A stretch of DNA of 64,000 bases. Origin: Kiritimatiellia bacterium (GTDB lineage Bacteria > Verrucomicrobiota > Kiritimatiellia > JAAZAB01). Shown here one piece after another: positions 1 to 64,000 of the stretch; position 1 is the first letter of the stretch, and each line of letters begins with the position of its first letter. The translations under genes and the position numbers were made by a program. The notes below the pieces were generated by a model. That model saw only the letters and a program-made list of their open reading frames with translations. It was not told where the DNA came from and did no database searches. The stretch covers positions 128,001-192,000 of the forward strand of contig JAXGPF010000010.1 in assembly GCA_040767085.1 (NCBI GenBank). Reading direction: 5' to 3'.

Positions 1-75
1 CAGTATCAGCAGCGCCGCCAACAGCGTCACGGCGGCGGCGATGGTTTTTTGCTGCGGGGGGGTGAAAGCAATCAT
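1..75 (-). CDS. 5' end of a membrane protein running off the window (AI-2E-family-transporter-like N-terminus)
   Basis: Minus strand reads MIAFTPPQQKTIAAAVTLLAALLIL from ATG at 75 (in-frame ATGs also at 90 and 96); hydrophobic first TM segment; only 25 codons visible. Confidence 0.4.
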   Translation of the reverse strand, partial: MIAFTPPQQKTIAAAVTLLAALLIL

Positions 76-254
76 GCCGCGATCCATCATGGACATGCCG
101 GGGCGGTTGTGATATGTTGTGGCAAATTCCGTGCCGGCGTCATGCGCGGCGCGGCCAGGGGGGCCGAAATCCGGCCGCCGGCCCCGGCGCCTGCGGCCGA
201 TTCCAATGCTCACGGCAATCAATACTGCAAATCCGGCTTGAAATAAAGTAAAAT

Positions 255-1592
255 ATGCGTCCCCGCCGTTTTCATACGCCGCTGGCCTTGACCGCCGGCG
301 TTTTAATCGTGCTGATAGCGCTACTGGCGGCCGGCAGCCTGCGGCTGCTGTTTCAACTCTATGAGCGTTACCTGCGTTCGGCGGCGACTTCTTCGGCGCT
401 GCAATACGGCACGCTGCTGGCGCGCCGCCTGGCGCAGGAGGAATACCTGGCCCTGGCGCCGGTGTCGCCGGAAAGTCTGGAAGAATTCCGGCGGTTGGCG
501 GCATCGTTGCACAAGCTGGACCGCCGGCTCGAGTACGTGACGGTGCAGGAAGACGATCTGGTGCTCTATCACTGGCAGGCGCCGCTGGTTGCGGCGCCGC
601 CGGATTCCGCGGCGGGGCCGGGGGGCGGGCGGATCGTGGTCAGTCCGCGCCGGCTGCATCTTGGCGCGCGCACGGAAGACGTGCTGGATTTTTCGCGGCC
701 GCTGGGCGCGGATGACGCGGCCGGGCGCCGGCTGCGCGTGGGGTTGCAGAAGGAAATCCTGGAGCGCGAGCAGCAGGAATTGCTGGCGGCCCTGACGGCC
801 ATGTTCCGCTTTGCGATGATCATGTTGGCCGTGGCCTTCGGCGTTTGTCTCCTGGCAGTGCTGGTGTTGGTCTGGCGCGAGATGCGCTGGATTAACCGCC
901 GGGCGGTCGAGGGACACCTGGCGTTTGCCGGCGCGGTGGCCGGCGCGGTGATCCACGATTTCCGTAATCCCATGTCCGCCATGCGCCTGGATGCGCAATT
1001 GCTCGAGCAGGAAGCCGGCCGCGGGGCCGCCGCCCGGGCCGATAAGCTGGGCGAACTTGCCGGCCGGGTTGCCCGGACACTGGCGCGCATGGATGAAATC
1101 CTCCGGGAATTCCTGGCGCTTTCCTGTCCGGACCGCCCGGGGCCGGAGTTGTTCGATCTCAATGCCGCGGCGGCGGATTGCGCCGATTTGCTGAAACTGC
1201 GGTTCGAACGCGCCGATATCCGGCTGGAAACGGCATGCGCGCCTGAGAAAATGACGGTGCAGGGCAACACCACGCAATTCAAACGGGCTTTGTTGAATGT
1301 GTTGAACAATGCCGTCCAGTTTGCGCCGGCCGGCAGCCGGGTTGTGGTGCTGACCGCGCGGCATGGCCGCCAGGGGGAAGTGTCCGTTGCCGACGAGGGC
1401 CCCGGTATTCCCGCCGCCGAACGCAAGCGTGTGTTCGAAATGTATTACGGACGGCGGCCCGGCGGGACGGGCCTCGGCCTGGCGCTGGCGCGCGCCGCCG
1501 TCATGAACTGCGGCGGCCGGATTATTCTGACCGATTTGCCGGAAGGACACGGCTGCCGGGTGGTCATCCGGCTGCCGCTGGCGGATGCCTGA
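255..1592 (+). CDS. Membrane sensor histidine kinase
   Basis: Two TM helices, H-box HDFRNPM, N-box NVLNNA, G1 DEGPGI, G2 GGTGLGL. Confidence 0.93.
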   Translation: MRPRRFHTPLALTAGVLIVLIALLAAGSLRLLFQLYERYLRSAATSSALQYGTLLARRLAQEEYLALAPVSPESLEEFRRLAASLHKLDRRLEYVTVQEDDLVLYHWQAPLVAAPPDSAAGPGGGRIVVSPRRLHLGARTEDVLDFSRPLGADDAAGRRLRVGLQKEILEREQQELLAALTAMFRFAMIMLAVAFGVCLLAVLVLVWREMRWINRRAVEGHLAFAGAVAGAVIHDFRNPMSAMRLDAQLLEQEAGRGAAARADKLGELAGRVARTLARMDEILREFLALSCPDRPGPELFDLNAAAADCADLLKLRFERADIRLETACAPEKMTVQGNTTQFKRALLNVLNNAVQFAPAGSRVVVLTARHGRQGEVSVADEGPGIPAAERKRVFEMYYGRRPGGTGLGLALARAAVMNCGGRIILTDLPEGHGCRVVIRLPLADA

Positions 1593-1597
1593 CGCGA

Positions 1598-2716
1598 TTA
1601 CTCCAGCAATTCCACCGCCGCGTAGTCGGCAAGTTCACGCCCCCGCCGGGTCAGGCGCCAGCGCCCCCGGCGCCGGCGTGTCAGACCGGCGCGCGTCAAA
1701 CGCTGCAAGACCGTCTGATGTCTGGCGGTAGCCAGGCGGCAACTGACGCCTTCCGCCAGGCGCAAGCCGAAAATCAAGCGTTCCGTGCGGGCGAGCGCCG
1801 GCGTGAGCTGCTCGGATTCCCGCGGCGGTGTCCCGCCGTTTTCCAATGCCGCCAGGTAGGCGGGCAGGTCGGGACGGTTTTGCCAGCGGGTCCGGTTGAC
1901 ATGCGAAGCCGCGGCCGGTCCGAAGCCGAGGTACTGTTTCCCGCGCCAGCAATCCAGGTTATGGCGGCAGGCGCGGCCGGGGCGGGCGTAGTTGGAAATC
2001 TCATAGCGCGCAAAGCCCGCGCGGCGCAGGATTTTTTCGGCCGTATCCAGGGCCGCCAGTTGGGCATCGGCGTCCGGGAGCCGGACGGCATGGCGGCCGG
2101 CCAGTTGGGCCAGGCGCGTGCCTTCCTCCATGGTCAGGGCATAAACGGATAGATGCGCCGGCTGCAGGTCCAGCGCGCTATGCAGGCTCATCCGCCAATC
2201 GCGCGGCGCAGAGCCGGGAATCCCGGCCAGAAGGTCGAGATTGAAATTGACGATGCCGGCGGCGCGGATGGCCGCCGCGGCGCGCGCAATGTCGGCCGCG
2301 CCATGCCGCCGCCCAAGCAGTTGCAGTTCATGGTCGTGGAACGATTGTGCGCCCAGGCTGATGCGGTTGACACCGGCGGCGGCCATCCGGCGCAGCCCCG
2401 CGGGCGTGATGGAGCCGGGATTGGTTTCCACGCTCCATTCCGCGCCGGCGGATATGCTGAAAGTCGCACGCAGCAAACCGGCCAACTCGTCCCACTGGGC
2501 GGGCGGCAGCAGGGAGGGCGTGCCGCCGCCGATGTAAATCGTTTGCAGGCGCGCGCCGCGCCAGGGCTGCATTTCGCGCGCCAGGGCCCGGAGCCAGCGC
2601 GCGGCGGTTGCACGGGCGTAGGGCACGGAATAAAAAGCGCAGTAATGGCACTTGCCATCGCAAAATGGTACGTGCACATAAGCGCCGCGGACGGCTTCAA
2701 GCGCTGCGGAGGGCAT
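1598..2716 (-). CDS. hemW: Radical SAM heme chaperone HemW (HemN-like)
   Basis: YVHVPFCDGKCHYCAF CxxxCxxC motif, IYIGGGTPS, RISLGAQSF, YEISNYA...HNL. Confidence 0.9.
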   Translation of the reverse strand: MPSAALEAVRGAYVHVPFCDGKCHYCAFYSVPYARATAARWLRALAREMQPWRGARLQTIYIGGGTPSLLPPAQWDELAGLLRATFSISAGAEWSVETNPGSITPAGLRRMAAAGVNRISLGAQSFHDHELQLLGRRHGAADIARAAAAIRAAGIVNFNLDLLAGIPGSAPRDWRMSLHSALDLQPAHLSVYALTMEEGTRLAQLAGRHAVRLPDADAQLAALDTAEKILRRAGFARYEISNYARPGRACRHNLDCWRGKQYLGFGPAAASHVNRTRWQNRPDLPAYLAALENGGTPPRESEQLTPALARTERLIFGLRLAEGVSCRLATARHQTVLQRLTRAGLTRRRRGRWRLTRRGRELADYAAVELLE

Positions 2717-3536
2717 CCAATTGCTCCAGCACGGTTTCCGGAATCCTGGTTTCGCCGAATCCAGAACCGAGCTTGATATCCGGCATCGGCGCGCCGTGGA
2801 AATCAGTGCCGCCCGTCATTGCCAGGTTGAGTTCCCGGGCCAGCGCCTGGTATTGTTTCATTTGGCGGGCATTCTGCTGGGGATAGTAAACCTCGATGCC
2901 CTGCAACCCGTAGCCGGCAAGTTCGGCGACCTGTTTGGCGAGGGCCGGCTTGCCCAGGTTGAGAGTGAAGGGATGCGCCAAAACCGGGATGCCGCCGGCC
3001 CGGCGGATTAATTCAATGCAATCGCGCGGCGAAAGGCGGAGGCGGTCGGCATAGCCTTTGCGGCCCTTGCCGAGGTAGCGGTCAAACGCCTCCTGGCGGG
3101 TGGGGACGTACCCGCGGGCCACAAGCGCCTGGGCAAAATGCAGCCGGCCGATGTTATCTCCGCCGGCGTAGGCGGCGACTTCCGGCATGGTAAGCGCCAG
3201 CCCCATATCGTTGATATGTTTGAGAATTTCCGCGTTGCGCGCCACCCGCCCGGCCCGGATTTCCCGCAGGCGCGCCGTGAGTTCCGGGTGCTGCAGGTCA
3301 ATGAAATAACCGAGCACGTGCATTGTGCTGTCCTTGAATTCCGCGCTTAATTCCACCCCGGGCACGCCGCGGACTTGCGCGGCGCGGCAGGCATCGAGGA
3401 AACGCGGCACGCCTTCGATGCTGTCATGATCGGTGAGGGCAACGGCGGAGAGGCTGGCGAAGGCGGCTTCCTGAGCCAGTTGCTCGGGAGTAAAGCTGCC
3501 GTCGGAAAAGGTGGAATGGGTGTGGAGATCAATCAT
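2697..3536 (-). CDS. PHP-domain phosphoesterase (TrpH/YciV-like)
   Basis: IDLHTHSTFSDG, LTDHD, GVELS, LAHP, GGTDFHG motifs. Confidence 0.92.
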   Translation of the reverse strand: MIDLHTHSTFSDGSFTPEQLAQEAAFASLSAVALTDHDSIEGVPRFLDACRAAQVRGVPGVELSAEFKDSTMHVLGYFIDLQHPELTARLREIRAGRVARNAEILKHINDMGLALTMPEVAAYAGGDNIGRLHFAQALVARGYVPTRQEAFDRYLGKGRKGYADRLRLSPRDCIELIRRAGGIPVLAHPFTLNLGKPALAKQVAELAGYGLQGIEVYYPQQNARQMKQYQALARELNLAMTGGTDFHGAPMPDIKLGSGFGETRIPETVLEQLDALRSA

Positions 3537-3677
3537 GGTGTCCCGGTTTCATGGCCGCGCGCAGTTATACCGCCGGTCAGGGCGGAAATGGATCAAACTG
3601 ATATTCTGCCGGAAATTATCCGGAAAACAAGCAAATTCGCCCGGTAAACTTGATCGGCCTTGTCCGGCAATCCGGGG

Positions 3678-3789
3678 CTGCGTCATTCTCGGCGGCTCGC
3701 CCGGAGGTCTCGCCCTACCCACGACAAATGCTTGTGAAACGGTAGGGCGAGGTCTCCGTACCGAGCCGTCTGTTCTGAGAATGACGCAG
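3678..3789. repeat. REPIN-like inverted repeat (GTAG-type REP pair)
   Basis: CTGCGTCATTCTC 3678-3690 pairs perfectly with 3777-3789; inner arms GGCGGCTCG..CTCGCCCTACC (3691-3719) and GGTAGGGCGAG..CGAGCCGTC (3741-3770). Confidence 0.75.
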
Positions 3790-3906
3790 TCCGCCAATCC
3801 GGCAAGCCCGAAATATATGCTTGAGTTTGCAGCAGTTTGGAATTAGTATTATAACATTTCAAGTCAAGTGAATGGTCGGGTGTTTGCAATTGACGGCTCT
3901 ACCAAT

Positions 3907-4977
3907 ATGAACAACCGGAAACGAATTCCCGCGCACCTGCAGATCCGCACAACCCTGAAGGAGGAAATCCTCGACGGCAAGCATGTGGAGCTTTCGGAAA
4001 GCCTGGTGATCCACCGGTTCAGGGTGTCCAGCGCGACGGCCCGGCGGGTGTTGAATGACTTGGCCCTGGAAGGTTTGTTGTCGCGCCAGGTCGGCCGGGG
4101 CAGCATTGTGCGGCAGCCGCAGGACCGGGACTTCCGGGAGTATGGCGTGGTTTTTTTTGACGTTTTCGATCCGCACGATTTGTTCATTGCCGAGATTGTC
4201 CAGGGGATTGAAGAACGGGCCCGCCCGAAAAAGCACCATTTACACCTGTTCACCACGCGCGGCCGCCAGTTGGATGGCAACGGAATGTCTTCCTTGCCCT
4301 ACCTCGTGACGAGCCGCAAGATCAACGGCATTTTTGTCTTGTCGCCCCTGGACGCCGATGCCATCCGGTTTTTCCTGGATGAACGCCTGCCTTGCGTTTG
4401 CGTCGGCAATCATTATCCCGGTTTGCGGGCGCCGTCGGTGCTGTTTGACAGCCGCCAGGCGATGCTGGATGTATGCCGCCGTCTGTCGCAGGATGGGGCG
4501 CGGCGCATTGCGGCCATCGTGCGGTGTAATCCGCAGCCGGATGTCGAGCGCACCTGCGATTTTATCGCGCGCGCATATTATGAATACTATGCCGAGTGCA
4601 AAATACGCCCGGAAGTGGCCTGGTGGCAGGCGTTGGCGGATGAGCCCGGCGCGGCTTTGAGCGCGATGCGCGCCCTGTCCAATTTGCCGGCGGCGCAGCG
4701 TCCGCAAGCCCTGGTGGTGCATGGGCTGAATTTATCGGCCGGGGTGGCCGAGTTCCTGGCGCACAGCCGCGATTGGCAGCCCGTTCAGGTGCATTTTACC
4801 GACCGGCGGGAACATTATCCCAATCTGATCACCGCGCCCTATCGCGAAGAAGGCAGGGCGGCTTTCGATTTGATGGAGGATATGTTGGTCCGTCCCCGCC
4901 AGCGGACGGCGGCCGCGCCGGTGTTATTGCCGATGGACATTCACTGGCAAGTGGCCGCCGGCGCCGCCGTGGGATGA
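3907..4977 (+). CDS. GntR-HTH / LacI-type sugar-binding-domain transcriptional regulator
   Basis: N-terminal wHTH (SESLVIHRFRVSSATARRVLNDLALEGLLSRQVGRGS) followed by a periplasmic-binding-like domain; start taken at MNNRKR. Confidence 0.85.
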   Translation: MNNRKRIPAHLQIRTTLKEEILDGKHVELSESLVIHRFRVSSATARRVLNDLALEGLLSRQVGRGSIVRQPQDRDFREYGVVFFDVFDPHDLFIAEIVQGIEERARPKKHHLHLFTTRGRQLDGNGMSSLPYLVTSRKINGIFVLSPLDADAIRFFLDERLPCVCVGNHYPGLRAPSVLFDSRQAMLDVCRRLSQDGARRIAAIVRCNPQPDVERTCDFIARAYYEYYAECKIRPEVAWWQALADEPGAALSAMRALSNLPAAQRPQALVVHGLNLSAGVAEFLAHSRDWQPVQVHFTDRREHYPNLITAPYREEGRAAFDLMEDMLVRPRQRTAAAPVLLPMDIHWQVAAGAAVG

Positions 4978-6015
4978 GTCCGCCGGCGCCGCGGCCAGAC
5001 GCCGATCGGCCGGCGGTTGGCCATCCTGGCGGTTGCATTCGGCGCAGGGATTAACTTCAATGCTGACGTGGCGCAGGTCCGGAAAGGTCAGCAGCCGGGC
5101 GCGGTAGTCGGCGGGAGCGCGCGCCTGGCCGGAAACCAGGCTGATAATGGCCGCCTGTTCCGCGGCGCCGACGCGCCAGACATGCAGGTCGGTGACGATG
5201 CTGTCGCCGTCGCTTTCGATGGCGCGGCGGATGCACTCCGTCTCAGCGGGATCCAGGTCGCTGTCGGTGAGAATCCGGCCCGTATCCAGGGCCAGGCTCC
5301 AGGCCCAGCGCAGGATGATGGCGCCGCCCACCAGGCCCATCAGCGGGTCGGCCCGAAGCCAACCCCATTGCCGCGCCGTCAGCAAAGCGGCGATGGCCAG
5401 CACGGAGGTCAGGGCGTCGGCCAGGACGTGGAAATATGCTGCGCGCAGGTTGTGATCGCGGGGCGGGTGGAGGTCGTGATTGTGCGGATGGCCGCCCGGA
5501 CCGTCCGGCCGGCCCAGCAGCCAGGCGCTGGCTATATTCACGGCCAGCCCGATTAGGGCGACCGCCAGCGCTTCGTTGAACCGGATTGGCGTGGGGGAAA
5601 GCAGGCGCAGCGTCGACTCCCAGAACATCAGCAAGGCGGCGCCGCCAAGGATGATGGAACTGCCGAAAGCGGTCAGGATGCCGACTTTGCCGGTGCCGAA
5701 GGTGAACCGCGGATTGCGGGCTTGGCGGCGGGCAAAGGCAAACGACGCCCAGGCAATGCCCAATGCCGCTGCATGCGTGCCCATGTGCCAGCCGTCGGCC
5801 AGCAGCGCCATCGAGCCGGTGGCCCAGCCCGCGGCGATTTCCACGGCCATCGCGGCAATTGTCAGGCCGGTAACCCAGGCCGTGCGGCGCTCGCCCTCGC
5901 GCTGAACAGCGCTGAAGGCATGCGAATGAATCAGTTCGGCCACCGCGTGGGAGTGGCGCCGGCGTTGGCCGCGGGGCGTGTCGGACTGGGCCGTCTTGGT
6001 TGGCGGGAGTTCCAT
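4924..6015 (-). CDS. dmeF: CDF family Co(II)/Ni(II) efflux transporter, DmeF-like
   Basis: SMALLADGWHMGTHA, RFTFGTGKV, His-rich loop, DHNLRAAYFHVLADALTS, DLHVWRVG. Confidence 0.9.
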   Translation of the reverse strand: MELPPTKTAQSDTPRGQRRRHSHAVAELIHSHAFSAVQREGERRTAWVTGLTIAAMAVEIAAGWATGSMALLADGWHMGTHAAALGIAWASFAFARRQARNPRFTFGTGKVGILTAFGSSIILGGAALLMFWESTLRLLSPTPIRFNEALAVALIGLAVNIASAWLLGRPDGPGGHPHNHDLHPPRDHNLRAAYFHVLADALTSVLAIAALLTARQWGWLRADPLMGLVGGAIILRWAWSLALDTGRILTDSDLDPAETECIRRAIESDGDSIVTDLHVWRVGAAEQAAIISLVSGQARAPADYRARLLTFPDLRHVSIEVNPCAECNRQDGQPPADRRLAAAPADSSHGGAGGHLPVNVHRQ

Positions 6016-6165
6016 CGTGCAGTCAATATAGCGGATTACCGGCTGAAAGCAAGCGCATTGCCGCCGCTCCCTTCAGCATGCGCCAGGCAGAATTTCAATG
6101 GACATGATTAGATGGATCGCGGTATATTCCACGGATAAGGAATATCTTTTTATCGGAGGGTTGTA

Positions 6166-7203
6166 ATGAATCGCCGCGAGCGTTTTTTGGCCGCGATCGA
6201 GCGGCGGCCGCTGGACCGCCCGCCCGCCTGGCTGGGCTTGCCCGTGCCGGACGCCCTGCCGGGGCTGCTGGCGTATTTCAAGGCCGGGGATTTGGTCGAA
6301 TTGAAGCGAATCCTGGATGACGATGTGTTTCCGGTGGAGGTGCCTTACAATAATCCGCCGGCCAACCACATTGCCTGTGCGTTCGATTTTGCCGCCGGCG
6401 CGCCTGGCGCGGGCACTACCGACGAACGCACCCTGACTGCCCCGGGTTTTTTTGCCGGCTGCTCGACGCCGGCGGATGTCCGCAAATTCGACTGGCCCGA
6501 TCCGAAACGGCACATTGATCCGGATGCCTGCCGCCGGGCCATGGATGCCGTGCCCGCCGGGTACGCCACCCTGGGCATGCTGTGGTCGGCCCATTTCCAG
6601 GATGCCTGCGCGGCCTTCGGCATGGCGGAGTCGTTTGTCAAGATGATTACCGAGCCGGCAGTTTACCGGGCCGTGATTGACCGGATTACCGCGTTTTACC
6701 TGGACGCCAATGAAATCTTTTACAAGGCGGCGGGCGACCGCCTGGATGCCGTATTGATCGGCAACGATTTCGGCACGCAGCGCGGATTGATGGTCGCCCC
6801 GGACCAATTGCGGGAATTCGTCCTGCCCGGCGTCAGGCAATTGGTTGCGCAGGCCAGGAGCCACGGAATCAAGGTCATCCACCATTCCTGCGGCTCGGTG
6901 TTCGAGATCATCCCGGACTTGATTGCCGCGGGGGTGGACGCCATTCATCCCATGCAGGCGCTGGCGCGGAACATGCAGCCGGAGTTGCTGGCCCGCCGGT
7001 TCGGCGGCCAGGTGTCATTCTGCGGCGGCGTGGATGTGCAGGAATTGCTGGTGCGCGCCGGGCCCGGGGAAGTCGCGGCGGCTGTGCGCAATTTGCGCCG
7101 CCTGTTTCCGACCGGTTTGATAATATCGCCGAGCCATGAAGCCGTTTTACCGGACGTCAAACCGGAGAATTTGGCGGCGATGTTTGCCGCGGTCCGCAAT
7201 TGA
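6166..7203 (+). CDS. Uroporphyrinogen-decarboxylase/MtaA-like TIM-barrel family protein
   Basis: MNRRERFLAAI..DRPP start, GNDFGTQRGLM, HHSCGS, FCGGVDVQ, IISPSH. Confidence 0.88.
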   Translation: MNRRERFLAAIERRPLDRPPAWLGLPVPDALPGLLAYFKAGDLVELKRILDDDVFPVEVPYNNPPANHIACAFDFAAGAPGAGTTDERTLTAPGFFAGCSTPADVRKFDWPDPKRHIDPDACRRAMDAVPAGYATLGMLWSAHFQDACAAFGMAESFVKMITEPAVYRAVIDRITAFYLDANEIFYKAAGDRLDAVLIGNDFGTQRGLMVAPDQLREFVLPGVRQLVAQARSHGIKVIHHSCGSVFEIIPDLIAAGVDAIHPMQALARNMQPELLARRFGGQVSFCGGVDVQELLVRAGPGEVAAAVRNLRRLFPTGLIISPSHEAVLPDVKPENLAAMFAAVRN

Positions 7204-7275
7204 AACCGAACCTGAACCAGGGAGATTGATCGGATGACAAGAAAGAATGAAACTGCCGGCGCCAGTGCCGACATC

Positions 7276-10200
7276 ATGAAATTGCTCCATTATGCCGTTT
7301 GCGGATTGGCGCTGCTGGCCCGGCCGGGATTTGCCGGTGCGGAAGAAGCCGCCGGATCGCTGCGCTTCGATTTCAACCCGGCGCATGTCGTCCGGCCGCA
7401 AAAGGACGCAGGTCCGCAACTGTTTACGCTGGCGATCGAAAAATGTCCGGCTGCTCCCAGAATTGACGGAGCGCCGGATGATCCCTGCTGGGCCGCTGCC
7501 GCGGAATTGACGGATTTCGGCATTCCCGAGCCGCCCACGCGCGCCCGGATTTGTTATGACGACCGGGCGCTTTACTGCTTTGTGCGCTGCGAAGCGCAAA
7601 AGGGCCGCGCGCCGCGGGGCGAGCCGCGCGCGCGGGACGCCGGAATGCGCCAGGATGACAACATCCATATCGTGGTCAGCCCCGGCGTCGGTGCGGACAA
7701 GGAACATTTCTTCCGGATCAATCCCGCCGGATCGATTTACGATGCGCGCATGGGCGACGAGTCGTGGAATCCGGAGTGGGCACAGGCGGTGCAACGCGAT
7801 TCATCCGGCTGGCAGGCGGAGGTCGCAATTCCATTTGCTGCGCTGGGCCTGGGCGCGCCGCCTCCGTCGCTTGGGTTTAATATCGGACGCAGCGGGCCGG
7901 ATTTGATGATGCGCGCCTGGTATATTACCTTGCATTCCTCCGCCGCCGGCAGCGCCTTGATCCTCAAGGGCGCGGGGCCGGACACCGCGGCGGACGCGGC
8001 AGGCGCCCAAGCGGTTCAAACGAGCGCTGATCTGACGGCGGAAGGCGCGGGATTAGCCGTGGTCTTGCCGCGGTCATTCGCGCGGCCGCAGGATCGCTGG
8101 ATTGATGCCGTTCTGCAGCTTGCGCCCGGCGGCGCGTTGAAGGATACCCGGTTGACGGCCAGCCTGTTCGCGTTGGGCGGCCGCGAGCCGCTGGCGACCG
8201 CGTCCATTGTGCCGGAGCATGACTGCGGCTTGTTTTCGGTCGATCTGCGCCGCCATAATCTCGCGGACGCCGAAGTCAAGCTGGAATATACGATCGGTGA
8301 ACGGCGGCTGGGGCTGGCCAAGATGTTTTTAACCGCGCAGGCCGCCGAAATTTTGCCGGCCGGCCGCAAAATTCCCGTTCAGCTTGACCTGCCCGCGGGC
8401 CTGGAACCTGTGGAGGGCTGGCCGGTGGTGTTGGGTGTGCCGTTTCCGCGCGGCGCCCTGTGGGATGCCGGCAAACTGCGCCTGGTGGACGACGCCGGGG
8501 CCGAAATCCCGTGTCAGAAAGAAATTGTCAGCCGGTGGGCGCGCGAAGGCTCGGTACAATGGGTGCGGTTCGACGCATTGGTGAATTCCGGCCAAGGTTG
8601 CTGGGTGGAAACATCCGCGTCCGGCAAGGTGCCGGCGCAGCCGGTATCCGTGCGGGAAGCTGCCGGGCAATGGATCATTGAGACCGGCGCGGCAAAATAC
8701 GTGCTGGCGCGAGGCGCATCGCCCGTTGCCGAAATATGGTCGGACGGGCGCAAGATCGCCGCCAGCGCCGGAACCCGCGGGTTATTCGTTATTGACCAAA
8801 ACGGGCAGGTCGCCAGCGCGGCGGCGGAAGGCGAAACCGTGGCGGTGGAGGCGGCCGGGCCGGCGGCGGCCTGCGTGCGTTTCGAGGGTTTTTACCGCAC
8901 AGTGGATGGCGTCAACCTGGCGCGTCACATTACCCGGGTGGAAGCGTTTGCCGGCCAGCCGTTCGCGCGCGTTACCCATACCCTGGTTTTGAGCGAAGAC
9001 ACGCGCAAGGTGTGGTTCCGCGAAGCGGGCTGGGAGTTTGCCGTCGCGCCCGGCGCCGATCCGCGGGCGGTGTTCAATATTGACCGGGAAGATTCCAGCC
9101 GCGTCGCGGAGCAGCGCCTTGCCGGCGCCGCTTCGGCCTACATGCTGCAAGGCGAGCATGAACGATATGGCGCCGGCACCAACCGGTTTGTCGTGGCCGC
9201 GGGCAATCAAATCCTGGCTGAAGGCGCGGAATGCGGCGACTGGGCGATGCTGGCCGGGGAAGCCGGCGGCTTGTTGGCGGCATGCAAGGAAGCCGCCCGG
9301 CAGCATCCGAAAGAGTTTGAAATGCATGCCGATCGCCTGGCGGTCAAATTGTTCAGCAGCCGCGCGGGCGAGGAATTGGAATTTGCGCCGGCGAAGCTGG
9401 CGCAAAAGTGGAATCTGCAAGGCGACATTGCGGCAGCCGTGAATGCGGTGGAAACGGATGCCGCCGGCTGGTCCAAGACACACGAACTGATGCTGGCCCC
9501 CTTGCCGCCAACCGGGGCGGTTGACCGGGCGGCGTTGCTGGCGCGGCTGCATTCTCAGCCGGTTTTCGCGCTGGTGGATCCGGAATGGATACATCAGAGC
9601 GGCGCCATGGGGCCGCTACACCCTCGGGATACCCGGCGATTCCCCGCGGCCGAAAAAGCGATCGAGTATGTTTTTGGGATTTGGAGCCGCTTCGGGCATG
9701 AACCCGGCCATTACGGTTTTGTGGATTACTTTGCCGGGCCCACTTACAATGGCAGCTCCGGTCCCTGCAGCGCCCAGCGTTATCGTTTTACATACGGACT
9801 GCGTTCAAGCATCTGGCTGGTTTACGCCCGATCGGGCGACCGCGCGGCGCGGATTTTTGCCGAGGGCTCCAACAAGGCCTACCTGGATAATTATCTCGCC
9901 CATTGGGACGTGCCCGGCAAAGTGCGCGGCATCTTCACCGCCAGCGGCGGCAAGCCGTTCGCCCAATTGCCTTTCTACTGGGGCAAGGGCAGCAGTTTCA
10001 ATATCAGCAGTTCCACCGATTTGAATCAATTCTTATGGCTGTATTACCTGACCGGTTACCGCCGGGCCAAGGATGCCGTGGCGGAATTCGGCGAGGGCCT
10101 GAAACGCGGCTGGCAGCCCGGGAGGCGGGATTGGCGGCCGTTGATGGTCTTCCGGACGCTGACCCAATGTTACGGATTTACGTGGGATCCGCGGTTGCGC

Positions 10201-12027
10201 GCGCTTGCGGAAGGCACTTTCGACGCGTTTACGGACGGGGCAGGGGAATTGCTGCTGACCAAAAACCGGCCCTACAACAGCAGCTCTTACAAGACCCAGG
10301 TGGATGTCCGCGGGATCATCGAAGGCTGGCGCTTGTTGGGCGATCCCAAATACCGCCGGACGGCCCTGGCGCTGGCGTGGCATTGGTGGCATCTCAATGT
10401 CGGGACTTTCCCGGTCAATTACATGAATCCCATGGGAGTTTGCGGCAATTTCCTGTATGAGGAAACGGGCGACCCGTCCATTCCGGCCGGACTGGACTAT
10501 GCCATCCGCCGGGCGGCAACCCTGAAAGCGCCCGTGGGCGCCTCGGCGATCGCATCCTTGTTTGAAAGCCTGCCGTATGCCATGGATGTGGTGGCGCGTT
10601 GCCCGCCGCTGGCTTCCTGGGCGGCCTGCAATGATTACGGTTCGCCCGTCAGCATAGCCGTCAACAAGGGCAACAACGGCGTGGTGGACCTGACCATCCT
10701 CAATCCCCCGACGGAATTGGGCCGGCAATTCGGCTTGCGGGGCATTGGGATCGTTGATCCATGGGGGCAGGATTTGCACCGGGTGCTCGAACGCAGCAGC
10801 GGCGCCGCTGCGGCGCGGATTCCCAAAGACGCTCCGGGCGGATGTTACGAGATCGTCCCGTCGGAGTCAGGGGAACATTTTGTGCTGGCCGGCGGCCCGA
10901 CGCCCATGGTGCTGCATGCCACGAATTACTGGTCCTTGCCGGAGCTGGCGCCGGCCGGGCGGGTGTATTTCAAGGTGACGGAGGACAGCGCCGAGGCCCG
11001 GATTTTCTTTGAAGGCCGGGCCAGGCTGTTTGATCCGCAAGGCCAGGCGTTTGGAGCCGCCGACGGCGTTCAAGGCTGGATTGACCTGCCGGCGGACAAG
11101 CCTGGGTTATGGAGTTTCGAGCCGCTGGAAAACCGGCTGGTACGCGGACAGAATTTTCCGCCATTTTACGCCTTCGGAAGGCCGGAGAATTATTTCATGC
11201 CGCCGATCGCGTGGGAACGCGCGGCGCGGGTGGAGGCGTTGCCGGCCGCCGGCCCGGCAGCCGATGCGGTGTTTGTTCCCGGCGCCATCCCGGAATCCGG
11301 CAACCAGGCGTTATCACTGGCCGGCCGGCGCTCTTTTGAAGTGGCGGCCGGGCCGGCGCATCCCTCCGGGGATGGCGGGCAATATTTGCCCTATCGTTCC
11401 GGCACAATCGAGTTTTTCCTGCGGCCATACTGGGCGACCTTCGACCTGGGCACGGGCAATGTCCAGCGCAGCTTTGTCCGCATCCTGAACGACAAGTCTC
11501 CCTGGGTGCTTTTGTATCGGTTGGATCCGGAAGGAGTATTGGAAAACCTTGCGCCCAAGGACCCGTCGCATGCGCTCTATGGCCGGATCATGCTCGATAC
11601 GTCCCCGCAGCCGGCTAATTTGCGGGTGTGGCGGACCCAGGCGATTTTCGAACGCGGCGAATGGACGCATGTCGCCTGGTCGTGGGGGCCGGAGATTAAT
11701 TACGGGCCGCACCGCGAAAAGCTTAACCTGATGACCATGCGGATCTTCGTCAACGGCCGCGGCCGGAAGATGGTGATCTTCCGCACCGCCGCGGATGCGC
11801 TGGCGCTGGGAGTGCCGCATACCCTCGTGCTGGACCCGTTGCAGGGCGCGGTGGACGAGTTGCGCATTTCGGACATGCAACGCTACCGGGAGGATTTTGT
11901 GCCGCCGGCGCGCGAACGCGCGTTTGCCATGGATGAACATACCCGGGCGCTGTTTCACTTCGACGGCAACCTGGAAGTGCAAAGTCATGGCGCCGCCGCG
12001 CCGGCCGCAGGCAGTCTCAAGCCTTGA
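7276..12027 (+). CDS. Large secreted multidomain glycan-active protein (CBM9-like N-terminus, central rhamnogalacturonan-lyase-like region, LamG-like C-terminus)
   Basis: Signal peptide MKLLHYAVCGLALLARPGFAGA; PRIDG..DD.CW..A / WQAEVAIPFAAL CBM9-like motif; WPVVLGVPFPRGAL..DGS-like segment; WTHVAWSW..DELRISD..ALFHFDG; ORF track start 7234. Confidence 0.7.
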   Translation: MKLLHYAVCGLALLARPGFAGAEEAAGSLRFDFNPAHVVRPQKDAGPQLFTLAIEKCPAAPRIDGAPDDPCWAAAAELTDFGIPEPPTRARICYDDRALYCFVRCEAQKGRAPRGEPRARDAGMRQDDNIHIVVSPGVGADKEHFFRINPAGSIYDARMGDESWNPEWAQAVQRDSSGWQAEVAIPFAALGLGAPPPSLGFNIGRSGPDLMMRAWYITLHSSAAGSALILKGAGPDTAADAAGAQAVQTSADLTAEGAGLAVVLPRSFARPQDRWIDAVLQLAPGGALKDTRLTASLFALGGREPLATASIVPEHDCGLFSVDLRRHNLADAEVKLEYTIGERRLGLAKMFLTAQAAEILPAGRKIPVQLDLPAGLEPVEGWPVVLGVPFPRGALWDAGKLRLVDDAGAEIPCQKEIVSRWAREGSVQWVRFDALVNSGQGCWVETSASGKVPAQPVSVREAAGQWIIETGAAKYVLARGASPVAEIWSDGRKIAASAGTRGLFVIDQNGQVASAAAEGETVAVEAAGPAAACVRFEGFYRTVDGVNLARHITRVEAFAGQPFARVTHTLVLSEDTRKVWFREAGWEFAVAPGADPRAVFNIDREDSSRVAEQRLAGAASAYMLQGEHERYGAGTNRFVVAAGNQILAEGAECGDWAMLAGEAGGLLAACKEAARQHPKEFEMHADRLAVKLFSSRAGEELEFAPAKLAQKWNLQGDIAAAVNAVETDAAGWSKTHELMLAPLPPTGAVDRAALLARLHSQPVFALVDPEWIHQSGAMGPLHPRDTRRFPAAEKAIEYVFGIWSRFGHEPGHYGFVDYFAGPTYNGSSGPCSAQRYRFTYGLRSSIWLVYARSGDRAARIFAEGSNKAYLDNYLAHWDVPGKVRGIFTASGGKPFAQLPFYWGKGSSFNISSSTDLNQFLWLYYLTGYRRAKDAVAEFGEGLKRGWQPGRRDWRPLMVFRTLTQCYGFTWDPRLRALAEGTFDAFTDGAGELLLTKNRPYNSSSYKTQVDVRGIIEGWRLLGDPKYRRTALALAWHWWHLNVGTFPVNYMNPMGVCGNFLYEETGDPSIPAGLDYAIRRAATLKAPVGASAIASLFESLPYAMDVVARCPPLASWAACNDYGSPVSIAVNKGNNGVVDLTILNPPTELGRQFGLRGIGIVDPWGQDLHRVLERSSGAAAARIPKDAPGGCYEIVPSESGEHFVLAGGPTPMVLHATNYWSLPELAPAGRVYFKVTEDSAEARIFFEGRARLFDPQGQAFGAADGVQGWIDLPADKPGLWSFEPLENRLVRGQNFPPFYAFGRPENYFMPPIAWERAARVEALPAAGPAADAVFVPGAIPESGNQALSLAGRRSFEVAAGPAHPSGDGGQYLPYRSGTIEFFLRPYWATFDLGTGNVQRSFVRILNDKSPWVLLYRLDPEGVLENLAPKDPSHALYGRIMLDTSPQPANLRVWRTQAIFERGEWTHVAWSWGPEINYGPHREKLNLMTMRIFVNGRGRKMVIFRTAADALALGVPHTLVLDPLQGAVDELRISDMQRYREDFVPPARERAFAMDEHTRALFHFDGNLEVQSHGAAAPAAGSLKP

Positions 12028-12266
12028 AATGAGAAAAAACTATCCCAACAGGGAAAATCATATTGGCATCGGGAATTTTATTCAAACGGCTGCAAGGCCT
12101 CGGCATCAAACAGCAAAATAAGTATTAATGGCTGGCGCTGATCTGGATGGCCTTGCATGGGCTTTGGAAGGCGCATGAATGCTTTGCCGCGCAAGGCGCG
12201 GAGTTGCGCGGCGCATGCTTGGCGCGCAGGTATTGGGTGGTTGAGCGGCCAAAAGCTTCGCTTTTT

Positions 12267-13079
12267 TTATCCGGACTTCTGGCGCCGGTATTCCGACGGG
12301 GGCATGCCTGCAATGCGCCGAATCAGCCGCGCAAAATAATTTGAGTCCGCAAATCCGCATTGGTGCGCGACGTCGCCCACCGGCAGCCGGCTGTGTTGGA
12401 GCAACGCCAAGGCATTTTGTACGCGCAACCGCTCCAGATACACGGATGGCGGCAATCCTGTCCCGGCTTGGAACCTTGTGGACAATGTCGCGCGCGGCAC
12501 CGCCAGCAGGGCGGCCAGTGTTTTGACGTTCAATCCCGGGTCGCCGCATTTTTGGTGAATGAATGCCCGCGCTTTCTTGACCATGGCGTCACCCGGCGGC
12601 TCGTGCCGCCAGGACGCGCGCAGCAGGATGGCAAACGCGGTTTGGCAGCTTTGCGATTCGGTCTGCAGCGCGGGCAGCGGAACCGTGCGGCGCAATTTCC
12701 GGAACAGCGTCACGGGCGCCGGCCCCGCGTCAAAAATCGTCGCCTCCAATCGCATGGCGGCCGTGATGACCACCGCCAGCGGGCCATCCAAGGTCAGCCA
12801 GTAAAACGCCCAATCCGGTCCCATGGTATGGAAAAAATGGCGCATGCCCGGCAGCAATATCGCAATCTGATGACGTTGCAACACATGATCACGTCCGTGA
12901 AGATGCAGCCATCCAGCGCCCCGCATGCACCAGAAGATCTGAAGCGAAGGCATTGTCTTGTCAACGCTCGCGTACGGATGCGCACAACACATGCAGCCGG
13001 TGCTGCGCACGCCAAAAGGCAAATGCGCCGCCGGCCGGCGGTCAGGCCGGCGAGTGTAGTAATATTCCATCAAATGCAT
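12267..13079 (-). CDS. AraC family transcriptional regulator
   Basis: N-terminal cupin; C-terminal ALALLQHSRLPVGDVAHQCGFADSNYFARLIRRIAGMPPSEYR. Confidence 0.92.
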   Translation of the reverse strand: MHLMEYYYTRRPDRRPAAHLPFGVRSTGCMCCAHPYASVDKTMPSLQIFWCMRGAGWLHLHGRDHVLQRHQIAILLPGMRHFFHTMGPDWAFYWLTLDGPLAVVITAAMRLEATIFDAGPAPVTLFRKLRRTVPLPALQTESQSCQTAFAILLRASWRHEPPGDAMVKKARAFIHQKCGDPGLNVKTLAALLAVPRATLSTRFQAGTGLPPSVYLERLRVQNALALLQHSRLPVGDVAHQCGFADSNYFARLIRRIAGMPPSEYRRQKSG

Positions 13080-13225
13080 GGATTTGCATTATAAGAATCC
13101 ATGGCCTTTATACAAGGATAAAACAATCCTTGAAAAGTTGTGTTCGTAACAAGTCAAGTGTCCGCTTTTTGTAACAAGTGATCTGTCCGATTTGTTATTG
13201 TGTGTTGTTGCTCCTGGGGTGAGGA

Positions 13226-13251
13226 TTTTCCTCCCCCGCGGGGGAGGAAAA
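13226..13251. terminator. Hairpin downstream of the transposase, possibly a bidirectional terminator
   Basis: TTTTCCTCCCCC-GC-GGGGGAGGAAAA perfect inverted repeat 3 bp past the stop. Confidence 0.6.
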
Positions 13252-13254
13252 AGT

Positions 13255-14439
13255 TTATGCGACGTCCTCCAGCGACGCCGAAATGTTCAACGGTCCTTGG
13301 TAGCGGCCAACCACATGCGGGCCATAACGGATGGACACCGTGCCATCGAGGTGCTCGCAGACTTTAACCCGGCACTTGGCGAAGCTGAAACGCCATTTTG
13401 ATGGTCCAATCTGCAAGCGGCGACTCCCGACAGCCACGGTATTGTCATTTTGAACCTCTCGCGCATGCTGCACACAGAAAATGCTGTCCAAATCCTGCTC
13501 ACCGCAAGGCACGAAACACGTTCCTGTTTCCCGCGCCTTCACCTTCATGTTGCGATTGAAGGAAGGCAGAAACTGTTGTTGAATATAGACGTTGGCCTCG
13601 GCCATCGTCCGGATTCCCGCCTGCCTTAATTCCTGCGGCAGGCGCCCTTGCCAGGTCTTAAACATCCGCTCTATTCGCCCACGTCCCTGGGGGCTATAGC
13701 TCGGAATATGTTCGATCCCCAACTGTTGCAACGCCCGTCCAATTTGCGTCAATTGACGCCGGTCCACCGCCCCGCCTTCTTTGGGCGTATAAAAGAAATG
13801 ACTGCCACGATCCGTGTACAGACTGCAGAAAACCCCATGTTTAATAATGACTTCTTTCAACCCCTTCATCACCGTTAATGTCCCTTCCTGGGGCACAAGA
13901 TAGGCCGTGTAGACTTCGCTGGTGGCATCGTCCATCACCAGGATCAGATCCTGCTTCTGGCCCGCCAGCAGGGGCAACCAGGCATGGGTGCTGCCATCCA
14001 CCATCAACATCATCCCCGCCATTGGTCGCCGTTCCCGCTGCTGCCGATGCGGCCCTCGTTTCCGGGCCTTCGCCACCAACCCGGCCGTCTGCAAGGCGCT
14101 CTTGACCCACTGATAACTGAGCTCGATCCCATGCTCCGCCTGCAGCTTCTCGTGAAAATGCCTCACATTGAAATCCATGTATTCTTCTCGGTACAACCTC
14201 AGCACCTGCTTCACCGTCGCAAGGGGCACGCGCCGCGGCCCCGGTATCTTCCGCCGACGATCCAGCAGCCCGTCGTAACCATACCGCTCGTAGCGCCCTT
14301 TCCAGCGCCGCATGGTCCGGTAGCTCACACCTAGTATCTCCGCCGCCTCCCACCACATTAACCGCCCTTCAATCGCACGCAAGATCACTTCCTGTACCTT
14401 CATTGCCCGCTCCAGTGCTGCCTTCGGATATTCATCCAT
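13255..14439 (-). CDS. ISNCY-family (rve-type DDE) transposase
   Basis: HTH (AAEILGVSYRTMRRW), DDE core MVDGSTHAW / YTDRGSHF / GRIERMFKTWQGRL; GGGGG SD before MDEYPK. Confidence 0.92.
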   Translation of the reverse strand: MDEYPKAALERAMKVQEVILRAIEGRLMWWEAAEILGVSYRTMRRWKGRYERYGYDGLLDRRRKIPGPRRVPLATVKQVLRLYREEYMDFNVRHFHEKLQAEHGIELSYQWVKSALQTAGLVAKARKRGPHRQQRERRPMAGMMLMVDGSTHAWLPLLAGQKQDLILVMDDATSEVYTAYLVPQEGTLTVMKGLKEVIIKHGVFCSLYTDRGSHFFYTPKEGGAVDRRQLTQIGRALQQLGIEHIPSYSPQGRGRIERMFKTWQGRLPQELRQAGIRTMAEANVYIQQQFLPSFNRNMKVKARETGTCFVPCGEQDLDSIFCVQHAREVQNDNTVAVGSRRLQIGPSKWRFSFAKCRVKVCEHLDGTVSIRYGPHVVGRYQGPLNISASLEDVA

Positions 14440-14530
14440 ATAACCCCCCTTTGAATGCACCATCCTGACAGCTTTAAGCGGACAAATCATTTGTTAATTA
14501 TGCGGCCAAGTCATTTGTTTACGACAGTTG

Positions 14531-14595
14531 TTGACACATGTTTGGCTTTGAGCTAATTATATTGTTATGCAATAGTTATATTGTATTGCAATATA
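14531..14595 (+). promoter_or_regulatory. Candidate sigma70 promoter with two tandem palindromic operators upstream of the IclR gene
   Basis: Perfect TTGACA at 14531-14536; TATATTG-N5-CAATAGT (14558-14576) and TATATTG-N5-CAATATA (14577-14595). Confidence 0.6.
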
Positions 14596-14606
14596 TACGG
14601 AGGGGT

Positions 14607-15470
14607 ATGAAGCTGCGCACCAATCGGATCAACTGCCTGGACCGGGCGCTGGATGTGCTGGAAGAGTTTGCGCGCGCCGAGGAACTGGGTGTCAGCGAAT
14701 TGGCCCGCAAGTTGAATACGCATGTCGCAACCATTTTCAATATCGTCAAAACGCTGGCCTTGCGCCGTTACTTGATCAATGTTGATGGCCGCTACCGGCT
14801 GGGGCCGGCGGCGGAACAATTGGCGGCCGCCATGCATGCCGCCCTGCCGTTGCCGCAGTTGCTGGATCCGATTGTCGGCGAACTCAGCCGGGCCACGGGC
14901 GAAAATGCCTTTGCCGCGATTTTGCATGGGGATCAGGCAAAATTGCTGGTTTCGCATCACGGCAGCCGCGATGTGACCGCCAACAGCTTCCGCGCCGACT
15001 GGCCATCGCCCCTGGATCTGGCCACGGGGCGGGTCCTGGTGGCGTTTGGACCGGAAAGTCTCTGGAAAAGGTTTGTGGACGAATGGCAGCGCAGGAAAAC
15101 TTTACGGAATGCCGCCGCGCCCATGGCGTTGAACGCCTGGCGCACGGAATTTCAGGCCATCCGCGCCCGTGGCATGGCGGAAATCCTGAATAAAGACCGG
15201 GAATCAGTTTCGGCTTTGGCGGCGCCGGTATTCGCCGCGTCCGGCCGCATTGCGGCTGCCATCGGCGTATCATTTCCGAGCCTGCGACTTACCAGGAAAT
15301 ATGCCGATTCATTGCGGAATGAAATCAGGCTTGCCGCGGCGTCCGCCACGCAAATCTGCGGCGGCAATATGGCCGGCGCCGGCGCGGCGCCGGAAAAACA
15401 GTTCGGGCATTCAGGGAAGGGCAGCGCGCGAGGCCCAGCGGCTGAGGAGAAGGGAAAAGCAATGAGATGA
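14607..15470 (+). CDS. IclR family transcriptional regulator
   Basis: LDRALDVLE..LGVSELARKL..ATIFNIVKTL..YRLG; C-terminal effector domain ATGRVLVAF..SALAAPVF; SD GGAGG before ATG 14607. Confidence 0.93.
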   Translation: MKLRTNRINCLDRALDVLEEFARAEELGVSELARKLNTHVATIFNIVKTLALRRYLINVDGRYRLGPAAEQLAAAMHAALPLPQLLDPIVGELSRATGENAFAAILHGDQAKLLVSHHGSRDVTANSFRADWPSPLDLATGRVLVAFGPESLWKRFVDEWQRRKTLRNAAAPMALNAWRTEFQAIRARGMAEILNKDRESVSALAAPVFAASGRIAAAIGVSFPSLRLTRKYADSLRNEIRLAAASATQICGGNMAGAGAAPEKQFGHSGKGSARGPAAEEKGKAMR

Positions 15471-18352
15471 GTTCGGCTGTCAAAATATATCAGGAATCCC
15501 TGCCGCTGAAAACATACCAGGTCGGTCCCGCCGATCGGGAGCCGCCGTTGATCCGCGAATTTACCCCGCGCAACCAGCCGATTTACCCATATTCCACCCA
15601 GGAATTGCTGACTTCCGCCAATTCCGTGCGCCATTACACGGCCATCATCCTGGAGAACGATTATCTGAAACTGACGGTGTTGCCGGAATTGAATGGCCGT
15701 CTGTATTCCGCGTTCGACAAGATTCATCAGAAGGAACTGTTTTACGCCAACCGGGTCATCCGTCCGGGTTTGTTCGGCTTGCGCGGCGCCTGGCCGGCGG
15801 TGGGCGTGGAATTCAACTTCCCCAACAGCCATACCGTGACCACCATGGCGCCGGTGCATTGTCATACCCGGCAGCATCCCGATGGAGCGGCTGAGATCGT
15901 GGTGGGCGACCTTGAATGCGTCAGCCGGATGAGCTGGCAGGCGGCCATCAAGCTCCAGCCGGATTCCAGCGCGATTGCCATGCGCTCTTGTTTGTTCAAT
16001 CCGACCGATTATCCGCGGCGCTATTATTACTGGATCAATGCCGCCTGCCCGGTGTACCCGGAAACGGAATTCATTTACCCTCCCGCCACCCGGCGGCTGC
16101 TGACGCATCCGCCGATGGATGCTTCCCGCCTTGGCTATCTGAACTGGCCGGCGCACCATGGCGTTGATGTGCGTTATTTCAAAAATATCCGGCAGCATCT
16201 GCCGGTGTTCGCGGAGCACATGCCGGAGGATTTTTACGGCATCTACCACCATCACCTGGATTATGGATTAGTGCATCTGGCTGATCGCAACCTGGTGCGG
16301 GGGCGGAAATTATGGATGTTCGGCACGGCGCGCGACGGCCGGATTTTCATCGAACAACTATCCGACGATGGAACGGATTATTGCGAGTTGCAGACCGGGC
16401 CGTTTTCCCTCCAGTCGGATTACCGTTTGTTGCCCCCGGGCGGCCGTTATGTCCAGAATGATCTATGGCTGCCGGTTGCCAAAACCGGCGGGTTCAATTG
16501 CGCCTGCCGCCAATTTGCCGCCCGGATCGGTTCCGGCGCCGATGCCGCCATCCGGGTTTGCGCGGCCGAACCATTGCATGGCTTGGAAATTTGGGCCGGG
16601 CGCCGTCAGGTCGGGCGCATTGAGGCCGCGCCGGGTGAAACTTGCGTTTTGGCAGGCAATTATGCCGCGGAGGAACTGACTTTCCGAGCGTCCGGCGGCG
16701 AAGTCGTCGCGGTTTACCGGCCAGCGCCGCCGCGGGTCAATGCGCGCACTATTCCCGCGCCGGCCGCCCGGCCGGTCCGATGCGGTTGTCTGCTGGGCAA
16801 ATACCTTGAGGAACAGGACTATCCGGCGCAGGCGGAGGCCGTCTATCTGGAGCATGCCCGGAAGGAACGGGGGGCAATGCTGGCGGCAGCCCGCCTGGCC
16901 ATGCGCCGGGGATTATGGGAGTTGGCCCGGGAACGTCTGGCCGCATTGCTCGTCGAAGACAGCCGCCATGCCGAGGCGTTGATATATTCCGGCATCCTGT
17001 ATCTGCGCGAGCAGGATTATGCGTCGGCCGAGCGGCAATTTTCCATTGCGGCGGACGATAATCAGTATCGCGCGCGGGCATTGGAACAGCTCGCGCGCGG
17101 CGCCGTTATGCAGGGGGAATACCGCCGCGCCCTGGAGATTCTTGATGGCCACGGCGCCCTGGCGGCGCTTTGCCGCCGCAAATTGAATCTGCCGGCAGAG
17201 GCTGCCATGCCGGACGAATTGTCGCCGCTGGCGCTCGGCGAGGAATTCTTTTCGGCCGGCCGTCTTGATTGGCCCGCGCATGCCGTCATGGAATCGGTTT
17301 GCGCATACTTGCAACTGCGCCATTACTCTGACGCCTTGACTCTGCTGGAACAGGCGGTTTCAAAAAAAGCAGCATGTCACTATTACGTCATGGCCTGGCT
17401 GAAGTCGCAATTACATGAGGATGGCGAATCGGCGGAATGCCTGAAAAAAGCGCGGCAACCGCCATGGGGCGGGGTGTTTCCATATGGACGGGAGACCGAA
17501 GATGTGCTGCGCTGGGCGTTGCAGCAGGCGCCGGATGACCATGCGGCGCATTATCACCTGGGATGCCTGCTGGCGTCCGATGACCGCTGGGACGAAGCCG
17601 CGGAATGCTGGCGGAAGGTGCGCCATGGCCGCCATTATGGCGATGCCCAGCGCGGCCTGGGGTTGTATAGATGGAAAATATTGCGCGATTTGCCGCAGGC
17701 TGTCGGGCATTACCAGGCGGCATTGGCAGGGAATGCCTCCGCCAAAACCGTAACGGAAGCGGCGCTTTTGTTGGATGATCTGGGTGACAGCGCCGCGCAG
17801 TTGAAACTATTCGACCGCCGCACCGAACTGATCGAGCGGGATTGCAGGATTAAACTGGCGTATATCCGGGCGTTGTTGGCCAGTCATCAACCGGAACACG
17901 CCGCGCGTCTTCTCGAACAGGGAGAATTCCGGCTGAGCGAAGGCAAGAAAACCGCCCGGGAACTGTATGTACAAACATTCAGACAATTGGCGGAGAAGGC
18001 GGCAAGCCGGAAAGAGCATGCCGCGGCCGCGGAATTTTACTTGCAGGCCGCCGATTACCCGGAAAATATCGGCATCGGCCGGCCGGCCGGCAACTGCGAC
18101 GCCGAAAGTCTATACCTCGCCGGGCAGGCGTATCTCCTGGCTGGCATGGGAAACAAAGCCCGCGCCTGTTTTGAACTGGGCGCCGCGCGCGGCGGCGCAT
18201 TGCAAATAGATTTCTTTCCTTTGCGTAATTTGATTTGGGAGGCGCCGGCCGCCGGCGCAATGGATCAAACCAATGAAAAATTCATGAATTTGTGCCGGGC
18301 TGCGCTGCGCCAGACACCGGCGGAATTGGAGTTGTCCGCGCAGACGAAATAA
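15467..18352 (+). CDS. DUF5107-domain protein with TPR repeats
   Basis: LENDYLKLTVLPELNGRLYSAFDK..ELFYAN.VIRPGL.GLRGAW..GVEFNFP; C-terminal TPR-like helices; ATGA overlap with the IclR stop. Confidence 0.85.
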   Translation: MSSAVKIYQESLPLKTYQVGPADREPPLIREFTPRNQPIYPYSTQELLTSANSVRHYTAIILENDYLKLTVLPELNGRLYSAFDKIHQKELFYANRVIRPGLFGLRGAWPAVGVEFNFPNSHTVTTMAPVHCHTRQHPDGAAEIVVGDLECVSRMSWQAAIKLQPDSSAIAMRSCLFNPTDYPRRYYYWINAACPVYPETEFIYPPATRRLLTHPPMDASRLGYLNWPAHHGVDVRYFKNIRQHLPVFAEHMPEDFYGIYHHHLDYGLVHLADRNLVRGRKLWMFGTARDGRIFIEQLSDDGTDYCELQTGPFSLQSDYRLLPPGGRYVQNDLWLPVAKTGGFNCACRQFAARIGSGADAAIRVCAAEPLHGLEIWAGRRQVGRIEAAPGETCVLAGNYAAEELTFRASGGEVVAVYRPAPPRVNARTIPAPAARPVRCGCLLGKYLEEQDYPAQAEAVYLEHARKERGAMLAAARLAMRRGLWELARERLAALLVEDSRHAEALIYSGILYLREQDYASAERQFSIAADDNQYRARALEQLARGAVMQGEYRRALEILDGHGALAALCRRKLNLPAEAAMPDELSPLALGEEFFSAGRLDWPAHAVMESVCAYLQLRHYSDALTLLEQAVSKKAACHYYVMAWLKSQLHEDGESAECLKKARQPPWGGVFPYGRETEDVLRWALQQAPDDHAAHYHLGCLLASDDRWDEAAECWRKVRHGRHYGDAQRGLGLYRWKILRDLPQAVGHYQAALAGNASAKTVTEAALLLDDLGDSAAQLKLFDRRTELIERDCRIKLAYIRALLASHQPEHAARLLEQGEFRLSEGKKTARELYVQTFRQLAEKAASRKEHAAAAEFYLQAADYPENIGIGRPAGNCDAESLYLAGQAYLLAGMGNKARACFELGAARGGALQIDFFPLRNLIWEAPAAGAMDQTNEKFMNLCRAALRQTPAELELSAQTK

Positions 18353-18414
18353 AGCGAAAGATTTGCCGCACGTTAATTCAGATTAAAGCAACAAACAAAT
18401 CGAAAGGATGGGTC

Positions 18415-21400
18415 ATGCGCAATATTATGTTGGCATTGCCGGTATTGATTGCATATTGGAACGTGGCTGGCGTTGTTCAGGCGGCGCCCATCAATATTCC
18501 GGAATCCGGGCCTCCCAAAATTGACGGCATCGTTGATGACGATTGCTGGCGAACCGCGACGAAGCTGGATGTCCTCCATCTGGCGGGCGCCGATCCGGCG
18601 AAGGCTTCGGATGAAACAACCTTCCGGCTGTGCCGCGACGATGCCTGGCTTTACATCGCCGTGCAATGTTCCAATCCGGACATGCCGCATGTCGAACAGA
18701 CTGTTTTTGCGCATGACGGACCGGTGCAAAAGGACGAATCGGTGGAAATCTTCATTGATCCGGGCACGGACGGCAAAAATGTCAGGCACTTCATGCTCAA
18801 TTTCGCCGGCGTGCAAACGGAAAAAACCTTTGGGTTGTCGGGTGCGAATCCGAGGGTTAACTGGGGTTGCCCCTGGCGGGTTGCGGTCCGGCGCCTGCCG
18901 GCAGGCTGGGAAGCTGAAATGGCGATTCCGCTTTACGCACTGCAAGGCGGCCGGCTCGACGATACCCGGATCAACCTGCTGCGCAACCGGATCGTCCCCG
19001 AAATCGACGAGATGGGCGCCAAGCAGGGCGAACGCCGGGAATATTACGTTCTGGCGGCGGCGCAAAATGCCAAGGATGCGTCGGGCTACCTGCCGGTTGC
19101 CGGGTTGGATGACCAGCCGGCGGTCCAACCGTTTGCGCCGCGGATTGACGGCGTGGAGTTGGGCGGTTTTGATGAAGACGCCACCGGCTATTCTTATAAC
19201 ATGACCTTGTCGCTTTCAACCGCGACGCGCATCGGCGGGACGGCGGATGTCTGGGTGATTGAAACCCGGGATGGCGCGGCGGTTGAGCATCAATGCCGGC
19301 CAGTTGAATTGCCGCGTGAGAATAAAGTCGTGGTCAGCGTGCCTTTGAACGATTTCAATGAACGCGCGATCAGGGTGATCTTGCGCGATCAGGGCGGCAG
19401 CCTGTTGGCGGCCGCCGCCGTTCCGGACAGCCGGCATCTGGCGATTGTGCGGGATGCGTTCGTGGGGCGTAGTTATTACACCACGGAGACCAACGCCGAA
19501 TTGAGGATTGCTCTGGGTGCGCCTGATCGGATGCGCGCGAAAATCTCGTTGCGGGTGACGGCGGCCGGTCAGACGGTATTCGAGCAGGCACAGCCGGATC
19601 CGGAACTGACCGCCGTCGTGCCGCTGGCCGGCCTGGCGTTCGGCCGCAACCCGGTGCATCTCAGCATCATGGATGCCGGTCGCGAAATTTACGGCGCGGA
19701 TTATGAAATCATAAAACTTGCGCCGCGCCCCGGCTGCGAAGTCAAGGCGGATTACATCCGCAAAGTGCTGCTGAAAGACGGCGTGCCGTTTTTCCCGTTG
19801 GCGATGATAGCGCATCATATTCGCCATGAGCGCCATTTTCAAAAACTTGCCGAACTGGGATTCAATACCGTGCAAATCTGCAACGTGGGCGATCAGCCGG
19901 AATTGGTGGATTTAGCGGCAAAACATGGCTTGTATGTCATGGACTGGGGCCTGAATAAAATTGACATCAAAGCCTGGGACGGCTTGCCGGCCGCGCGCAC
20001 AAATTATGCGAATATGTTGCCGAAATACCGCCAGGCGGCGCAAGCTCTGGCCGACCGCACGAATTTCCTGATGCGTTTTCAGGTGGATGAACCCAACCTG
20101 GACGCCGCCGATGTCAACCTGCAGGCGATGAAATGGTTTTATAATGATATGCTGGCCGTTGATCCCTATCGCCCCTTTTTGTTGAATTTCAGCAAATATC
20201 TGCCGCCGGGCAAGGAATGGACCGCGTATGCCGAGGCGCTCTCGGACGATATCTATCCCCGGCCCTGGACCGGCGTCGGCCTGCTTGCCGAGCCCGGTCT
20301 GGGACAGGCCTATTATGCGGAAAAATTACGGCAACGCTGCGAGCAGGATCATAAGTTGATGTTCATGGTGCCGTTGGCCGGGCAGCATTCGATACAAAAA
20401 GGGCAGGTGGGTCTGAGCCGTCGGCAAACCTTGTGCCAGAATTATGTCAACTTGATCTTTGGCGTCAAGTGCCTGGATTTCTTCTGTATTACCACGCCAA
20501 GCAGCGCCGCCGCCTGGGATGATCTGGGGGAATTATGCGCGCAGGTTAAGCAATTGATTCCGGCGTTGATCCATGATGAAGTTGCGCAGAATGTGCAATA
20601 CCCCGGCCAGGCATACGATCCCGCGGGTGCGCTGTTTCCCCAGGTATTGGGTCGGGTTTTCCAATACCCCGACGGCCATTACGTGTTGCTGGCGGCCAAT
20701 CTCCGGCATTTTGCCGCGGAAGTCGGATTTCAATTGCCGGGCGTCATGGGCGCGACGCCGATGTTCGACGCCCGGGAGCGTCTGGCTGCAGCCGATGGTG
20801 TGTTCCACGAGCGCTTGGAGCCGTTTGGCACTCGCGCCTATCGGCTGGATGGCGAACTGAAAACGCCCTTGGCATTGGCCATTACGCCCCGCTCGGACGA
20901 ATCGGAGCAGGCGCCTTCGGTGGATATTCCGGGTGTCATCCAGCGGGTGCAGGCCGGCAAAAATCATTGTCCAAATCCCTGCTTCGAACGCCAGCTCATT
21001 CCCGGCAGCCCGGATTTTTACAAGCCCTTCATCAATCAGGACGATGAAATTGATTACAATTTCACCCGCACCGGATCGGTCTGGTACGTGGATGCGGATA
21101 TGCGATGGAATGGACATCCATCCCTGCGGATGGACCGGTCGCAGCCATGCCCTAAAAGCCGTGGCTTCTTTGGCGCTTGTTACCCGCCCATCCCGGACCA
21201 GCCGGAGCAGATGGTGTTTTCGTTTTATGCCAGAGGCGCCAAGGCCGGCGACCGCGTTTTGGCGAATCTGATGACGCTGTCGCGCCCGGTGGAAGTGCGC
21301 AAGACTTTTGATTTGACCACGGAATGGCAGCGCATAGTTATGCCCTTTACATTGCATCCGCGTCCCGATGGCCGAAGTGTCCCGGTCAGGACATTTATCG

Positions 21401-21495
21401 TCATGCCGCTTGACGGCGCGGAGGTTTGGGTCAGCGGCCTCCAATTGGAAAAAGGGGGGAAACCGACGGAATTCCAGGATGATTCGGGCTACTGA
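18415..21495 (+). CDS. Secreted multidomain putative glycoside hydrolase (CBM9-like N-terminus, TIM-barrel-like core, C-terminal CBM-like domain)
   Basis: Signal peptide MRNIMLALPVLIA..; PKIDG.VDD.CW / DESVEIFIDPG / WEAEMAIP; LLKDGVPFFP..ELGFNTV..VDEP core; FSFYARG..LTTEWQR..QLEKG. Confidence 0.65.
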   Translation: MRNIMLALPVLIAYWNVAGVVQAAPINIPESGPPKIDGIVDDDCWRTATKLDVLHLAGADPAKASDETTFRLCRDDAWLYIAVQCSNPDMPHVEQTVFAHDGPVQKDESVEIFIDPGTDGKNVRHFMLNFAGVQTEKTFGLSGANPRVNWGCPWRVAVRRLPAGWEAEMAIPLYALQGGRLDDTRINLLRNRIVPEIDEMGAKQGERREYYVLAAAQNAKDASGYLPVAGLDDQPAVQPFAPRIDGVELGGFDEDATGYSYNMTLSLSTATRIGGTADVWVIETRDGAAVEHQCRPVELPRENKVVVSVPLNDFNERAIRVILRDQGGSLLAAAAVPDSRHLAIVRDAFVGRSYYTTETNAELRIALGAPDRMRAKISLRVTAAGQTVFEQAQPDPELTAVVPLAGLAFGRNPVHLSIMDAGREIYGADYEIIKLAPRPGCEVKADYIRKVLLKDGVPFFPLAMIAHHIRHERHFQKLAELGFNTVQICNVGDQPELVDLAAKHGLYVMDWGLNKIDIKAWDGLPAARTNYANMLPKYRQAAQALADRTNFLMRFQVDEPNLDAADVNLQAMKWFYNDMLAVDPYRPFLLNFSKYLPPGKEWTAYAEALSDDIYPRPWTGVGLLAEPGLGQAYYAEKLRQRCEQDHKLMFMVPLAGQHSIQKGQVGLSRRQTLCQNYVNLIFGVKCLDFFCITTPSSAAAWDDLGELCAQVKQLIPALIHDEVAQNVQYPGQAYDPAGALFPQVLGRVFQYPDGHYVLLAANLRHFAAEVGFQLPGVMGATPMFDARERLAAADGVFHERLEPFGTRAYRLDGELKTPLALAITPRSDESEQAPSVDIPGVIQRVQAGKNHCPNPCFERQLIPGSPDFYKPFINQDDEIDYNFTRTGSVWYVDADMRWNGHPSLRMDRSQPCPKSRGFFGACYPPIPDQPEQMVFSFYARGAKAGDRVLANLMTLSRPVEVRKTFDLTTEWQRIVMPFTLHPRPDGRSVPVRTFIVMPLDGAEVWVSGLQLEKGGKPTEFQDDSGY

Positions 21496-21496
21496 A

Positions 21497-24400
21497 ATGA
21501 GCATACCGGAACAGATAATCTTTCAGGACGATTTTGCGGTGACGCCGGACCACGCTTATCCCGCCAATTGGCAGTGCGACCAGGCGGGCGAAAAGCCGTT
21601 TTTGCTCGCCGGGGTCATCGGCCGGGAATTTTGCCTGTTTACCCGCGGCAACCGGCATATTCCCCGCACCCCGCCTTTGCGTGATTTTACGTTGGAATTC
21701 GATTTGCGCGGCGACATTTATTGCGGGCGCCTGGGGATCGAACTGCTCTTGCGTTACGATCCGGCCGCGCGTTCAGGCTGGCTCCTGCGTTACCATTGCG
21801 GAGTCAGCGGCAATCAAACCAATGTCAAACAGCGCGAACTGGCGGAATATGAGTGCGAGTTGCTGCGTTATGACGGCCGCCGCGCTTTTGGCAAATGCCA
21901 GCCGGTGGCGGCCGCTAAAATCCCGGGGTTCATCAGGGATTTGTCCGTTAAATACCGCGTGCGATTGCTGGTGCATGACGAGCGTCTGGAATTCTTTCAT
22001 GGCGGCGCCGCCATCCTGGCGGCGGCCATTACCGCCGGCGCGCCGGATGCCGGTTGCCTGGCCTTCGATCAATCCCGCCGCTGGTCCGGCTGGGGTGGCG
22101 CGCCGCGGATTTCAGCGTTGACCATTGCCGCCAAGCTCGCGCGGGATGAACAAGTGTTGCGTCCCGAGACGTGCACGGCATTCCCGGCCGGGCCTAACGG
22201 CATCATTTCCCCGTATTATTTCCACACGGCGGTTGGACGCGTTAACGGCTTGACGCATCTGCGTTTGAAATTGACCGGCGGCCCGGCCAAGGCGCCGGTT
22301 TACCCGGATATTGACCGCTACCGGCTGAATGAAAAAATGTTCAATCCGTATGTGCGGTTGGAGTCCGCCGCCGGCCGGGATTTGGGGCGGTTTTTACTGG
22401 CGAAGGGTTCAGCCGGCCTGGCCGGATATCACTGGAATGTTCTGGCGACTTCCCTGCTGCCGGCGGATCATGAATGCCCGATGGAACGCGAGGTTGTCCT
22501 GGATGACTGGCCCGCGGGCGTGCGAATTTTTATTGGCTATGAAAAATATATCGCCGAGGATTCCATCGGCAATACCGGCGGACCGACCGAGGCGCTTTTG
22601 GACGCCGGCGGCAACGTCGTGCATGCCGGCCCCGTTTTGCGCAGGGGCGATGTTCAGTTCGAAATTATTTCGCCGCCGGACAAGCAGGTCTGCGCGCGGA
22701 TCCCGCCGGACTTGCCGCGCCATGCGGCGGCAATGGAATTTGCCAGGCGCAATCATTTTTTTTGCGAGGGAGAGCCGGTGCGGTTTGCCGTGACGCTTTA
22801 CTCGCGGGATGCCAGCCTCGAGGTAGATGCTGTCAAGGCGGCGGTCCGGGTGGAGGATGTGTTCGGGGATCAAGTAGGCCCGGGGCGGGAATTGCGTTTG
22901 CATCACGCGCCGGGAAAATTGGACTTGGCGGGCGCGCGGGTGTTTTCCACCGGTTGGTTCGCCTTGCCGGTCACGCGCGTCGGCGTTTACCATTTGCGAG
23001 TCCGGCTGGCCGGCGCGGGCACGCCTGAGCAGCGGCGCGCTTTTGAGATCATGCCGGCCGCCCCGGATGGTCGTTCGGCGCAGTTGGCGTCGGGATTGCC
23101 GGAGCTATGTCCCTGCGGCCTGGCGGGAATCCTCAACGAGCATTTCAATCCCTGGAGCCCGGCCGTGGCGGACACGGCGCATTACAACAATGTCGGCAAC
23201 AATTTTTACAAGGTGGCGCGTGAATGGCGGGCGCCGGAACTGTTGCGCGCATACCGCCGCAAATGGTTCTGCCGCGCCGGCGCGGCTTATGCCACGCTTT
23301 ACGGTGAACGCGGCATTGCTCCCAACCGTGATTTGATCGCGCAAGCGGATATGGCCCTGGCCGGCCTGCGCCGCGCCGACCTGCGTTTCCGGGCGGCATA
23401 CAAGGATGAATTTGTATTCCAGAAGCTGCTGGAATTCCTTGGTCGGCCGGGTTTTGCGAGGGCGGGGGGCGGGGAGTTGAATCATGCCGCCCTGGCTGCC
23501 GGCCCGGCGCAGGACGGGTTGACGCCCGCGCAATTCCAGGAGTTGGTGGCGTGTCACTGGAAATCCTGGCTGATATTCTTTGCGGCGGCCAACGAGGAAC
23601 TCGGCCGGGCAAGCGCGCGGGAAATTCTGGCAATCAATCCGCGTTGCGAGCCGTCATATTACGGCATCTACCCGGTTTATGCCGCGCCTTACAAGAGCGG
23701 CGGGTATTTTCCGCTGCAGTTCGGGCTGGACTTGCGCCGCCGCTGGTCGGGATTCCTGCCGGGCGCCGCCATCCTGGAGGATTACCCGTATTCGTCCGGA
23801 TATCCCATGGCCCGGGGCATTTACGCCTTGGCCACCTGCAAGCTGGAAGATCCGCAGCGTAAAATTTATCCGGAAATGTTCGGATTGAATGGCGAAACCG
23901 CCGATCCGCGCCCATTGATGGCGTTTCCGCCGCTGGGCCGCTCGAATCCGCCGCCCGGTTATCTGCTCAAGCAGTTTTATGAATACTGTTTCGCATCCGT
24001 CTGGTTCGATCGCGCGGGATTCCATAATTGGACGGACCACGGCTATTCGCCCAAAACCTGGAGTCCGGAAAATTACCGGGAATTGCTTTATGCCTATGCG
24101 TTTGTCAACAAGGTTAAGCCCGCCCGGCCGCTGCGCACCACCGCGTTTGTTTTCAGCCGCGCCGCGTGCCTGGCGCATCCGGATTACTGGGATGCGGATG
24201 AAGAACTGTGCCGCGAAGGCTCGGTCATCAACACCGCCGAGGAAGCCGCGGCTTTTGCATATGAGCAGGCGCGGCAGGATGGCCAATTGGCCGGATTTGT
24301 TGTTAAAATGGAGGATTTGGAGCATCTGCCGGCGGCGGCGGCGGACATGCTGGTGCTGCCGCCGCTTTGCGGGGTCAGCGATGCCGCCAAAGCGGTCATC

Positions 24401-25060
24401 CGCAAACTGCACGAGCAGGGCGCGGGCCTGCTCGGGTTTGAGGATGTCTCCGGGTTGGAGGATTTATTCGGCGTGACGGCTGCGCCGGCCGTCAGCGCCG
24501 GCCGGATTTTCCCCGGCGCGCATCCGGCTGCCGCGGCTTGGGATGGTATGCGCGATGAAGCCGACCATCCGCTTTGCGTGATCCGGCATCGCGCGACTAC
24601 CGCGCAAATCCTGCTGGCCAGCTCGGGCGGTTTGCCGGCCTTGACGGTGAATGATACCGCCTGGGGGCGCGCCGCATTTTGGGCGTTGCCGCCCACTTGC
24701 GTCAGCCGCGCCCGAGCCTTGGGTCCGACCAACGGCCAGGTCTGCAACAGCGATCTGGCCGCGGCGGCAACCCGGCTGGCCATGCGCCTGGCGGGCAACA
24801 AGGAGGCGGAAACCAACGCCGGTGTCCTGATCGGGTTCCGGGATGCCGATGACCATGCGCATGTCATTGTTGCGGAAGACCGGCATCCGGCGCCCGGCCG
24901 GCCGATCCGGCCGCTGGTCCGCATCAAAATTCCGGGGATTAAGCCGGAACATATTTCATCCGACAAGCAATTTGAAATTGTTGCGGCCGGGGGCTCCGAA
25001 ACGTTGCTGCGGTTTGCCCTCGCCGCGCATGAGTCCGTCCGGATACGGGTGGCCATGTAG
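21497..25060 (+). CDS. Large hypothetical protein, probably carbohydrate-active (C-terminal class I glutamine-amidotransferase-like/trimerisation-type segment)
   Basis: Long uninterrupted ORF starting 1 bp after the previous stop (MSIPEQIIFQDDF); DMLVLPPL..KLHEQGAGLLGF segment; no signal peptide. Confidence 0.6.
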   Translation: MSIPEQIIFQDDFAVTPDHAYPANWQCDQAGEKPFLLAGVIGREFCLFTRGNRHIPRTPPLRDFTLEFDLRGDIYCGRLGIELLLRYDPAARSGWLLRYHCGVSGNQTNVKQRELAEYECELLRYDGRRAFGKCQPVAAAKIPGFIRDLSVKYRVRLLVHDERLEFFHGGAAILAAAITAGAPDAGCLAFDQSRRWSGWGGAPRISALTIAAKLARDEQVLRPETCTAFPAGPNGIISPYYFHTAVGRVNGLTHLRLKLTGGPAKAPVYPDIDRYRLNEKMFNPYVRLESAAGRDLGRFLLAKGSAGLAGYHWNVLATSLLPADHECPMEREVVLDDWPAGVRIFIGYEKYIAEDSIGNTGGPTEALLDAGGNVVHAGPVLRRGDVQFEIISPPDKQVCARIPPDLPRHAAAMEFARRNHFFCEGEPVRFAVTLYSRDASLEVDAVKAAVRVEDVFGDQVGPGRELRLHHAPGKLDLAGARVFSTGWFALPVTRVGVYHLRVRLAGAGTPEQRRAFEIMPAAPDGRSAQLASGLPELCPCGLAGILNEHFNPWSPAVADTAHYNNVGNNFYKVAREWRAPELLRAYRRKWFCRAGAAYATLYGERGIAPNRDLIAQADMALAGLRRADLRFRAAYKDEFVFQKLLEFLGRPGFARAGGGELNHAALAAGPAQDGLTPAQFQELVACHWKSWLIFFAAANEELGRASAREILAINPRCEPSYYGIYPVYAAPYKSGGYFPLQFGLDLRRRWSGFLPGAAILEDYPYSSGYPMARGIYALATCKLEDPQRKIYPEMFGLNGETADPRPLMAFPPLGRSNPPPGYLLKQFYEYCFASVWFDRAGFHNWTDHGYSPKTWSPENYRELLYAYAFVNKVKPARPLRTTAFVFSRAACLAHPDYWDADEELCREGSVINTAEEAAAFAYEQARQDGQLAGFVVKMEDLEHLPAAAADMLVLPPLCGVSDAAKAVIRKLHEQGAGLLGFEDVSGLEDLFGVTAAPAVSAGRIFPGAHPAAAAWDGMRDEADHPLCVIRHRATTAQILLASSGGLPALTVNDTAWGRAAFWALPPTCVSRARALGPTNGQVCNSDLAAAATRLAMRLAGNKEAETNAGVLIGFRDADDHAHVIVAEDRHPAPGRPIRPLVRIKIPGIKPEHISSDKQFEIVAAGGSETLLRFALAAHESVRIRVAM

Positions 25061-25684
25061 CAGGAAAAGATAAACACAAGGCGAAGGGGAGCAATATGGA
25101 CCGGATGCTCGAAAATGCCCGGATTACGCTGGCAGCCGCCTGCCGGGCGCAGCCCGGGGAATCGGTGTTGATCATTCACAGCAATGAAGGCCGATACCCG
25201 GAATATGCCGCGGCCCTGGAGCGGGCAGCGTGGGATTTGAAACTTATGCCGATGGCCATCAATACTGCGCCTTTGAAAAGCTTGTTCAAGGGCAGGAAGC
25301 CGGGAGAACTGGTGCTGCCGCCATTGAAGGCGGCGTTGGAAGCGGCGGATATAACCATAAAAATCAGGCCTGGTTCATTTTCGGGTAACACTTTTCCGGT
25401 AAAATCGTCCGGTGTTTCCCGCAAAATCACCATTCGTTTATGCGGGTTGTTCAGGCTGTGGACTGCCAAGCTCCGCCGGGAGCGCTGCCGCCATTCCCCC
25501 GAACCCCCGCGTTTCTCCAACCTGTTTTTTTGAAAGACAATTCCCCCAAAAAACTGGCGTAAGAATAGCCGCATTGGACGTCCGCTGTCAAGTAAAAAAA
25601 ACGCGGAAAACCGGGGGGGGGTAATTCGTTGATATTCAATCGGTTACGACAAGAAGAAAAATTTAATATTTTTTTAGAAAAATG

Positions 25685-25713
25685 TTGACGCCGCGGCGTT
25701 TTTTTTGTATCTT
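25685..25713 (+). promoter_or_regulatory. Sigma70-type promoter of the element genes
   Basis: TTGACG-17bp-TATCTT, then AAAGGAG SD and ATG at 25754. Confidence 0.65.
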
Positions 25714-25753
25714 GTGTCTTGTTGTAATAATCTAATCAGAAAGGAGTTGCCCC

Positions 25754-26116
25754 ATGTCCGCTACACGCATCGCCGAATCGAAACCAAAATCCCGCGCCAT
25801 GGCGCTGGCATCCTGCCAGGGCCTTATCAAAGCCTCGCTTTGCAAAACCCGTGTCCAGTGCGGCAAACCCACATGCCGCTGCGCTAAAAATTCTCGGTTC
25901 CGCCATACCGCTTTGACTTTCACCTACAAGCACAAAGGCCGGAGCATGGGGCTGCACGTGCCGAAAAGCATGGAAGCGGAAGCCCGCCGGGCGGCGGAGG
26001 ATTATCGGAAGTTGAAAAAACTTGTTCAGAGGATTTCAGATTCCAATCTGAAAAAGTTCCGTCGCGGAATTGCCGTGAAAACTAAATCGCGCCAACGGCG
26101 CAAATCACACGCTTGA
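25754..26116 (+). CDS. Small basic accessory protein, DUF6788-like
   Basis: IKASL....QCGKPTCRC......H..LT motif typical of DUF6788 proteins; strong SD. Confidence 0.75.
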   Translation: MSATRIAESKPKSRAMALASCQGLIKASLCKTRVQCGKPTCRCAKNSRFRHTALTFTYKHKGRSMGLHVPKSMEAEARRAAEDYRKLKKLVQRISDSNLKKFRRGIAVKTKSRQRRKSHA

Positions 26117-26122
26117 GGAGAC

Positions 26123-27616
26123 ATGCCCATGTTGACTGCGTCAAGAGATTGTCCGTCTTCCGCAAAAAATCTGCCGCCGCGCGCGCGCCAGGCATTGGCT
26201 GTCGCGGCGTTGTCGCGGAAAACACCGGTCTCACGGCTGGCCGCCGCCAGCGGTGTCAGCCGGAAGTTTGTGTATCGGCAATCGGCAAAAGCGAACAATA
26301 TTTTAGACCAAGCGTTCGACGACAAATTCCCCGACGAGGAGGTCTTGTTTTATCTGCCGGTGACAAAGGCATGGCTCCGTAAAGCCGTTCTCGGTCTGGT
26401 TTTAATCTGTCACAGCTCATTCCGGGGCGTGGTGGAGTTCATGCGCGACCTGCTGGACTTCGATATTTCCATTGGCTCCGTGCATAACACGCTTATGGAT
26501 GCCGTTGGCAAAGCTAAAACCGTTAACGCCAACGAGCGTTTGGAGTCTGTCAGAGTCGGCGCCCATGATGAAATATTCCAGGCGCGGCAGCCGGTATTGG
26601 TCGGCGCGGACGCTGATTCCACATATTGCTATCTTTTGAGTCTGGAAAACTCGCGCGATGGCGACACATGGGCATTGCGGCTGATGGAGCTCGGCGACAA
26701 AGGCCTTCAGCCGGATTACACTGTTGCCGACGGCGGCTTGGGACTCCGAGCCGGGCAAACGCTGGCATGGCCGGATATTCCATGCCGGGGAGATGTGTTT
26801 CACGCACTCTTGGATATGGGGCGACTGACGGTATATCTGGAGAATCGCGCATTCGGCGCAATGTCGGCTCTCGAAAAAACGGAGGCAAAAATGACCAAAG
26901 CAAAAAGAAAAGGCAATGGCAACAAATACTCGAAACGTCTCGCCGTGGCCGGTCAGGCCGAAGCCGCGGCTATCAATCTGGCCGATGATATAAGCACCTT
27001 GGCCGGATGGCTGCGCAACGATATTCTTTCTCTGGCGGGCGGCAACGTTGACACCCGCCGGCAACTGTTGGATTTCGTGATTGAATCGTTGCGGCAAAGA
27101 GAACATCTGCGTCCGCACAGAATCCAGCCGGTGCGTGTCATGTTGGAAAACCAACGCGACCTGCTCCTGGCCTTTGCGCAGGAAATAGACGATAGGCTCA
27201 TTGCATCCGCCAACGAACTCAACTTGGATCCATCCGATATGCGCCGGCTCTTTAATCAGCGCATCAAGGAACGCGCGTCCGACCAGGACCACATTGCTGA
27301 TGATATTCCGTGTGAACAATCAGATGAACAATCAGGCGCCGCGGAGCAAAGCGTCCGGAAAATCATCGCCGGCGTTGTCCGCGCCAGCTCCATTATTGAG
27401 AACATCAACAGCCGTCTCCGGCGCTACTTTTTCCTGCGCCGCCAGATCGGAAACGGCTATCTGGACCTACTCCGTTTCTTCTTCAACCATCGGCGATTCC
27501 TGCGCAGTGAACATCCCGAGCGCGTTGATAAAAGTCCCGCCGAATTACTATCCGGCAAAACTCATCCGCACTGGCTGGAATTGCTGGGGTTTGAAATGTT
27601 CAAGCGCGCGGCTTGA
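26123..27616 (+). CDS. Putative DDE transposase (Mutator/IS256-like, unclassified)
   Basis: N-terminal HTH (VSRLAAASGVSRKFVY), GAHDEIF, TVADGG, GDVFH (D-x2-H), RASSIIENINSRLR; lies within the TIR/TSD-bounded element. Confidence 0.75.
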   Translation: MPMLTASRDCPSSAKNLPPRARQALAVAALSRKTPVSRLAAASGVSRKFVYRQSAKANNILDQAFDDKFPDEEVLFYLPVTKAWLRKAVLGLVLICHSSFRGVVEFMRDLLDFDISIGSVHNTLMDAVGKAKTVNANERLESVRVGAHDEIFQARQPVLVGADADSTYCYLLSLENSRDGDTWALRLMELGDKGLQPDYTVADGGLGLRAGQTLAWPDIPCRGDVFHALLDMGRLTVYLENRAFGAMSALEKTEAKMTKAKRKGNGNKYSKRLAVAGQAEAAAINLADDISTLAGWLRNDILSLAGGNVDTRRQLLDFVIESLRQREHLRPHRIQPVRVMLENQRDLLLAFAQEIDDRLIASANELNLDPSDMRRLFNQRIKERASDQDHIADDIPCEQSDEQSGAAEQSVRKIIAGVVRASSIIENINSRLRRYFFLRRQIGNGYLDLLRFFFNHRRFLRSEHPERVDKSPAELLSGKTHPHWLELLGFEMFKRAA

Positions 27617-28587
27617 ACGACCATAATCCCGCCCAAGTCCGATCAAATTCTTGCGCATTCATGCGTGACAGGCGTATACTGCCTTCTGTTACCCAAAAAG
27701 GCATGTTTTTGAACCATGCCAAAAATCACATCCTTCCCGGGATATAACCTGATGTATGGCATTCCCGGGATCAATGACTCGTTCCTGACGGGCCGGCAGC
27801 GGCGCATGCTATTGATGCCCGGGATGGAGTCGTGGGAAATGACGACAGAGGCCGTGGCCGGTATCCGCATCCGCACGGAATGGCTGGACGCGCGGCTGCG
27901 CCGGACCGGATGCGTCCGGGTGACTTCTCCCGCCGGCACGGATTTTTCCTTTGCGCTGGGTGCAAAATCGAAGTGGGTGCCTATCCTCGGAATCGTTCCG
28001 CTCTTTGGAGAAATCGCCATTACGCCGCAACTGGGCACGGAAAACGGCGTTTTCGTGGTGGATGGTCCGACGGCCAGCGCCGTCCGGCCGCCGGCGGAAT
28101 TGGACCGCATGCCGCTGGAAATCGTGGTGGAAAACGGCGCAATCAAGGAAAAACGCGGCGATCCGGAGCAGTTGGCGCGCCTGGAGCGGACCATCGCGAA
28201 TGCCAGGCCGCCGGTTGCGGTGGTGGACGAGGTGGGGCTGGTGACCACCCCCATTGCCGCCAATGACGCTTGTTGGCACGACGGCACACACCAGCACGAC
28301 ACCGTCCATATCGCCCTGGGCAATAATCTCGATCGCGACAACATGGTGCATGGAAGTTTTCACGTTGATTGCGAAATCAAACAGCCCGCGGTATATCTGG
28401 ATGGCCAATTGATCATGGAGCAGGGCGCCTACTGTGTGCCGGCGGTGGATGTTCTGCCTGTGTCATAAATACAACAAGGGGAGGAAAAGGATGGTTAAGA
28501 TGGAGGGCGAAGCTGTGCTGAGCCGTTCCGGTTCATCCATAAAATTTATTGGTTTAGATTTTTGGGCAAAAGGGTAACGGAGAGGAG

Positions 28588-30399
28588 ATGGCCATGCAAT
28601 TGTATAAAAGAAATACCTCTGGCTTAGCGGAGCGCTTCCGTCCCGTCAAGACGCACATCGTTTACTTCATGGTTGTGGCTGCTTGCGCATGGCTGCATGC
28701 ATCAGCGCAAACCACTTATGTCGCCGTTAGCGGCAGCGATGTCACCGGCGATGGCTCGGAAGGCAACCCCTACCTGACGATCAGTAATGGCGCGGCGATG
28801 GCGGCGCCAGGTGATACCGTGCTGGTGGCGGATGGCGTTTACACGCAAACCACAAGCATTTACATTGCCAGCGACATTACCGTGCGCGGCATGCACGCGC
28901 CGACCGGCGCGGTGATCACCACCATGTATCCGGACATCAATTATTCCACGCGGTGCGTGCGGGTAAGCAGCCAGGGCGCAGTTTTCGACGGTTTTATCAT
29001 TGAAAAGGGATATCCGCCGGACGTCGCCGCGCATCAGTATGCGCAGGGCGGGGGCATTCTGCTGGAAGCGGGCTTGGTGACCAATTGCATTATCCGCGAC
29101 AACCAGGGCCGGTTTGGCGGCGGCGCTGCATTGTGGAATTCCAATGCCGTGATGCGTAATTGCTGGATTTCCAACAATATCTGCGCCTACGGCGTCAGCC
29201 GGGGCGGCGGCGGCGTGGTCTTCGGCGATATGTATAAAGATCATGGCGGCGCCAGCCTCCTGGACTCCGAAGTCCGAAGCAATACCAGCGTCATGGCCGT
29301 GAATTATGGCGGCGGCATTTATTCCATATCGGCCAATGGATTGATTTCCAACTGCCTCATCGCGGACAATGTGATCACGGGCAATTCGTATGGCGGCGGT
29401 GTTTACGTGGAAGGAAATGGCTTAAGGATCGTGGACTCCATAATCAGCAATAATTCGGCTGGTTTGAGCGGCGGCGGCATCTGTGTCCACAAGAGTGGGT
29501 ATGCGGAAATTAGCGGCGCGACGGTCACGCATAACCTGGCGCAGTATGGCGGCGGAATTCATGCCATGCGCACGGCTGCGGCCAGCGGCTTACTGGTCAG
29601 CAATTGCATCGTCAGCTTCAACTTTGCCTCAAATAATGCCGGCGGCGGGATTATGGACGGTTATGTGTCAGGGGCCACATCCACCGGCGGATTAACGGTG
29701 TTGGACACCAGGATCTTTGGCAATAATGGCACGCGTTACGGCGGCGGCGCGTTTGTCTATACGCACGGCACGGCAATCTTTCACAACTGCGAGTTTCTCA
29801 GCAATAACTTGCCGGAACCTTCGAGTCATGGGGCGGGCATGTATATCGGCACCGGCAGCGCCTGTGTGATCGTGCGGAATTGCCTTTTTGCCGGCAACCG
29901 GTTAACCAACACCGATACCTATGCCGGGGGCATTCGGATATATAATAAACTGGGCGCCAACAGCGGGCCGCAGCCGTTGGATGCCCGCTTGGAGTCCTGC
30001 ACGCTTGTAGATAACGAAGCCCGGTATTACGGCGGGATGAACATGCCGGCCAGCGGTTGCGAGGGATGGAATTGCCTGATTGTTTCCAACACGGCCGCTA
30101 CCTACCCGGACTTGCTGACGGGCGCCGAATTCATAGCGCCATTCCATTATTCCTGCAGTCAGGCATTGACCAATGCGGAAAATGTGAACATTACCAATGC
30201 GCCGGAGTTTGCCGGATATGCCGCCGGCGACTATCGGTTGCGAGGCGGCTCTCCCGGCGTCAATGCCGGCAGCAACCGCGTATGGATGGCTGGCGCGGTG
30301 GACTTGGACGGGCATGCGCGGATTGATCGCTATATGCGCCGTACGGACATGGGATGTTATGAGCATCTTCCCATCGGAACACTGTATCAGGTAAGGTGA
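28588..30399 (+). CDS. Secreted right-handed beta-helix repeat protein with a choice-of-anchor-Q-like C-terminus
   Basis: Signal peptide; TYVAVSGSD..GDGS..NPY.TI..A; many GGG(I/V)..NC.I..N repeats; GDYRL..GSP.VNAG..DLDG..RI..DMGCYE. Confidence 0.85.
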   Translation: MAMQLYKRNTSGLAERFRPVKTHIVYFMVVAACAWLHASAQTTYVAVSGSDVTGDGSEGNPYLTISNGAAMAAPGDTVLVADGVYTQTTSIYIASDITVRGMHAPTGAVITTMYPDINYSTRCVRVSSQGAVFDGFIIEKGYPPDVAAHQYAQGGGILLEAGLVTNCIIRDNQGRFGGGAALWNSNAVMRNCWISNNICAYGVSRGGGGVVFGDMYKDHGGASLLDSEVRSNTSVMAVNYGGGIYSISANGLISNCLIADNVITGNSYGGGVYVEGNGLRIVDSIISNNSAGLSGGGICVHKSGYAEISGATVTHNLAQYGGGIHAMRTAAASGLLVSNCIVSFNFASNNAGGGIMDGYVSGATSTGGLTVLDTRIFGNNGTRYGGGAFVYTHGTAIFHNCEFLSNNLPEPSSHGAGMYIGTGSACVIVRNCLFAGNRLTNTDTYAGGIRIYNKLGANSGPQPLDARLESCTLVDNEARYYGGMNMPASGCEGWNCLIVSNTAATYPDLLTGAEFIAPFHYSCSQALTNAENVNITNAPEFAGYAAGDYRLRGGSPGVNAGSNRVWMAGAVDLDGHARIDRYMRRTDMGCYEHLPIGTLYQVR

Positions 30400-30480
30400 A
30401 ATAATGCCTGGCGCTTAGCCCTCGCCAATAGGTAAGCCTGGCGTCATGAATGTGCACTGGGCGCGATGGATGGATCAATT

Positions 30481-31629
30481 ATGAGTAAACCGGATACAAT
30501 CAGACTGGGGCTGGTGGGTTTTGGAGACCCCTATAACGGCCATAACAGCGGACGCGGTGGTAATGTTTTCCAACAAGCGATCAGCGGGTTTGACGGCGTT
30601 ATTCCAACCGCGGTATGCGATATATCAAAGACCGCTCTGGCTGCCGCAAAAGAAGTGTTCCCAAAGATCAAAACCTTTGCCGACTTTGATCAAATGCTGG
30701 CCAGCGTGCATCTGGATGCGCTGATCATCGGCACCCCGGCCAATCTGCACACGGAATTCGCGGTCAAGGCGCTCAAGAAAAACATTCACGTGCTTTCGGA
30801 AATCCCATCGGTTACCAGCGCAGGCGAAGCGGCAACCTTGTGGGAGGCGCATAAAACAAGCCGTGCATTTTACATGACCGGTTCTAATCCGGCATATAAA
30901 GGCTGGGTGCAAGCGGCGGTTGAACTCAAACGCAAGGGACTGTTCGGAGATCTGATTTACGCGGAAGCCTCTTATATCCACGACTTGCGCAGCTATTTTA
31001 AACGCACACCCTGGCGGGCAACTTACGCGCCAATCCTTTACTGCACGCATTCGCTGACACCCATTTTGCGCTTGATTGATGAGGATTTCGATTGCGTTGC
31101 CTGTTTCGATACCGGCAGCCATATCAACAAGAAGGATGGGCAGCATGACGTGATGACGGCGCTGTTACGCACTCCCTCCAACGTGGTAGCGCATCTGACG
31201 GTGTCATGGATCAATAACTATCGCGGCGGATCGCACTTTTCGCGGTATTTCACTACCAAAGGTTGTTTCGAACAAACGCCGAACTACCAGACCCTGCGGA
31301 AAGAGCCCGCCGCCGCTGGCGAGCGCACACTGTTTTATTCCAGCGAGCTGCCGCTATACAATAATTGGATTGAATTGCCGGTTGGAAGAATGCCGCCGGC
31401 TTACGCCGGGAACCCCAAGGCTCATGCGCCGGGCGCGCATGGCGGCATTGATTATGCCATGTTGGACGCTTTTATCGGCGCAGTGCGGTCAAACGGCCCG
31501 TCGCCGATCAGCTTGCGCGATGGATTGCGCATGTCGCTTCCCGGAATATATGCCGCGGAATCGGCGCGTCAGGGCGGAGAATTGGTGCGGATTAAATACC
31601 CGTGGGAGGCGCGGCATCGCGGGGCGTAG
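30481..31629 (+). CDS. Gfo/Idh/MocA family NAD-dependent oxidoreductase (GH109-like)
   Basis: IRLGLVGFG Rossmann strand, IGTPANLH, HVLSEIP, EASYIHD, YCTHS, AHGGIDY. Confidence 0.88.
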   Translation: MSKPDTIRLGLVGFGDPYNGHNSGRGGNVFQQAISGFDGVIPTAVCDISKTALAAAKEVFPKIKTFADFDQMLASVHLDALIIGTPANLHTEFAVKALKKNIHVLSEIPSVTSAGEAATLWEAHKTSRAFYMTGSNPAYKGWVQAAVELKRKGLFGDLIYAEASYIHDLRSYFKRTPWRATYAPILYCTHSLTPILRLIDEDFDCVACFDTGSHINKKDGQHDVMTALLRTPSNVVAHLTVSWINNYRGGSHFSRYFTTKGCFEQTPNYQTLRKEPAAAGERTLFYSSELPLYNNWIELPVGRMPPAYAGNPKAHAPGAHGGIDYAMLDAFIGAVRSNGPSPISLRDGLRMSLPGIYAAESARQGGELVRIKYPWEARHRGA

Positions 31630-31820
31630 CGCCGCCTTTGTCATGAGCGGCGCAATGCGTCGCGATCCGGGTTGACGCGTCCCGGCATTCTGGCGCGCAA
31701 GCAGCGCGTCTCTCTTTTCCCCAAACACCTGAAGGCGGCCTTGCCGGAAATTCACTGGCGTTCGCGGTAAGCACCACCTTCGGTCTTTATGGCGGAAAAT
31801 CCGTAGAAATCATTTGTGGA

Positions 31821-31849
31821 TTGTGAAGGAATGCCGCGTATGGTAAGTT
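31821..31849 (+). promoter_or_regulatory. Candidate extended -10 promoter upstream of the repeat/GxxExxY cassette
   Basis: TTGTGA-17bp-TAAGTT with TG-N immediately before the -10. Confidence 0.4.
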
Positions 31850-31910
31850 ATCGACTAACTGGTGATCCGGCAGGCCTGCCGGAATTTGAAACGACCGGCA
31901 ATCGCCAGGA

Positions 31911-32152
31911 CGGAAGAAGGGGAGATTTCACCACGAAGGACACGAAGAGCACGAAGGATGATGTCGGAAGAAGGGGAGATTTCACCACGAAGGACACGAA
32001 GAGCACGAAGGATGATGTCGGAAGAAGGGGAGATTTCACCACGAAAGACACGAAGGATGCCGGAAGCAGAGAAGCGTACACCACGAAGGACACGAAGATC
32101 ACGAAGGATGACAAGGGGAAAAGGGGAGATTTCACCACGAAGGACACGAGGA
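31911..32152 (+). repeat. Left tandem array (5 copies) of the CACCACGAAGGACACGAAGAGCACGAAGG motif
   Basis: Two identical 54-bp units (31911-31964, 31965-32018) plus three degenerate copies, the last ending at the ATG at 32153. Confidence 0.95.
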
Positions 32153-32524
32153 ATGAAATTCGATGAATTGTCGAATCGGGTGATTGGTTGCGCAATTGAG
32201 GTGCATCGGGTGCTTGGACCGGGGCTGCTCGAATCCACATATGAGCAATGCCTGGCGCATGAGCTGAAACTGAACGGCATTGCCTTCCATCTTCAGCACC
32301 CGCTGCCGGTCGAATACAAGGGCGTCCGTTTGGACTGCGGCTACCGTGTTGATGTTCTGGTGGAGAACGCGCTGATCCTGGAGTTGAAGAGTGTCGAGGA
32401 AATTAAGGGTATATATGAGGCGCAATTACTGACATACATGAAGCTGGCCGGAGTAAAGACTGGTTTGCTGATCAACTTCAACATCACAATGCTCAAGGCT
32501 GGCATCAAGCGTTTTGTTCTTTAA
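32153..32524 (+). CDS. GxxExxY protein (PD-(D/E)XK nuclease-like fold), 123 aa
   Basis: IGCAIEVHRVLGPGLLESTYEQCL, YRVDVLVE..ILELKSVE, EAQLLTYMKL..GLLINFN. Confidence 0.95.
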   Translation: MKFDELSNRVIGCAIEVHRVLGPGLLESTYEQCLAHELKLNGIAFHLQHPLPVEYKGVRLDCGYRVDVLVENALILELKSVEEIKGIYEAQLLTYMKLAGVKTGLLINFNITMLKAGIKRFVL

Positions 32525-32525
32525 C

Positions 32526-32676
32526 CCTTCGTGCTCTTCGTGTCCTTCGTGGTGAAATAAAAACAAATAAAACTTCGTGCTCTTCGTGTCCTTCGTGGTG
32601 GATAAAAACAAATAAAACTTCGTGCTCTTCGTGTCCTTCGTGGTGAATAAAAATACTATGTGCTCTTCGTGGTGAA
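32526..32676 (-). repeat. Right tandem array (3 full copies plus 1 partial) of the same motif, inverted
   Basis: CTTCGTGCTCTTCGTGTCCTTCGTGGTG at 32527, 32573 and 32618, partial at 32660; A-rich linkers; 32526-32558 is the exact reverse complement of 31925-31957. Confidence 0.95.
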
Positions 32677-32691
32677 TAAACAGGAGTTAAC

Positions 32692-34350
32692 ATGCTGTTC
32701 AAACTGAATGCGGCCAAGCGGAAATGGGTGGATAATGCCTTCTCGAAAATGAGCGTGGCGGAAAAACTCGGGCAGATGGTCTGTGAGCGCGCCAAGACGC
32801 TGTTTGACGGCGGCGCTTCGCCGGATTATATGGCAAAATATCCCATCGGCAGCGCCTTTGTCGGCGCGGAAATCATTGACCAGACCAGCGACAGCATTAC
32901 GGATGTCAGGGAGAAGTGCGCAAAACTGCGCGCCATAACGCGCCCGGAACAGGCGCTGCTGCTTTGCGGCGATTTTGAACATGGCGCGGGCTGTGTGATC
33001 AGCAGTCTGACCCGTTTCCCGAATCCCATGGCACTGGGCGCAGCCAACGACCCGGCCTTGGCATATGCCGAGGGCGAAGCGATTGCCGTGGAGGCCTGCG
33101 GGCTGGGCGTACGCTGGGCCTTCGCGCCGGTGGCGGATTTGAACTTGAACATCAACAACCAACCGACCAACCACCGCGCTTTCGGCGACGATCCGGAGCA
33201 TGCCCTGCCGCTCTTAAAGGCCTATATCCGCGGCATGCAGGACCATGATTTCGCCGCCTGCGCCAAGCATTTTCCCGGCGATGGCACAGATGACCGCAAC
33301 CAGCATAACGTGACCTCGCTCAATACGCTGGCCATGCCGGACTGGCACAGGCTGCATGGGCGCGTCTTTAAGGAATTGATTGACGATGGGGTGCTTTCGA
33401 TCATGATCGGACATATCGGCTTGCCCGCTTACGAACCGGCGGATGCGCGCGGCATGTTCCGCCCCGCCACCGCCAGCCGCCGGCTGATGACGGATTTGCT
33501 CCGGGGCGAACTGGGATTCGAGGGGATCATTGTCACCGACGCCCTGAGCATGTGCGGGTTCTGCAGCTTTGCCGATTATGAGCAGCGCATGCTCGATTGT
33601 TTTAACGGCGGCGCGGATGTCTTCCTTTGGCCCGACCCCCCCCGGTTTTTCGAACTGATGCTGAAGGCGTTGGCGGATGGCCGGGCTGCGCTGGAACGCC
33701 TGGACGAATCGGCGCGCCGGGTACTGGAGTTCAAGGCGCACCTGGGCGTGGACGAAAACCGCATCCCGCCGCCGGTATCCGCGGACACCGTGGCGCGTTA
33801 CCGCGCCGCGGCCGACCGGATTGGCGAAAAATCCATCACCTTGCTGCGCAATCGCAACGATCTGGTCCCCTTAAAAGTCAAGCCGGGCGACAAGGTCTTG
33901 TTTTTAAAGTCCGAACACATGCCCGACCGGATGAAGACCGAGCGGTTTGCGGTGTTCTTCAAGGCCTTTACAACGCGCGGGGTGGAAATTACGGTGGATA
34001 AATTCGAGAAATTCGGCGATTACCGGGAGCGGTTGGACCAATATTCCCTGGTGGTGTTGATGGAGCATGTGACCACGATGAACGCCAATGGCTGCATCCG
34101 CGCGCTGGGGCCGATCTGGCCGTTCATGGCGCATCCGTTCGAGCGTAAAATCTGCGTCTCTTTCGGCACACCATACTTCCTGCATGATGTGGCGTCCGCC
34201 GATACATATATTAATGCTTATTGCAACAGCGACGCCACCCAAGCCGCCCTGGGCCGGGCGCTCTTCGGCGAAATCCCCTTCGTTGGGACCAGTCCGGTGG
34301 ATTGCGGGTTTGAATTCAAACGCGGGGATGGGCTGACAATCAAAGCTTAG
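32692..34350 (+). CDS. Glycoside hydrolase family 3 (beta-N-acetylhexosaminidase/beta-glucosidase type)
   Basis: EKLGQM, DFEHG, FAPVADL, CAKHFPGDG, IVTDALSM nucleophile motif, SITLLRN, SFGTPY; no signal peptide. Confidence 0.92.
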   Translation: MLFKLNAAKRKWVDNAFSKMSVAEKLGQMVCERAKTLFDGGASPDYMAKYPIGSAFVGAEIIDQTSDSITDVREKCAKLRAITRPEQALLLCGDFEHGAGCVISSLTRFPNPMALGAANDPALAYAEGEAIAVEACGLGVRWAFAPVADLNLNINNQPTNHRAFGDDPEHALPLLKAYIRGMQDHDFAACAKHFPGDGTDDRNQHNVTSLNTLAMPDWHRLHGRVFKELIDDGVLSIMIGHIGLPAYEPADARGMFRPATASRRLMTDLLRGELGFEGIIVTDALSMCGFCSFADYEQRMLDCFNGGADVFLWPDPPRFFELMLKALADGRAALERLDESARRVLEFKAHLGVDENRIPPPVSADTVARYRAAADRIGEKSITLLRNRNDLVPLKVKPGDKVLFLKSEHMPDRMKTERFAVFFKAFTTRGVEITVDKFEKFGDYRERLDQYSLVVLMEHVTTMNANGCIRALGPIWPFMAHPFERKICVSFGTPYFLHDVASADTYINAYCNSDATQAALGRALFGEIPFVGTSPVDCGFEFKRGDGLTIKA

Positions 34351-34440
34351 TGACTTATTTTACAGTTGCTGCCAAAAAACACGAAAATTAATATTGCTAA
34401 ATGTAACGGCTGCAACGGAAAATAAGACACAGTGAAGGTT

Positions 34441-34568
34441 AAAGTGCAAGCTACAAGCTTGTCCAGTGGCAACTGGATGCAGTTAGCCCGCAAGCGGGAA
34501 GGATCTGATATCGTGAGCTTATTCCGTGCCAAAATACATCCAGTTGCTACTGGACAAGCCTGCACTTT
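34441..34568. repeat. 128-bp REPIN/MITE-like inverted repeat
   Basis: GCTTGTCCAGTGGCAACTGGATG (34457-34479) pairs with 34537-34559 at 22 of 23 positions; outer AAAGTGCA/TGCACTTT. Confidence 0.75.
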
Positions 34569-34744
34569 AGACCATGCCAAAAAGCGTGGCAAGCTTGTGA
34601 CTTTCGAAGGCGACCGGAGGCCACTTTGGCTGCGGCTGCCATAGCTTTGGTGCCGGCAGATTGTGGCCGCAGGCCGCCTTGTATTATTAACACCCGAATA
34701 TTGCGCTTGCAGCGCGCAAAATTCAGACATCTGAGAGGAGCGCT

Positions 34745-35554
34745 GTGCGACAAGCAACATTTAAAAAATCGCAGTTGCTCTGTTTCTGGATGGCTGCCTT
34801 TGGTTTGACGGGATTACAGGCCGAGGATTTAAAAACACAAAACAAAACAGACAGTTCAGCCGGCCCCGGCGCCGGGCAAGTCGTGGAAGCCGAACTGCAT
34901 GAGGATGTCACCGAGGCCTTTGCCAACCCCAAATCGGCGGGAAGCCTGCCCCGGGTGCTGATCGTCGGGGATTCCATCTCCATCGGCTATACCGAGCCGG
35001 TACGTAAGAATCTCAAGGGCATTGCGGACGTGTTCCGCCCTTCCGGGAACTGCCAGGATACCGGCGTCGGGTTGGCGCAAATCAGGAATTGGCTCGGGAC
35101 AAGCCAATGGGAGGTGATCCACTTCAATTTCGGCATCTGGGACACGCATTTCCTCGATGCGCAGGGCGCCCTGGTGCGTGGCGAGGACAAGCCCGGTTTT
35201 GAAGAAAGAATGGCAAGGGCCGGCATCCGGTTGCGTCATCCTCCGGAACAGTATCGGGCGAATTTGATACAAATCGTGGAAATTCTCAAAGGTACCGGAG
35301 CCAGACTTATCTGGGCCAGTTCCACCCCGGTCATGCACCGAAAGGGCGAACGGCTGGAAGCCATCCCGACGCTTAACCGGGTTGCCGCCGAAGTCATGCA
35401 ATCCCAAGGCGTGGCCATTGATGATTTATACGCATTTGTCATGCCGCATGTCAAGGAATGGCAGAGCGCGGATCAAGCCCACTTCACTGATGAAGGTTAT
35501 CGGCAGCTCGCCGGGCAGGTGTCCGACTGCATCAAGAAGCAATTGTCCCGGTAA
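34745..35554 (+). CDS. SGNH/GDSL hydrolase (esterase)
   Basis: LIVGDSISIGY, HFNFGIWD, DQAHF (DxxH); signal-peptide-like N-terminus; start uncertain (GTG). Confidence 0.88.
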   Translation: MRQATFKKSQLLCFWMAAFGLTGLQAEDLKTQNKTDSSAGPGAGQVVEAELHEDVTEAFANPKSAGSLPRVLIVGDSISIGYTEPVRKNLKGIADVFRPSGNCQDTGVGLAQIRNWLGTSQWEVIHFNFGIWDTHFLDAQGALVRGEDKPGFEERMARAGIRLRHPPEQYRANLIQIVEILKGTGARLIWASSTPVMHRKGERLEAIPTLNRVAAEVMQSQGVAIDDLYAFVMPHVKEWQSADQAHFTDEGYRQLAGQVSDCIKKQLSR

Positions 35555-35784
35555 TGGTTGTCGGTCCAAGAGTGTAATAACAAATGGGAGGTGCGGATGG
35601 CGATATCTGCCTGACTGCGCCTGAAACCACGAATAACTAGTCCGATCCGGACAAAACCCGACCCGGACAAAACCGGGCAAAAAATCAGAACAGTTACCCG
35701 GAAACAGTCTCCGGCGCTTGCAAGCCAGGAATACTTGACTTTGCAAGCACATCAAATTATTGTTAAAAATAATTTGCAATAACA

Positions 35785-36894
35785 ATGATCACTGCTTTGG
35801 ATATGAGACAAATTTGCTCAAAATACTTGTTCCTGTTTTTAGGCGGAGTCATGTTTCTGCCTCAGAGCGCGCAGGCTGCCTGGCTGGAAGGATTTGCATG
35901 CCGCCGTCAGATAATCATTGATTCATCCAGGATAGACGCGGATTTGTCGAATTTTTCAGTGTTGGTCCGGCTTGCAACCAATAATTTCAATTTTGCCAGG
36001 GCCATGACCAACGGTTTCGACCTGCGGTTTACCGGCGCCGATACCACAACGCTGCTGGCATATGAGCGGGAACGGCATGATGCCGTCGCGGAGTCGGCGG
36101 AATACTGGGTGAAAATTCCATTGATCAGCAGCAACGCGGACACGGTAATTTACTTGTATTACAACAACTCTGGTGCAAGCGACGGCGCAGATCCGGCCAA
36201 TGTGTGGGACGCGGATTTCGATGCCGTCTGGCATAAAAACGATTTGACGGAAACGACGATTGGCGACAGTACGGTTAATGGGTATGTCGGCAATAAGCGC
36301 GCCAATAACGCGCCCGCCGAAACGGCCGGCAAAATAGGGCTGGCCCAATCCTACAACGCCGCGAACACAAGTTACATTGATACCGGCTATTCCAATAACT
36401 TGAGCGGCAATGGCGATTTTACCGCCAGCGCCTGGGTGAAATACACCGGCAATGTGTCTTATGCCGTGGGCCAGGCCCGTGCCATGGAACCATATGCGTC
36501 TGACTGGTTTTTCCCTTTCGGTTCCACATGCATATTTTGGATGCGGTCCAAAACACTCGGCAGTGTAGCCACGATTAATAACGACCTCTGGCATTATCTC
36601 GCCTTGACCTGGGATCAATCCGCCGCCCGATTTATCGGATATGTGGATGGAAATAATATCGGAACATCCGATGTGGTCGCCGGCTTTGGAGGAATTGGCA
36701 GTGTGAAAATTGGCGCGCGGCCGGACTTGACTACCACCTTTTATTCCGGATCCATTGATGAAGTCAGGATTTCCCTGGTTGCCCGTCCGGCGGCTTGGGT
36801 CAAGGCCGAATATCATACCGGGAATGATTCGCTCCTGACTGTTGGTCTGGAGCAATCCGCCCCGTGTAAAGGCTTGATTGTAAAGGTACGGTAA
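35785..36894 (+). CDS. Secreted DUF2341 + LamG-like surface protein
   Basis: Signal peptide; DLRFT..LAYERE..YWVKIP..IYLYYNN (DUF2341); WHYLALTWD..YVDG..GSIDEVRIS..WVKAEY. Confidence 0.85.
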   Translation: MITALDMRQICSKYLFLFLGGVMFLPQSAQAAWLEGFACRRQIIIDSSRIDADLSNFSVLVRLATNNFNFARAMTNGFDLRFTGADTTTLLAYERERHDAVAESAEYWVKIPLISSNADTVIYLYYNNSGASDGADPANVWDADFDAVWHKNDLTETTIGDSTVNGYVGNKRANNAPAETAGKIGLAQSYNAANTSYIDTGYSNNLSGNGDFTASAWVKYTGNVSYAVGQARAMEPYASDWFFPFGSTCIFWMRSKTLGSVATINNDLWHYLALTWDQSAARFIGYVDGNNIGTSDVVAGFGGIGSVKIGARPDLTTTFYSGSIDEVRISLVARPAAWVKAEYHTGNDSLLTVGLEQSAPCKGLIVKVR

Positions 36895-36934
36895 ATCAGC
36901 CAGTCAACATTCCTATGCTAACGGATTTTTCAGC

Positions 36935-39379
36935 ATGCCAGCCGGAAGTAAATATCTTTTAAAAAACAAACTGGCATTGCTGCCCATTCCCCAACGCCTG
37001 CGCCTGGATGCCGGCCGTTTCAGCATGCCGGCCAGACCGACGCTGGGGATTTCTGACGCGCGCTTGTATCCGCTGGCCCGCCGGATGGGTCAAGCGCTCG
37101 GCGCAACCGGGATAAATATCGCCACCCCGGCCTGTCGCGATGCGATTACATTGCTTTTGGCTGAGCGGATGAAGCCGGATGCATATCAATTGCGGATAAG
37201 TTCAAAGGGCATTCAAATCCATGCCGGTTCCGTCCGCGCCGCTTTTTACGGCTGGCAGACGCTCCGCCAGGTTCTGGCGCAGGCAGATGATAAAAAAGTT
37301 CCATGTCTGACGATAGACGATTGGCCGGCGCTACCGGTGCGCGGCGTATATCTGGACATTGCCCGCGGACGGGTGCCGACCCTGGTGGCCTTGAAGCGCA
37401 TGGCGGACATCCTGGCGCGTCACAAAATCAACCAACTTTCTCTCTATATGCAGCATACCTTCCGGTTTCGTGCGCATCCGGCGATCGGGCGCAACGCTTC
37501 GCCCATGACGGCGGAGGATATTCTGGAACTGGACGCATATTGCCGGGAAAATTTTATCGAATTGGTGCCGTCGCTGGCGTCGTTCGGGCACATGGAGACG
37601 GTATTAAAACTTCCGCCTTACCGCCGGCTGGCGGAAGACTTTGGCCTGGGCTTGAAAGGTTATGTCACGCCGGACCCCAAGGCGCGGGAGTGGCTGGCCG
37701 CATGGTTCCGCAGTCAAAAATTCAAAGGCTTTACGCTCTCGCCGGCCAATCCCGCCGGATACAAATTCCTCGATTCGTTGTATGCGGAATTGCTGCCGCT
37801 GTTCAGCGCCGGGCATTTCAACGTCTGCTGCGATGAGACGGTGGATTTAGGGTACGGCCAGAGTTATCAACTGTGCCGGCGCATAGGGAAAGGCCGTGTC
37901 TATATTGACCATCTTTTGAAACTGCATGCCCTATGCGGGAAACACGGCAAGCGGATGATGTGCTGGGGCGATATTCTCCGGCATTATCCGGAATTGGCGG
38001 CCGGGTTGCCCAACGATATCACCATCCTGGATTGGGGGTATCATCCGGAGTATGCGTTCCCCGGCGTCGGGGACAACGCGCGACAGGGCCGGCCGGTGTA
38101 TGCCTGTCCCAGCACCCATTCATACGGTGGTTTGTTTCCGCGGCTGACAGTGGCCATGGCCAATATCTCATCCGCTGCGCGCGCGGCGCAGCAGGATGGA
38201 GGCACCGGGCTGCTGAATACCATCTGGGGCGATGGCGGCCATTTCCATCTGCCGGCTTGCGAATGGCACGGATTGCTCTTTGGCGCCGAACAATCCTGGA
38301 ATCCGGCGGCTGACGCGGCTGATTACCACGCGCGGTTTTGCCGGTTGTTCTTGCGCAGTTCCGACCGGCGTCTGCCGGTCGTTTTGAATGAACTGGGCGA
38401 AATCACCCAGATTGGCGGCCATGCTTTCTGGCCCAAAGTGTTTTTCGCGAACCCCAATCGCCGCGTTCCGGCCTATCCGCGGATTGACCGCATTTTTACC
38501 GGCGGACGTTGGCGGCGCTACAGCCGGCAAGTGGATGCCCCGTTGGGGGCGGCGGTGCTGGAACGCCTGGACGCTATCCGCGCCGATCTTGTCCGCGCGT
38601 CAACTTCGCCCGGCGCCGATCCGGAAAAAGTAATGCCGGCCTGGATTTTTGCCGTGGACACCCTCCGGCATGCGGCGCGTAAACTGGCGGTGATGGGATC
38701 AGGCGGCGAAAATACGCTGCGTGCCCGTCGGCGCCTGGCCGGGGAATTGTCCGGCTTAATGAACCGCCACCATCAGATGTGGATGGATGACAGCCGGCCG
38801 TCTGCATGGCGGAATCTCGCAAAAAGAGCCCGTCAGGCCGGCCGCTGTCTGACGGGGAAGGCCGACATCTTTGAGTTCAAGACGCGCATACCGCCTGGGT
38901 ATATCACCAGGTATTTTGTCAGCCGCCTGCAGTCTTATTCCGGCAAAATCCGTGCCCTGCCGTATCCCCCGGTTTTTGGCCAAGGCGCAGTGCGCGATTT
39001 TGCGACGACTTTGTGCGAAATTCCGGAGCTGGCGGAGGATTGGAAAGGCGCGCCCCGGCTGGTCTATTATCATGCTCGCCTCACATGTCTCAGGCCAATG
39101 CGGCTTGCCGTGGGACTTGGTTATGATGGTCCGGTCAAGGTATGGTTGGATCGCCAGCCTGTTTGGTGCGATCCCGGCGGCCGCGCCCCGGCCGGGACGG
39201 ATAAAGCGATCGTGCCGCTGGATTTGCATCCGGGCGCGCACACGCTGTGCGTTGCGCTGGATGCCAATCGCGGCCTGGCCACGGGCATCCGGGCGCGTCT
39301 CTGGCATCGGGATGCGCCTCAGGCGCCAGCCCGCGCGCATCCCCGGCCGCTCCCGCAATTCGATGCCGCGTTATCGTGA
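36935..39379 (+). CDS. Glycoside hydrolase family 20-like beta-N-acetylhexosaminidase with an extra C-terminal domain
   Basis: LLPIPQ, AFYGWQTLRQ, IDDWP..RGVYLDIARG, SFGHM, catalytic CCDET, WGDI. Confidence 0.88.
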   Translation: MPAGSKYLLKNKLALLPIPQRLRLDAGRFSMPARPTLGISDARLYPLARRMGQALGATGINIATPACRDAITLLLAERMKPDAYQLRISSKGIQIHAGSVRAAFYGWQTLRQVLAQADDKKVPCLTIDDWPALPVRGVYLDIARGRVPTLVALKRMADILARHKINQLSLYMQHTFRFRAHPAIGRNASPMTAEDILELDAYCRENFIELVPSLASFGHMETVLKLPPYRRLAEDFGLGLKGYVTPDPKAREWLAAWFRSQKFKGFTLSPANPAGYKFLDSLYAELLPLFSAGHFNVCCDETVDLGYGQSYQLCRRIGKGRVYIDHLLKLHALCGKHGKRMMCWGDILRHYPELAAGLPNDITILDWGYHPEYAFPGVGDNARQGRPVYACPSTHSYGGLFPRLTVAMANISSAARAAQQDGGTGLLNTIWGDGGHFHLPACEWHGLLFGAEQSWNPAADAADYHARFCRLFLRSSDRRLPVVLNELGEITQIGGHAFWPKVFFANPNRRVPAYPRIDRIFTGGRWRRYSRQVDAPLGAAVLERLDAIRADLVRASTSPGADPEKVMPAWIFAVDTLRHAARKLAVMGSGGENTLRARRRLAGELSGLMNRHHQMWMDDSRPSAWRNLAKRARQAGRCLTGKADIFEFKTRIPPGYITRYFVSRLQSYSGKIRALPYPPVFGQGAVRDFATTLCEIPELAEDWKGAPRLVYYHARLTCLRPMRLAVGLGYDGPVKVWLDRQPVWCDPGGRAPAGTDKAIVPLDLHPGAHTLCVALDANRGLATGIRARLWHRDAPQAPARAHPRPLPQFDAALS

Positions 39380-39543
39380 TTCGAACCGGGTGTCCTCAAA
39401 ACCATGGCAGAGGTTTTCAGAAGGTTAGGTGACGCCTCCCGCCTGCATTGAAATTTCGGTGGGCACGCCGGAGGAACCGTTCTTTTCCGGCGCTGCAACG
39501 CTGGCGGCTCGCTCCCGCGCCAGGCGGGACAAGCCGGCGGTTT

Positions 39544-39562
39544 ACCCCGCTTTGAGCGGGGT
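39544..39562. terminator. Hairpin between convergent genes
   Basis: ACCCCGCT-TTG-AGCGGGGT, extendable by GGCGGGAC/GTCCCACC; no clear U-tract. Confidence 0.35.
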
Positions 39563-39651
39563 CTCGTCCCACCCATCCATTCGGAACAACCTCGGATTGC
39601 TGTCGCGGCACCGTGCAGAAGCGTTCCCCCGGTCTTGGTCGCTTCAGGCAA

Positions 39652-40722
39652 TTACTGGTCATTCAGATTTTCGCAACGCCGGCGCATTTCAGCGAAAGCC
39701 CGCCGGGACTCATCGTTGATTTCCTTGAATCCCATGGCAAACAGGAACCGCGTCCCGGCCGGCGCCGCGGCCAGCATGTCCAGCCCTTTCTGCACCGGAC
39801 CGCCGAGCATCAGCACGGAGCGGTCGGCAAAGGCATCCAACATGCGCCGCGGCACGGAAAAGTTCTGGGCCTTGGTGAAAACGCGGTTGAGTCCGCGCAA
39901 ATTCGGGAGCGTGCGCAAGAGGGGATATTGATGGTCGGCGTTGGCGCAGGAATGCATGAACAGCCCGTTGGCCGCCCGGCTCAAATCCCGCAAGCCCGGC
40001 ATGCCGAACCGTTCGAACATCTCCGGGTTGATGCTGCCGCATTCGTCCTCCGCCACGTAACAACCCAGGTCGCCCGGGGCATACCAGCGGGCATAACACA
40101 AGGTATTGATTGCCCCGACATGGCGGATGTAGGCGGGAATGAATGCGCAAAGCAGGCGCGTGCATTTGTCCACCAGTTCCGCTACCGCTGCCGGTTCCTC
40201 ATGCGTGGCGACAAAAAACTCCGATTTGTCCCAGATCAGCGCGGCAATGTCCAGCGGGCTCTGGATATCCGGCGGACTCAACGGCACGTCCGGCCCGAAT
40301 TCCGCGCGCAAGGCGTCCGCCATCTCGAACAGCCGCGCCAGGATGGGGGCAGAGCGGTGGTCCGGTTCCGGCAAGCGCGCGGCCTCGACGGCGGAATGCA
40401 CGATCGGGCGGGCGCAGGCGCTGCTGCCGGGGACTTTCTCCAGCGGGCAGCCGAAGGCCGCCGCAAAGACACCGGTATTGGTGAAAAGGTTGATGAACGG
40501 GACGGAATCGTCGTCAAACGCCTTTAACCATTCGCATTGCGCGGCATATTGCGCGCGAAACCAGGGAATCCAATCGCGCACCGGCCGGCTGGATATGGCA
40601 AAATCGCCCAGTTCGGCCGGGATGGGCGGATGGGCGACGGATACGGTCAATCCATGGCGTTTCGCCTTGCCGGTAAACAAATCCCGCATGAAATCCTGGT
40701 TGCGCTTTATATGTTTTTGCAT
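39652..40722 (-). CDS. Uroporphyrinogen-decarboxylase-like family protein
   Basis: PDIQSPLDIAALIW, AEDECGSINPEMFERFG.P, MHSCA motifs. Confidence 0.8.
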   Translation of the reverse strand: MQKHIKRNQDFMRDLFTGKAKRHGLTVSVAHPPIPAELGDFAISSRPVRDWIPWFRAQYAAQCEWLKAFDDDSVPFINLFTNTGVFAAAFGCPLEKVPGSSACARPIVHSAVEAARLPEPDHRSAPILARLFEMADALRAEFGPDVPLSPPDIQSPLDIAALIWDKSEFFVATHEEPAAVAELVDKCTRLLCAFIPAYIRHVGAINTLCYARWYAPGDLGCYVAEDECGSINPEMFERFGMPGLRDLSRAANGLFMHSCANADHQYPLLRTLPNLRGLNRVFTKAQNFSVPRRMLDAFADRSVLMLGGPVQKGLDMLAAAPAGTRFLFAMGFKEINDESRRAFAEMRRRCENLNDQ

Positions 40723-40834
40723 GGCATGTCCTGAATAAACATTGACCTGTCAAATGCAGGCATCGTAATATAAACCTCGATAAAAGGTAAATAGCACAAT
40801 TCAACATAAACATGTCATATCTGAACACTGATTG

Positions 40835-41704
40835 ATGAATTATTTTGATGATATAAAAATAATTGCCGGGCGGCACCTGGCCGGCTGCTGCGTGCATGTC
40901 AGAAGTTATTTCCCGCTTTTTTACACTGTTGAATATCTCCATGCCGGCCGGATGTACTGGCGGGTGGACGGCGGGAATCGGATCATCCTGGATCGACCGG
41001 CAGTATTCTGGCACCGCCCGGGCGTGCTCTACGAATACGGGCCGGCGGACGCGGCCGGTTGGGATCATTATTACCTCGTGCTGCGCGGCGCGCGGGCGCG
41101 GCGTCTGGTGGCCGACGGATTTTCAATATTATCCCGCGATGGGTATGTTTTTGCCGCTCAGCCGGCCATCATCCGGGAAATGTTCATGCAACTGATTGCC
41201 ATGGCGCATCAGCTCACGGCGGCCACGCGGGCGGAGGCGGTGATCATGCTGGAGCGGATTTTGCAATTAACTGCTTTCGTTCCCGCCTCCGGCGTGCTTG
41301 GCGCTTACGGTCGGAAAATCATGGAACTGGCCGAACGTATGCGGCGGCAGCCGTTCGCCGTCTATAGCCCCGATGTCCTGGCGCGGGACTTGCATGTCTG
41401 CCTCGGGCATTTCCGGCGATTGTTCCGCCGCCATGCCGGCCGGAGTTTTCACAATTACCTGCTGCACTGCCGGATGCGGCAGGCGGCCGTCTGGCTGGAG
41501 ACGGAAGGGCTGGCAGTGAAAGCGGCAGCCGATCGCGCCGGGTGTGCCGACCAGGCGCAGTTTTCCAAGCTGTTTAAAAAACAGATCGGATTGTCGCCCA
41601 AGCAATACCGGCAGGATGTTTTGATGGGAGCGCCAGGATATGCCGGCCGGCGCGCTGAATCATGCATGCGCGAAATTCGGCAAAACAAAGGCTTGCATGC
41701 CTAG
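40835..41704 (+). CDS. AraC family transcriptional regulator
   Basis: Cupin N-terminus; HFRRLFRRHAG..RMRQAAVWL..DQAQFSKLFKKQIGLSPKQYR. Confidence 0.92.
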   Translation: MNYFDDIKIIAGRHLAGCCVHVRSYFPLFYTVEYLHAGRMYWRVDGGNRIILDRPAVFWHRPGVLYEYGPADAAGWDHYYLVLRGARARRLVADGFSILSRDGYVFAAQPAIIREMFMQLIAMAHQLTAATRAEAVIMLERILQLTAFVPASGVLGAYGRKIMELAERMRRQPFAVYSPDVLARDLHVCLGHFRRLFRRHAGRSFHNYLLHCRMRQAAVWLETEGLAVKAAADRAGCADQAQFSKLFKKQIGLSPKQYRQDVLMGAPGYAGRRAESCMREIRQNKGLHA

Positions 41705-41733
41705 GAACCCTATGCTATAGGGTGAGCATGCAA
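41693..41733 (+). promoter_or_regulatory. Promoter with overlapping palindrome upstream of padR
   Basis: TTGCAT-17bp-TATAGG; ACCCTAT-GCT-ATAGGGT (41707-41723) nested in TTGCATGC...GCATGCAA. Confidence 0.5.
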
Positions 41734-41779
41734 ACTGGAATGATGCGGCAGTCATTGCGGATTTAAAGAGGAGGCGGGT

Positions 41780-42112
41780 ATGGACATTTCGCCGGAACTG
41801 GTCAAGGGCACGGTCGTGCCGATTATCCTCAAGTTACTCAGCGAACGGGCAATGTATGGTTACGAGATCATCCAGGTGGTCAACGAACGCACCGGCAACC
41901 TGTTCGCCTGGAAAGAGGGCACGCTTTATCCCTGGCTGCATCGCCTGGAAAATGAAGGCCTGATCGGCGCTGAGTGGCGCGAGTCGGAAGCCGGCCGGCC
42001 CCGTAAATATTATGCCATCCGCCGCCGCGGACTGGCCGCGCTCCGCGAACAATGCGCGGAATGGTCGGCCTTCTCCGCCGCAGTTAATACGCTCTTGTGC
42101 CGGGAGGCGTAA
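41780..42112 (+). CDS. PadR family transcriptional regulator
   Basis: ELVKGT..ILKLL..MYGYEI..EGTLYPWLHRLE..GRPRKYY. Confidence 0.95.
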   Translation: MDISPELVKGTVVPIILKLLSERAMYGYEIIQVVNERTGNLFAWKEGTLYPWLHRLENEGLIGAEWRESEAGRPRKYYAIRRRGLAALREQCAEWSAFSAAVNTLLCREA

Positions 42113-42429
42113 GTTCGGCGTAAGTTTTAAGGTTTTCCGTTTTAAGGTTTTACGCCTGAACTCGGATCCTTTGCCCCTTTGCCCCTCTGATGATTATCCA
42201 CAAAAGAATAAAAGGAACGCGAAAGAGCCAGATCCTCTCCCTTTGTGCCTTTGATCCTTTGCCCCTTTTCTGATTAACCACAAGGACACGAAGGGAAGGA
42301 ATTCACCACCAAAGAACACACCCGGCGGCATTTTTAGGCTTCCACTGGCATGCGGTTTGCGGTAATATTATTGGTCAGCAGGAAATGCGGCGCGTCTTGG
42401 CCGGAGGTTAACAGCAACAGGAGGATGCC

Positions 42430-43611
42430 ATGCAATTGATAGAAATAAAGGATGGAGTGTTTTATGCCGGCTCGGCGGATTGGGACCGGCGCTTGTTCGA
42501 TTCCCTGATTCCCCTGCCGGACGGCACCAGCTACAATGCCTACCTGGTGCGCGGGCAGTCGCGCACGGCGCTGATTGACGCAGTGGATCCGGCCAAGTGG
42601 GAAGAACTGCAGGCGCGCCTGGCGGATGTGCCGCAAGTTGATTTCGTGGTCGTCAACCATGTCGAGCAGGATCATTCCGGCTCCCTGCCGATGGTGCTGG
42701 CCAGGTACCCGGCCGCCACGGTCTTGACTTCCGCCAAGGCCCGCGGCATGCTGGTGGACCACCTGGACGTGCCGGAAGCGCGCATCCGGGTGATGGCGGA
42801 CGGCGAAAGCGTGGACCTCGGGGGCAAGACGCTGCAGTTTTTCGCCATGCCCTGGGTGCATTGGCCGGAAACCATTGTGACCTGGCTGCCGGAGGACCGC
42901 ATGCTGTTCAGTTGCGATTTGTTCGGCTCCCATTTGGCCACGACGGATCTTTACGTCCGGGACGAGGGCCAGGTTTACGAGGCGGCGCAGCGTTATTACG
43001 CGGAAATCATGATGCCGTTCCGCACGGTGATCAAAGGGCACCTCGACAAGCTGGACAAGTTGGACATCGCCGTCATCGCGCCCAGCCATGGCCCGCTTTA
43101 CCAGCGTCCGCGGTTCATCATGGACGCCTATCGCGACTGGGTGACCGGCATGCCGCACAACTCCGTGGTGCTGCCTTTCATTTCCATGCACGGCAGCACC
43201 GCCCGCATGGCGGAGCGGCTGACCGAGTCGCTCCGCGGGCAGGGCGTGCGGGTGCAGCCGTTCAACCTGGCCGTGACGGATATCGGCAAGCTGGCGATCG
43301 CCCTGGTCAACGCCGGGACGATCGTGGTGGGGACGCCGACGGTGCACCTGGGTGCCCATCCGGCGGCGTATTACGCCGCGCGCCTGGCGGTGGCGCTCAA
43401 GCCTAAAATGCGGTTTGCCAGCCTGATCGGTTCCTATGGATGGAACAGCCGGGCGGCGGAGCAGATCGTTGAACTTTGCCAGGGCCTGAAACTGGAATTG
43501 CTGGAGCCTGTAATCTGCCGCGGCCTGCCGCGCGCGGCCGATTACGCCGCGCTGGATAAGCTGGCCGCCGCCATTGCCGACCGGCACCGCCGCGAAAAGT
43601 TCACCGCGTGA
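42430..43611 (+). CDS. fprA: Flavodiiron protein (A-type flavoprotein)
   Basis: GTSYNAYL, NHVEQDHSG, HWPET, SCDLFG, APSHG, SMHGST flavodoxin loop, GSYGW. Confidence 0.95.
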   Translation: MQLIEIKDGVFYAGSADWDRRLFDSLIPLPDGTSYNAYLVRGQSRTALIDAVDPAKWEELQARLADVPQVDFVVVNHVEQDHSGSLPMVLARYPAATVLTSAKARGMLVDHLDVPEARIRVMADGESVDLGGKTLQFFAMPWVHWPETIVTWLPEDRMLFSCDLFGSHLATTDLYVRDEGQVYEAAQRYYAEIMMPFRTVIKGHLDKLDKLDIAVIAPSHGPLYQRPRFIMDAYRDWVTGMPHNSVVLPFISMHGSTARMAERLTESLRGQGVRVQPFNLAVTDIGKLAIALVNAGTIVVGTPTVHLGAHPAAYYAARLAVALKPKMRFASLIGSYGWNSRAAEQIVELCQGLKLELLEPVICRGLPRAADYAALDKLAAAIADRHRREKFTA

Positions 43612-43641
43612 CCGGCGCCGGAGCGGATGCTCCGGCGTGGT

Positions 43642-45591
43642 CTATTTCACCAGGGCGCCGTCGGGCAGCTCGCCGTCCACCGTGACCAGGCGGAGTTGCC
43701 CGCCATGCGAAGCGGCCAGCAGCATGCCCTGCGATTCGACTCCGCGGATGCGCGCCGGTTTCAGATTGGCGACGATCACGATGGTTTTGCCGGGCAGGGT
43801 CTCCGGCTGGTAATGCTCGGCAATGCCGGCCACCAGTTGCCGGGGCGCGCCGCCGACTTGAATCTGCAGGCGCAGGAGGCGGTCCGCGCCGGGCACGCGT
43901 TCAGCGGCCAGGATGCGCGCGGTGCGCAGTTCCAGCTTGGCGAAGTCGGCGTATTCCGCCAGGGCGACATTTTCCGCCGGCTGGGCGGCGGCGGGCTGCG
44001 CCGTGGCGGGCGGCGGGGCGGTCAATTCCGCCGCCGGCGGTTGGGGCGCGGCGGCGTTGATGCGGGGAAAGAGAATGGGCGTTTCCGGCAGGAGGCTGCC
44101 GGGCGGAAGTTTGCCCCAGGCGCTCAAATCTTCCAGGACGGGCGGGGCGGAGGCGTCCAGGCCCAACGCGCCGCGCAGGGCGGCGGTCTTGCCCGGCATC
44201 ACGGGCGCGAGCAGGCCGGCGGCAATGCGCAGAATTTCCGCGGCGTGATACAGCGTCGTGTGCAGGGCGTCCTGTTTATTTTGTTTCGCCAGCGTCCAGG
44301 GTTGGCGTTTTTCCAGGTAACGGTTGGCTTCCCGCACCATGCCGGTGACCTCCGCAAGCGCCAAATCCAGGCGCATGGCGTCCAGGTGCTCGAACAGCCG
44401 GCGCGCGGTTTTTCCCGCGCTGGCACGCAGCCCGGCTTCTTCCGGCCCGTCCGCGCCGGCCGCCGGCGCCGGAATCTTCCGGCCGCAGTGGCTGTTGATC
44501 AGCTTGGCCGTGCGGCTCAGCAGGTTGCCCAGGTCGTTCGCCAGGTCGGCGTTATAACGGCGGATGAAGGCCTCTTCGGTGAAATTGCAATCCTGACCCA
44601 GGGTCATTTCGGCCATCAGGAAGTAGCGGAATGGATCGGCGCCGTATTTTTCGATCATTGCCATGGGATTGACCACGTTGCCGGCGGATTTGCTCATCTT
44701 GGAATTGTCGGTCAGCCACCAGCCGTGCGCGAAAATGGTTTGCGGCTGCGGCAAGCCCATGGCCTGGAGCATGGTCGGCCAGTAAACGGTATGGGTGATC
44801 AGAATATCCTTGCCGATCAAGTGGCAGGATGCCGGCCACCATTGGCGGAAGGCCTGCTCGTCGGCCAGGTAGCCGATGGCGCTGATGTAATTGATCAGGG
44901 CGTCGAACCAGACGTAGGTCACGTAGTCCTGGTCAAACGGCAGTTCAATGCCCCAGCTCAGACGTGTTTTCGGGCGGGAAATGCAAAGGTCATTCAGCGG
45001 TTTCTGCAGGAATCCCAGGGTTTCGTTGCGGCGGAATTCCGGTTGGATGAAGGCGGGATTCTGATGGATATAATCCAGCAGCCAGGCCTGGTAGGAACTC
45101 ATGCGGAAGAAATAATTGCTCTCGGATATGCGTTCCAGTTCGCGCCCGCATTCGGCGCACTTGGCCGCGCCCTGGTCGCTGTCGGTATAAAAACGCTCGC
45201 AGGGCACGCAATACCAGCCTTCGTAGCGGGCCTTGTAAATCTGGCCGCGCGCGTGCAAATCGGCCAGAATCCGCTGCACTACGCGCGTATGGCGCTGTTC
45301 CGTGGTGCGGATGAAGTCGTCATGGCGGATGTCCAGCCTGCGCCAGAGTTCCTGAAAGCGCACCACGGTCCGGTCGGCCTGTTCCTGGGGGGTGATGCCG
45401 GCTTTAGCGGCGGCGCGCTGAACTTTCTGGCCATGCTCGTCCGTGCCGGTCAGGAAGCGGGTAGGGCGGCCGCGAAGCCGCTGGAAGCGCGCCAGCGTAT
45501 CGGCCAGGATGGTCGTGTAGGCATGGCCGATGTGCGGCAGGTCGTTCACATAATAGATCGGCGTGGTAATGTAAAAATGACGATCGGGCAT
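43642..45591 (-). CDS. metG: Methionine--tRNA ligase with C-terminal tRNA-binding domain
   Basis: FYITTPIYYVN..PHIGH, GTDEHGQK, YVWFDAL, KMSKS, C-terminal VANLKP..GVESQGMLLAA. Confidence 0.98.
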   Translation of the reverse strand: MPDRHFYITTPIYYVNDLPHIGHAYTTILADTLARFQRLRGRPTRFLTGTDEHGQKVQRAAAKAGITPQEQADRTVVRFQELWRRLDIRHDDFIRTTEQRHTRVVQRILADLHARGQIYKARYEGWYCVPCERFYTDSDQGAAKCAECGRELERISESNYFFRMSSYQAWLLDYIHQNPAFIQPEFRRNETLGFLQKPLNDLCISRPKTRLSWGIELPFDQDYVTYVWFDALINYISAIGYLADEQAFRQWWPASCHLIGKDILITHTVYWPTMLQAMGLPQPQTIFAHGWWLTDNSKMSKSAGNVVNPMAMIEKYGADPFRYFLMAEMTLGQDCNFTEEAFIRRYNADLANDLGNLLSRTAKLINSHCGRKIPAPAAGADGPEEAGLRASAGKTARRLFEHLDAMRLDLALAEVTGMVREANRYLEKRQPWTLAKQNKQDALHTTLYHAAEILRIAAGLLAPVMPGKTAALRGALGLDASAPPVLEDLSAWGKLPPGSLLPETPILFPRINAAAPQPPAAELTAPPPATAQPAAAQPAENVALAEYADFAKLELRTARILAAERVPGADRLLRLQIQVGGAPRQLVAGIAEHYQPETLPGKTIVIVANLKPARIRGVESQGMLLAASHGGQLRLVTVDGELPDGALVK

Positions 45592-45699
45592 CTGACCCCT
45601 CCCCGTGATTGACGCCGGCCCCGCGAGAGCCGGGCGGCGGAACACCTCTCAACCCCGTTAAAGTAAGCCAATACCGTGCAAATGCCAAGCAAAAACAAT

Positions 45700-45728
45700 T
45701 TGACGCCGGGCGGAAGTCCGGCTAGATT
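45700..45728 (+). promoter_or_regulatory. Sigma70-type promoter
   Basis: TTGACG-17bp-TAGATT upstream of the PpiD-like gene. Confidence 0.55.
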
Positions 45729-45802
45729 ATGTCTTTGCTTTTTCTTTGTTTTTTCTTTGCTTTTTCTGTCAGTCGGAAATAACGCCCGGGAGAATTTATA
45801 AC

Positions 45803-47560
45803 ATGATGTTCATATCAAAGTTCAACGCCCTGATCCGCAATCGCCTGGTCTGGGGCGCTTTCGCCGTGCTGGTGGTTATCTCATTTGTTGGATGGGGGAC
45901 GCAGAGCGTGGGGCAGCATGAGGAAACCCAGAAAATCGGCAAGTTGGAGGATGGCGCCGTGCGGGCGGAAGATTTTCAGGCCGCCTGGTTTAACGCGTAC
46001 CTGGCCACTTCGTTGATGTTTGGCCGGCCCATGACGGTTAATCCCCGGACCGACCAGGCTTTGAAAAAACTGGCCTGGCGGCGTCTGGCGGCGGCGCGCC
46101 AGGCCCGCGCGGCGGGTTGGAAAGTGGCGGACGGCGAAGTCGCGGCATTGATCCAGCAGCAGCCTCAGTTCCAGGATGCCGGCCGGTTCGATCCCTCCCG
46201 TTACCAGGCTTTCCTGCAGAATTTCCTGGGCGGCATGTCCTTGACGCCTGTGCAATTCGAAGCCTACCTGAAAAATGAAATCCTGCTGAACAAGGCGCGG
46301 CAGATGCTGACACCGCTGGCCTGGATTCCGCCGGCGGAAGTGGAGCAGGTCTACCACCAGTTGTACGACGAAATCACGGTGAGTTACGCCATCCTGAGCC
46401 AATCCAACCTGAATTACGCCGTGGATGTCACCGAGGCGGAAGCGCGCGGGTATTTCGATGGGCACCGGGAAGAATTCCGGATTCCGGAAAAGGTGCGCGT
46501 CAAGTATGCCGTCATACCCATGGCGCCGGCGGCGGATCTGGACTTGGATGAAGAGACCTTGAAGTCGTATTATGACGAGCATATCGAGGATTTCACCGTC
46601 CGCGACACCAATGACTGGCAGAATGCCGAGCCGTTTGAAAACGTGCGCGAACAAATCCGGCGGACGCTGGTGCGCCAGCGTGCCGAGGATGCGGCGGCGG
46701 AGCGGGCCGCGGAATTTGAGGTGGCCCTTGCCCCCGACCGCCAGGGCCGGGCCCTGGATTTTGACGCGGCGGCGGAGAAGGCCGGGCTGGAAGTGCGCAC
46801 GACGGACTATTTCGCCGAGGACGAACTGCTGCCGGAGCCGCCGGCCGGCCTGGAATTCAACCGCGCGGCCTTCGAATTGCGGAAAACGCCGGAGGATTAC
46901 TTCAGCCGGCCGGTGCCGGGTGCGGATGCCTTTTATCTCCTGGCCCTGGATGACCGCCGCGACGCGCGGCTGCCGGAATTCGACGAAGTGCGCTCGGCCG
47001 TGATGGAAGCGGCGCGCGCGCAGGCCATGGAGGACGAATTGCACCGCCTGGCCGCGGCCATCCTGGAGGCGGCGCAAACCGCCCGCGCAGCCGGCCGGCC
47101 GTTGGCGCCGGTTTTCGCCGGGTATGGCGTGGAATTGACCGTCACCGATCCGTTTGCCTTGCAGACCGGGCTCGAGGGCGTGATCGAGGATACAGGCGAA
47201 GATTTTCAAGTGGTGTTGCGCGAAACGCTGAAATGCAATCCGGGCGAACTGACCGGCCTGGTAGACATCCCCGGCGGTTATGCCATCGGCTGCCTGGAAG
47301 AACGACAGCCGGCTAATCCGGCCTTGCTGGCTTCCATCCGCTCGGAATTGACCGGTTACATCCGCAAGCGGCGGGATGAATTGGTGTTTAACGAATGGCA
47401 GAACTACCTGGTGGCCAAGGCGGAAATCCATAACCTGAAGTCCGACGCCGAAATGGCGGAACTGGATCAGGAAGACCGGGAACCGGACGAAGAAGAAGCC
47501 GCGGATGAAGCGCCGGCCGGCGAAGCCGCGGCCCGGCCGGATGACGCCGGCGCCCGATAA
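45803..47560 (+). CDS. PpiD/SurA-N-domain periplasmic chaperone
   Basis: N-terminal TM anchor (LVVISFVGWG), PQFQDAGRFD..RY, YFDGHREEFRIPEKVRVKY, PEFDEVR. Confidence 0.8.
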   Translation: MMFISKFNALIRNRLVWGAFAVLVVISFVGWGTQSVGQHEETQKIGKLEDGAVRAEDFQAAWFNAYLATSLMFGRPMTVNPRTDQALKKLAWRRLAAARQARAAGWKVADGEVAALIQQQPQFQDAGRFDPSRYQAFLQNFLGGMSLTPVQFEAYLKNEILLNKARQMLTPLAWIPPAEVEQVYHQLYDEITVSYAILSQSNLNYAVDVTEAEARGYFDGHREEFRIPEKVRVKYAVIPMAPAADLDLDEETLKSYYDEHIEDFTVRDTNDWQNAEPFENVREQIRRTLVRQRAEDAAAERAAEFEVALAPDRQGRALDFDAAAEKAGLEVRTTDYFAEDELLPEPPAGLEFNRAAFELRKTPEDYFSRPVPGADAFYLLALDDRRDARLPEFDEVRSAVMEAARAQAMEDELHRLAAAILEAAQTARAAGRPLAPVFAGYGVELTVTDPFALQTGLEGVIEDTGEDFQVVLRETLKCNPGELTGLVDIPGGYAIGCLEERQPANPALLASIRSELTGYIRKRRDELVFNEWQNYLVAKAEIHNLKSDAEMAELDQEDREPDEEEAADEAPAGEAAARPDDAGAR

Positions 47561-47599
47561 AATCCGCCTGTTCGCCGCCACAACCCGCCGCCGGCCGTC

Positions 47600-48319
47600 T
47601 CAGAGCGACCGCCGCGCCCGCCGGGCGCGCTGCCGCCGGTAACGGTAGATCATCGCGATGAAACGCAGCGTGTCGCGCATGGGATTGATTTTGCTTTTTT
47701 CGTCCCGGTAAATCACGGCGATGGGGACGGCGTCAATCCGGATGCCGCGGGCGGCCACATGCAGGAGGATTTCCGATTCGGCGGCATAACGCGTGGATTC
47801 CGTTGAAATAAACGGGATTTCGTCGCACCGGTAGAGACGGAAGCCGCATTGCGTGTCCGGCACATATTGGCGCATTTCCCGGCTGAGCAGCCAGCTCATG
47901 AAGCGATTGGTCAGTTTGCGCACCAGGGGCATATTGCCGGTGGCGCCCATCCGGTTGCCGATCAGGACCGGAATGCCGGTCCGCTGGTAGGCTTCGATAA
48001 AGTCCGGCAGATCGTCCGGGTCATGCTGTCCGTCGGCATCCATGGTGATCAGGTAATCGAATCGGTGCTCCCGCGCATACTTGAACCCGGTGTTCAGCGC
48101 CGCGCCCTTGCCCTGGTTGCTTTCGTGGCGGATCACCGTGGCGCCGGCCGCCGCGGCTTCCGCGGCGGTGCGGTCGGCGGAACCGTCGTCCACGACGACA
48201 GTATCGGCGACATGCCGCCGGATGCGGCGCACCACCTCGCCGATGCGCCGTTCTTCCATGTAGGCCGGCACCACCACGCAGCAACGCTGCCGCCCGCGGG
48301 GATTGTCTTGCGTGGTCAT
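47600..48319 (-). CDS. GT2 family glycosyltransferase (DPM-synthase-like)
   Basis: VVVPAYME, VVDDGSAD, NQGKGAAL, MDADGQHDP, DTQCGFR. Confidence 0.93.
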   Translation of the reverse strand: MTTQDNPRGRQRCCVVVPAYMEERRIGEVVRRIRRHVADTVVVDDGSADRTAAEAAAAGATVIRHESNQGKGAALNTGFKYAREHRFDYLITMDADGQHDPDDLPDFIEAYQRTGIPVLIGNRMGATGNMPLVRKLTNRFMSWLLSREMRQYVPDTQCGFRLYRCDEIPFISTESTRYAAESEILLHVAARGIRIDAVPIAVIYRDEKSKINPMRDTLRFIAMIYRYRRQRARRARRSL

Positions 48320-49182
48320 CCTTTTTCCTTTCGCCAAAAATCTTCAAACATGAACCATTGCAGCGGATTCTGCCTGATTTCCTCCTGCAGGATATCACGG
48401 ATGCGCTGCCGGAGTTCGTCCAGGGATTGACAGTCGGCCGGCATCAGGGGTGAATAGCAGCGCATCAGGAACCGGTCGTCCGGCTTGCGGGAAATGAAGA
48501 TGGGCAGCACCGGGGCGCCGATGTGCATCGCCAGGCGCGCCGGCCCGCTGGGCAGGCGCGCCGGCGCGCCGAAGAATTCGATGGGCTCGTGGTGGGGGCT
48601 GAAATCGCGGTCGGCCAGCATGGCGGCCAGGCCCTGGTTTTTCAACACCTGGATGACGCTCCGGGCCGCCCGGCCCAGGGCGATGCCATGGATGCCGCGC
48701 CCGGCGCGATGCTGCTGGAACAGCCGGTTGACGCTGTGGGCGCGTTCCGGCTGAAAGACGGCGGAAAGCCGGTAGCCGAGGGCGGTCATGATGGCGCCGC
48801 CCAGTTCCCAGTTGCCGAAATGCGCGGTGACGATGATCACGCCTTTGCCGTGGGCGCGGGCTTGGGCCAGGTAATCGAAATTTTCCATGTCCACCAGCCG
48901 GCGGACATCTTCCGGGCGCATTCGAGCGAACCGGAAAAAATCAACCAGGTACTTGCCGAAGTGTTCGAAATTCATGCGCGCCATGCGCGCCAGTTGTTTC
49001 GGCGGAACGGACTGGCCCTGGTGCCGCATGATCTGACGCAGGTTGCGCCGGACTGCCCGGCGTCCTTTGCGATCGCACAAGCAAAAACAATCCGCAATGC
49101 GCATGCCCAGCCAATAGGCGAAAGGATGCGGCAGTTTCTGGCTGATGATTTGCGCCAAACGGTAGGGAATGTATAAATTCAT
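48316..49182 (-). CDS. LpxL/HtrB-like lipid acyltransferase
   Basis: GKGVIIVTAHFGNWELGG, MLADRD, FFG..A.LP.GPA.LA, PLQWF. Confidence 0.88.
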   Translation of the reverse strand: MNLYIPYRLAQIISQKLPHPFAYWLGMRIADCFCLCDRKGRRAVRRNLRQIMRHQGQSVPPKQLARMARMNFEHFGKYLVDFFRFARMRPEDVRRLVDMENFDYLAQARAHGKGVIIVTAHFGNWELGGAIMTALGYRLSAVFQPERAHSVNRLFQQHRAGRGIHGIALGRAARSVIQVLKNQGLAAMLADRDFSPHHEPIEFFGAPARLPSGPARLAMHIGAPVLPIFISRKPDDRFLMRCYSPLMPADCQSLDELRQRIRDILQEEIRQNPLQWFMFEDFWRKEKG

Positions 49183-49255
49183 TGGTCCGGTTGCCTGGCC
49201 GGCTGACGCTGCCATCCTTTTACGCCATAAACACGCCGCATGATAGCGGAATCGG

Positions 49256-50143
49256 TCAAGGCTGGCAAGCTTCGCCGCCGCAAGTTGCGCCGGCCAGGCG
49301 GTCCGCCTGGTAGGATGACCGCACCAGCGGCCCGGCGGCCACCCCGGCGAAGCCCAACTGCAGCGCGAACTGGCGGTAGTTTTCAAACTCAGCGGGAGTG
49401 ACGTAACGCGCTACCGGGAAATGCCGCCGGGAAGGCGCCAGGTACTGGCCCAGGGTGAGCGCCCGGCAGCCGTTATCCAGCAAATCCCGGAGGGCTTGCC
49501 GCAATTCGGCATCATTTTCACCCAGGCCCAGCATCAGCCCGGATTTGACCAGCGTCCGCGGCCGGAGCCGGGCGGCGCTGCGCAGCACTTGCAGCGAGCG
49601 GTCATAATCCGCCTGCGGCCGGATCAACGGCTGCAGACGCCGGACCGTTTCCAGGTTGTGATTGAACACTTCCGGCGCCGCCGCCAGCACGGCGGCTATG
49701 GAAGATTCCTGGCCCTGGAAATCCGGCGTCAAGACTTCCACGCGCACGGGAATGGCATGCAGGGCGCGGATGACGGCCGCGAAAATTGCGGCGCCGCCGT
49801 CCGGCAGGTCGTCGCGGGTAACGCTGGTCACCACCACGTAACGCAGTCCCAACCTGACGGCCAGTTGCGCCACCCGCGCCGGCTCATCCGCCGCCGGCGG
49901 GACGGGCGCGCCGTGTTTTACCGCGCAAAACCGGCAGCGGCGGGTGCAAGTATCGCCAAGGATCATGACCGTGGCGGTGCCGCGGTTGAAACATTCCTGG
50001 CGATTCGGGCAGCGGGCGCTTTCACAGACGGTCGGCAGCCCCGCCGCCCGCAGGGCGTCATGGACGACGCGGTAATGCTGTTCCGCGGCGGGCAATCGCA
50101 CGCGAATCCAGGGCGGCAGACGATGGGACGGTTCAGCGGACAT
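49256..50143 (-). CDS. lipA: Lipoyl synthase
   Basis: TVCESARCPNRQEC, CTRRCRFC, TSVTRDDLPDGGA, HNLETV, VRSSY; alternative start at 50164. Confidence 0.97.
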   Translation of the reverse strand: MSAEPSHRLPPWIRVRLPAAEQHYRVVHDALRAAGLPTVCESARCPNRQECFNRGTATVMILGDTCTRRCRFCAVKHGAPVPPAADEPARVAQLAVRLGLRYVVVTSVTRDDLPDGGAAIFAAVIRALHAIPVRVEVLTPDFQGQESSIAAVLAAAPEVFNHNLETVRRLQPLIRPQADYDRSLQVLRSAARLRPRTLVKSGLMLGLGENDAELRQALRDLLDNGCRALTLGQYLAPSRRHFPVARYVTPAEFENYRQFALQLGFAGVAAGPLVRSSYQADRLAGATCGGEACQP

Positions 50144-50163
50144 GGTTGGCCATAATTCCGACA

Positions 50164-50574
50164 TTAAATTTGTTCTCCCGGCGCCGGCCGGCAACTCTGC
50201 TCGTCCGACGCTTCAATCCGGCGCGCCTGGCATAGTTTTTCAAAACCATTGAAATTCCAGCGGGCTGGAAAATCCCGGCATTGCAGCGGCTTGACGGCAT
50301 GCACCCGGCAAAGGTTTTTTTCCAGAAAAATACAGGCGCCATCCGATTGCTCCGTCAAAATCAATCCCAGGCGGTCGGGCGCGAGGGTGGTGAAGCGGGC
50401 GATGAATTCGGCCGGAGGCATGCCCAAGTGGCCGGCCAGCGGAGCGATTTCCTCCGGCCGCAGGCGCACGACGCCCGGCCAGCGGCAGCAGGCGCCGCAT
50501 TGCCGGCATAAATATTGAATGGACACATTCATTGCCATGCCCGTCATCATGGCAAAATCTTTTGCGAATTGCAA
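50164..50574 (-). CDS. YkgJ-family cysteine-cluster protein
   Basis: CRQCGACC, ACIFL..CRVH..KP.QCR.FP; true start probably a downstream Met. Confidence 0.85.
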   Translation of the reverse strand: MQFAKDFAMMTGMAMNVSIQYLCRQCGACCRWPGVVRLRPEEIAPLAGHLGMPPAEFIARFTTLAPDRLGLILTEQSDGACIFLEKNLCRVHAVKPLQCRDFPARWNFNGFEKLCQARRIEASDEQSCRPAPGEQI

Positions 50575-50604
50575 TCCCCCGGCACTTGAATTAGTTTATA
50601 CGGC

Positions 50605-53166
50605 ATGATGCCAATAAATGCTCCCCCGGAAAATCCGCCGCCGTCCGGCCGGCGTCTGGTCCGGATCGCCCTGGTTTATGGCGCCGGTATCTGGTGCGCG
50701 GCTTGGTTTGACCGCTGGGATTGGCGGTGGGTGCTGGCGGCGTCCGCCGCCATGCTGGCGGTATGCCTGGCGGCGCAATGGCTGCGCCCGGTCTGGTTGG
50801 CGCGCGCCGGCCTGTGGGCGGGCTGGTTTTTGGCCGCCTGGGGCTTGACGGGCGCGCGCTGGGATGCCGCCGGCCCGGAGCAGTTGGGCCGCCTGCTGCA
50901 GCGTGCCCGCGAGTCCGTGGAATTACAGGGGCGCATCGCCGGACAACCGGTTTTTTATCACGCCAAGGCGCGTTCCGCCGGCGCGGCGGAGCTGAGGGGA
51001 TTATGGCTCTTCGATTTTGATATATCGCATATCCGCCGGCTGCCGGATTGGCAGCCGGCGCGGGGGCGTGTGCGCGTTTTTTTAGCGGGCGCCGAAAGCC
51101 TGCAGCCGCAGAGCGGATCCGCATGGCGCCTGGCGGGCGCGTTGACGGATCATCTGTCTCTGCACTCGGAGCGGCGGCAATGGCAATGGTACTGGCCGGC
51201 CTCGCTCGGTCAGCCGTCCGCGCCGGCGCCCGCCGGGTGTCCACCCCGGGCATCGGCCGCCTTGAAAACAATGCGCCGTTATACCCTGCGAGCGGATCCG
51301 CGTTCGGCGCGCCTGGCGGCGGCGGCCAGCGCCTGGCAGCCCGGTCCGTATTTTCAGGCTTGGCGCCGGCGCGCCGGAGAGTTGCTCGCCCTGGGCTTGG
51401 CCGGCCGTCCGGATGTGGCCGCCATATTACGCGCATTGATATTGGGGTATGACGAGGAATTGCCGTCCGATTTGCGCCGGCGATTTGTCGCAACGGGCAC
51501 ATTTCACCTTTTTGCAATTTCCGGCACCCATATGGCGTTGCTGGCCCTGTTGGCGGCCGGCGTGCTGCGGCTGGCAGGAATCTCCCGGATTTATTGGTTT
51601 CTGGGGGTCGCGCCGGTGCTGGCGTTTTTCACCGCCATGGTTGGCGCGCCCGCCAGTGCGGTGCGCGGCAGTTTAATGGCTGGCCTCTGGCTGCTGGGGA
51701 TGCTGGTCGGGCGCCGCGGCGACGGGGTGTCCGCGCTGGCCCTGGCGGGATGGTTGATTTTGCTGTGCGCCCCCGCCCAGTTGTTTGCGCCTGGCTTCAT
51801 CCTTTCCTTTGTGACCGTCGCGGGCCTGATGTGCATCGCTCCTTTCTGCACACGGCTCCGGGCGGACGCGGCGCCGGCGCCGATTGACCCGGCGCGCAAA
51901 CGCTGGCGCGTTTGGATGCGCCAGGTCTGGCGCGCCTGCCTGTTCAGCACGGCGGCTTCCACGGCGGCGTGGCTGGCCGCCATGCCGTTGATGGCCTGCT
52001 GGTTCAACGTCTGGTCGCCTCTTTCCGCCCTGGCCAATGTGCCGGTCATACCGCTGGCCGGCATATCGCTGGGGCTGGGATTCCTGGCCATGCTTCTGGG
52101 CGGCCTGCATCCCGGGTTGGCCGCCGCCTGCAACTGGATGAATATTGCTCCGGTCATCCTGATGCGCGACTGGCTCGCATTCGTGCAGTCCATTCCCGGC
52201 TGCCAGCTGCTCGTCAGCAGCCCGCCGGTTTGGGCGATCTGCGCCTGGTATGCCGGATGGGGCATCCTGGTCTGGCGGCGGATCAAACTGACAGTTGCCC
52301 GGCGCGCCGCGCGGGCGGCTGCCGCCGATTCGTCATCTTCCAGCAAGTTACCGGCTGACCCGGCATACGGCGCGCTTGCGGATAAGCCGCGGCGCCAGTG
52401 GGACTGGCGCTTGCCGGCGGCGCTGGCCCTGATCGCAGTCTGGCCGGCCTGGGATTTCACCGATGGCTGCGCCGGCCGCGTTCAAATCATGAATGCCGGT
52501 GGAAGGGCAGTAGTCCTGGGGTGCGGACCGGGCCTGGTCCGCCGCGCCTTCTGGCTGGTCAACGCCGGCAACCTGCGCCAGGCGCGCCAGTTAAGGCAAA
52601 TGTTAGCCCAAGCCGGTGTGAACCGGTTGGACCTGTGGATGCTCTCCGGGATGGATGCCGGGAATGTCAATGCCGCCGCGGATTTGATCGAAAGCGGAGA
52701 ATTTAAGCCGGCCCGTACGGTTTATCCGGCCGGCGCGCCACGTTACCGCGTGTTTGCCGGCCTACTCCGGTGTCTGGCGCAGGCGGGAGCGCATTTAACA
52801 GAGGCAACCCAGGCCGTATCGGGCGAATTGGCCGGCAACCTGGTATGGCAAGCCCGGCCGGGTGCCGATGCGCCGGGCCGGATGACAGCGGAAACAGCTT
52901 GGGCGGCATGGGCTGCGGCAATAACGCCGGGCGATGCCGAAGGTCAGTTGCCCCCAAGGATTGCAATTGCACCGCGGCATGCAGCCGGGCCAGGCGGAGC
53001 AGGGGGACGGATGATCATCGAATGCGCGCCGCATGGTTTCGGGCCGCAATTCATGGCCGATGACGCGGAAAGCCGCGTGGCACTTGCGCCGGGACAAATG
53101 TTGACCTTGGACTTTACCAGGCAAGGCGTATGGGCGCGGTGGATGGGCAGCGCGGCTGGCAGGTAG
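50605..53166 (+). CDS. comEC: ComEC/Rec2 competence protein
   Basis: ALILG..F..TGTFHLFAISGTH, ASAVRG.LM, GFILSF, LANVPVIP. Confidence 0.88.
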   Translation: MMPINAPPENPPPSGRRLVRIALVYGAGIWCAAWFDRWDWRWVLAASAAMLAVCLAAQWLRPVWLARAGLWAGWFLAAWGLTGARWDAAGPEQLGRLLQRARESVELQGRIAGQPVFYHAKARSAGAAELRGLWLFDFDISHIRRLPDWQPARGRVRVFLAGAESLQPQSGSAWRLAGALTDHLSLHSERRQWQWYWPASLGQPSAPAPAGCPPRASAALKTMRRYTLRADPRSARLAAAASAWQPGPYFQAWRRRAGELLALGLAGRPDVAAILRALILGYDEELPSDLRRRFVATGTFHLFAISGTHMALLALLAAGVLRLAGISRIYWFLGVAPVLAFFTAMVGAPASAVRGSLMAGLWLLGMLVGRRGDGVSALALAGWLILLCAPAQLFAPGFILSFVTVAGLMCIAPFCTRLRADAAPAPIDPARKRWRVWMRQVWRACLFSTAASTAAWLAAMPLMACWFNVWSPLSALANVPVIPLAGISLGLGFLAMLLGGLHPGLAAACNWMNIAPVILMRDWLAFVQSIPGCQLLVSSPPVWAICAWYAGWGILVWRRIKLTVARRAARAAAADSSSSSKLPADPAYGALADKPRRQWDWRLPAALALIAVWPAWDFTDGCAGRVQIMNAGGRAVVLGCGPGLVRRAFWLVNAGNLRQARQLRQMLAQAGVNRLDLWMLSGMDAGNVNAAADLIESGEFKPARTVYPAGAPRYRVFAGLLRCLAQAGAHLTEATQAVSGELAGNLVWQARPGADAPGRMTAETAWAAWAAAITPGDAEGQLPPRIAIAPRHAAGPGGAGGRMIIECAPHGFGPQFMADDAESRVALAPGQMLTLDFTRQGVWARWMGSAAGR

Positions 53167-53407
53167 TGACGACCAGAAGTTACCACGAAAATTGGAATTG
53201 AAAAGATTTAAAGCAATCATGGAGCGTGTAAATTAATTTTTGCACGGTTATCTGCTGGCGATGCAAAATTCCGGGAAAACAATTTGCAGCAGCGGATTTT
53301 TCCCTTGCCTGAAATGCGTCGGAATTGTATAAGCCGCATGGTGATATGTGCTGGACGGCTGCATGGCAAAGCCGGACGGCATGCAAACCAACCGGAGGGA
53401 AGTGCGC

Positions 53408-54034
53408 ATGCAAATCATCGGAGTCTGCGGAAATTACCGGCCGGGCGGAGTGACGGAACGCTTGCTGGATGCGGCCCTGGAAGGCGCCCGCGCGGCTGGC
53501 GCTGCGGTGGACGTGCTGACACTGCGCGATCTCAATTTCGAATTCTGCCGGAACTGCAAGCATTGCTGGCAGTCGCCGGGAGACGGACCGGCGGCGGATT
53601 GCGTCATCCGGGACGATCTCACACCCTGGCTGGAGCGGATCGCTGCCGCCGATGGCTTGATCCTGGCCGCGCCCGTGAATTTCGGGTCGCTCACGGCGCT
53701 GTTCAAGAAATTCCAGGAGCGTTGCCTGGTGCTGACCCGGCTCAACCCGTTGACCGGCCTCCCGCGCCGGCTGGCTGGCGTGCCGGCAGTGCCGGCTGCG
53801 CGTTACCGCGGCCGGCCGCGCCCGATGCTGTGCCTGACTGCTTCCGGTGCGCCGGCGTGGGTAGGGCGGCTCATGATGCCCTGCGCCCGGAAGCAATTCC
53901 GGGCGCTGGGAGAGGCTTGGGGCGGCCGGATCGCGGGCTTGATCTGGGCCGGCGGCAGCATGGCCCCGGGGCATCTGCCGGAAGACCGCCTGTTAGCCGC
54001 GGCCCGCGCGGCCGGAGCGTGCCTGTCGGATTGA
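53408..54034 (+). CDS. Flavodoxin family / iron-sulfur flavoprotein (NADPH-dependent FMN reductase-like)
   Basis: FCRNCKHC....CVIRDD, ADGLILAAPVNFG..KKFQER. Confidence 0.85.
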   Translation: MQIIGVCGNYRPGGVTERLLDAALEGARAAGAAVDVLTLRDLNFEFCRNCKHCWQSPGDGPAADCVIRDDLTPWLERIAAADGLILAAPVNFGSLTALFKKFQERCLVLTRLNPLTGLPRRLAGVPAVPAARYRGRPRPMLCLTASGAPAWVGRLMMPCARKQFRALGEAWGGRIAGLIWAGGSMAPGHLPEDRLLAAARAAGACLSD

Positions 54035-54405
54035 GAAGGGAATAGTTTCACGGCGGAATCCTCCTCTTTGCCAGAGTGGCCTGGCCAACTCGACAAGTTA
54101 ATCAATAATACCTGAAATCGGTTTTGATATGCAATGGCATTTTCCGGCCGCCCCGGCATTCGGATTTTGGCTGCTGTGCTGCCGGTCGGGTTTGAACCAG
54201 CCCCTTCCAAATCACGCCATGGCGTTATTGCGGTCTTGGAGGGACGACTTCCACGTCGTCCGTGTATCAGGCGAATTGCGGCCTGGTCGGGCTGAATGCT
54301 AGACATCTCAAGTAATATCTGCTAAACACCTGCAAAACGCACCCAACCCGGCGCGGCGGTGCGGCCGGGCCTTTTACTATGAACATCGATAGCGGCTTTG
54401 GCAAA

Positions 54406-55731
54406 ATGAAGGCAAAACTGTTTTTGAAAAGCGCGGCCGGCATGCTGGCCTGTATCCTGGCGCAGGGGATCGCCGCCGGCGCCGAATATGCCCTGCATGT
54501 TCAAACGTGCAAACCGGAAGCGCTCTATGCGGTCGGCGAAAAGATCGTTTTCAGCGTGATGCTCACCGCGGACGGGGCGCCCTTGCCCGGCCAGACCGTG
54601 AACTATGCCATCACGCGCAACGGCCGCCGCGATCCTGTCCGAGGCGCCATCACTTCCGCGGTAACGCCGGCTTCAATTGCAACGGTCATGGATAACCCGG
54701 GTTTTGCGCTATGCGCGGCGACCTTCACTGCGCCCACCGGCCAGACGGTGCGCGGGCTGGCCGGTGCCGGCGCCGCTCCCCTGGAGATCAAGCCCGGCCT
54801 TGAATTGCATGATGAGTTCGACCGATTCTGGGATGCCCAAAAAGCGGCGCTCGAGAAGCTTCCGCTGGAATTCAGCCTGGAACCCGTTCCCGCGCCCGCC
54901 GGGTATGCGGGGAAGGTGGAATGTTTCGATATCAAGGTCAATTGTCCTGGCGCCAAGCCGGTTTCCGGGTATTTGGCCAAACCCGTCCAGACGGTGAAAG
55001 CATCACTGCCGGCCATCGTCACCTATCACGGGGCGGGGGTGCGAAGCGCGAAAATCGAATTGGCCTGCTCCTGGGCGGAGAAAGGCATGCTCGCGCTCGA
55101 TATCAATGCGCACGGCATCGCCAATGGGCAACCCCCGGAGTTTTACGACCGCCTTAACACCACGGACTTGAAAGGTTATCCGCATTTAAACAAGGGTGAC
55201 CGTGAAAAGTGTTATTTTCTGGGCATGTTCCAGCGGGTTTACCGGTCGCTGCAGTTTATCAAAAAACAGCCCGAATGGGACGGCAAATGCCTGGTCACCC
55301 GCGGCAGCAGCCAGGGTGGCGGGCAGTCTATCGCGGCCGCCGGATTGGATTCGCAGGTCACTTTTTGCGCGGCGCTGGTGCCAGCCCTTTGCGACCATTA
55401 CGGCTATCTTGCCGGACGGGCGAATGGCTGGCCGCGGCTCATCGCGGTTGATCAATCCGGCCAACCGGCGCAGGTGGATGTCGTCGCCGCGGCCAAATAC
55501 TTTGACGGCGTGAATTTTGCCGCGCGGATCAGGGCGGAGGCGATCTTTACCGCCGGGTTGATTGACAACACCTGCTGTCCGTCTTCCGTCTACTCCGCTT
55601 ATAACTGTGTTCCCGGCCGGAAAGCCATCTTCAACAATCCGCGCTTCGGCCACCATAATCCGCCGGAAGCCGAGCAGGCCGTGGACCAGGCCATTGACGC
55701 GCATGTCTGGGCCATGCGCGCGCGAAAATAA
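54406..55731 (+). CDS. Secreted acetylxylan esterase / cephalosporin-C deacetylase (CE7)
   Basis: FDRFW, YHGAG, NAHG, PEWDG, GSSQGGG nucleophile, GLIDNTC.PSSVYSAYN; signal peptide. Confidence 0.9.
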   Translation: MKAKLFLKSAAGMLACILAQGIAAGAEYALHVQTCKPEALYAVGEKIVFSVMLTADGAPLPGQTVNYAITRNGRRDPVRGAITSAVTPASIATVMDNPGFALCAATFTAPTGQTVRGLAGAGAAPLEIKPGLELHDEFDRFWDAQKAALEKLPLEFSLEPVPAPAGYAGKVECFDIKVNCPGAKPVSGYLAKPVQTVKASLPAIVTYHGAGVRSAKIELACSWAEKGMLALDINAHGIANGQPPEFYDRLNTTDLKGYPHLNKGDREKCYFLGMFQRVYRSLQFIKKQPEWDGKCLVTRGSSQGGGQSIAAAGLDSQVTFCAALVPALCDHYGYLAGRANGWPRLIAVDQSGQPAQVDVVAAAKYFDGVNFAARIRAEAIFTAGLIDNTCCPSSVYSAYNCVPGRKAIFNNPRFGHHNPPEAEQAVDQAIDAHVWAMRARK

Positions 55732-55752
55732 CGCCGCCCGCCGCGGACGCCG

Positions 55753-57201
55753 TCAGGCCAGGCTGGCCAGATCCATGTTGCGGGCGGCGGCTACTTCATC
55801 CAGCCGGCCGATTTCGGTGGTGGCGGGCGCCGCATGCAACGCGTCGGAATTGGTACGCGCGATTTCCGCCAGTTCGGCCATGACCTCGGCGAAGCGGTCC
55901 AGGGTTTCGCGCGTCTCGGTTTCCGTGGGCTCCACCATCATGGCTTCCGGAACGATCAGCGGGAAATAAACCGTGGGCGGGTGGATGCCGCGGTCAATCA
56001 GGGCCTTGGCGAAATCCATGGCGCGCGCGCCGCCGGCTTGCCGGGGATCGACGCTGAGGACGAACTCGTGCATGCAGGGGCCGGAGTAATTGGCGGCGAA
56101 ATGCTTGCGGAGCTTCTCGAGCAGGTAATTGGCGTTCAGCACGGCATGGTTGCTGACCGCGCGCAAGCCCTCGCGGCCGATCATCAGGCAGTAGGCGTAA
56201 GTCCGCACGAGCACGCCGAAATTGCCGTAAAAGGGCGCGACGTAGCCGATGCTTTTGGGGTAATCGTAGTCCAGGGCGAATGCGCCGTCCGTCCGCTTGA
56301 TCACGCGGGAGATCGGCAGGTACGGCCGCAGCCGTTCGACGACGCCCACCGGGCCGGCGCCCGGCCCGCCGCCGCCGTGCGGCGTGGAGAATGTCTTATG
56401 CAGATTGAGGTGGCAGACGTCGAATCCCATGTCCGCCGGCTTGCACCGGCCGAGGATGGCGTTGAAATTGGCGCCATCGTAATACATCAGGCCGCCGGCG
56501 TCATGCACCAGCCCGGCGATCTGTTCCACGTCCGGCTCGAACAGCCCCAGGGTGTTGGGATTGGTCATCATCATGCCGGCGGTGTGTTCGTTCAGCGCGG
56601 CTTTGAGGGCTTCGACATCCACCGTACCGCGCGCATTGGACGGGATGGTCACGACTTCAAACCCGGCCAGCGCGGCGCTGGCGGGATTGGTGCCATGGGC
56701 CGAGTCGGGAATGAGGATTTGCTTTTTTTGCCGGCCCTGGTCGCGCTGCCAGGCCGCCATGATCATGGCGCCGGTGAGTTCCCCATGCGCGCCGGCCAGC
56801 GGCTGGAGCGTGAATTCGCGCATGCCGGTGATTTCGGACAGCAGGCGTTCGGTTTCATACAGCAGGCGCAACGCGCCCTGGGTCAGCCGCCCTCCGTGGC
56901 TTAATTGCGGCCACAGCGGATGAATCTGGGCAAACCCCGGCAGCGCCGCCGCGGCTTCGCAAGCCTTGGGGTTGTACTTCATAGTGCAGGAGCCCAGCGG
57001 GTAGAAGTTGGTGTCCACCGAAAAATTCCGGCGCGAGAGATTGGTGAAATGGCGGACGACTTCCAATTCCGACGCTTCCGGCAGCGCCGGCGGCGCTTCC
57101 CGGAGAAATTTACGGTCAATCAAGTCCCGCACCGGTACGGTCAGGCGCGGTGCGCGGGCCGCGCGCCGGCCGGGAACGCTTTTTTCGTAGATCAGTTGCA
57201 T
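55753..57201 (-). CDS. gcvPB: Glycine dehydrogenase subunit 2
   Basis: FYPLGSCTMKYNP, AGAHGE, SAHGTNPAS, HLNLHKTFSTPHGGGGPG, EPTETE. Confidence 0.97.
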   Translation of the reverse strand: MQLIYEKSVPGRRAARAPRLTVPVRDLIDRKFLREAPPALPEASELEVVRHFTNLSRRNFSVDTNFYPLGSCTMKYNPKACEAAAALPGFAQIHPLWPQLSHGGRLTQGALRLLYETERLLSEITGMREFTLQPLAGAHGELTGAMIMAAWQRDQGRQKKQILIPDSAHGTNPASAALAGFEVVTIPSNARGTVDVEALKAALNEHTAGMMMTNPNTLGLFEPDVEQIAGLVHDAGGLMYYDGANFNAILGRCKPADMGFDVCHLNLHKTFSTPHGGGGPGAGPVGVVERLRPYLPISRVIKRTDGAFALDYDYPKSIGYVAPFYGNFGVLVRTYAYCLMIGREGLRAVSNHAVLNANYLLEKLRKHFAANYSGPCMHEFVLSVDPRQAGGARAMDFAKALIDRGIHPPTVYFPLIVPEAMMVEPTETETRETLDRFAEVMAELAEIARTNSDALHAAPATTEIGRLDEVAAARNMDLASLA

Positions 57202-57221
57202 TTTAATCCCTTCCGGTAAAA

Positions 57222-58562
57222 TCAAAGCGCCGCTTCCAGGGCGGCGGCGAAAATGTCAATTTCTTCCTTGGTGCGTTTTTCCGTGAAAGCCAGCAGCAGT
57301 TCCCGATCCATGCCCGGATAATACCGCGCCACCGGGAAGCCCGCGGCGAAACCTTTGTCAATCATGGCGCTGACGACGTCGGCGGCGTGGACCGGCAGTG
57401 TCAGGCAGAATTCGTTGAAGAAATAATGCCGGTAAGTGGGCGTCACGCCGGGAATGGCGGTGAGTTTCCCCCAGGCATAGGCGGCATTGGCCGCGCAGAT
57501 TTCCGCCGTCTCCGCCAGCCCGTGTTTCCCCAGCAGGCAGAGGTAGATCAGCGCGCGCAGCGCGCAGAGCGCCTGGTTGGAGCAGATGTTGGACGTGGCT
57601 TTTTCCCGGCGGATGTGCTGTTCGCGCGCTTGCAGCGTCAACACGAATCCGCGGCGCCCCCGGGCGTCCTTCGTCGCGCCCACCAGCCGGCCGGGCATTT
57701 TATGCACGTGCTTCGCGAGGGTGGCCATGAAGCCCAGGTAGGGTCCGCCGAAGGAAAGCGGCAGGCCCAGGCTCTGGCCCTCGCCGGTGACAATATCGGC
57801 GCCCATCGCACCCGGCGGACGCAGCAGCCCGAGAGACAGCGGATAAACGGACATGATGCCCAGCGCGCCGGCGGCATGCGCGGCGCCGATGATGTCCGTG
57901 AAATCATCCAGGCAGCCGAAGAAATTCGGGTTCTGCAGGATGACCGCCGCCGTGTTGCGGTCCAGCATCCCGGTCAGCGCGGCGCGGTCCGCCAGGCCGC
58001 TTTTCAGGGGCACTTCCCGGAATTCGAAATCCAGGTTAGCGGAGAGGCACTTGAGCATGGCGCGGTAAATGGGGTTGACGCCGGCGTCTATCAGCACCCG
58101 GCGGCGGCGGGTGATGCGGAAGGCCATCATGATCGCCTCGAACAGGGCCGTGCCGCCGTCGTAAAGCGAGGCATTGGCGACCTCCATGCCCGTCAAGCGG
58201 CAGATGGCGCTTTGGTATTCATAGATGGCCTGGAGGGTGCCCTGTGAAATCTCGGGCTGGTAGGGCGTGTATGCGGTGAAAAATTCCGCGCGGCCCGCCA
58301 GTGCGTCCACCGCGGCCGGGATGAAGTGGTCGTAGAACCCGCCGCCGCAGAAGTTGACCAGTTGCGTGGCATTGGCGCCGGCGAGGCGTTGGAGCTTGCC
58401 GGCCATTTCCATTTCGGAGACGCCCGTCGGGATATTGAAGCCGGCCGTCTGGAGACCGGCGGGGATATCGCGGAATAACTGTTCGAAATCGGCCAGGCCG
58501 ATCGCGTGCAGCATTTCCCGGGCTTCGTCGGCGCCCGGGGCGTGGAAGAGAGTTGCGCTCAT
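57222..58562 (-). CDS. gcvPA: Glycine dehydrogenase subunit 1
   Basis: EFFTAYTPYQPEISQGTLQ, NASLYDG, FGGPYLG, REQHIRREKATSNICSNQ. Confidence 0.97.
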   Translation of the reverse strand: MSATLFHAPGADEAREMLHAIGLADFEQLFRDIPAGLQTAGFNIPTGVSEMEMAGKLQRLAGANATQLVNFCGGGFYDHFIPAAVDALAGRAEFFTAYTPYQPEISQGTLQAIYEYQSAICRLTGMEVANASLYDGGTALFEAIMMAFRITRRRRVLIDAGVNPIYRAMLKCLSANLDFEFREVPLKSGLADRAALTGMLDRNTAAVILQNPNFFGCLDDFTDIIGAAHAAGALGIMSVYPLSLGLLRPPGAMGADIVTGEGQSLGLPLSFGGPYLGFMATLAKHVHKMPGRLVGATKDARGRRGFVLTLQAREQHIRREKATSNICSNQALCALRALIYLCLLGKHGLAETAEICAANAAYAWGKLTAIPGVTPTYRHYFFNEFCLTLPVHAADVVSAMIDKGFAAGFPVARYYPGMDRELLLAFTEKRTKEEIDIFAAALEAAL

Positions 58563-58590
58563 GATTGCTCCTGGATTGATAAAAATGTTT

Positions 58591-59685
58591 TCAGGCCGGC
58601 GGCGTTTTCCGGCGTGCGGTGCCGCCGGTGTAGAGGGGCAGGGGGGCCACTACCGCCGGCAGCCGGCGGCCGCGGGCTGAAATTTCCAGTTGCCGCCCGG
58701 GCGCGGCGCAGGCGCGGTCCACATACGCCAGCGCCGCCGCCCGGTTGAGGCTGGGGGCGAACAAGCCGCTGGTGACCGCGCCGGCTTCCGCGTCGCCGCT
58801 GAACACGATGTCGCCCGGGCGCGCGGCCATGCGGCCCGGCAGCAGCAGGCCCACCAGGTCGCGGCGCCGGTCATCTTCCAGTTCCCGCCGCACGGCGTCG
58901 CGCCCGATGAAGTTTTTATCGAAATTCATGAAACGGCCCTGCGACGCCCCGGCGGGCGTCCGCTGGCGGCTCAATTCATGCCCGTAGAGGGCGTAACCCG
59001 CTTCCAGGCGCAGGGTATCGCGCGCGCCCAAGCCCGCGGGTTTGATCGCGCCCGCGCCCAGCAGCAGGCGCCAGAAATGGCGCACCCGCGCGGCGGGCAG
59101 AAACAGTTCGTAACCCCATTCGCCGGTGTAACCCGTCCGGCTGAGCAGGCAGGGCGTATCCTGCCAGACGACTTCCTGGAAGCGGAAATATTTCAAGTCC
59201 GGCACCTGGCCCGGGAAAATTTCCGCCAGCGCCGCGTGGGAACGCGGGCCCTGGATGTCCAGCTTGGCGGTATCCGGCGAGCAATCCAGGAAGGTGGTGT
59301 TGCTGGAGACATGCTCGCGGATCCAGGCGGCATCGCCGGCCGCCGTGCCGGCGTTGACCACCAGCCAGAACCGGTCGGCGCCCATGCGGAAGCAGATCAA
59401 GTCGTCAATCACCCCGCCGCGCTCGTCCAGCAGGTAACCGTATGCGCCCGCGCCGGCGGGGATGGCCGCAATGGATTGCGTCAGCAGGCGTTCCAGGTCC
59501 GCTTCCGCGCCCGGGCCGCGCAATTCGAATTCGCCCATGTGGCAGATGTCGAAAACCGTGGCCTGGCTGCGGGTGGATTGGTGCTCGGGGATGATGCCGG
59601 TGTAGAGCAGCGGCATCTCCCAGCCGGCGAAGTCCACCATGCGGGCCTTCAAACCGGTGTGTTCTTCGTAAAGCGGTGTTCTCAT
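58591..59685 (-). CDS. gcvT: Glycine cleavage system aminomethyltransferase T
   Basis: RTPLY..H..MVDFAGWEMP, FDICHMG, SRTGYTGE.GYE, GLGARDTLRLEAG. Confidence 0.97.
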   Translation of the reverse strand: MRTPLYEEHTGLKARMVDFAGWEMPLLYTGIIPEHQSTRSQATVFDICHMGEFELRGPGAEADLERLLTQSIAAIPAGAGAYGYLLDERGGVIDDLICFRMGADRFWLVVNAGTAAGDAAWIREHVSSNTTFLDCSPDTAKLDIQGPRSHAALAEIFPGQVPDLKYFRFQEVVWQDTPCLLSRTGYTGEWGYELFLPAARVRHFWRLLLGAGAIKPAGLGARDTLRLEAGYALYGHELSRQRTPAGASQGRFMNFDKNFIGRDAVRRELEDDRRRDLVGLLLPGRMAARPGDIVFSGDAEAGAVTSGLFAPSLNRAAALAYVDRACAAPGRQLEISARGRRLPAVVAPLPLYTGGTARRKTPPA

Positions 59686-59790
59686 GCGAACCCCCAAGGT
59701 TGTTGGAACGACGGCCATGAATTGAAAAATTTTAATTTATGATACCAGAATCCCGGTTTGATTTTCAAGCTTATCTTTCGGTTTCGATGC

Positions 59791-59819
59791 TTGACGCTGC
59801 CGGGGCGATTCAGTAGCAT
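59791..59819 (+). promoter_or_regulatory. Sigma70-type promoter
   Basis: TTGACG-17bp-TAGCAT, then GAGGAG SD and ATG at 59857. Confidence 0.55.
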
Positions 59820-59856
59820 GTTGCACGTAAACCGATTGAGGATTGAGGAGACGCGC

Positions 59857-60192
59857 ATGCATTTCACCGATCGGCAGGAGGGCCGGGTGGCCGTGGTGGC
59901 GGCGGGGGGACGGATGGATGCCCCCGGGGCGCCGCTGATGGAACAGCATTTGCGGCATTTGGCGGACGAAGGCCGGACGCGGGTGGTGGTGGATTGCGCG
60001 GATTTGGAATACGTCAGCAGCGCCGGCTTGCGGGTATTCCTGGCCGCGGCCCGGCAGGCCCGGAACGCCGATGGCGCCTTTGCGCTGGCCAGCATGCCCA
60101 GGAGCGTCCGCGAGATTTTCGATATCGCCGGATTTTCGGCGATCATACCCATTTTTAATACGGTGGCGGAGGCCGTGCAGGCCTGCAGCTGA
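59857..60192 (+). CDS. STAS-domain anti-sigma factor antagonist
   Basis: GRMDA, VVVDC..LEYVSSAGLR phosphoacceptor motif, VREIFDIAGF. Confidence 0.93.
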   Translation: MHFTDRQEGRVAVVAAGGRMDAPGAPLMEQHLRHLADEGRTRVVVDCADLEYVSSAGLRVFLAAARQARNADGAFALASMPRSVREIFDIAGFSAIIPIFNTVAEAVQACS

Positions 60193-60212
60193 AACAAACA
60201 GGAGAATGTATC

Positions 60213-60863
60213 ATGTTGACCTTTGCCGAGGAAATTCTGTTGCTGGCGCTGGACGATCAGCAGGGCGTGATCAAGCCCCTGCCGGTGTCCGCCATGGAAT
60301 ACGCTTTGTCGGGCGCTGTGCTGATGGATCTGGCGTTGGCGAACCGGATTGACACGGACTTGAAACAACTGCGCGTAGTGGACGGCGCTCCCACCGGCGA
60401 CGAGATCCTGGACGAGACGCTGAAGATTCTGCAATCCCAGCCGGCGCCGCAGACTACCACCCACTGGCTGAGCTACCTGGCCGGGCAGGCGAAGGATTTG
60501 CAGGACCGGGTCCTCAAGCGGCTGGTGAAGAAGGGCATCCTGAAACTGGAAAACCGCAAAATTCTCTGGGTGTTCCAGGTGCGCCGATATCCCTTGCAGG
60601 ACAACCGGGAAGTCAAGGAAGTCAAAACCCGTCTGCGGGAGTTAATCATGAGCAGCGAAATTCCCGACGCCCGCGAGGCGGTGTTGATCGGCCTGGTGAA
60701 CGCCTGCCGCCTGTTTGACGAAATATTTTCCGAGACGGAGTTGGACAAGTATCGCCCGCGGATCGCCGCTTTGGCCAAGTTGGACCTGATCGGCCAGGAG
60801 GTGGCGCGCTCCATTCATGAAATCGCCCAGGCCATGGCGCTGGCCATGCCGATGATGGTGTGA
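60213..60863 (+). CDS. GPP34 (GOLPH3/Vps74) family protein
   Basis: LTFAEEILLLALDD..G, GAVLMDLAL.NRI, PTGDEILD, RLVKKGIL, RRYP. Confidence 0.88.
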   Translation: MLTFAEEILLLALDDQQGVIKPLPVSAMEYALSGAVLMDLALANRIDTDLKQLRVVDGAPTGDEILDETLKILQSQPAPQTTTHWLSYLAGQAKDLQDRVLKRLVKKGILKLENRKILWVFQVRRYPLQDNREVKEVKTRLRELIMSSEIPDAREAVLIGLVNACRLFDEIFSETELDKYRPRIAALAKLDLIGQEVARSIHEIAQAMALAMPMMV

Positions 60864-60864
60864 A

Positions 60865-61242
60865 TCAAGCCTGGTTTTCCAGCGTCTTGCGCTGCATCAC
60901 GGCCAGGTAGCGGTCGGCTTCCTCCAGGCTGGAGAAAATCGCTTCCTTGGGCAGGGCGGCGGCGATTTCAAAAACCTTGGCGATCTGCGGCGGCAGCCGG
61001 ACCATCATAAAGCTCCGGTTCTGCGACTCCAGCGCCTTGCGCGCCTTGAAAATCAGCCGGAGCCCCATGCTGCTGATGTAATCCAGCCCGGACATGTCGC
61101 AAACCAGCACCCGGAATCCCGGCGCCGCCAGGGCGGGCAGGAGTTTTTGTTCGCACAGCGGCGCGGTGGCGGTGTCCAGCCGGCCGGACAGGGACACGAG
61201 GCAGCGGCCATTTTCGGGTTTGGCAATACGGATGTCAAACAT
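60865..61242 (-). CDS. STAS-domain anti-sigma factor antagonist
   Basis: LSGRLDTATA, DMSGLDYISSMGLR, IAKVFEIA. Confidence 0.92.
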   Translation of the reverse strand: MFDIRIAKPENGRCLVSLSGRLDTATAPLCEQKLLPALAAPGFRVLVCDMSGLDYISSMGLRLIFKARKALESQNRSFMMVRLPPQIAKVFEIAAALPKEAIFSSLEEADRYLAVMQRKTLENQA

Positions 61243-61402
61243 CTTCAGCTCCTTGTGGCTAGCGGGATTGGATGATTAAGCACAGCGGCAAATTATCACA
61301 AGCGTCTTCGGAATGCCAGCAAAATTGCAGAATTATCTTTTGTGTTTCGGCGGCGATGTGCTATGATCACTAATTAATTTTTCCAACCAAGGATCAAGGC
61401 GC

Positions 61403-62425
61403 ATGCGCGAAAATTACGCCGCGGAGTTGAATCGCAAAGATCTGGAATTGGACGTTAGCTTGCGGCCGGCGAAATTCCCGGATTTCATCGGACAGGTTAA
61501 AATCCGCGATCGGCTGGAGTTGTTTGTCGCTGCGGCGCGGGGCCGGAACGAGGTGCTGGACCACGTCCTGCTTTCCGGCCCCCCCGGCCTCGGCAAGACC
61601 ACGCTGGCCTACATCCTGGCGGATGCCATGGGCAGCAACGTGCGCGCCACTTCCGGCCCCGTGATCGACAAACCCGCCGACCTGGCCGGCATCCTCACCA
61701 GCATCGAGCCGGGGGATGTGGTGTTTATTGATGAAATCCACCGCATGCAGAAATCCGTGGAAGAGTACCTGTATTCCGCCATGGAAGATTTCGTGATTGA
61801 CATCATGCTGGACCAGGGCGCCAATGCCCGCGCGGTCCGCTTGAACCTTCCGCGTTTCACCCTGGTCGGCGCCACCACCCGCAGCGGCCTGCTTTCCGCT
61901 CCGCTGCGCTCCCGCTTCGGCCTGGCCTGCCGCCTGAATTATTACGGCCACGCGGATTTGCAGGCGATCGTGTTCCGGTCCGCCCGGCTGTTGAAGGTGG
62001 ATGTGGATGCGGACGGCGCGCTGGAAATCGCCGCGCGCGCCCGCGGCACGCCGCGCATCGCCAACAACCTGCTGCGGCGCGTCCGCGACTACGCGCAGAT
62101 ACGCGCGGACAATAAGGTCACCCGCCCGGTCGCCGACCGGGCGCTGGCGATGCTGGAGATTGACCGGTACGGCCTGGACGAGATGGATAAACGCCTGCTG
62201 GAAACGCTGGTGCATAAATTTTCCGGCGGCCCCGTGGGATTGAACTCGCTCGCCGTCTCCGTCGGAGAAGAGCCCGACACCATCGAGGAAGTTTACGAGC
62301 CTTACCTGATCCAGGAGGGATACCTGCAGCGCACACCCCAGGGGCGCCTGGCCACCGCCTTGTGTTACGAGCGGCTGGGTTTGCCCGCGCCGGGAGCGCG
62401 GTCCCGCCAGGGGGAATTGCTCTAA
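61403..62425 (+). CDS. ruvB: Holliday junction branch migration helicase RuvB
   Basis: [44 protein letters not shown]. Confidence 0.99.
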
Positions 62426-62477
62426 CCGGCGGTTGCATTTTGATAGATACATAACCCGACATCCACGAGGTGAAATC

Positions 62478-64000
62478 ATGCCGAATAACAAACGCTCCAG
62501 CAAGTCCCAGCAGCCCGCCGCCGCCCGCGGCCCGCGCGGATTCGCCCCCGCGGCGCGCCGCCTGGCCGGCCATGTCCCGACTATCGCCATTACCCCGGTG
62601 GCCGACGGCCGCCCCGGCGCGTACGAATCCAACCTCGCCGGCACCTGGGGCATGGCGGATAAGGTCGCGCGCCTGATCCGCGAAAACGTGGTGCTGCCCG
62701 ATGGCACGCCCGTGCGGGTGGTCACGCCCCCGGAAATCGTTTACGGCGCGCGCACCGGCGCGCTGGCCCAGGAATATTACGCCCGCGAAGGCGTCAGCGC
62801 CAATATCTGGGTCAGCCGCTCCTGGGCCTACAGCGATGAATTGATGAGCGCCTGCCAGGGGCTTGGCAGCAGCGAATGGATTCAGGCCGCCTACGGCTTG
62901 AACCAGACTGACCGGCCGGGCGCGGTCTGGCTGAAGGCTTTTTGCGCGGCCATGGATGAAAAGGAACGGCCGATCTTTTCCATCTACAATCCGGACTTGG
63001 AGGCGGAAGACGGCGAATTGGCGCCCTACGTGCGCGAGCGCCTCCTGCGTTTCGCGCGCTGCGCCGCGGCGGTGGCGGAAATGCGCGGCAAAAACTACCT
63101 TTCGCTGGGCGGCGTCTCCATGGGCATCATCGGCGCGGATGTCCGGCGCAATACCTTCCTGCATTACCTGGGCATGGGCGCTGTTTCCGTGGACATGGTG
63201 GCCATCAAGGGCCGGATTGACCAGGGCTTCTATGACCACGAGGAGCTGGAGCGGGCCTTCCGCTTCCTCAAGGAAAACGCCACCTTCGAGTTCGGCGCCG
63301 GCGCGCGCCCATCGGCGCCCGACGAACTGCTGCGCACCAGCATCCTGATGACCATGATCACCCGGGACTTGATGATCGGCAATCCCAAACTGGCGGATGC
63401 GGCTTTTGCCAAGCGCCATGGCTTCAAGGTCAATGTCGAGCGCGCCCAGGGCGCGAACGCCATCGTTGCCGGCACCCAGGGCCAGCGGGCCTGGACCGAT
63501 TTGTATCCCAACTTCGACTTGACCGAAGCGCTCCTGAACAGTTCGTTCGACTGGAGCGGTGGGCGTCCCCCGTTTGTCGTGGCGACGGAAAACGATTCCA
63601 AAAACGCTATCGGCATGCTCGCGGCGCACCTGTTGACCGGGCTGCCCCAGTTGTTCGCCGATATCCGCACCAACTGGACCGCGGACAGCATCCGCCAGGC
63701 CACCGGGCATGATATTTCCAAGCTGGCCCCCGCCGGATTTATCGACAAGCGCAATTCCGGCGCCGGCGCGCTGGAATACGCGCTGGACCTACCCGGCCTG
63801 GCCGGCCGCGGTTGGACGATGCCGGCGATTGCCGCCCGCCTGCGGGATGACGCGGGCTTCCAGGCGCAAGTGGCCCGGGAAGCCTTCCGCCGCACGAAGT
63901 TCATCCATGCCGCCCTGGAATATTTCCCCGGCGACGGCCTGTCCAGCCATTACCGCACGCCGGGCGGCATTCCGGTTACGGCTTATCGCTATAACATGGT
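62478..64000 (+). CDS. fucI: L-fucose (D-arabinose) isomerase, 3'-truncated by the window end
   Basis: Own translation from ATG 62478 (absent from the ORF track because it has no stop): RPGAVWL, YLSLGGVSMGI, QGQRAWTD.YPN, LNSSFDW, VATENDS, FADIRT. Confidence 0.9.
   Translation, partial: MPNNKRSSKSQQPAAARGPRGFAPAARRLAGHVPTIAITPVADGRPGAYESNLAGTWGMADKVARLIRENVVLPDGTPVRVVTPPEIVYGARTGALAQEYYAREGVSANIWVSRSWAYSDELMSACQGLGSSEWIQAAYGLNQTDRPGAVWLKAFCAAMDEKERPIFSIYNPDLEAEDGELAPYVRERLLRFARCAAAVAEMRGKNYLSLGGVSMGIIGADVRRNTFLHYLGMGAVSVDMVAIKGRIDQGFYDHEELERAFRFLKENATFEFGAGARPSAPDELLRTSILMTMITRDLMIGNPKLADAAFAKRHGFKVNVERAQGANAIVAGTQGQRAWTDLYPNFDLTEALLNSSFDWSGGRPPFVVATENDSKNAIGMLAAHLLTGLPQLFADIRTNWTADSIRQATGHDISKLAPAGFIDKRNSGAGALEYALDLPGLAGRGWTMPAIAARLRDDAGFQAQVAREAFRRTKFIHAALEYFPGDGLSSHYRTPGGIPVTAYRYNM

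Follow-up and report, generated by a model that had tools for sequence, protein, structure and literature searches.

The 64-kb window analysed here (the whole stretch of DNA under study) contains a small cassette in which a GxxExxY gene of the PD-(D/E)XK type, encoding 123 aa, is enclosed by five repeat copies on its left and four, in inverted orientation, on its right (Table 1). The repeat, referred to here as the arm, is built from a 7-nt word (CACGAAG in the window) that recurs three times with a spacing of 9 nt. The right array begins 1 nt past the stop codon of the GxxExxY gene and ends 5 nt ahead of an AGGAG sequence (32682-32686) that precedes the GH3 start codon. On the left, the 54-nt units at 31911-31964 and 31965-32018 are letter-identical, and a perfect 33-nt inverted pair is formed by 31925-31957 and 32526-32558. 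Tandem repeat analysis with TRF returned a period of 54 with 2.7 copies and 98% matches on the left, and a period of 45 with 2.8 copies on the right. The linkers are side-specific, being G/purine-rich on the left and A-rich on the right. A preliminary description of the locus had reported the gene, the five left copies with their inverted counterparts on the right, the two exact 54-nt units, the 33-nt pair and the side-specific linkers, all of which were confirmed in the sequence. Its statement that no transposase, integrase or cas gene is present was likewise upheld by a Pfam scan of 49 window ORFs, which detected neither cas genes nor an integrase nor the catalytic domain of a transposase. 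The sole transposase-like item in the window is an HTH-only protein (13255-14487) situated about 18 kb off.

Table 1. Coordinates of the cassette, its arms and the neighbouring features in the window.
Feature	Position	Strand	Remarks
Gfo/Idh/MocA oxidoreductase gene	30466-31629	+	Upstream neighbour; host gene, outside the element
Terminator-like hairpin	31692-31710	+	Between the Gfo/Idh/MocA gene and the cassette; consensus match, putative, context
Left arm array	31911-32152	+	Five arms; G/purine-rich linkers; last arm ends at the start codon
Left three-word arms	31925-31957, 31979-32011, 32079-32107	+	
Left two-word arms	32033-32055, 32129-32152	+	32129-32152 abuts the ATG
GxxExxY gene	32153-32524	+	ATG at 32153, TAA at 32522-32524; 123 aa
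Right arm array	32526-32676	-	Reverse complements of the left arms; A-rich linkers
Right full arms	32526-32558, 32573-32600, 32618-32647	-	
Right partial arm	32660-32676	-	
GH3 glycoside hydrolase gene	32692-34350	+	Downstream neighbour; host gene, outside the element

A 19-nt core of the arm, searched with up to 3 mismatches, gave 8 matches in the 64-kb window, all of them within the cassette, against an expectation of 0.00 derived from 100 shuffles. The arm repeat was not found outside the cassette in the remaining 63 kb, so nothing in the window points to dispersed copies in this genome, which counts against a mobile element. The GC content of the gene is 50%, versus 60.8% for the whole window.

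The encoded protein matches PF13366 with an E-value of 3.9e-42 (143.8 bits, cut-off 22), its only match in Pfam, and TIGR04256 GxxExxY with 148.7 bits (cut-off 35). The motif that names the family reads G24-L-L-E27-S-T-Y30, and the PD-(D/E)XK residues D67, E77 and K79 are present. These three residues are invariant among 30 close homologues; among 79 diverse homologues, conservation is complete at E77 and reaches at least 90% at D67 and K79. An AlphaFold model computed from 79 diverse rows reached a pLDDT of 95.5, the input of 30 close homologues having given 40.5. The best Foldseek matches of the model were lambda exonuclease, Cas4 SSO0001 and Hjc resolvases (TM 0.44-0.53, none at E <= 0.001), which weakly suggests that the nearest folds of the predicted structure are PD-(D/E)XK nucleases. 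A profile search of PDB sequences gave no match at E <= 1, and the protein had no match in a phage collection. Homodimer prediction (score 0.00, mark 0.42) provided evidence in neither direction. The family is very large, with 22,070 clusters (50% identity) matching at E <= 0.001. In the accessible text of a survey of the PD-(D/E)XK superfamily it is given as of function unknown (PMC3424549), and that of PMC8934634 mentions it in passing. A literature search covering the main text of open-access articles found no description of repeats flanking GxxExxY genes.

The arms are a feature of the family. Among 78 related loci, 58, from hosts of at least eight phyla, carry both an upstream arm and its reverse complement just past the stop codon, compared with 0 of 372 controls. 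In this analysis arms were detected by their words, and the 5' arm, scored within 120 nt of the gene, was present in 61 of 79 loci, while a 3' arm was present in 72 of 80. Furthermore, a perfect inverted match of at least 12 nt between the 60 nt upstream and the 70 nt downstream of the gene was found in 43 of 78 loci and in none of 373 controls, in which the longest such match was 9 nt. Typically, the upstream arm ends 0-1 nt before the ATG and the inverted arm resumes a few nucleotides (mostly 2-15) past the stop. Duplex energy was also considered as a measure of arm pairing; because the controls folded strongly as well (mean -32.2 versus -46.6 kcal/mol observed), it was dropped in favour of the longest inverted match and of word-based detection. 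Several arms in the same orientation beside the gene were encountered in only 6 of 81 sources. Thus, of the preliminary proposal that homologues are flanked by inverted arrays, the inverted repeats on both sides hold and the tandem arrays do not: the conserved norm is a single three-word arm per side, and tandem arrays are not a conserved feature.

Where both arms are intact and have three words (21 loci), 32 of the 84 columns that make up the 2-nt inter-word spacers are mismatched, and the third codon positions of loci with such arms share only 47% identity, which points to constraint on the words. Two figures on the conservation of the words themselves (4/441 and 1.000) were discounted, since the arms had been picked via exact hexamers and the result is partly or largely built in. 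More distant homologues borne on plasmids or chromids (33-57% identity) have flanking inverted arms in 6 of 8 cases, with the words CACAGAG, CGCAGAG, CGCGAAG and ACAAATC, and in Treponema a non-word inverted repeat. As a negative control, 7.3 Gb of plasmid sequence, from which close homologues of the protein are absent, yielded no credible match to the 33-nt arm of the window either. The idea that the left linker is a remnant of the 5' end of the gene was not significant, as 634 of 2000 shuffles scored equally well.

Direct tandem repeats immediately upstream of the nuclease gene, as seen in the window, would suit a locus of the CRISPR kind or an array with a function as RNA, for instance a type III toxin-antitoxin system of the ToxIN kind in which repeat RNA precedes a nuclease toxin, but we consider this reading very improbable. 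An upstream tandem array occurs in a minority of loci, most homologues having one inverted arm per side; the linkers between the window repeats are identical, unlike the unique spacers of a CRISPR array; cas domains are absent from the 49 ORFs; Rfam returned no match in 31000-33500 at E <= 1; and the downstream copies are inverted, unlike those of CRISPR or type III toxin-antitoxin loci.

The words occur in three dialects, CACGAAG, CATGAAG and CACAGAG, each of which matches on both sides of the gene and maps to a single clade of the protein. Dialect T comprises 12 loci from hosts of at least five phyla and forms one clade (SH-aLRT 92), and dialect A comprises 4 loci in one clade (SH-aLRT 98). 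The protein tree requires 2 dialect changes, the minimum possible, whereas shuffled labels required 15.2 on average and 0 of 200 shuffles came as low, which bears out the earlier suggestion that repeat sequence co-varies with protein phylogeny. This co-variation rests on two evolutionary events and could reflect simple co-inheritance. In all 12 dialect T proteins, residue 120 is S and residue 4 is S/T; proteins of the other dialects have R at residue 120 (56 of 58, with 2 gaps) and D/E at residue 4.

The extent of the unit was delimited by comparing loci across phyla. DNA identity of 78-90%, including that between the window and four other loci (L002, L003, L005 and L007), continues for 16-38 nt on the upstream side of the gene and for 28-37 nt on the downstream side, ending at the outer arm edges. 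A wider unit was found in one MAG carrying three copies (L015, L017 and L020) that are 97-99% identical and lie in different places. Here the repeated unit runs past the arms, reaching 81-89 nt and 100-112 nt beyond the gene, so the arms are not the ends of the unit copied in this genome; no target-site duplication is evident at the three junctions. Presence and absence can also be compared between congeners for a distant family member: the cassette lies between fabD and fabG in Sphingomonas parapaucimobilis, whereas the two genes are adjacent in S. paeninsulae, the filled and empty sites being too diverged for reading a target-site duplication. The insertion contexts of the cassettes are unrelated to one another, so that there is no single homing site. 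Two cassettes at one locus (L047) were ruled out as independent insertions, being a 100% identical tandem duplication. The gene is lower in GC than its flanks in 69 of 70 loci, yet its GC tracks that of the host (r 0.8); since, in addition, some loci look orthologous across related MAGs (L049, L056 and L059), much of its persistence is vertical.

Derivatives of the cassette were also found. Convergent arm pairs without a gene number 33 and occur in 15 of 81 sources; gene-less tandem arrays are present at L038 (225 bp x 11.8) and L010 (108 bp x 4.5), and a few loci have several arm copies within 10 kb (L010, L038 and L043). At L078, the arms surround a gene on the opposite strand. No S23p or four-helix-bundle gene was found beside stray arms among the 17 ORFs scanned with Pfam, out of 31 listed. 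Arms also enclose a HEPN-MNT toxin-antitoxin pair, which directly adjoins a GxxExxY cassette with the same arms, and a DUF6414 gene, and the L067 locus can be read as a two-cassette array whose outer flanks are identical. Such foreign cargo and such an array would be expected if the arms were recombination sites for an enzyme encoded elsewhere, in the host or a helper element, and GxxExxY were only the commonest cargo. The nuclease might then serve addiction or defence, and the cassettes would bear a loose resemblance to those of integrons. The protein itself, with just 123 aa and no extra DNA-binding domain in Pfam or in the model, would agree with a passenger role. However, we judge this explanation unlikely: the 49 scanned ORFs contain no integrase, recombinase or transposase domain, GxxExxY genes have arms throughout the family, the words varying in step with the protein, PADLOC found no match for the protein, and the two instances of alternative cargo are the only clear ones in 81 sources, both adjoining a GxxExxY gene.

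With respect to transcription, both neighbours are co-oriented with the cassette at 37 of 63 loci and both opposed at 5, and a sigma-70-like promoter was looked for on the + strand and not found. Since no promoter is evident and the cassette lies within host transcription units in their own orientation, read-through from them probably accounts for its expression. The orientation bias and the promoterless + strand also favour the main rival explanation, possible in our view but doubtful, in which the cassette is an RNA-level element like the intervening sequences (IVS) of 23S rRNA. The arms would form a stem of 25-33 bp in the read-through transcript, and this stem would either be cut by host RNase III or mask the ribosome-binding region, with the host operon insulated and synthesis of the nuclease limited; the true substrate of the nuclease would lie elsewhere, and spread would occur by ordinary recombination. 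Folding prediction for the transcript of the window gave nested arm-arm stems with the ORF and its start codon inside (z -6.06, a value matched by 0 of 100 shuffles). How closely the arms border the start and stop codons is likewise what would be expected under an RNA-level role, and counts against reading the arms as DNA sites.

A parallel is the Coxiella IVS, which, according to the accessible text of its description (PMC4990558), is 428 nt long, carries a small S23p ORF in an inverted-repeat stem, and is excised by RNase III, as has been proven. The likeness covers total length (about 430-440 nt), a single ORF of about 120 aa, tandem heptamers in variable number (three in the Coxiella example) directly before the ATG, a GC content below that of the host, and a presumed horizontal acquisition. 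The cassette nevertheless lies between protein-coding genes rather than in helix 25 or 45 of 23S rRNA, its ORF encodes a PD-(D/E)XK nuclease and not the four-helix bundle of S23p, and its words are spaced at 9 nt rather than 7 nt.

Several observations speak against this RNA-level explanation. Differences between the arms of 45 loci show no excess of G:U over A:C (37 G:U-type, 54 A:C-type and 83 other), and among 75 loci the + strand gives the more favourable duplex energy in 36 and the - strand in 37, with 2 ties. The inter-word spacers are unpaired in more than a third of their columns, as described above, and the words are kept across phyla between genes that have diverged at third codon positions. 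Moreover, all six words change dialect along with the protein clade, the L078 arms enclose an opposite-strand gene, and the gene-less pairs and tandem arrays require a process at the DNA level.

Because the same gene-plus-repeats package recurs in many unrelated bacteria, we regard it as a candidate tiny mobile element. The reading we prefer, to which we give about an even chance of being correct, is that of a compact selfish cassette whose arms, judging from sequence comparison, are candidate cognate DNA sites of its own nuclease. The basic unit, of about 440 bp and spreading horizontally, would comprise a 5' arm, the gene for the 123-aa GxxExxY nuclease and an inverted 3' arm. Binding of the nuclease to the words of both arms would be followed by cleavage at the outer arm edges or close to them, whereupon the unit might be excised, moved, or copied in the course of repair; arm pairs lacking a gene or enclosing other cargo would be substrates in trans. 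Pairing of the arms in the transcript would give a long stem in which the start region is concealed. In the window, local amplification has proceeded independently on the two sides, producing a left array of five arms and a right array of three and a half. The preliminary description had inferred that the repeats are recognition, cleavage or recombination sites of the protein in a minimal self-copying element, and the comparisons made here lend partial support to that view.

Among known systems, the preliminary description had likened the locus to the RAYT-REP pairing, a comparison that holds in part. In the accessible text on REP-associated tyrosine transposases and REP doublets (RAYT/REPIN; Bertels & Rainey 2011, PMC3116915), one small gene likewise lies between inverted cognate short repeats, as at the two-armed loci described here; gene-less inverted doublets able to form hairpins occur, comparable to the 33 REPIN-like pairs found here; the repeat type follows the linked gene; and repeats form tandem clusters. 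In contrast, the protein studied here is a PD-(D/E)XK protein and not an HUH/Y1 (IS200-like) transposase, its arms are three direct heptamer words whereas REPs are individually palindromic, the cassette is common to several phyla at high DNA identity, and there are 0 dispersed copies outside the cassette in this window. RAYTs have been described as largely vertically inherited.

Terminal inverted repeats around one gene, gene-less derivatives, arms around foreign cargo and the multiple near-identical copies in one genome are shared with insertion sequences (IS) and MITEs, as is the end of cross-phylum similarity at the outer arm edges, apart from the wider copied unit in one MAG. Unlike them, the cassette has no DDE, HUH, serine or tyrosine transposase, and it is far smaller than any autonomous IS; a target-site duplication was not seen. 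A lone 123-aa PD-(D/E)XK nuclease is outside the known transposase classes. To our knowledge, no IS family uses a lone PD-(D/E)XK protein; TnsA of Tn7 is a PD-(D/E)XK protein that works together with TnsB. Free-standing PD-(D/E)XK homing endonucleases (I-Bth0305I, at Foldseek rank 50) resemble the cassette in being small nuclease genes between host genes, co-oriented, devoid of cargo and patchily distributed, but lack conserved inverted arms. Similarly, integron gene cassettes are small, promoterless and co-oriented with the surrounding transcription, with interchangeable cargo between like boundaries, as in the L067 array. The boundaries described here, however, are mutually inverted across one gene, no attC-type site is evident, and the scan of 49 window ORFs revealed no integron integrase.

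Taken more broadly, we tentatively raise the possibility, which we hold with limited confidence, that GxxExxY proteins are the mobility enzyme of unrecognised, very abundant minimal elements, namely heptamer-triplet cassettes with a lone PD-(D/E)XK nuclease that also mobilise gene-less pairs and other cargo such as toxin-antitoxin genes, with the ORF-bearing 23S rRNA IVS falling in the same super-class. The cassette has the look of a very small mobile DNA element of a kind not described before. If the arms are the cognate sites of the protein, a very common "hypothetical" gene would become readable as the engine of a minimal mobile element, and recurrent operon insertions, assembly breaks and spurious repeat-derived ORFs would be explained. 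The dialects, together with the clade-specific substitutions R120S and D4S, would then offer a compact system for the reading of DNA by a tiny nuclease, and the parallel with the rRNA intervening sequences, including their spread, would become testable.

The 123-aa protein encoded by the GxxExxY gene matches Pfam family PF13366 (PDDEXK_3, E 3.9e-42) and the NCBIfam model TIGR04256 ("GxxExxY protein", 148.7 bits, cut-off 35), and the GC content of the gene (50%) lies below that of the window (60.8%). Re-reading of the region recovered the gene, the left and right copy numbers and the perfect 33-nt inverted repeat (31925-31957 and 32526-32558) reported in the preliminary description. The arms are built of (T)TCAC followed by three CACGAAG words at 9-nt spacing, a sub-period also detected by TRF, and the two 54-nt units that begin at 31911 and 31965 are letter-identical. 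A 19-nt core, allowing up to three mismatches, matches eight times in the 64 kb, always within the cassette (0.00 expected; 100 shuffles), and the right array ends 5 nt ahead of the AGGAG of the GH3 gene. No integrase, transposase catalytic or cas domain was found among the 49 window ORFs scanned, in line with the earlier statement that such genes are absent, and Rfam gave no match at the cassette region.

Features of the cassette and of a second repeat-flanked gene in the window
Feature	Position	Strand	Remarks
GxxExxY gene	ATG 32153; TAA 32522-32524	+	123 aa; PF13366 and TIGR04256 matches
Left arms, full (three sub-units)	31925-31957; 31979-32011; 32079-32107	+	upstream of gene
Left arms, two sub-units	32033-32055; 32129-32152	+	32129-32152 adjoins the ATG
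Right arms	32526-32676	reverse complement of left	three full copies and one partial; start 1 nt after the stop
Neighbours: Gfo/Idh/MocA gene and GH3 gene		same as cassette	
HTH protein gene	13255-14487	-	410 aa
Short tandem-repeat matches	13146-13193; 14474-14519		bracket the HTH protein gene

Since the 9-nt period contains no stop codons, all three + frames and the - frames are open across the arrays (31862-32524), which leads ORF callers to extend the gene to 220 aa and to call several spurious ORFs in the repeats. The same kind of artefact occurs in the database homologues P0009, P0020, P0092 and P0116, and over-long calls among homologues extend across similar repeats upstream. Elsewhere in the window, the 410-aa protein matches solely HTH_28, HTH_32, HTH_23 and HTH_29, and the interval 13146-14519 could be an insertion sequence.

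Homologues of the 123-aa protein number in the thousands; the best 120 are 80-100% identical, and the few of these with source names come from widely separated groups (Desantisbacteria, the gammaproteobacterium Lacimicrobium and Bipolaricaulota). A genome scan detected 592 relatives, and 80 loci were kept, with hosts that include Planctomycetota, Desulfobacterota, Verrucomicrobiota, Lentisphaerota, Kiritimatiellia, Gammaproteobacteria, Bipolaricaulota, Bacillota, Acidobacteriota, Chloroflexota and a Mariprofundus. Using a lenient word-based detector, with the same geometry elsewhere in the same loci as control, a 5' arm was found in 61/79 loci, a 3' arm in 72/80 and both together in 58/78, against 0/372 control positions. 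In 43/78 loci (0/373 controls), the two flanks share a perfect inverted match of 12 nt or more. The proposal that homologues carry flanking inverted repeats was thus borne out for the repeats and not for the arrays, the usual state being a single arm that ends 0-1 nt before the ATG and a reverse complement that begins a few nt (mostly 2-15) past the stop. By our reading of the arm table, same-orientation multiples beside the gene occur in 6/81 sources, including the window. At three loci, L009 (~4940-5000), L066 (~1250-1305) and L021 (~4930-5000), a hairpin-like insert of ~26-30 nt lies between 5'-arm words; two of them belong to one Bipolaricaulota MAG.

The arms also delimit what is shared between hosts. 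Across phyla, the DNA of the gene, together with 16-38 nt before it and 28-37 nt after it, is 78-90% identical, and the similarity ends at the outer arm edges; the window is 79-83% identical to four other loci (L002, L003, L005, L007) across 415-423 nt. In 69/70 loci the gene has a lower GC content than its flanks, yet gene GC tracks host GC (r 0.8), so many copies have been resident long enough for drift toward host composition. Three copies at different sites of one gammaproteobacterial MAG (L015, L017 and L020, ~4915-5480 each) are 97-99% identical over a common stretch of ~560 nt, which reaches 81-112 nt past the gene on its sides, beyond the arms, and has a terminal inverted repeat of its own, roughly 12 nt long; no duplication was evident at these unit ends, and the cassette may here be nested in another small element. 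The two copies at locus L047 are a plain tandem duplication, which rules out separate insertions. An empty site, which the preliminary description had suggested seeking between the Gfo/Idh/MocA and GH3 genes of related genomes, was encountered at another locus, for a distant homologue: in Sphingomonas parapaucimobilis (L084, 1444-1880) the cassette interrupts the conserved fabD-fabG junction, and in S. paeninsulae (L085) the two genes adjoin, ~30 nt apart and with no cassette, the two species (74% identity) being too diverged to read the exact junction. The annotated ORF in L084 continues through the 3' arm.

Three word variants, CACGAAG, CATGAAG and CACAGAG, occur among the 80 loci, and at each locus the downstream arm is the complement of its own upstream variant. 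On a tree of 78 proteins, from which L025, L046 and L066 were left out because of an internal stop codon in the match region (one is also truncated), the 12 CATGAAG loci group in a single clade (SH-aLRT 92), and so do the four CACAGAG loci (SH-aLRT 98). These dialects require two changes, the minimum possible (shuffled mean 15.2; 0/200 shuffles as low), and the anticipated correspondence between repeat sequence and protein phylogeny therefore holds. The CATGAAG clade mixes hosts from Lentisphaerae, Verrucomicrobia, Kiritimatiellia, Desulfobacterota, Methylococcales and an Anaerolineales MAG, so the dialect tracks the protein rather than the host. Residue 120 is S and residue 4 is S/T in 12/12 proteins of this clade; in those of the other dialects they are R (56/58, two gaps) and D/E, respectively. 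The residue 120/4 switch is a single event on the tree, and its role in word recognition would be a prediction rather than proof.

The main rival explanation holds, by analogy, that the arms would serve as RNA stems, as in the intervening sequences of 23S rRNA. The parallel with the Coxiella intervening sequence is striking: that element, 428 nt long, carries a small ORF whose ATG is preceded by three tandem heptamers, and it is excised by RNase III (PMC4990558). In the predicted RNA fold of 32075-32610, nested arm-arm stems enclose the ORF and its start codon (z -6.06). Selection on base pairing only, however, predicts co-varying inter-word spacers, and these do not co-vary: in 21 loci with three intact words in both arms, 32/84 columns of the 2-nt spacers are mismatched, and the spacers remain purine-purine on the word strand. 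The word mismatch figure of 4/441 in the same loci is largely built in by arm selection and was given no weight for that reason. Arm-arm mismatches in 45 loci showed no G:U excess (G:U-compatible 37, A:C 54, other 83), and duplex energy favoured neither strand (36 vs 37, two ties; 75 loci). Loci with three intact words in both arms agree at 47% of third codon positions, yet arms are recognisable in three quarters of loci. Neighbour orientation, judged by a crude ORF call, matches that of the cassette on both sides in 37/63 loci and opposes it on both sides in 5/63; annotated co-oriented cases, with X the cassette, are radA-X-FAD protein, ade-X-mannose-1-phosphate guanylyltransferase and fabD-X-fabG. 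The + strand of the window showed no sigma-70-like promoter, and a terminator-like hairpin is predicted after the upstream gene.

Residues D67, E77 and K79 of the protein are conserved among homologues, as is the G-x-x-E-x-x-Y motif. A structure model from 79 diverse rows (pLDDT 95.5, pTM 0.87) gave weak Foldseek matches, none at E <= 0.001, all to PD-(D/E)XK nucleases: lambda exonuclease, Cas4 SSO0001, archaeal Hjc resolvases, XisH-family proteins and a homing endonuclease domain. A PDB sequence search with the protein returned no match. Two fusions of ~280-290 aa (P0121, P0123) combine two GxxExxY domains, the second without E-x-K, and this pseudo-dimer appearance hints that the working unit may be dimeric.

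Arms also occur without the gene. The 246 arm clusters comprise 53 gene-enclosing pairs, 33 gene-less convergent pairs (loops of 6-140 nt, in 15/81 sources) and 74 unpaired arms. Locus L038 (3840-6421) holds a satellite-like tandem array of a 225-bp gene-less unit (x 11.8) around the gene, which lies inside one unit without directly adjoining arms, and L010 holds two gene-less arrays (4257-4738, 108 bp x 4.5; 8881-9517, 251 bp x 2.5). At L067 (3882-5385), two neighbouring cassettes share arms and outer flanks: a nucleotidyltransferase (MNT) and HEPN pair (4051-4805) lies between a + and a - arm, next to the GxxExxY gene (5001-5363), with an extra - arm at 3882-3905. At L078 (3752-4929), a + and a - arm surround an opposite-strand gene for a 298-aa DUF6414 protein (Pfam E 1e-33; weak PADLOC match, PDC-M37A), and the neighbouring GxxExxY gene has a 3' arm only.

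The family comprises 22,070 clusters at 50% identity (E <= 0.001). Among eight plasmid- or chromid-borne homologues of 33-57% identity, six have inverted flanking arms with other words: CACAGAG-type in Bacteroides, CACAGAG in Bernardetia, CGCAGAG in Gemmatirosa (complete hairpins on both sides), CGCGAAG in Sphingomonas, ACAAATC in Prevotella and an inverted repeat of a different kind in Treponema. No flanking arms were seen for the Fusobacteria bacterium and Persicobacter homologues.

We conclude with high confidence that arm, gene and arm together make up a discrete cassette, which has crossed between phyla and leaves gene-less and cargo-swapped derivatives. A role of the arms as DNA sites of the nuclease itself would be the simplest account, because it jointly explains the inverted layout, the constraint on words rather than on pairing and the concerted switch of all six words with the protein clade; this role and that of RNA stem need not exclude each other. 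For the full mechanism, we consider the balance to be even. A PD-(D/E)XK superfamily survey gives the function of the GxxExxY family as "Unknown" (PMC3424549), and in the open literature searched we found no paper that associates flanking repeats with GxxExxY or PDDEXK_3 proteins. As a selfish gene with cognate repeats, the cassette would resemble in kind the IS/MITE systems and RAYT/REPIN (PMC3116915), but with another enzyme class and another arm build.
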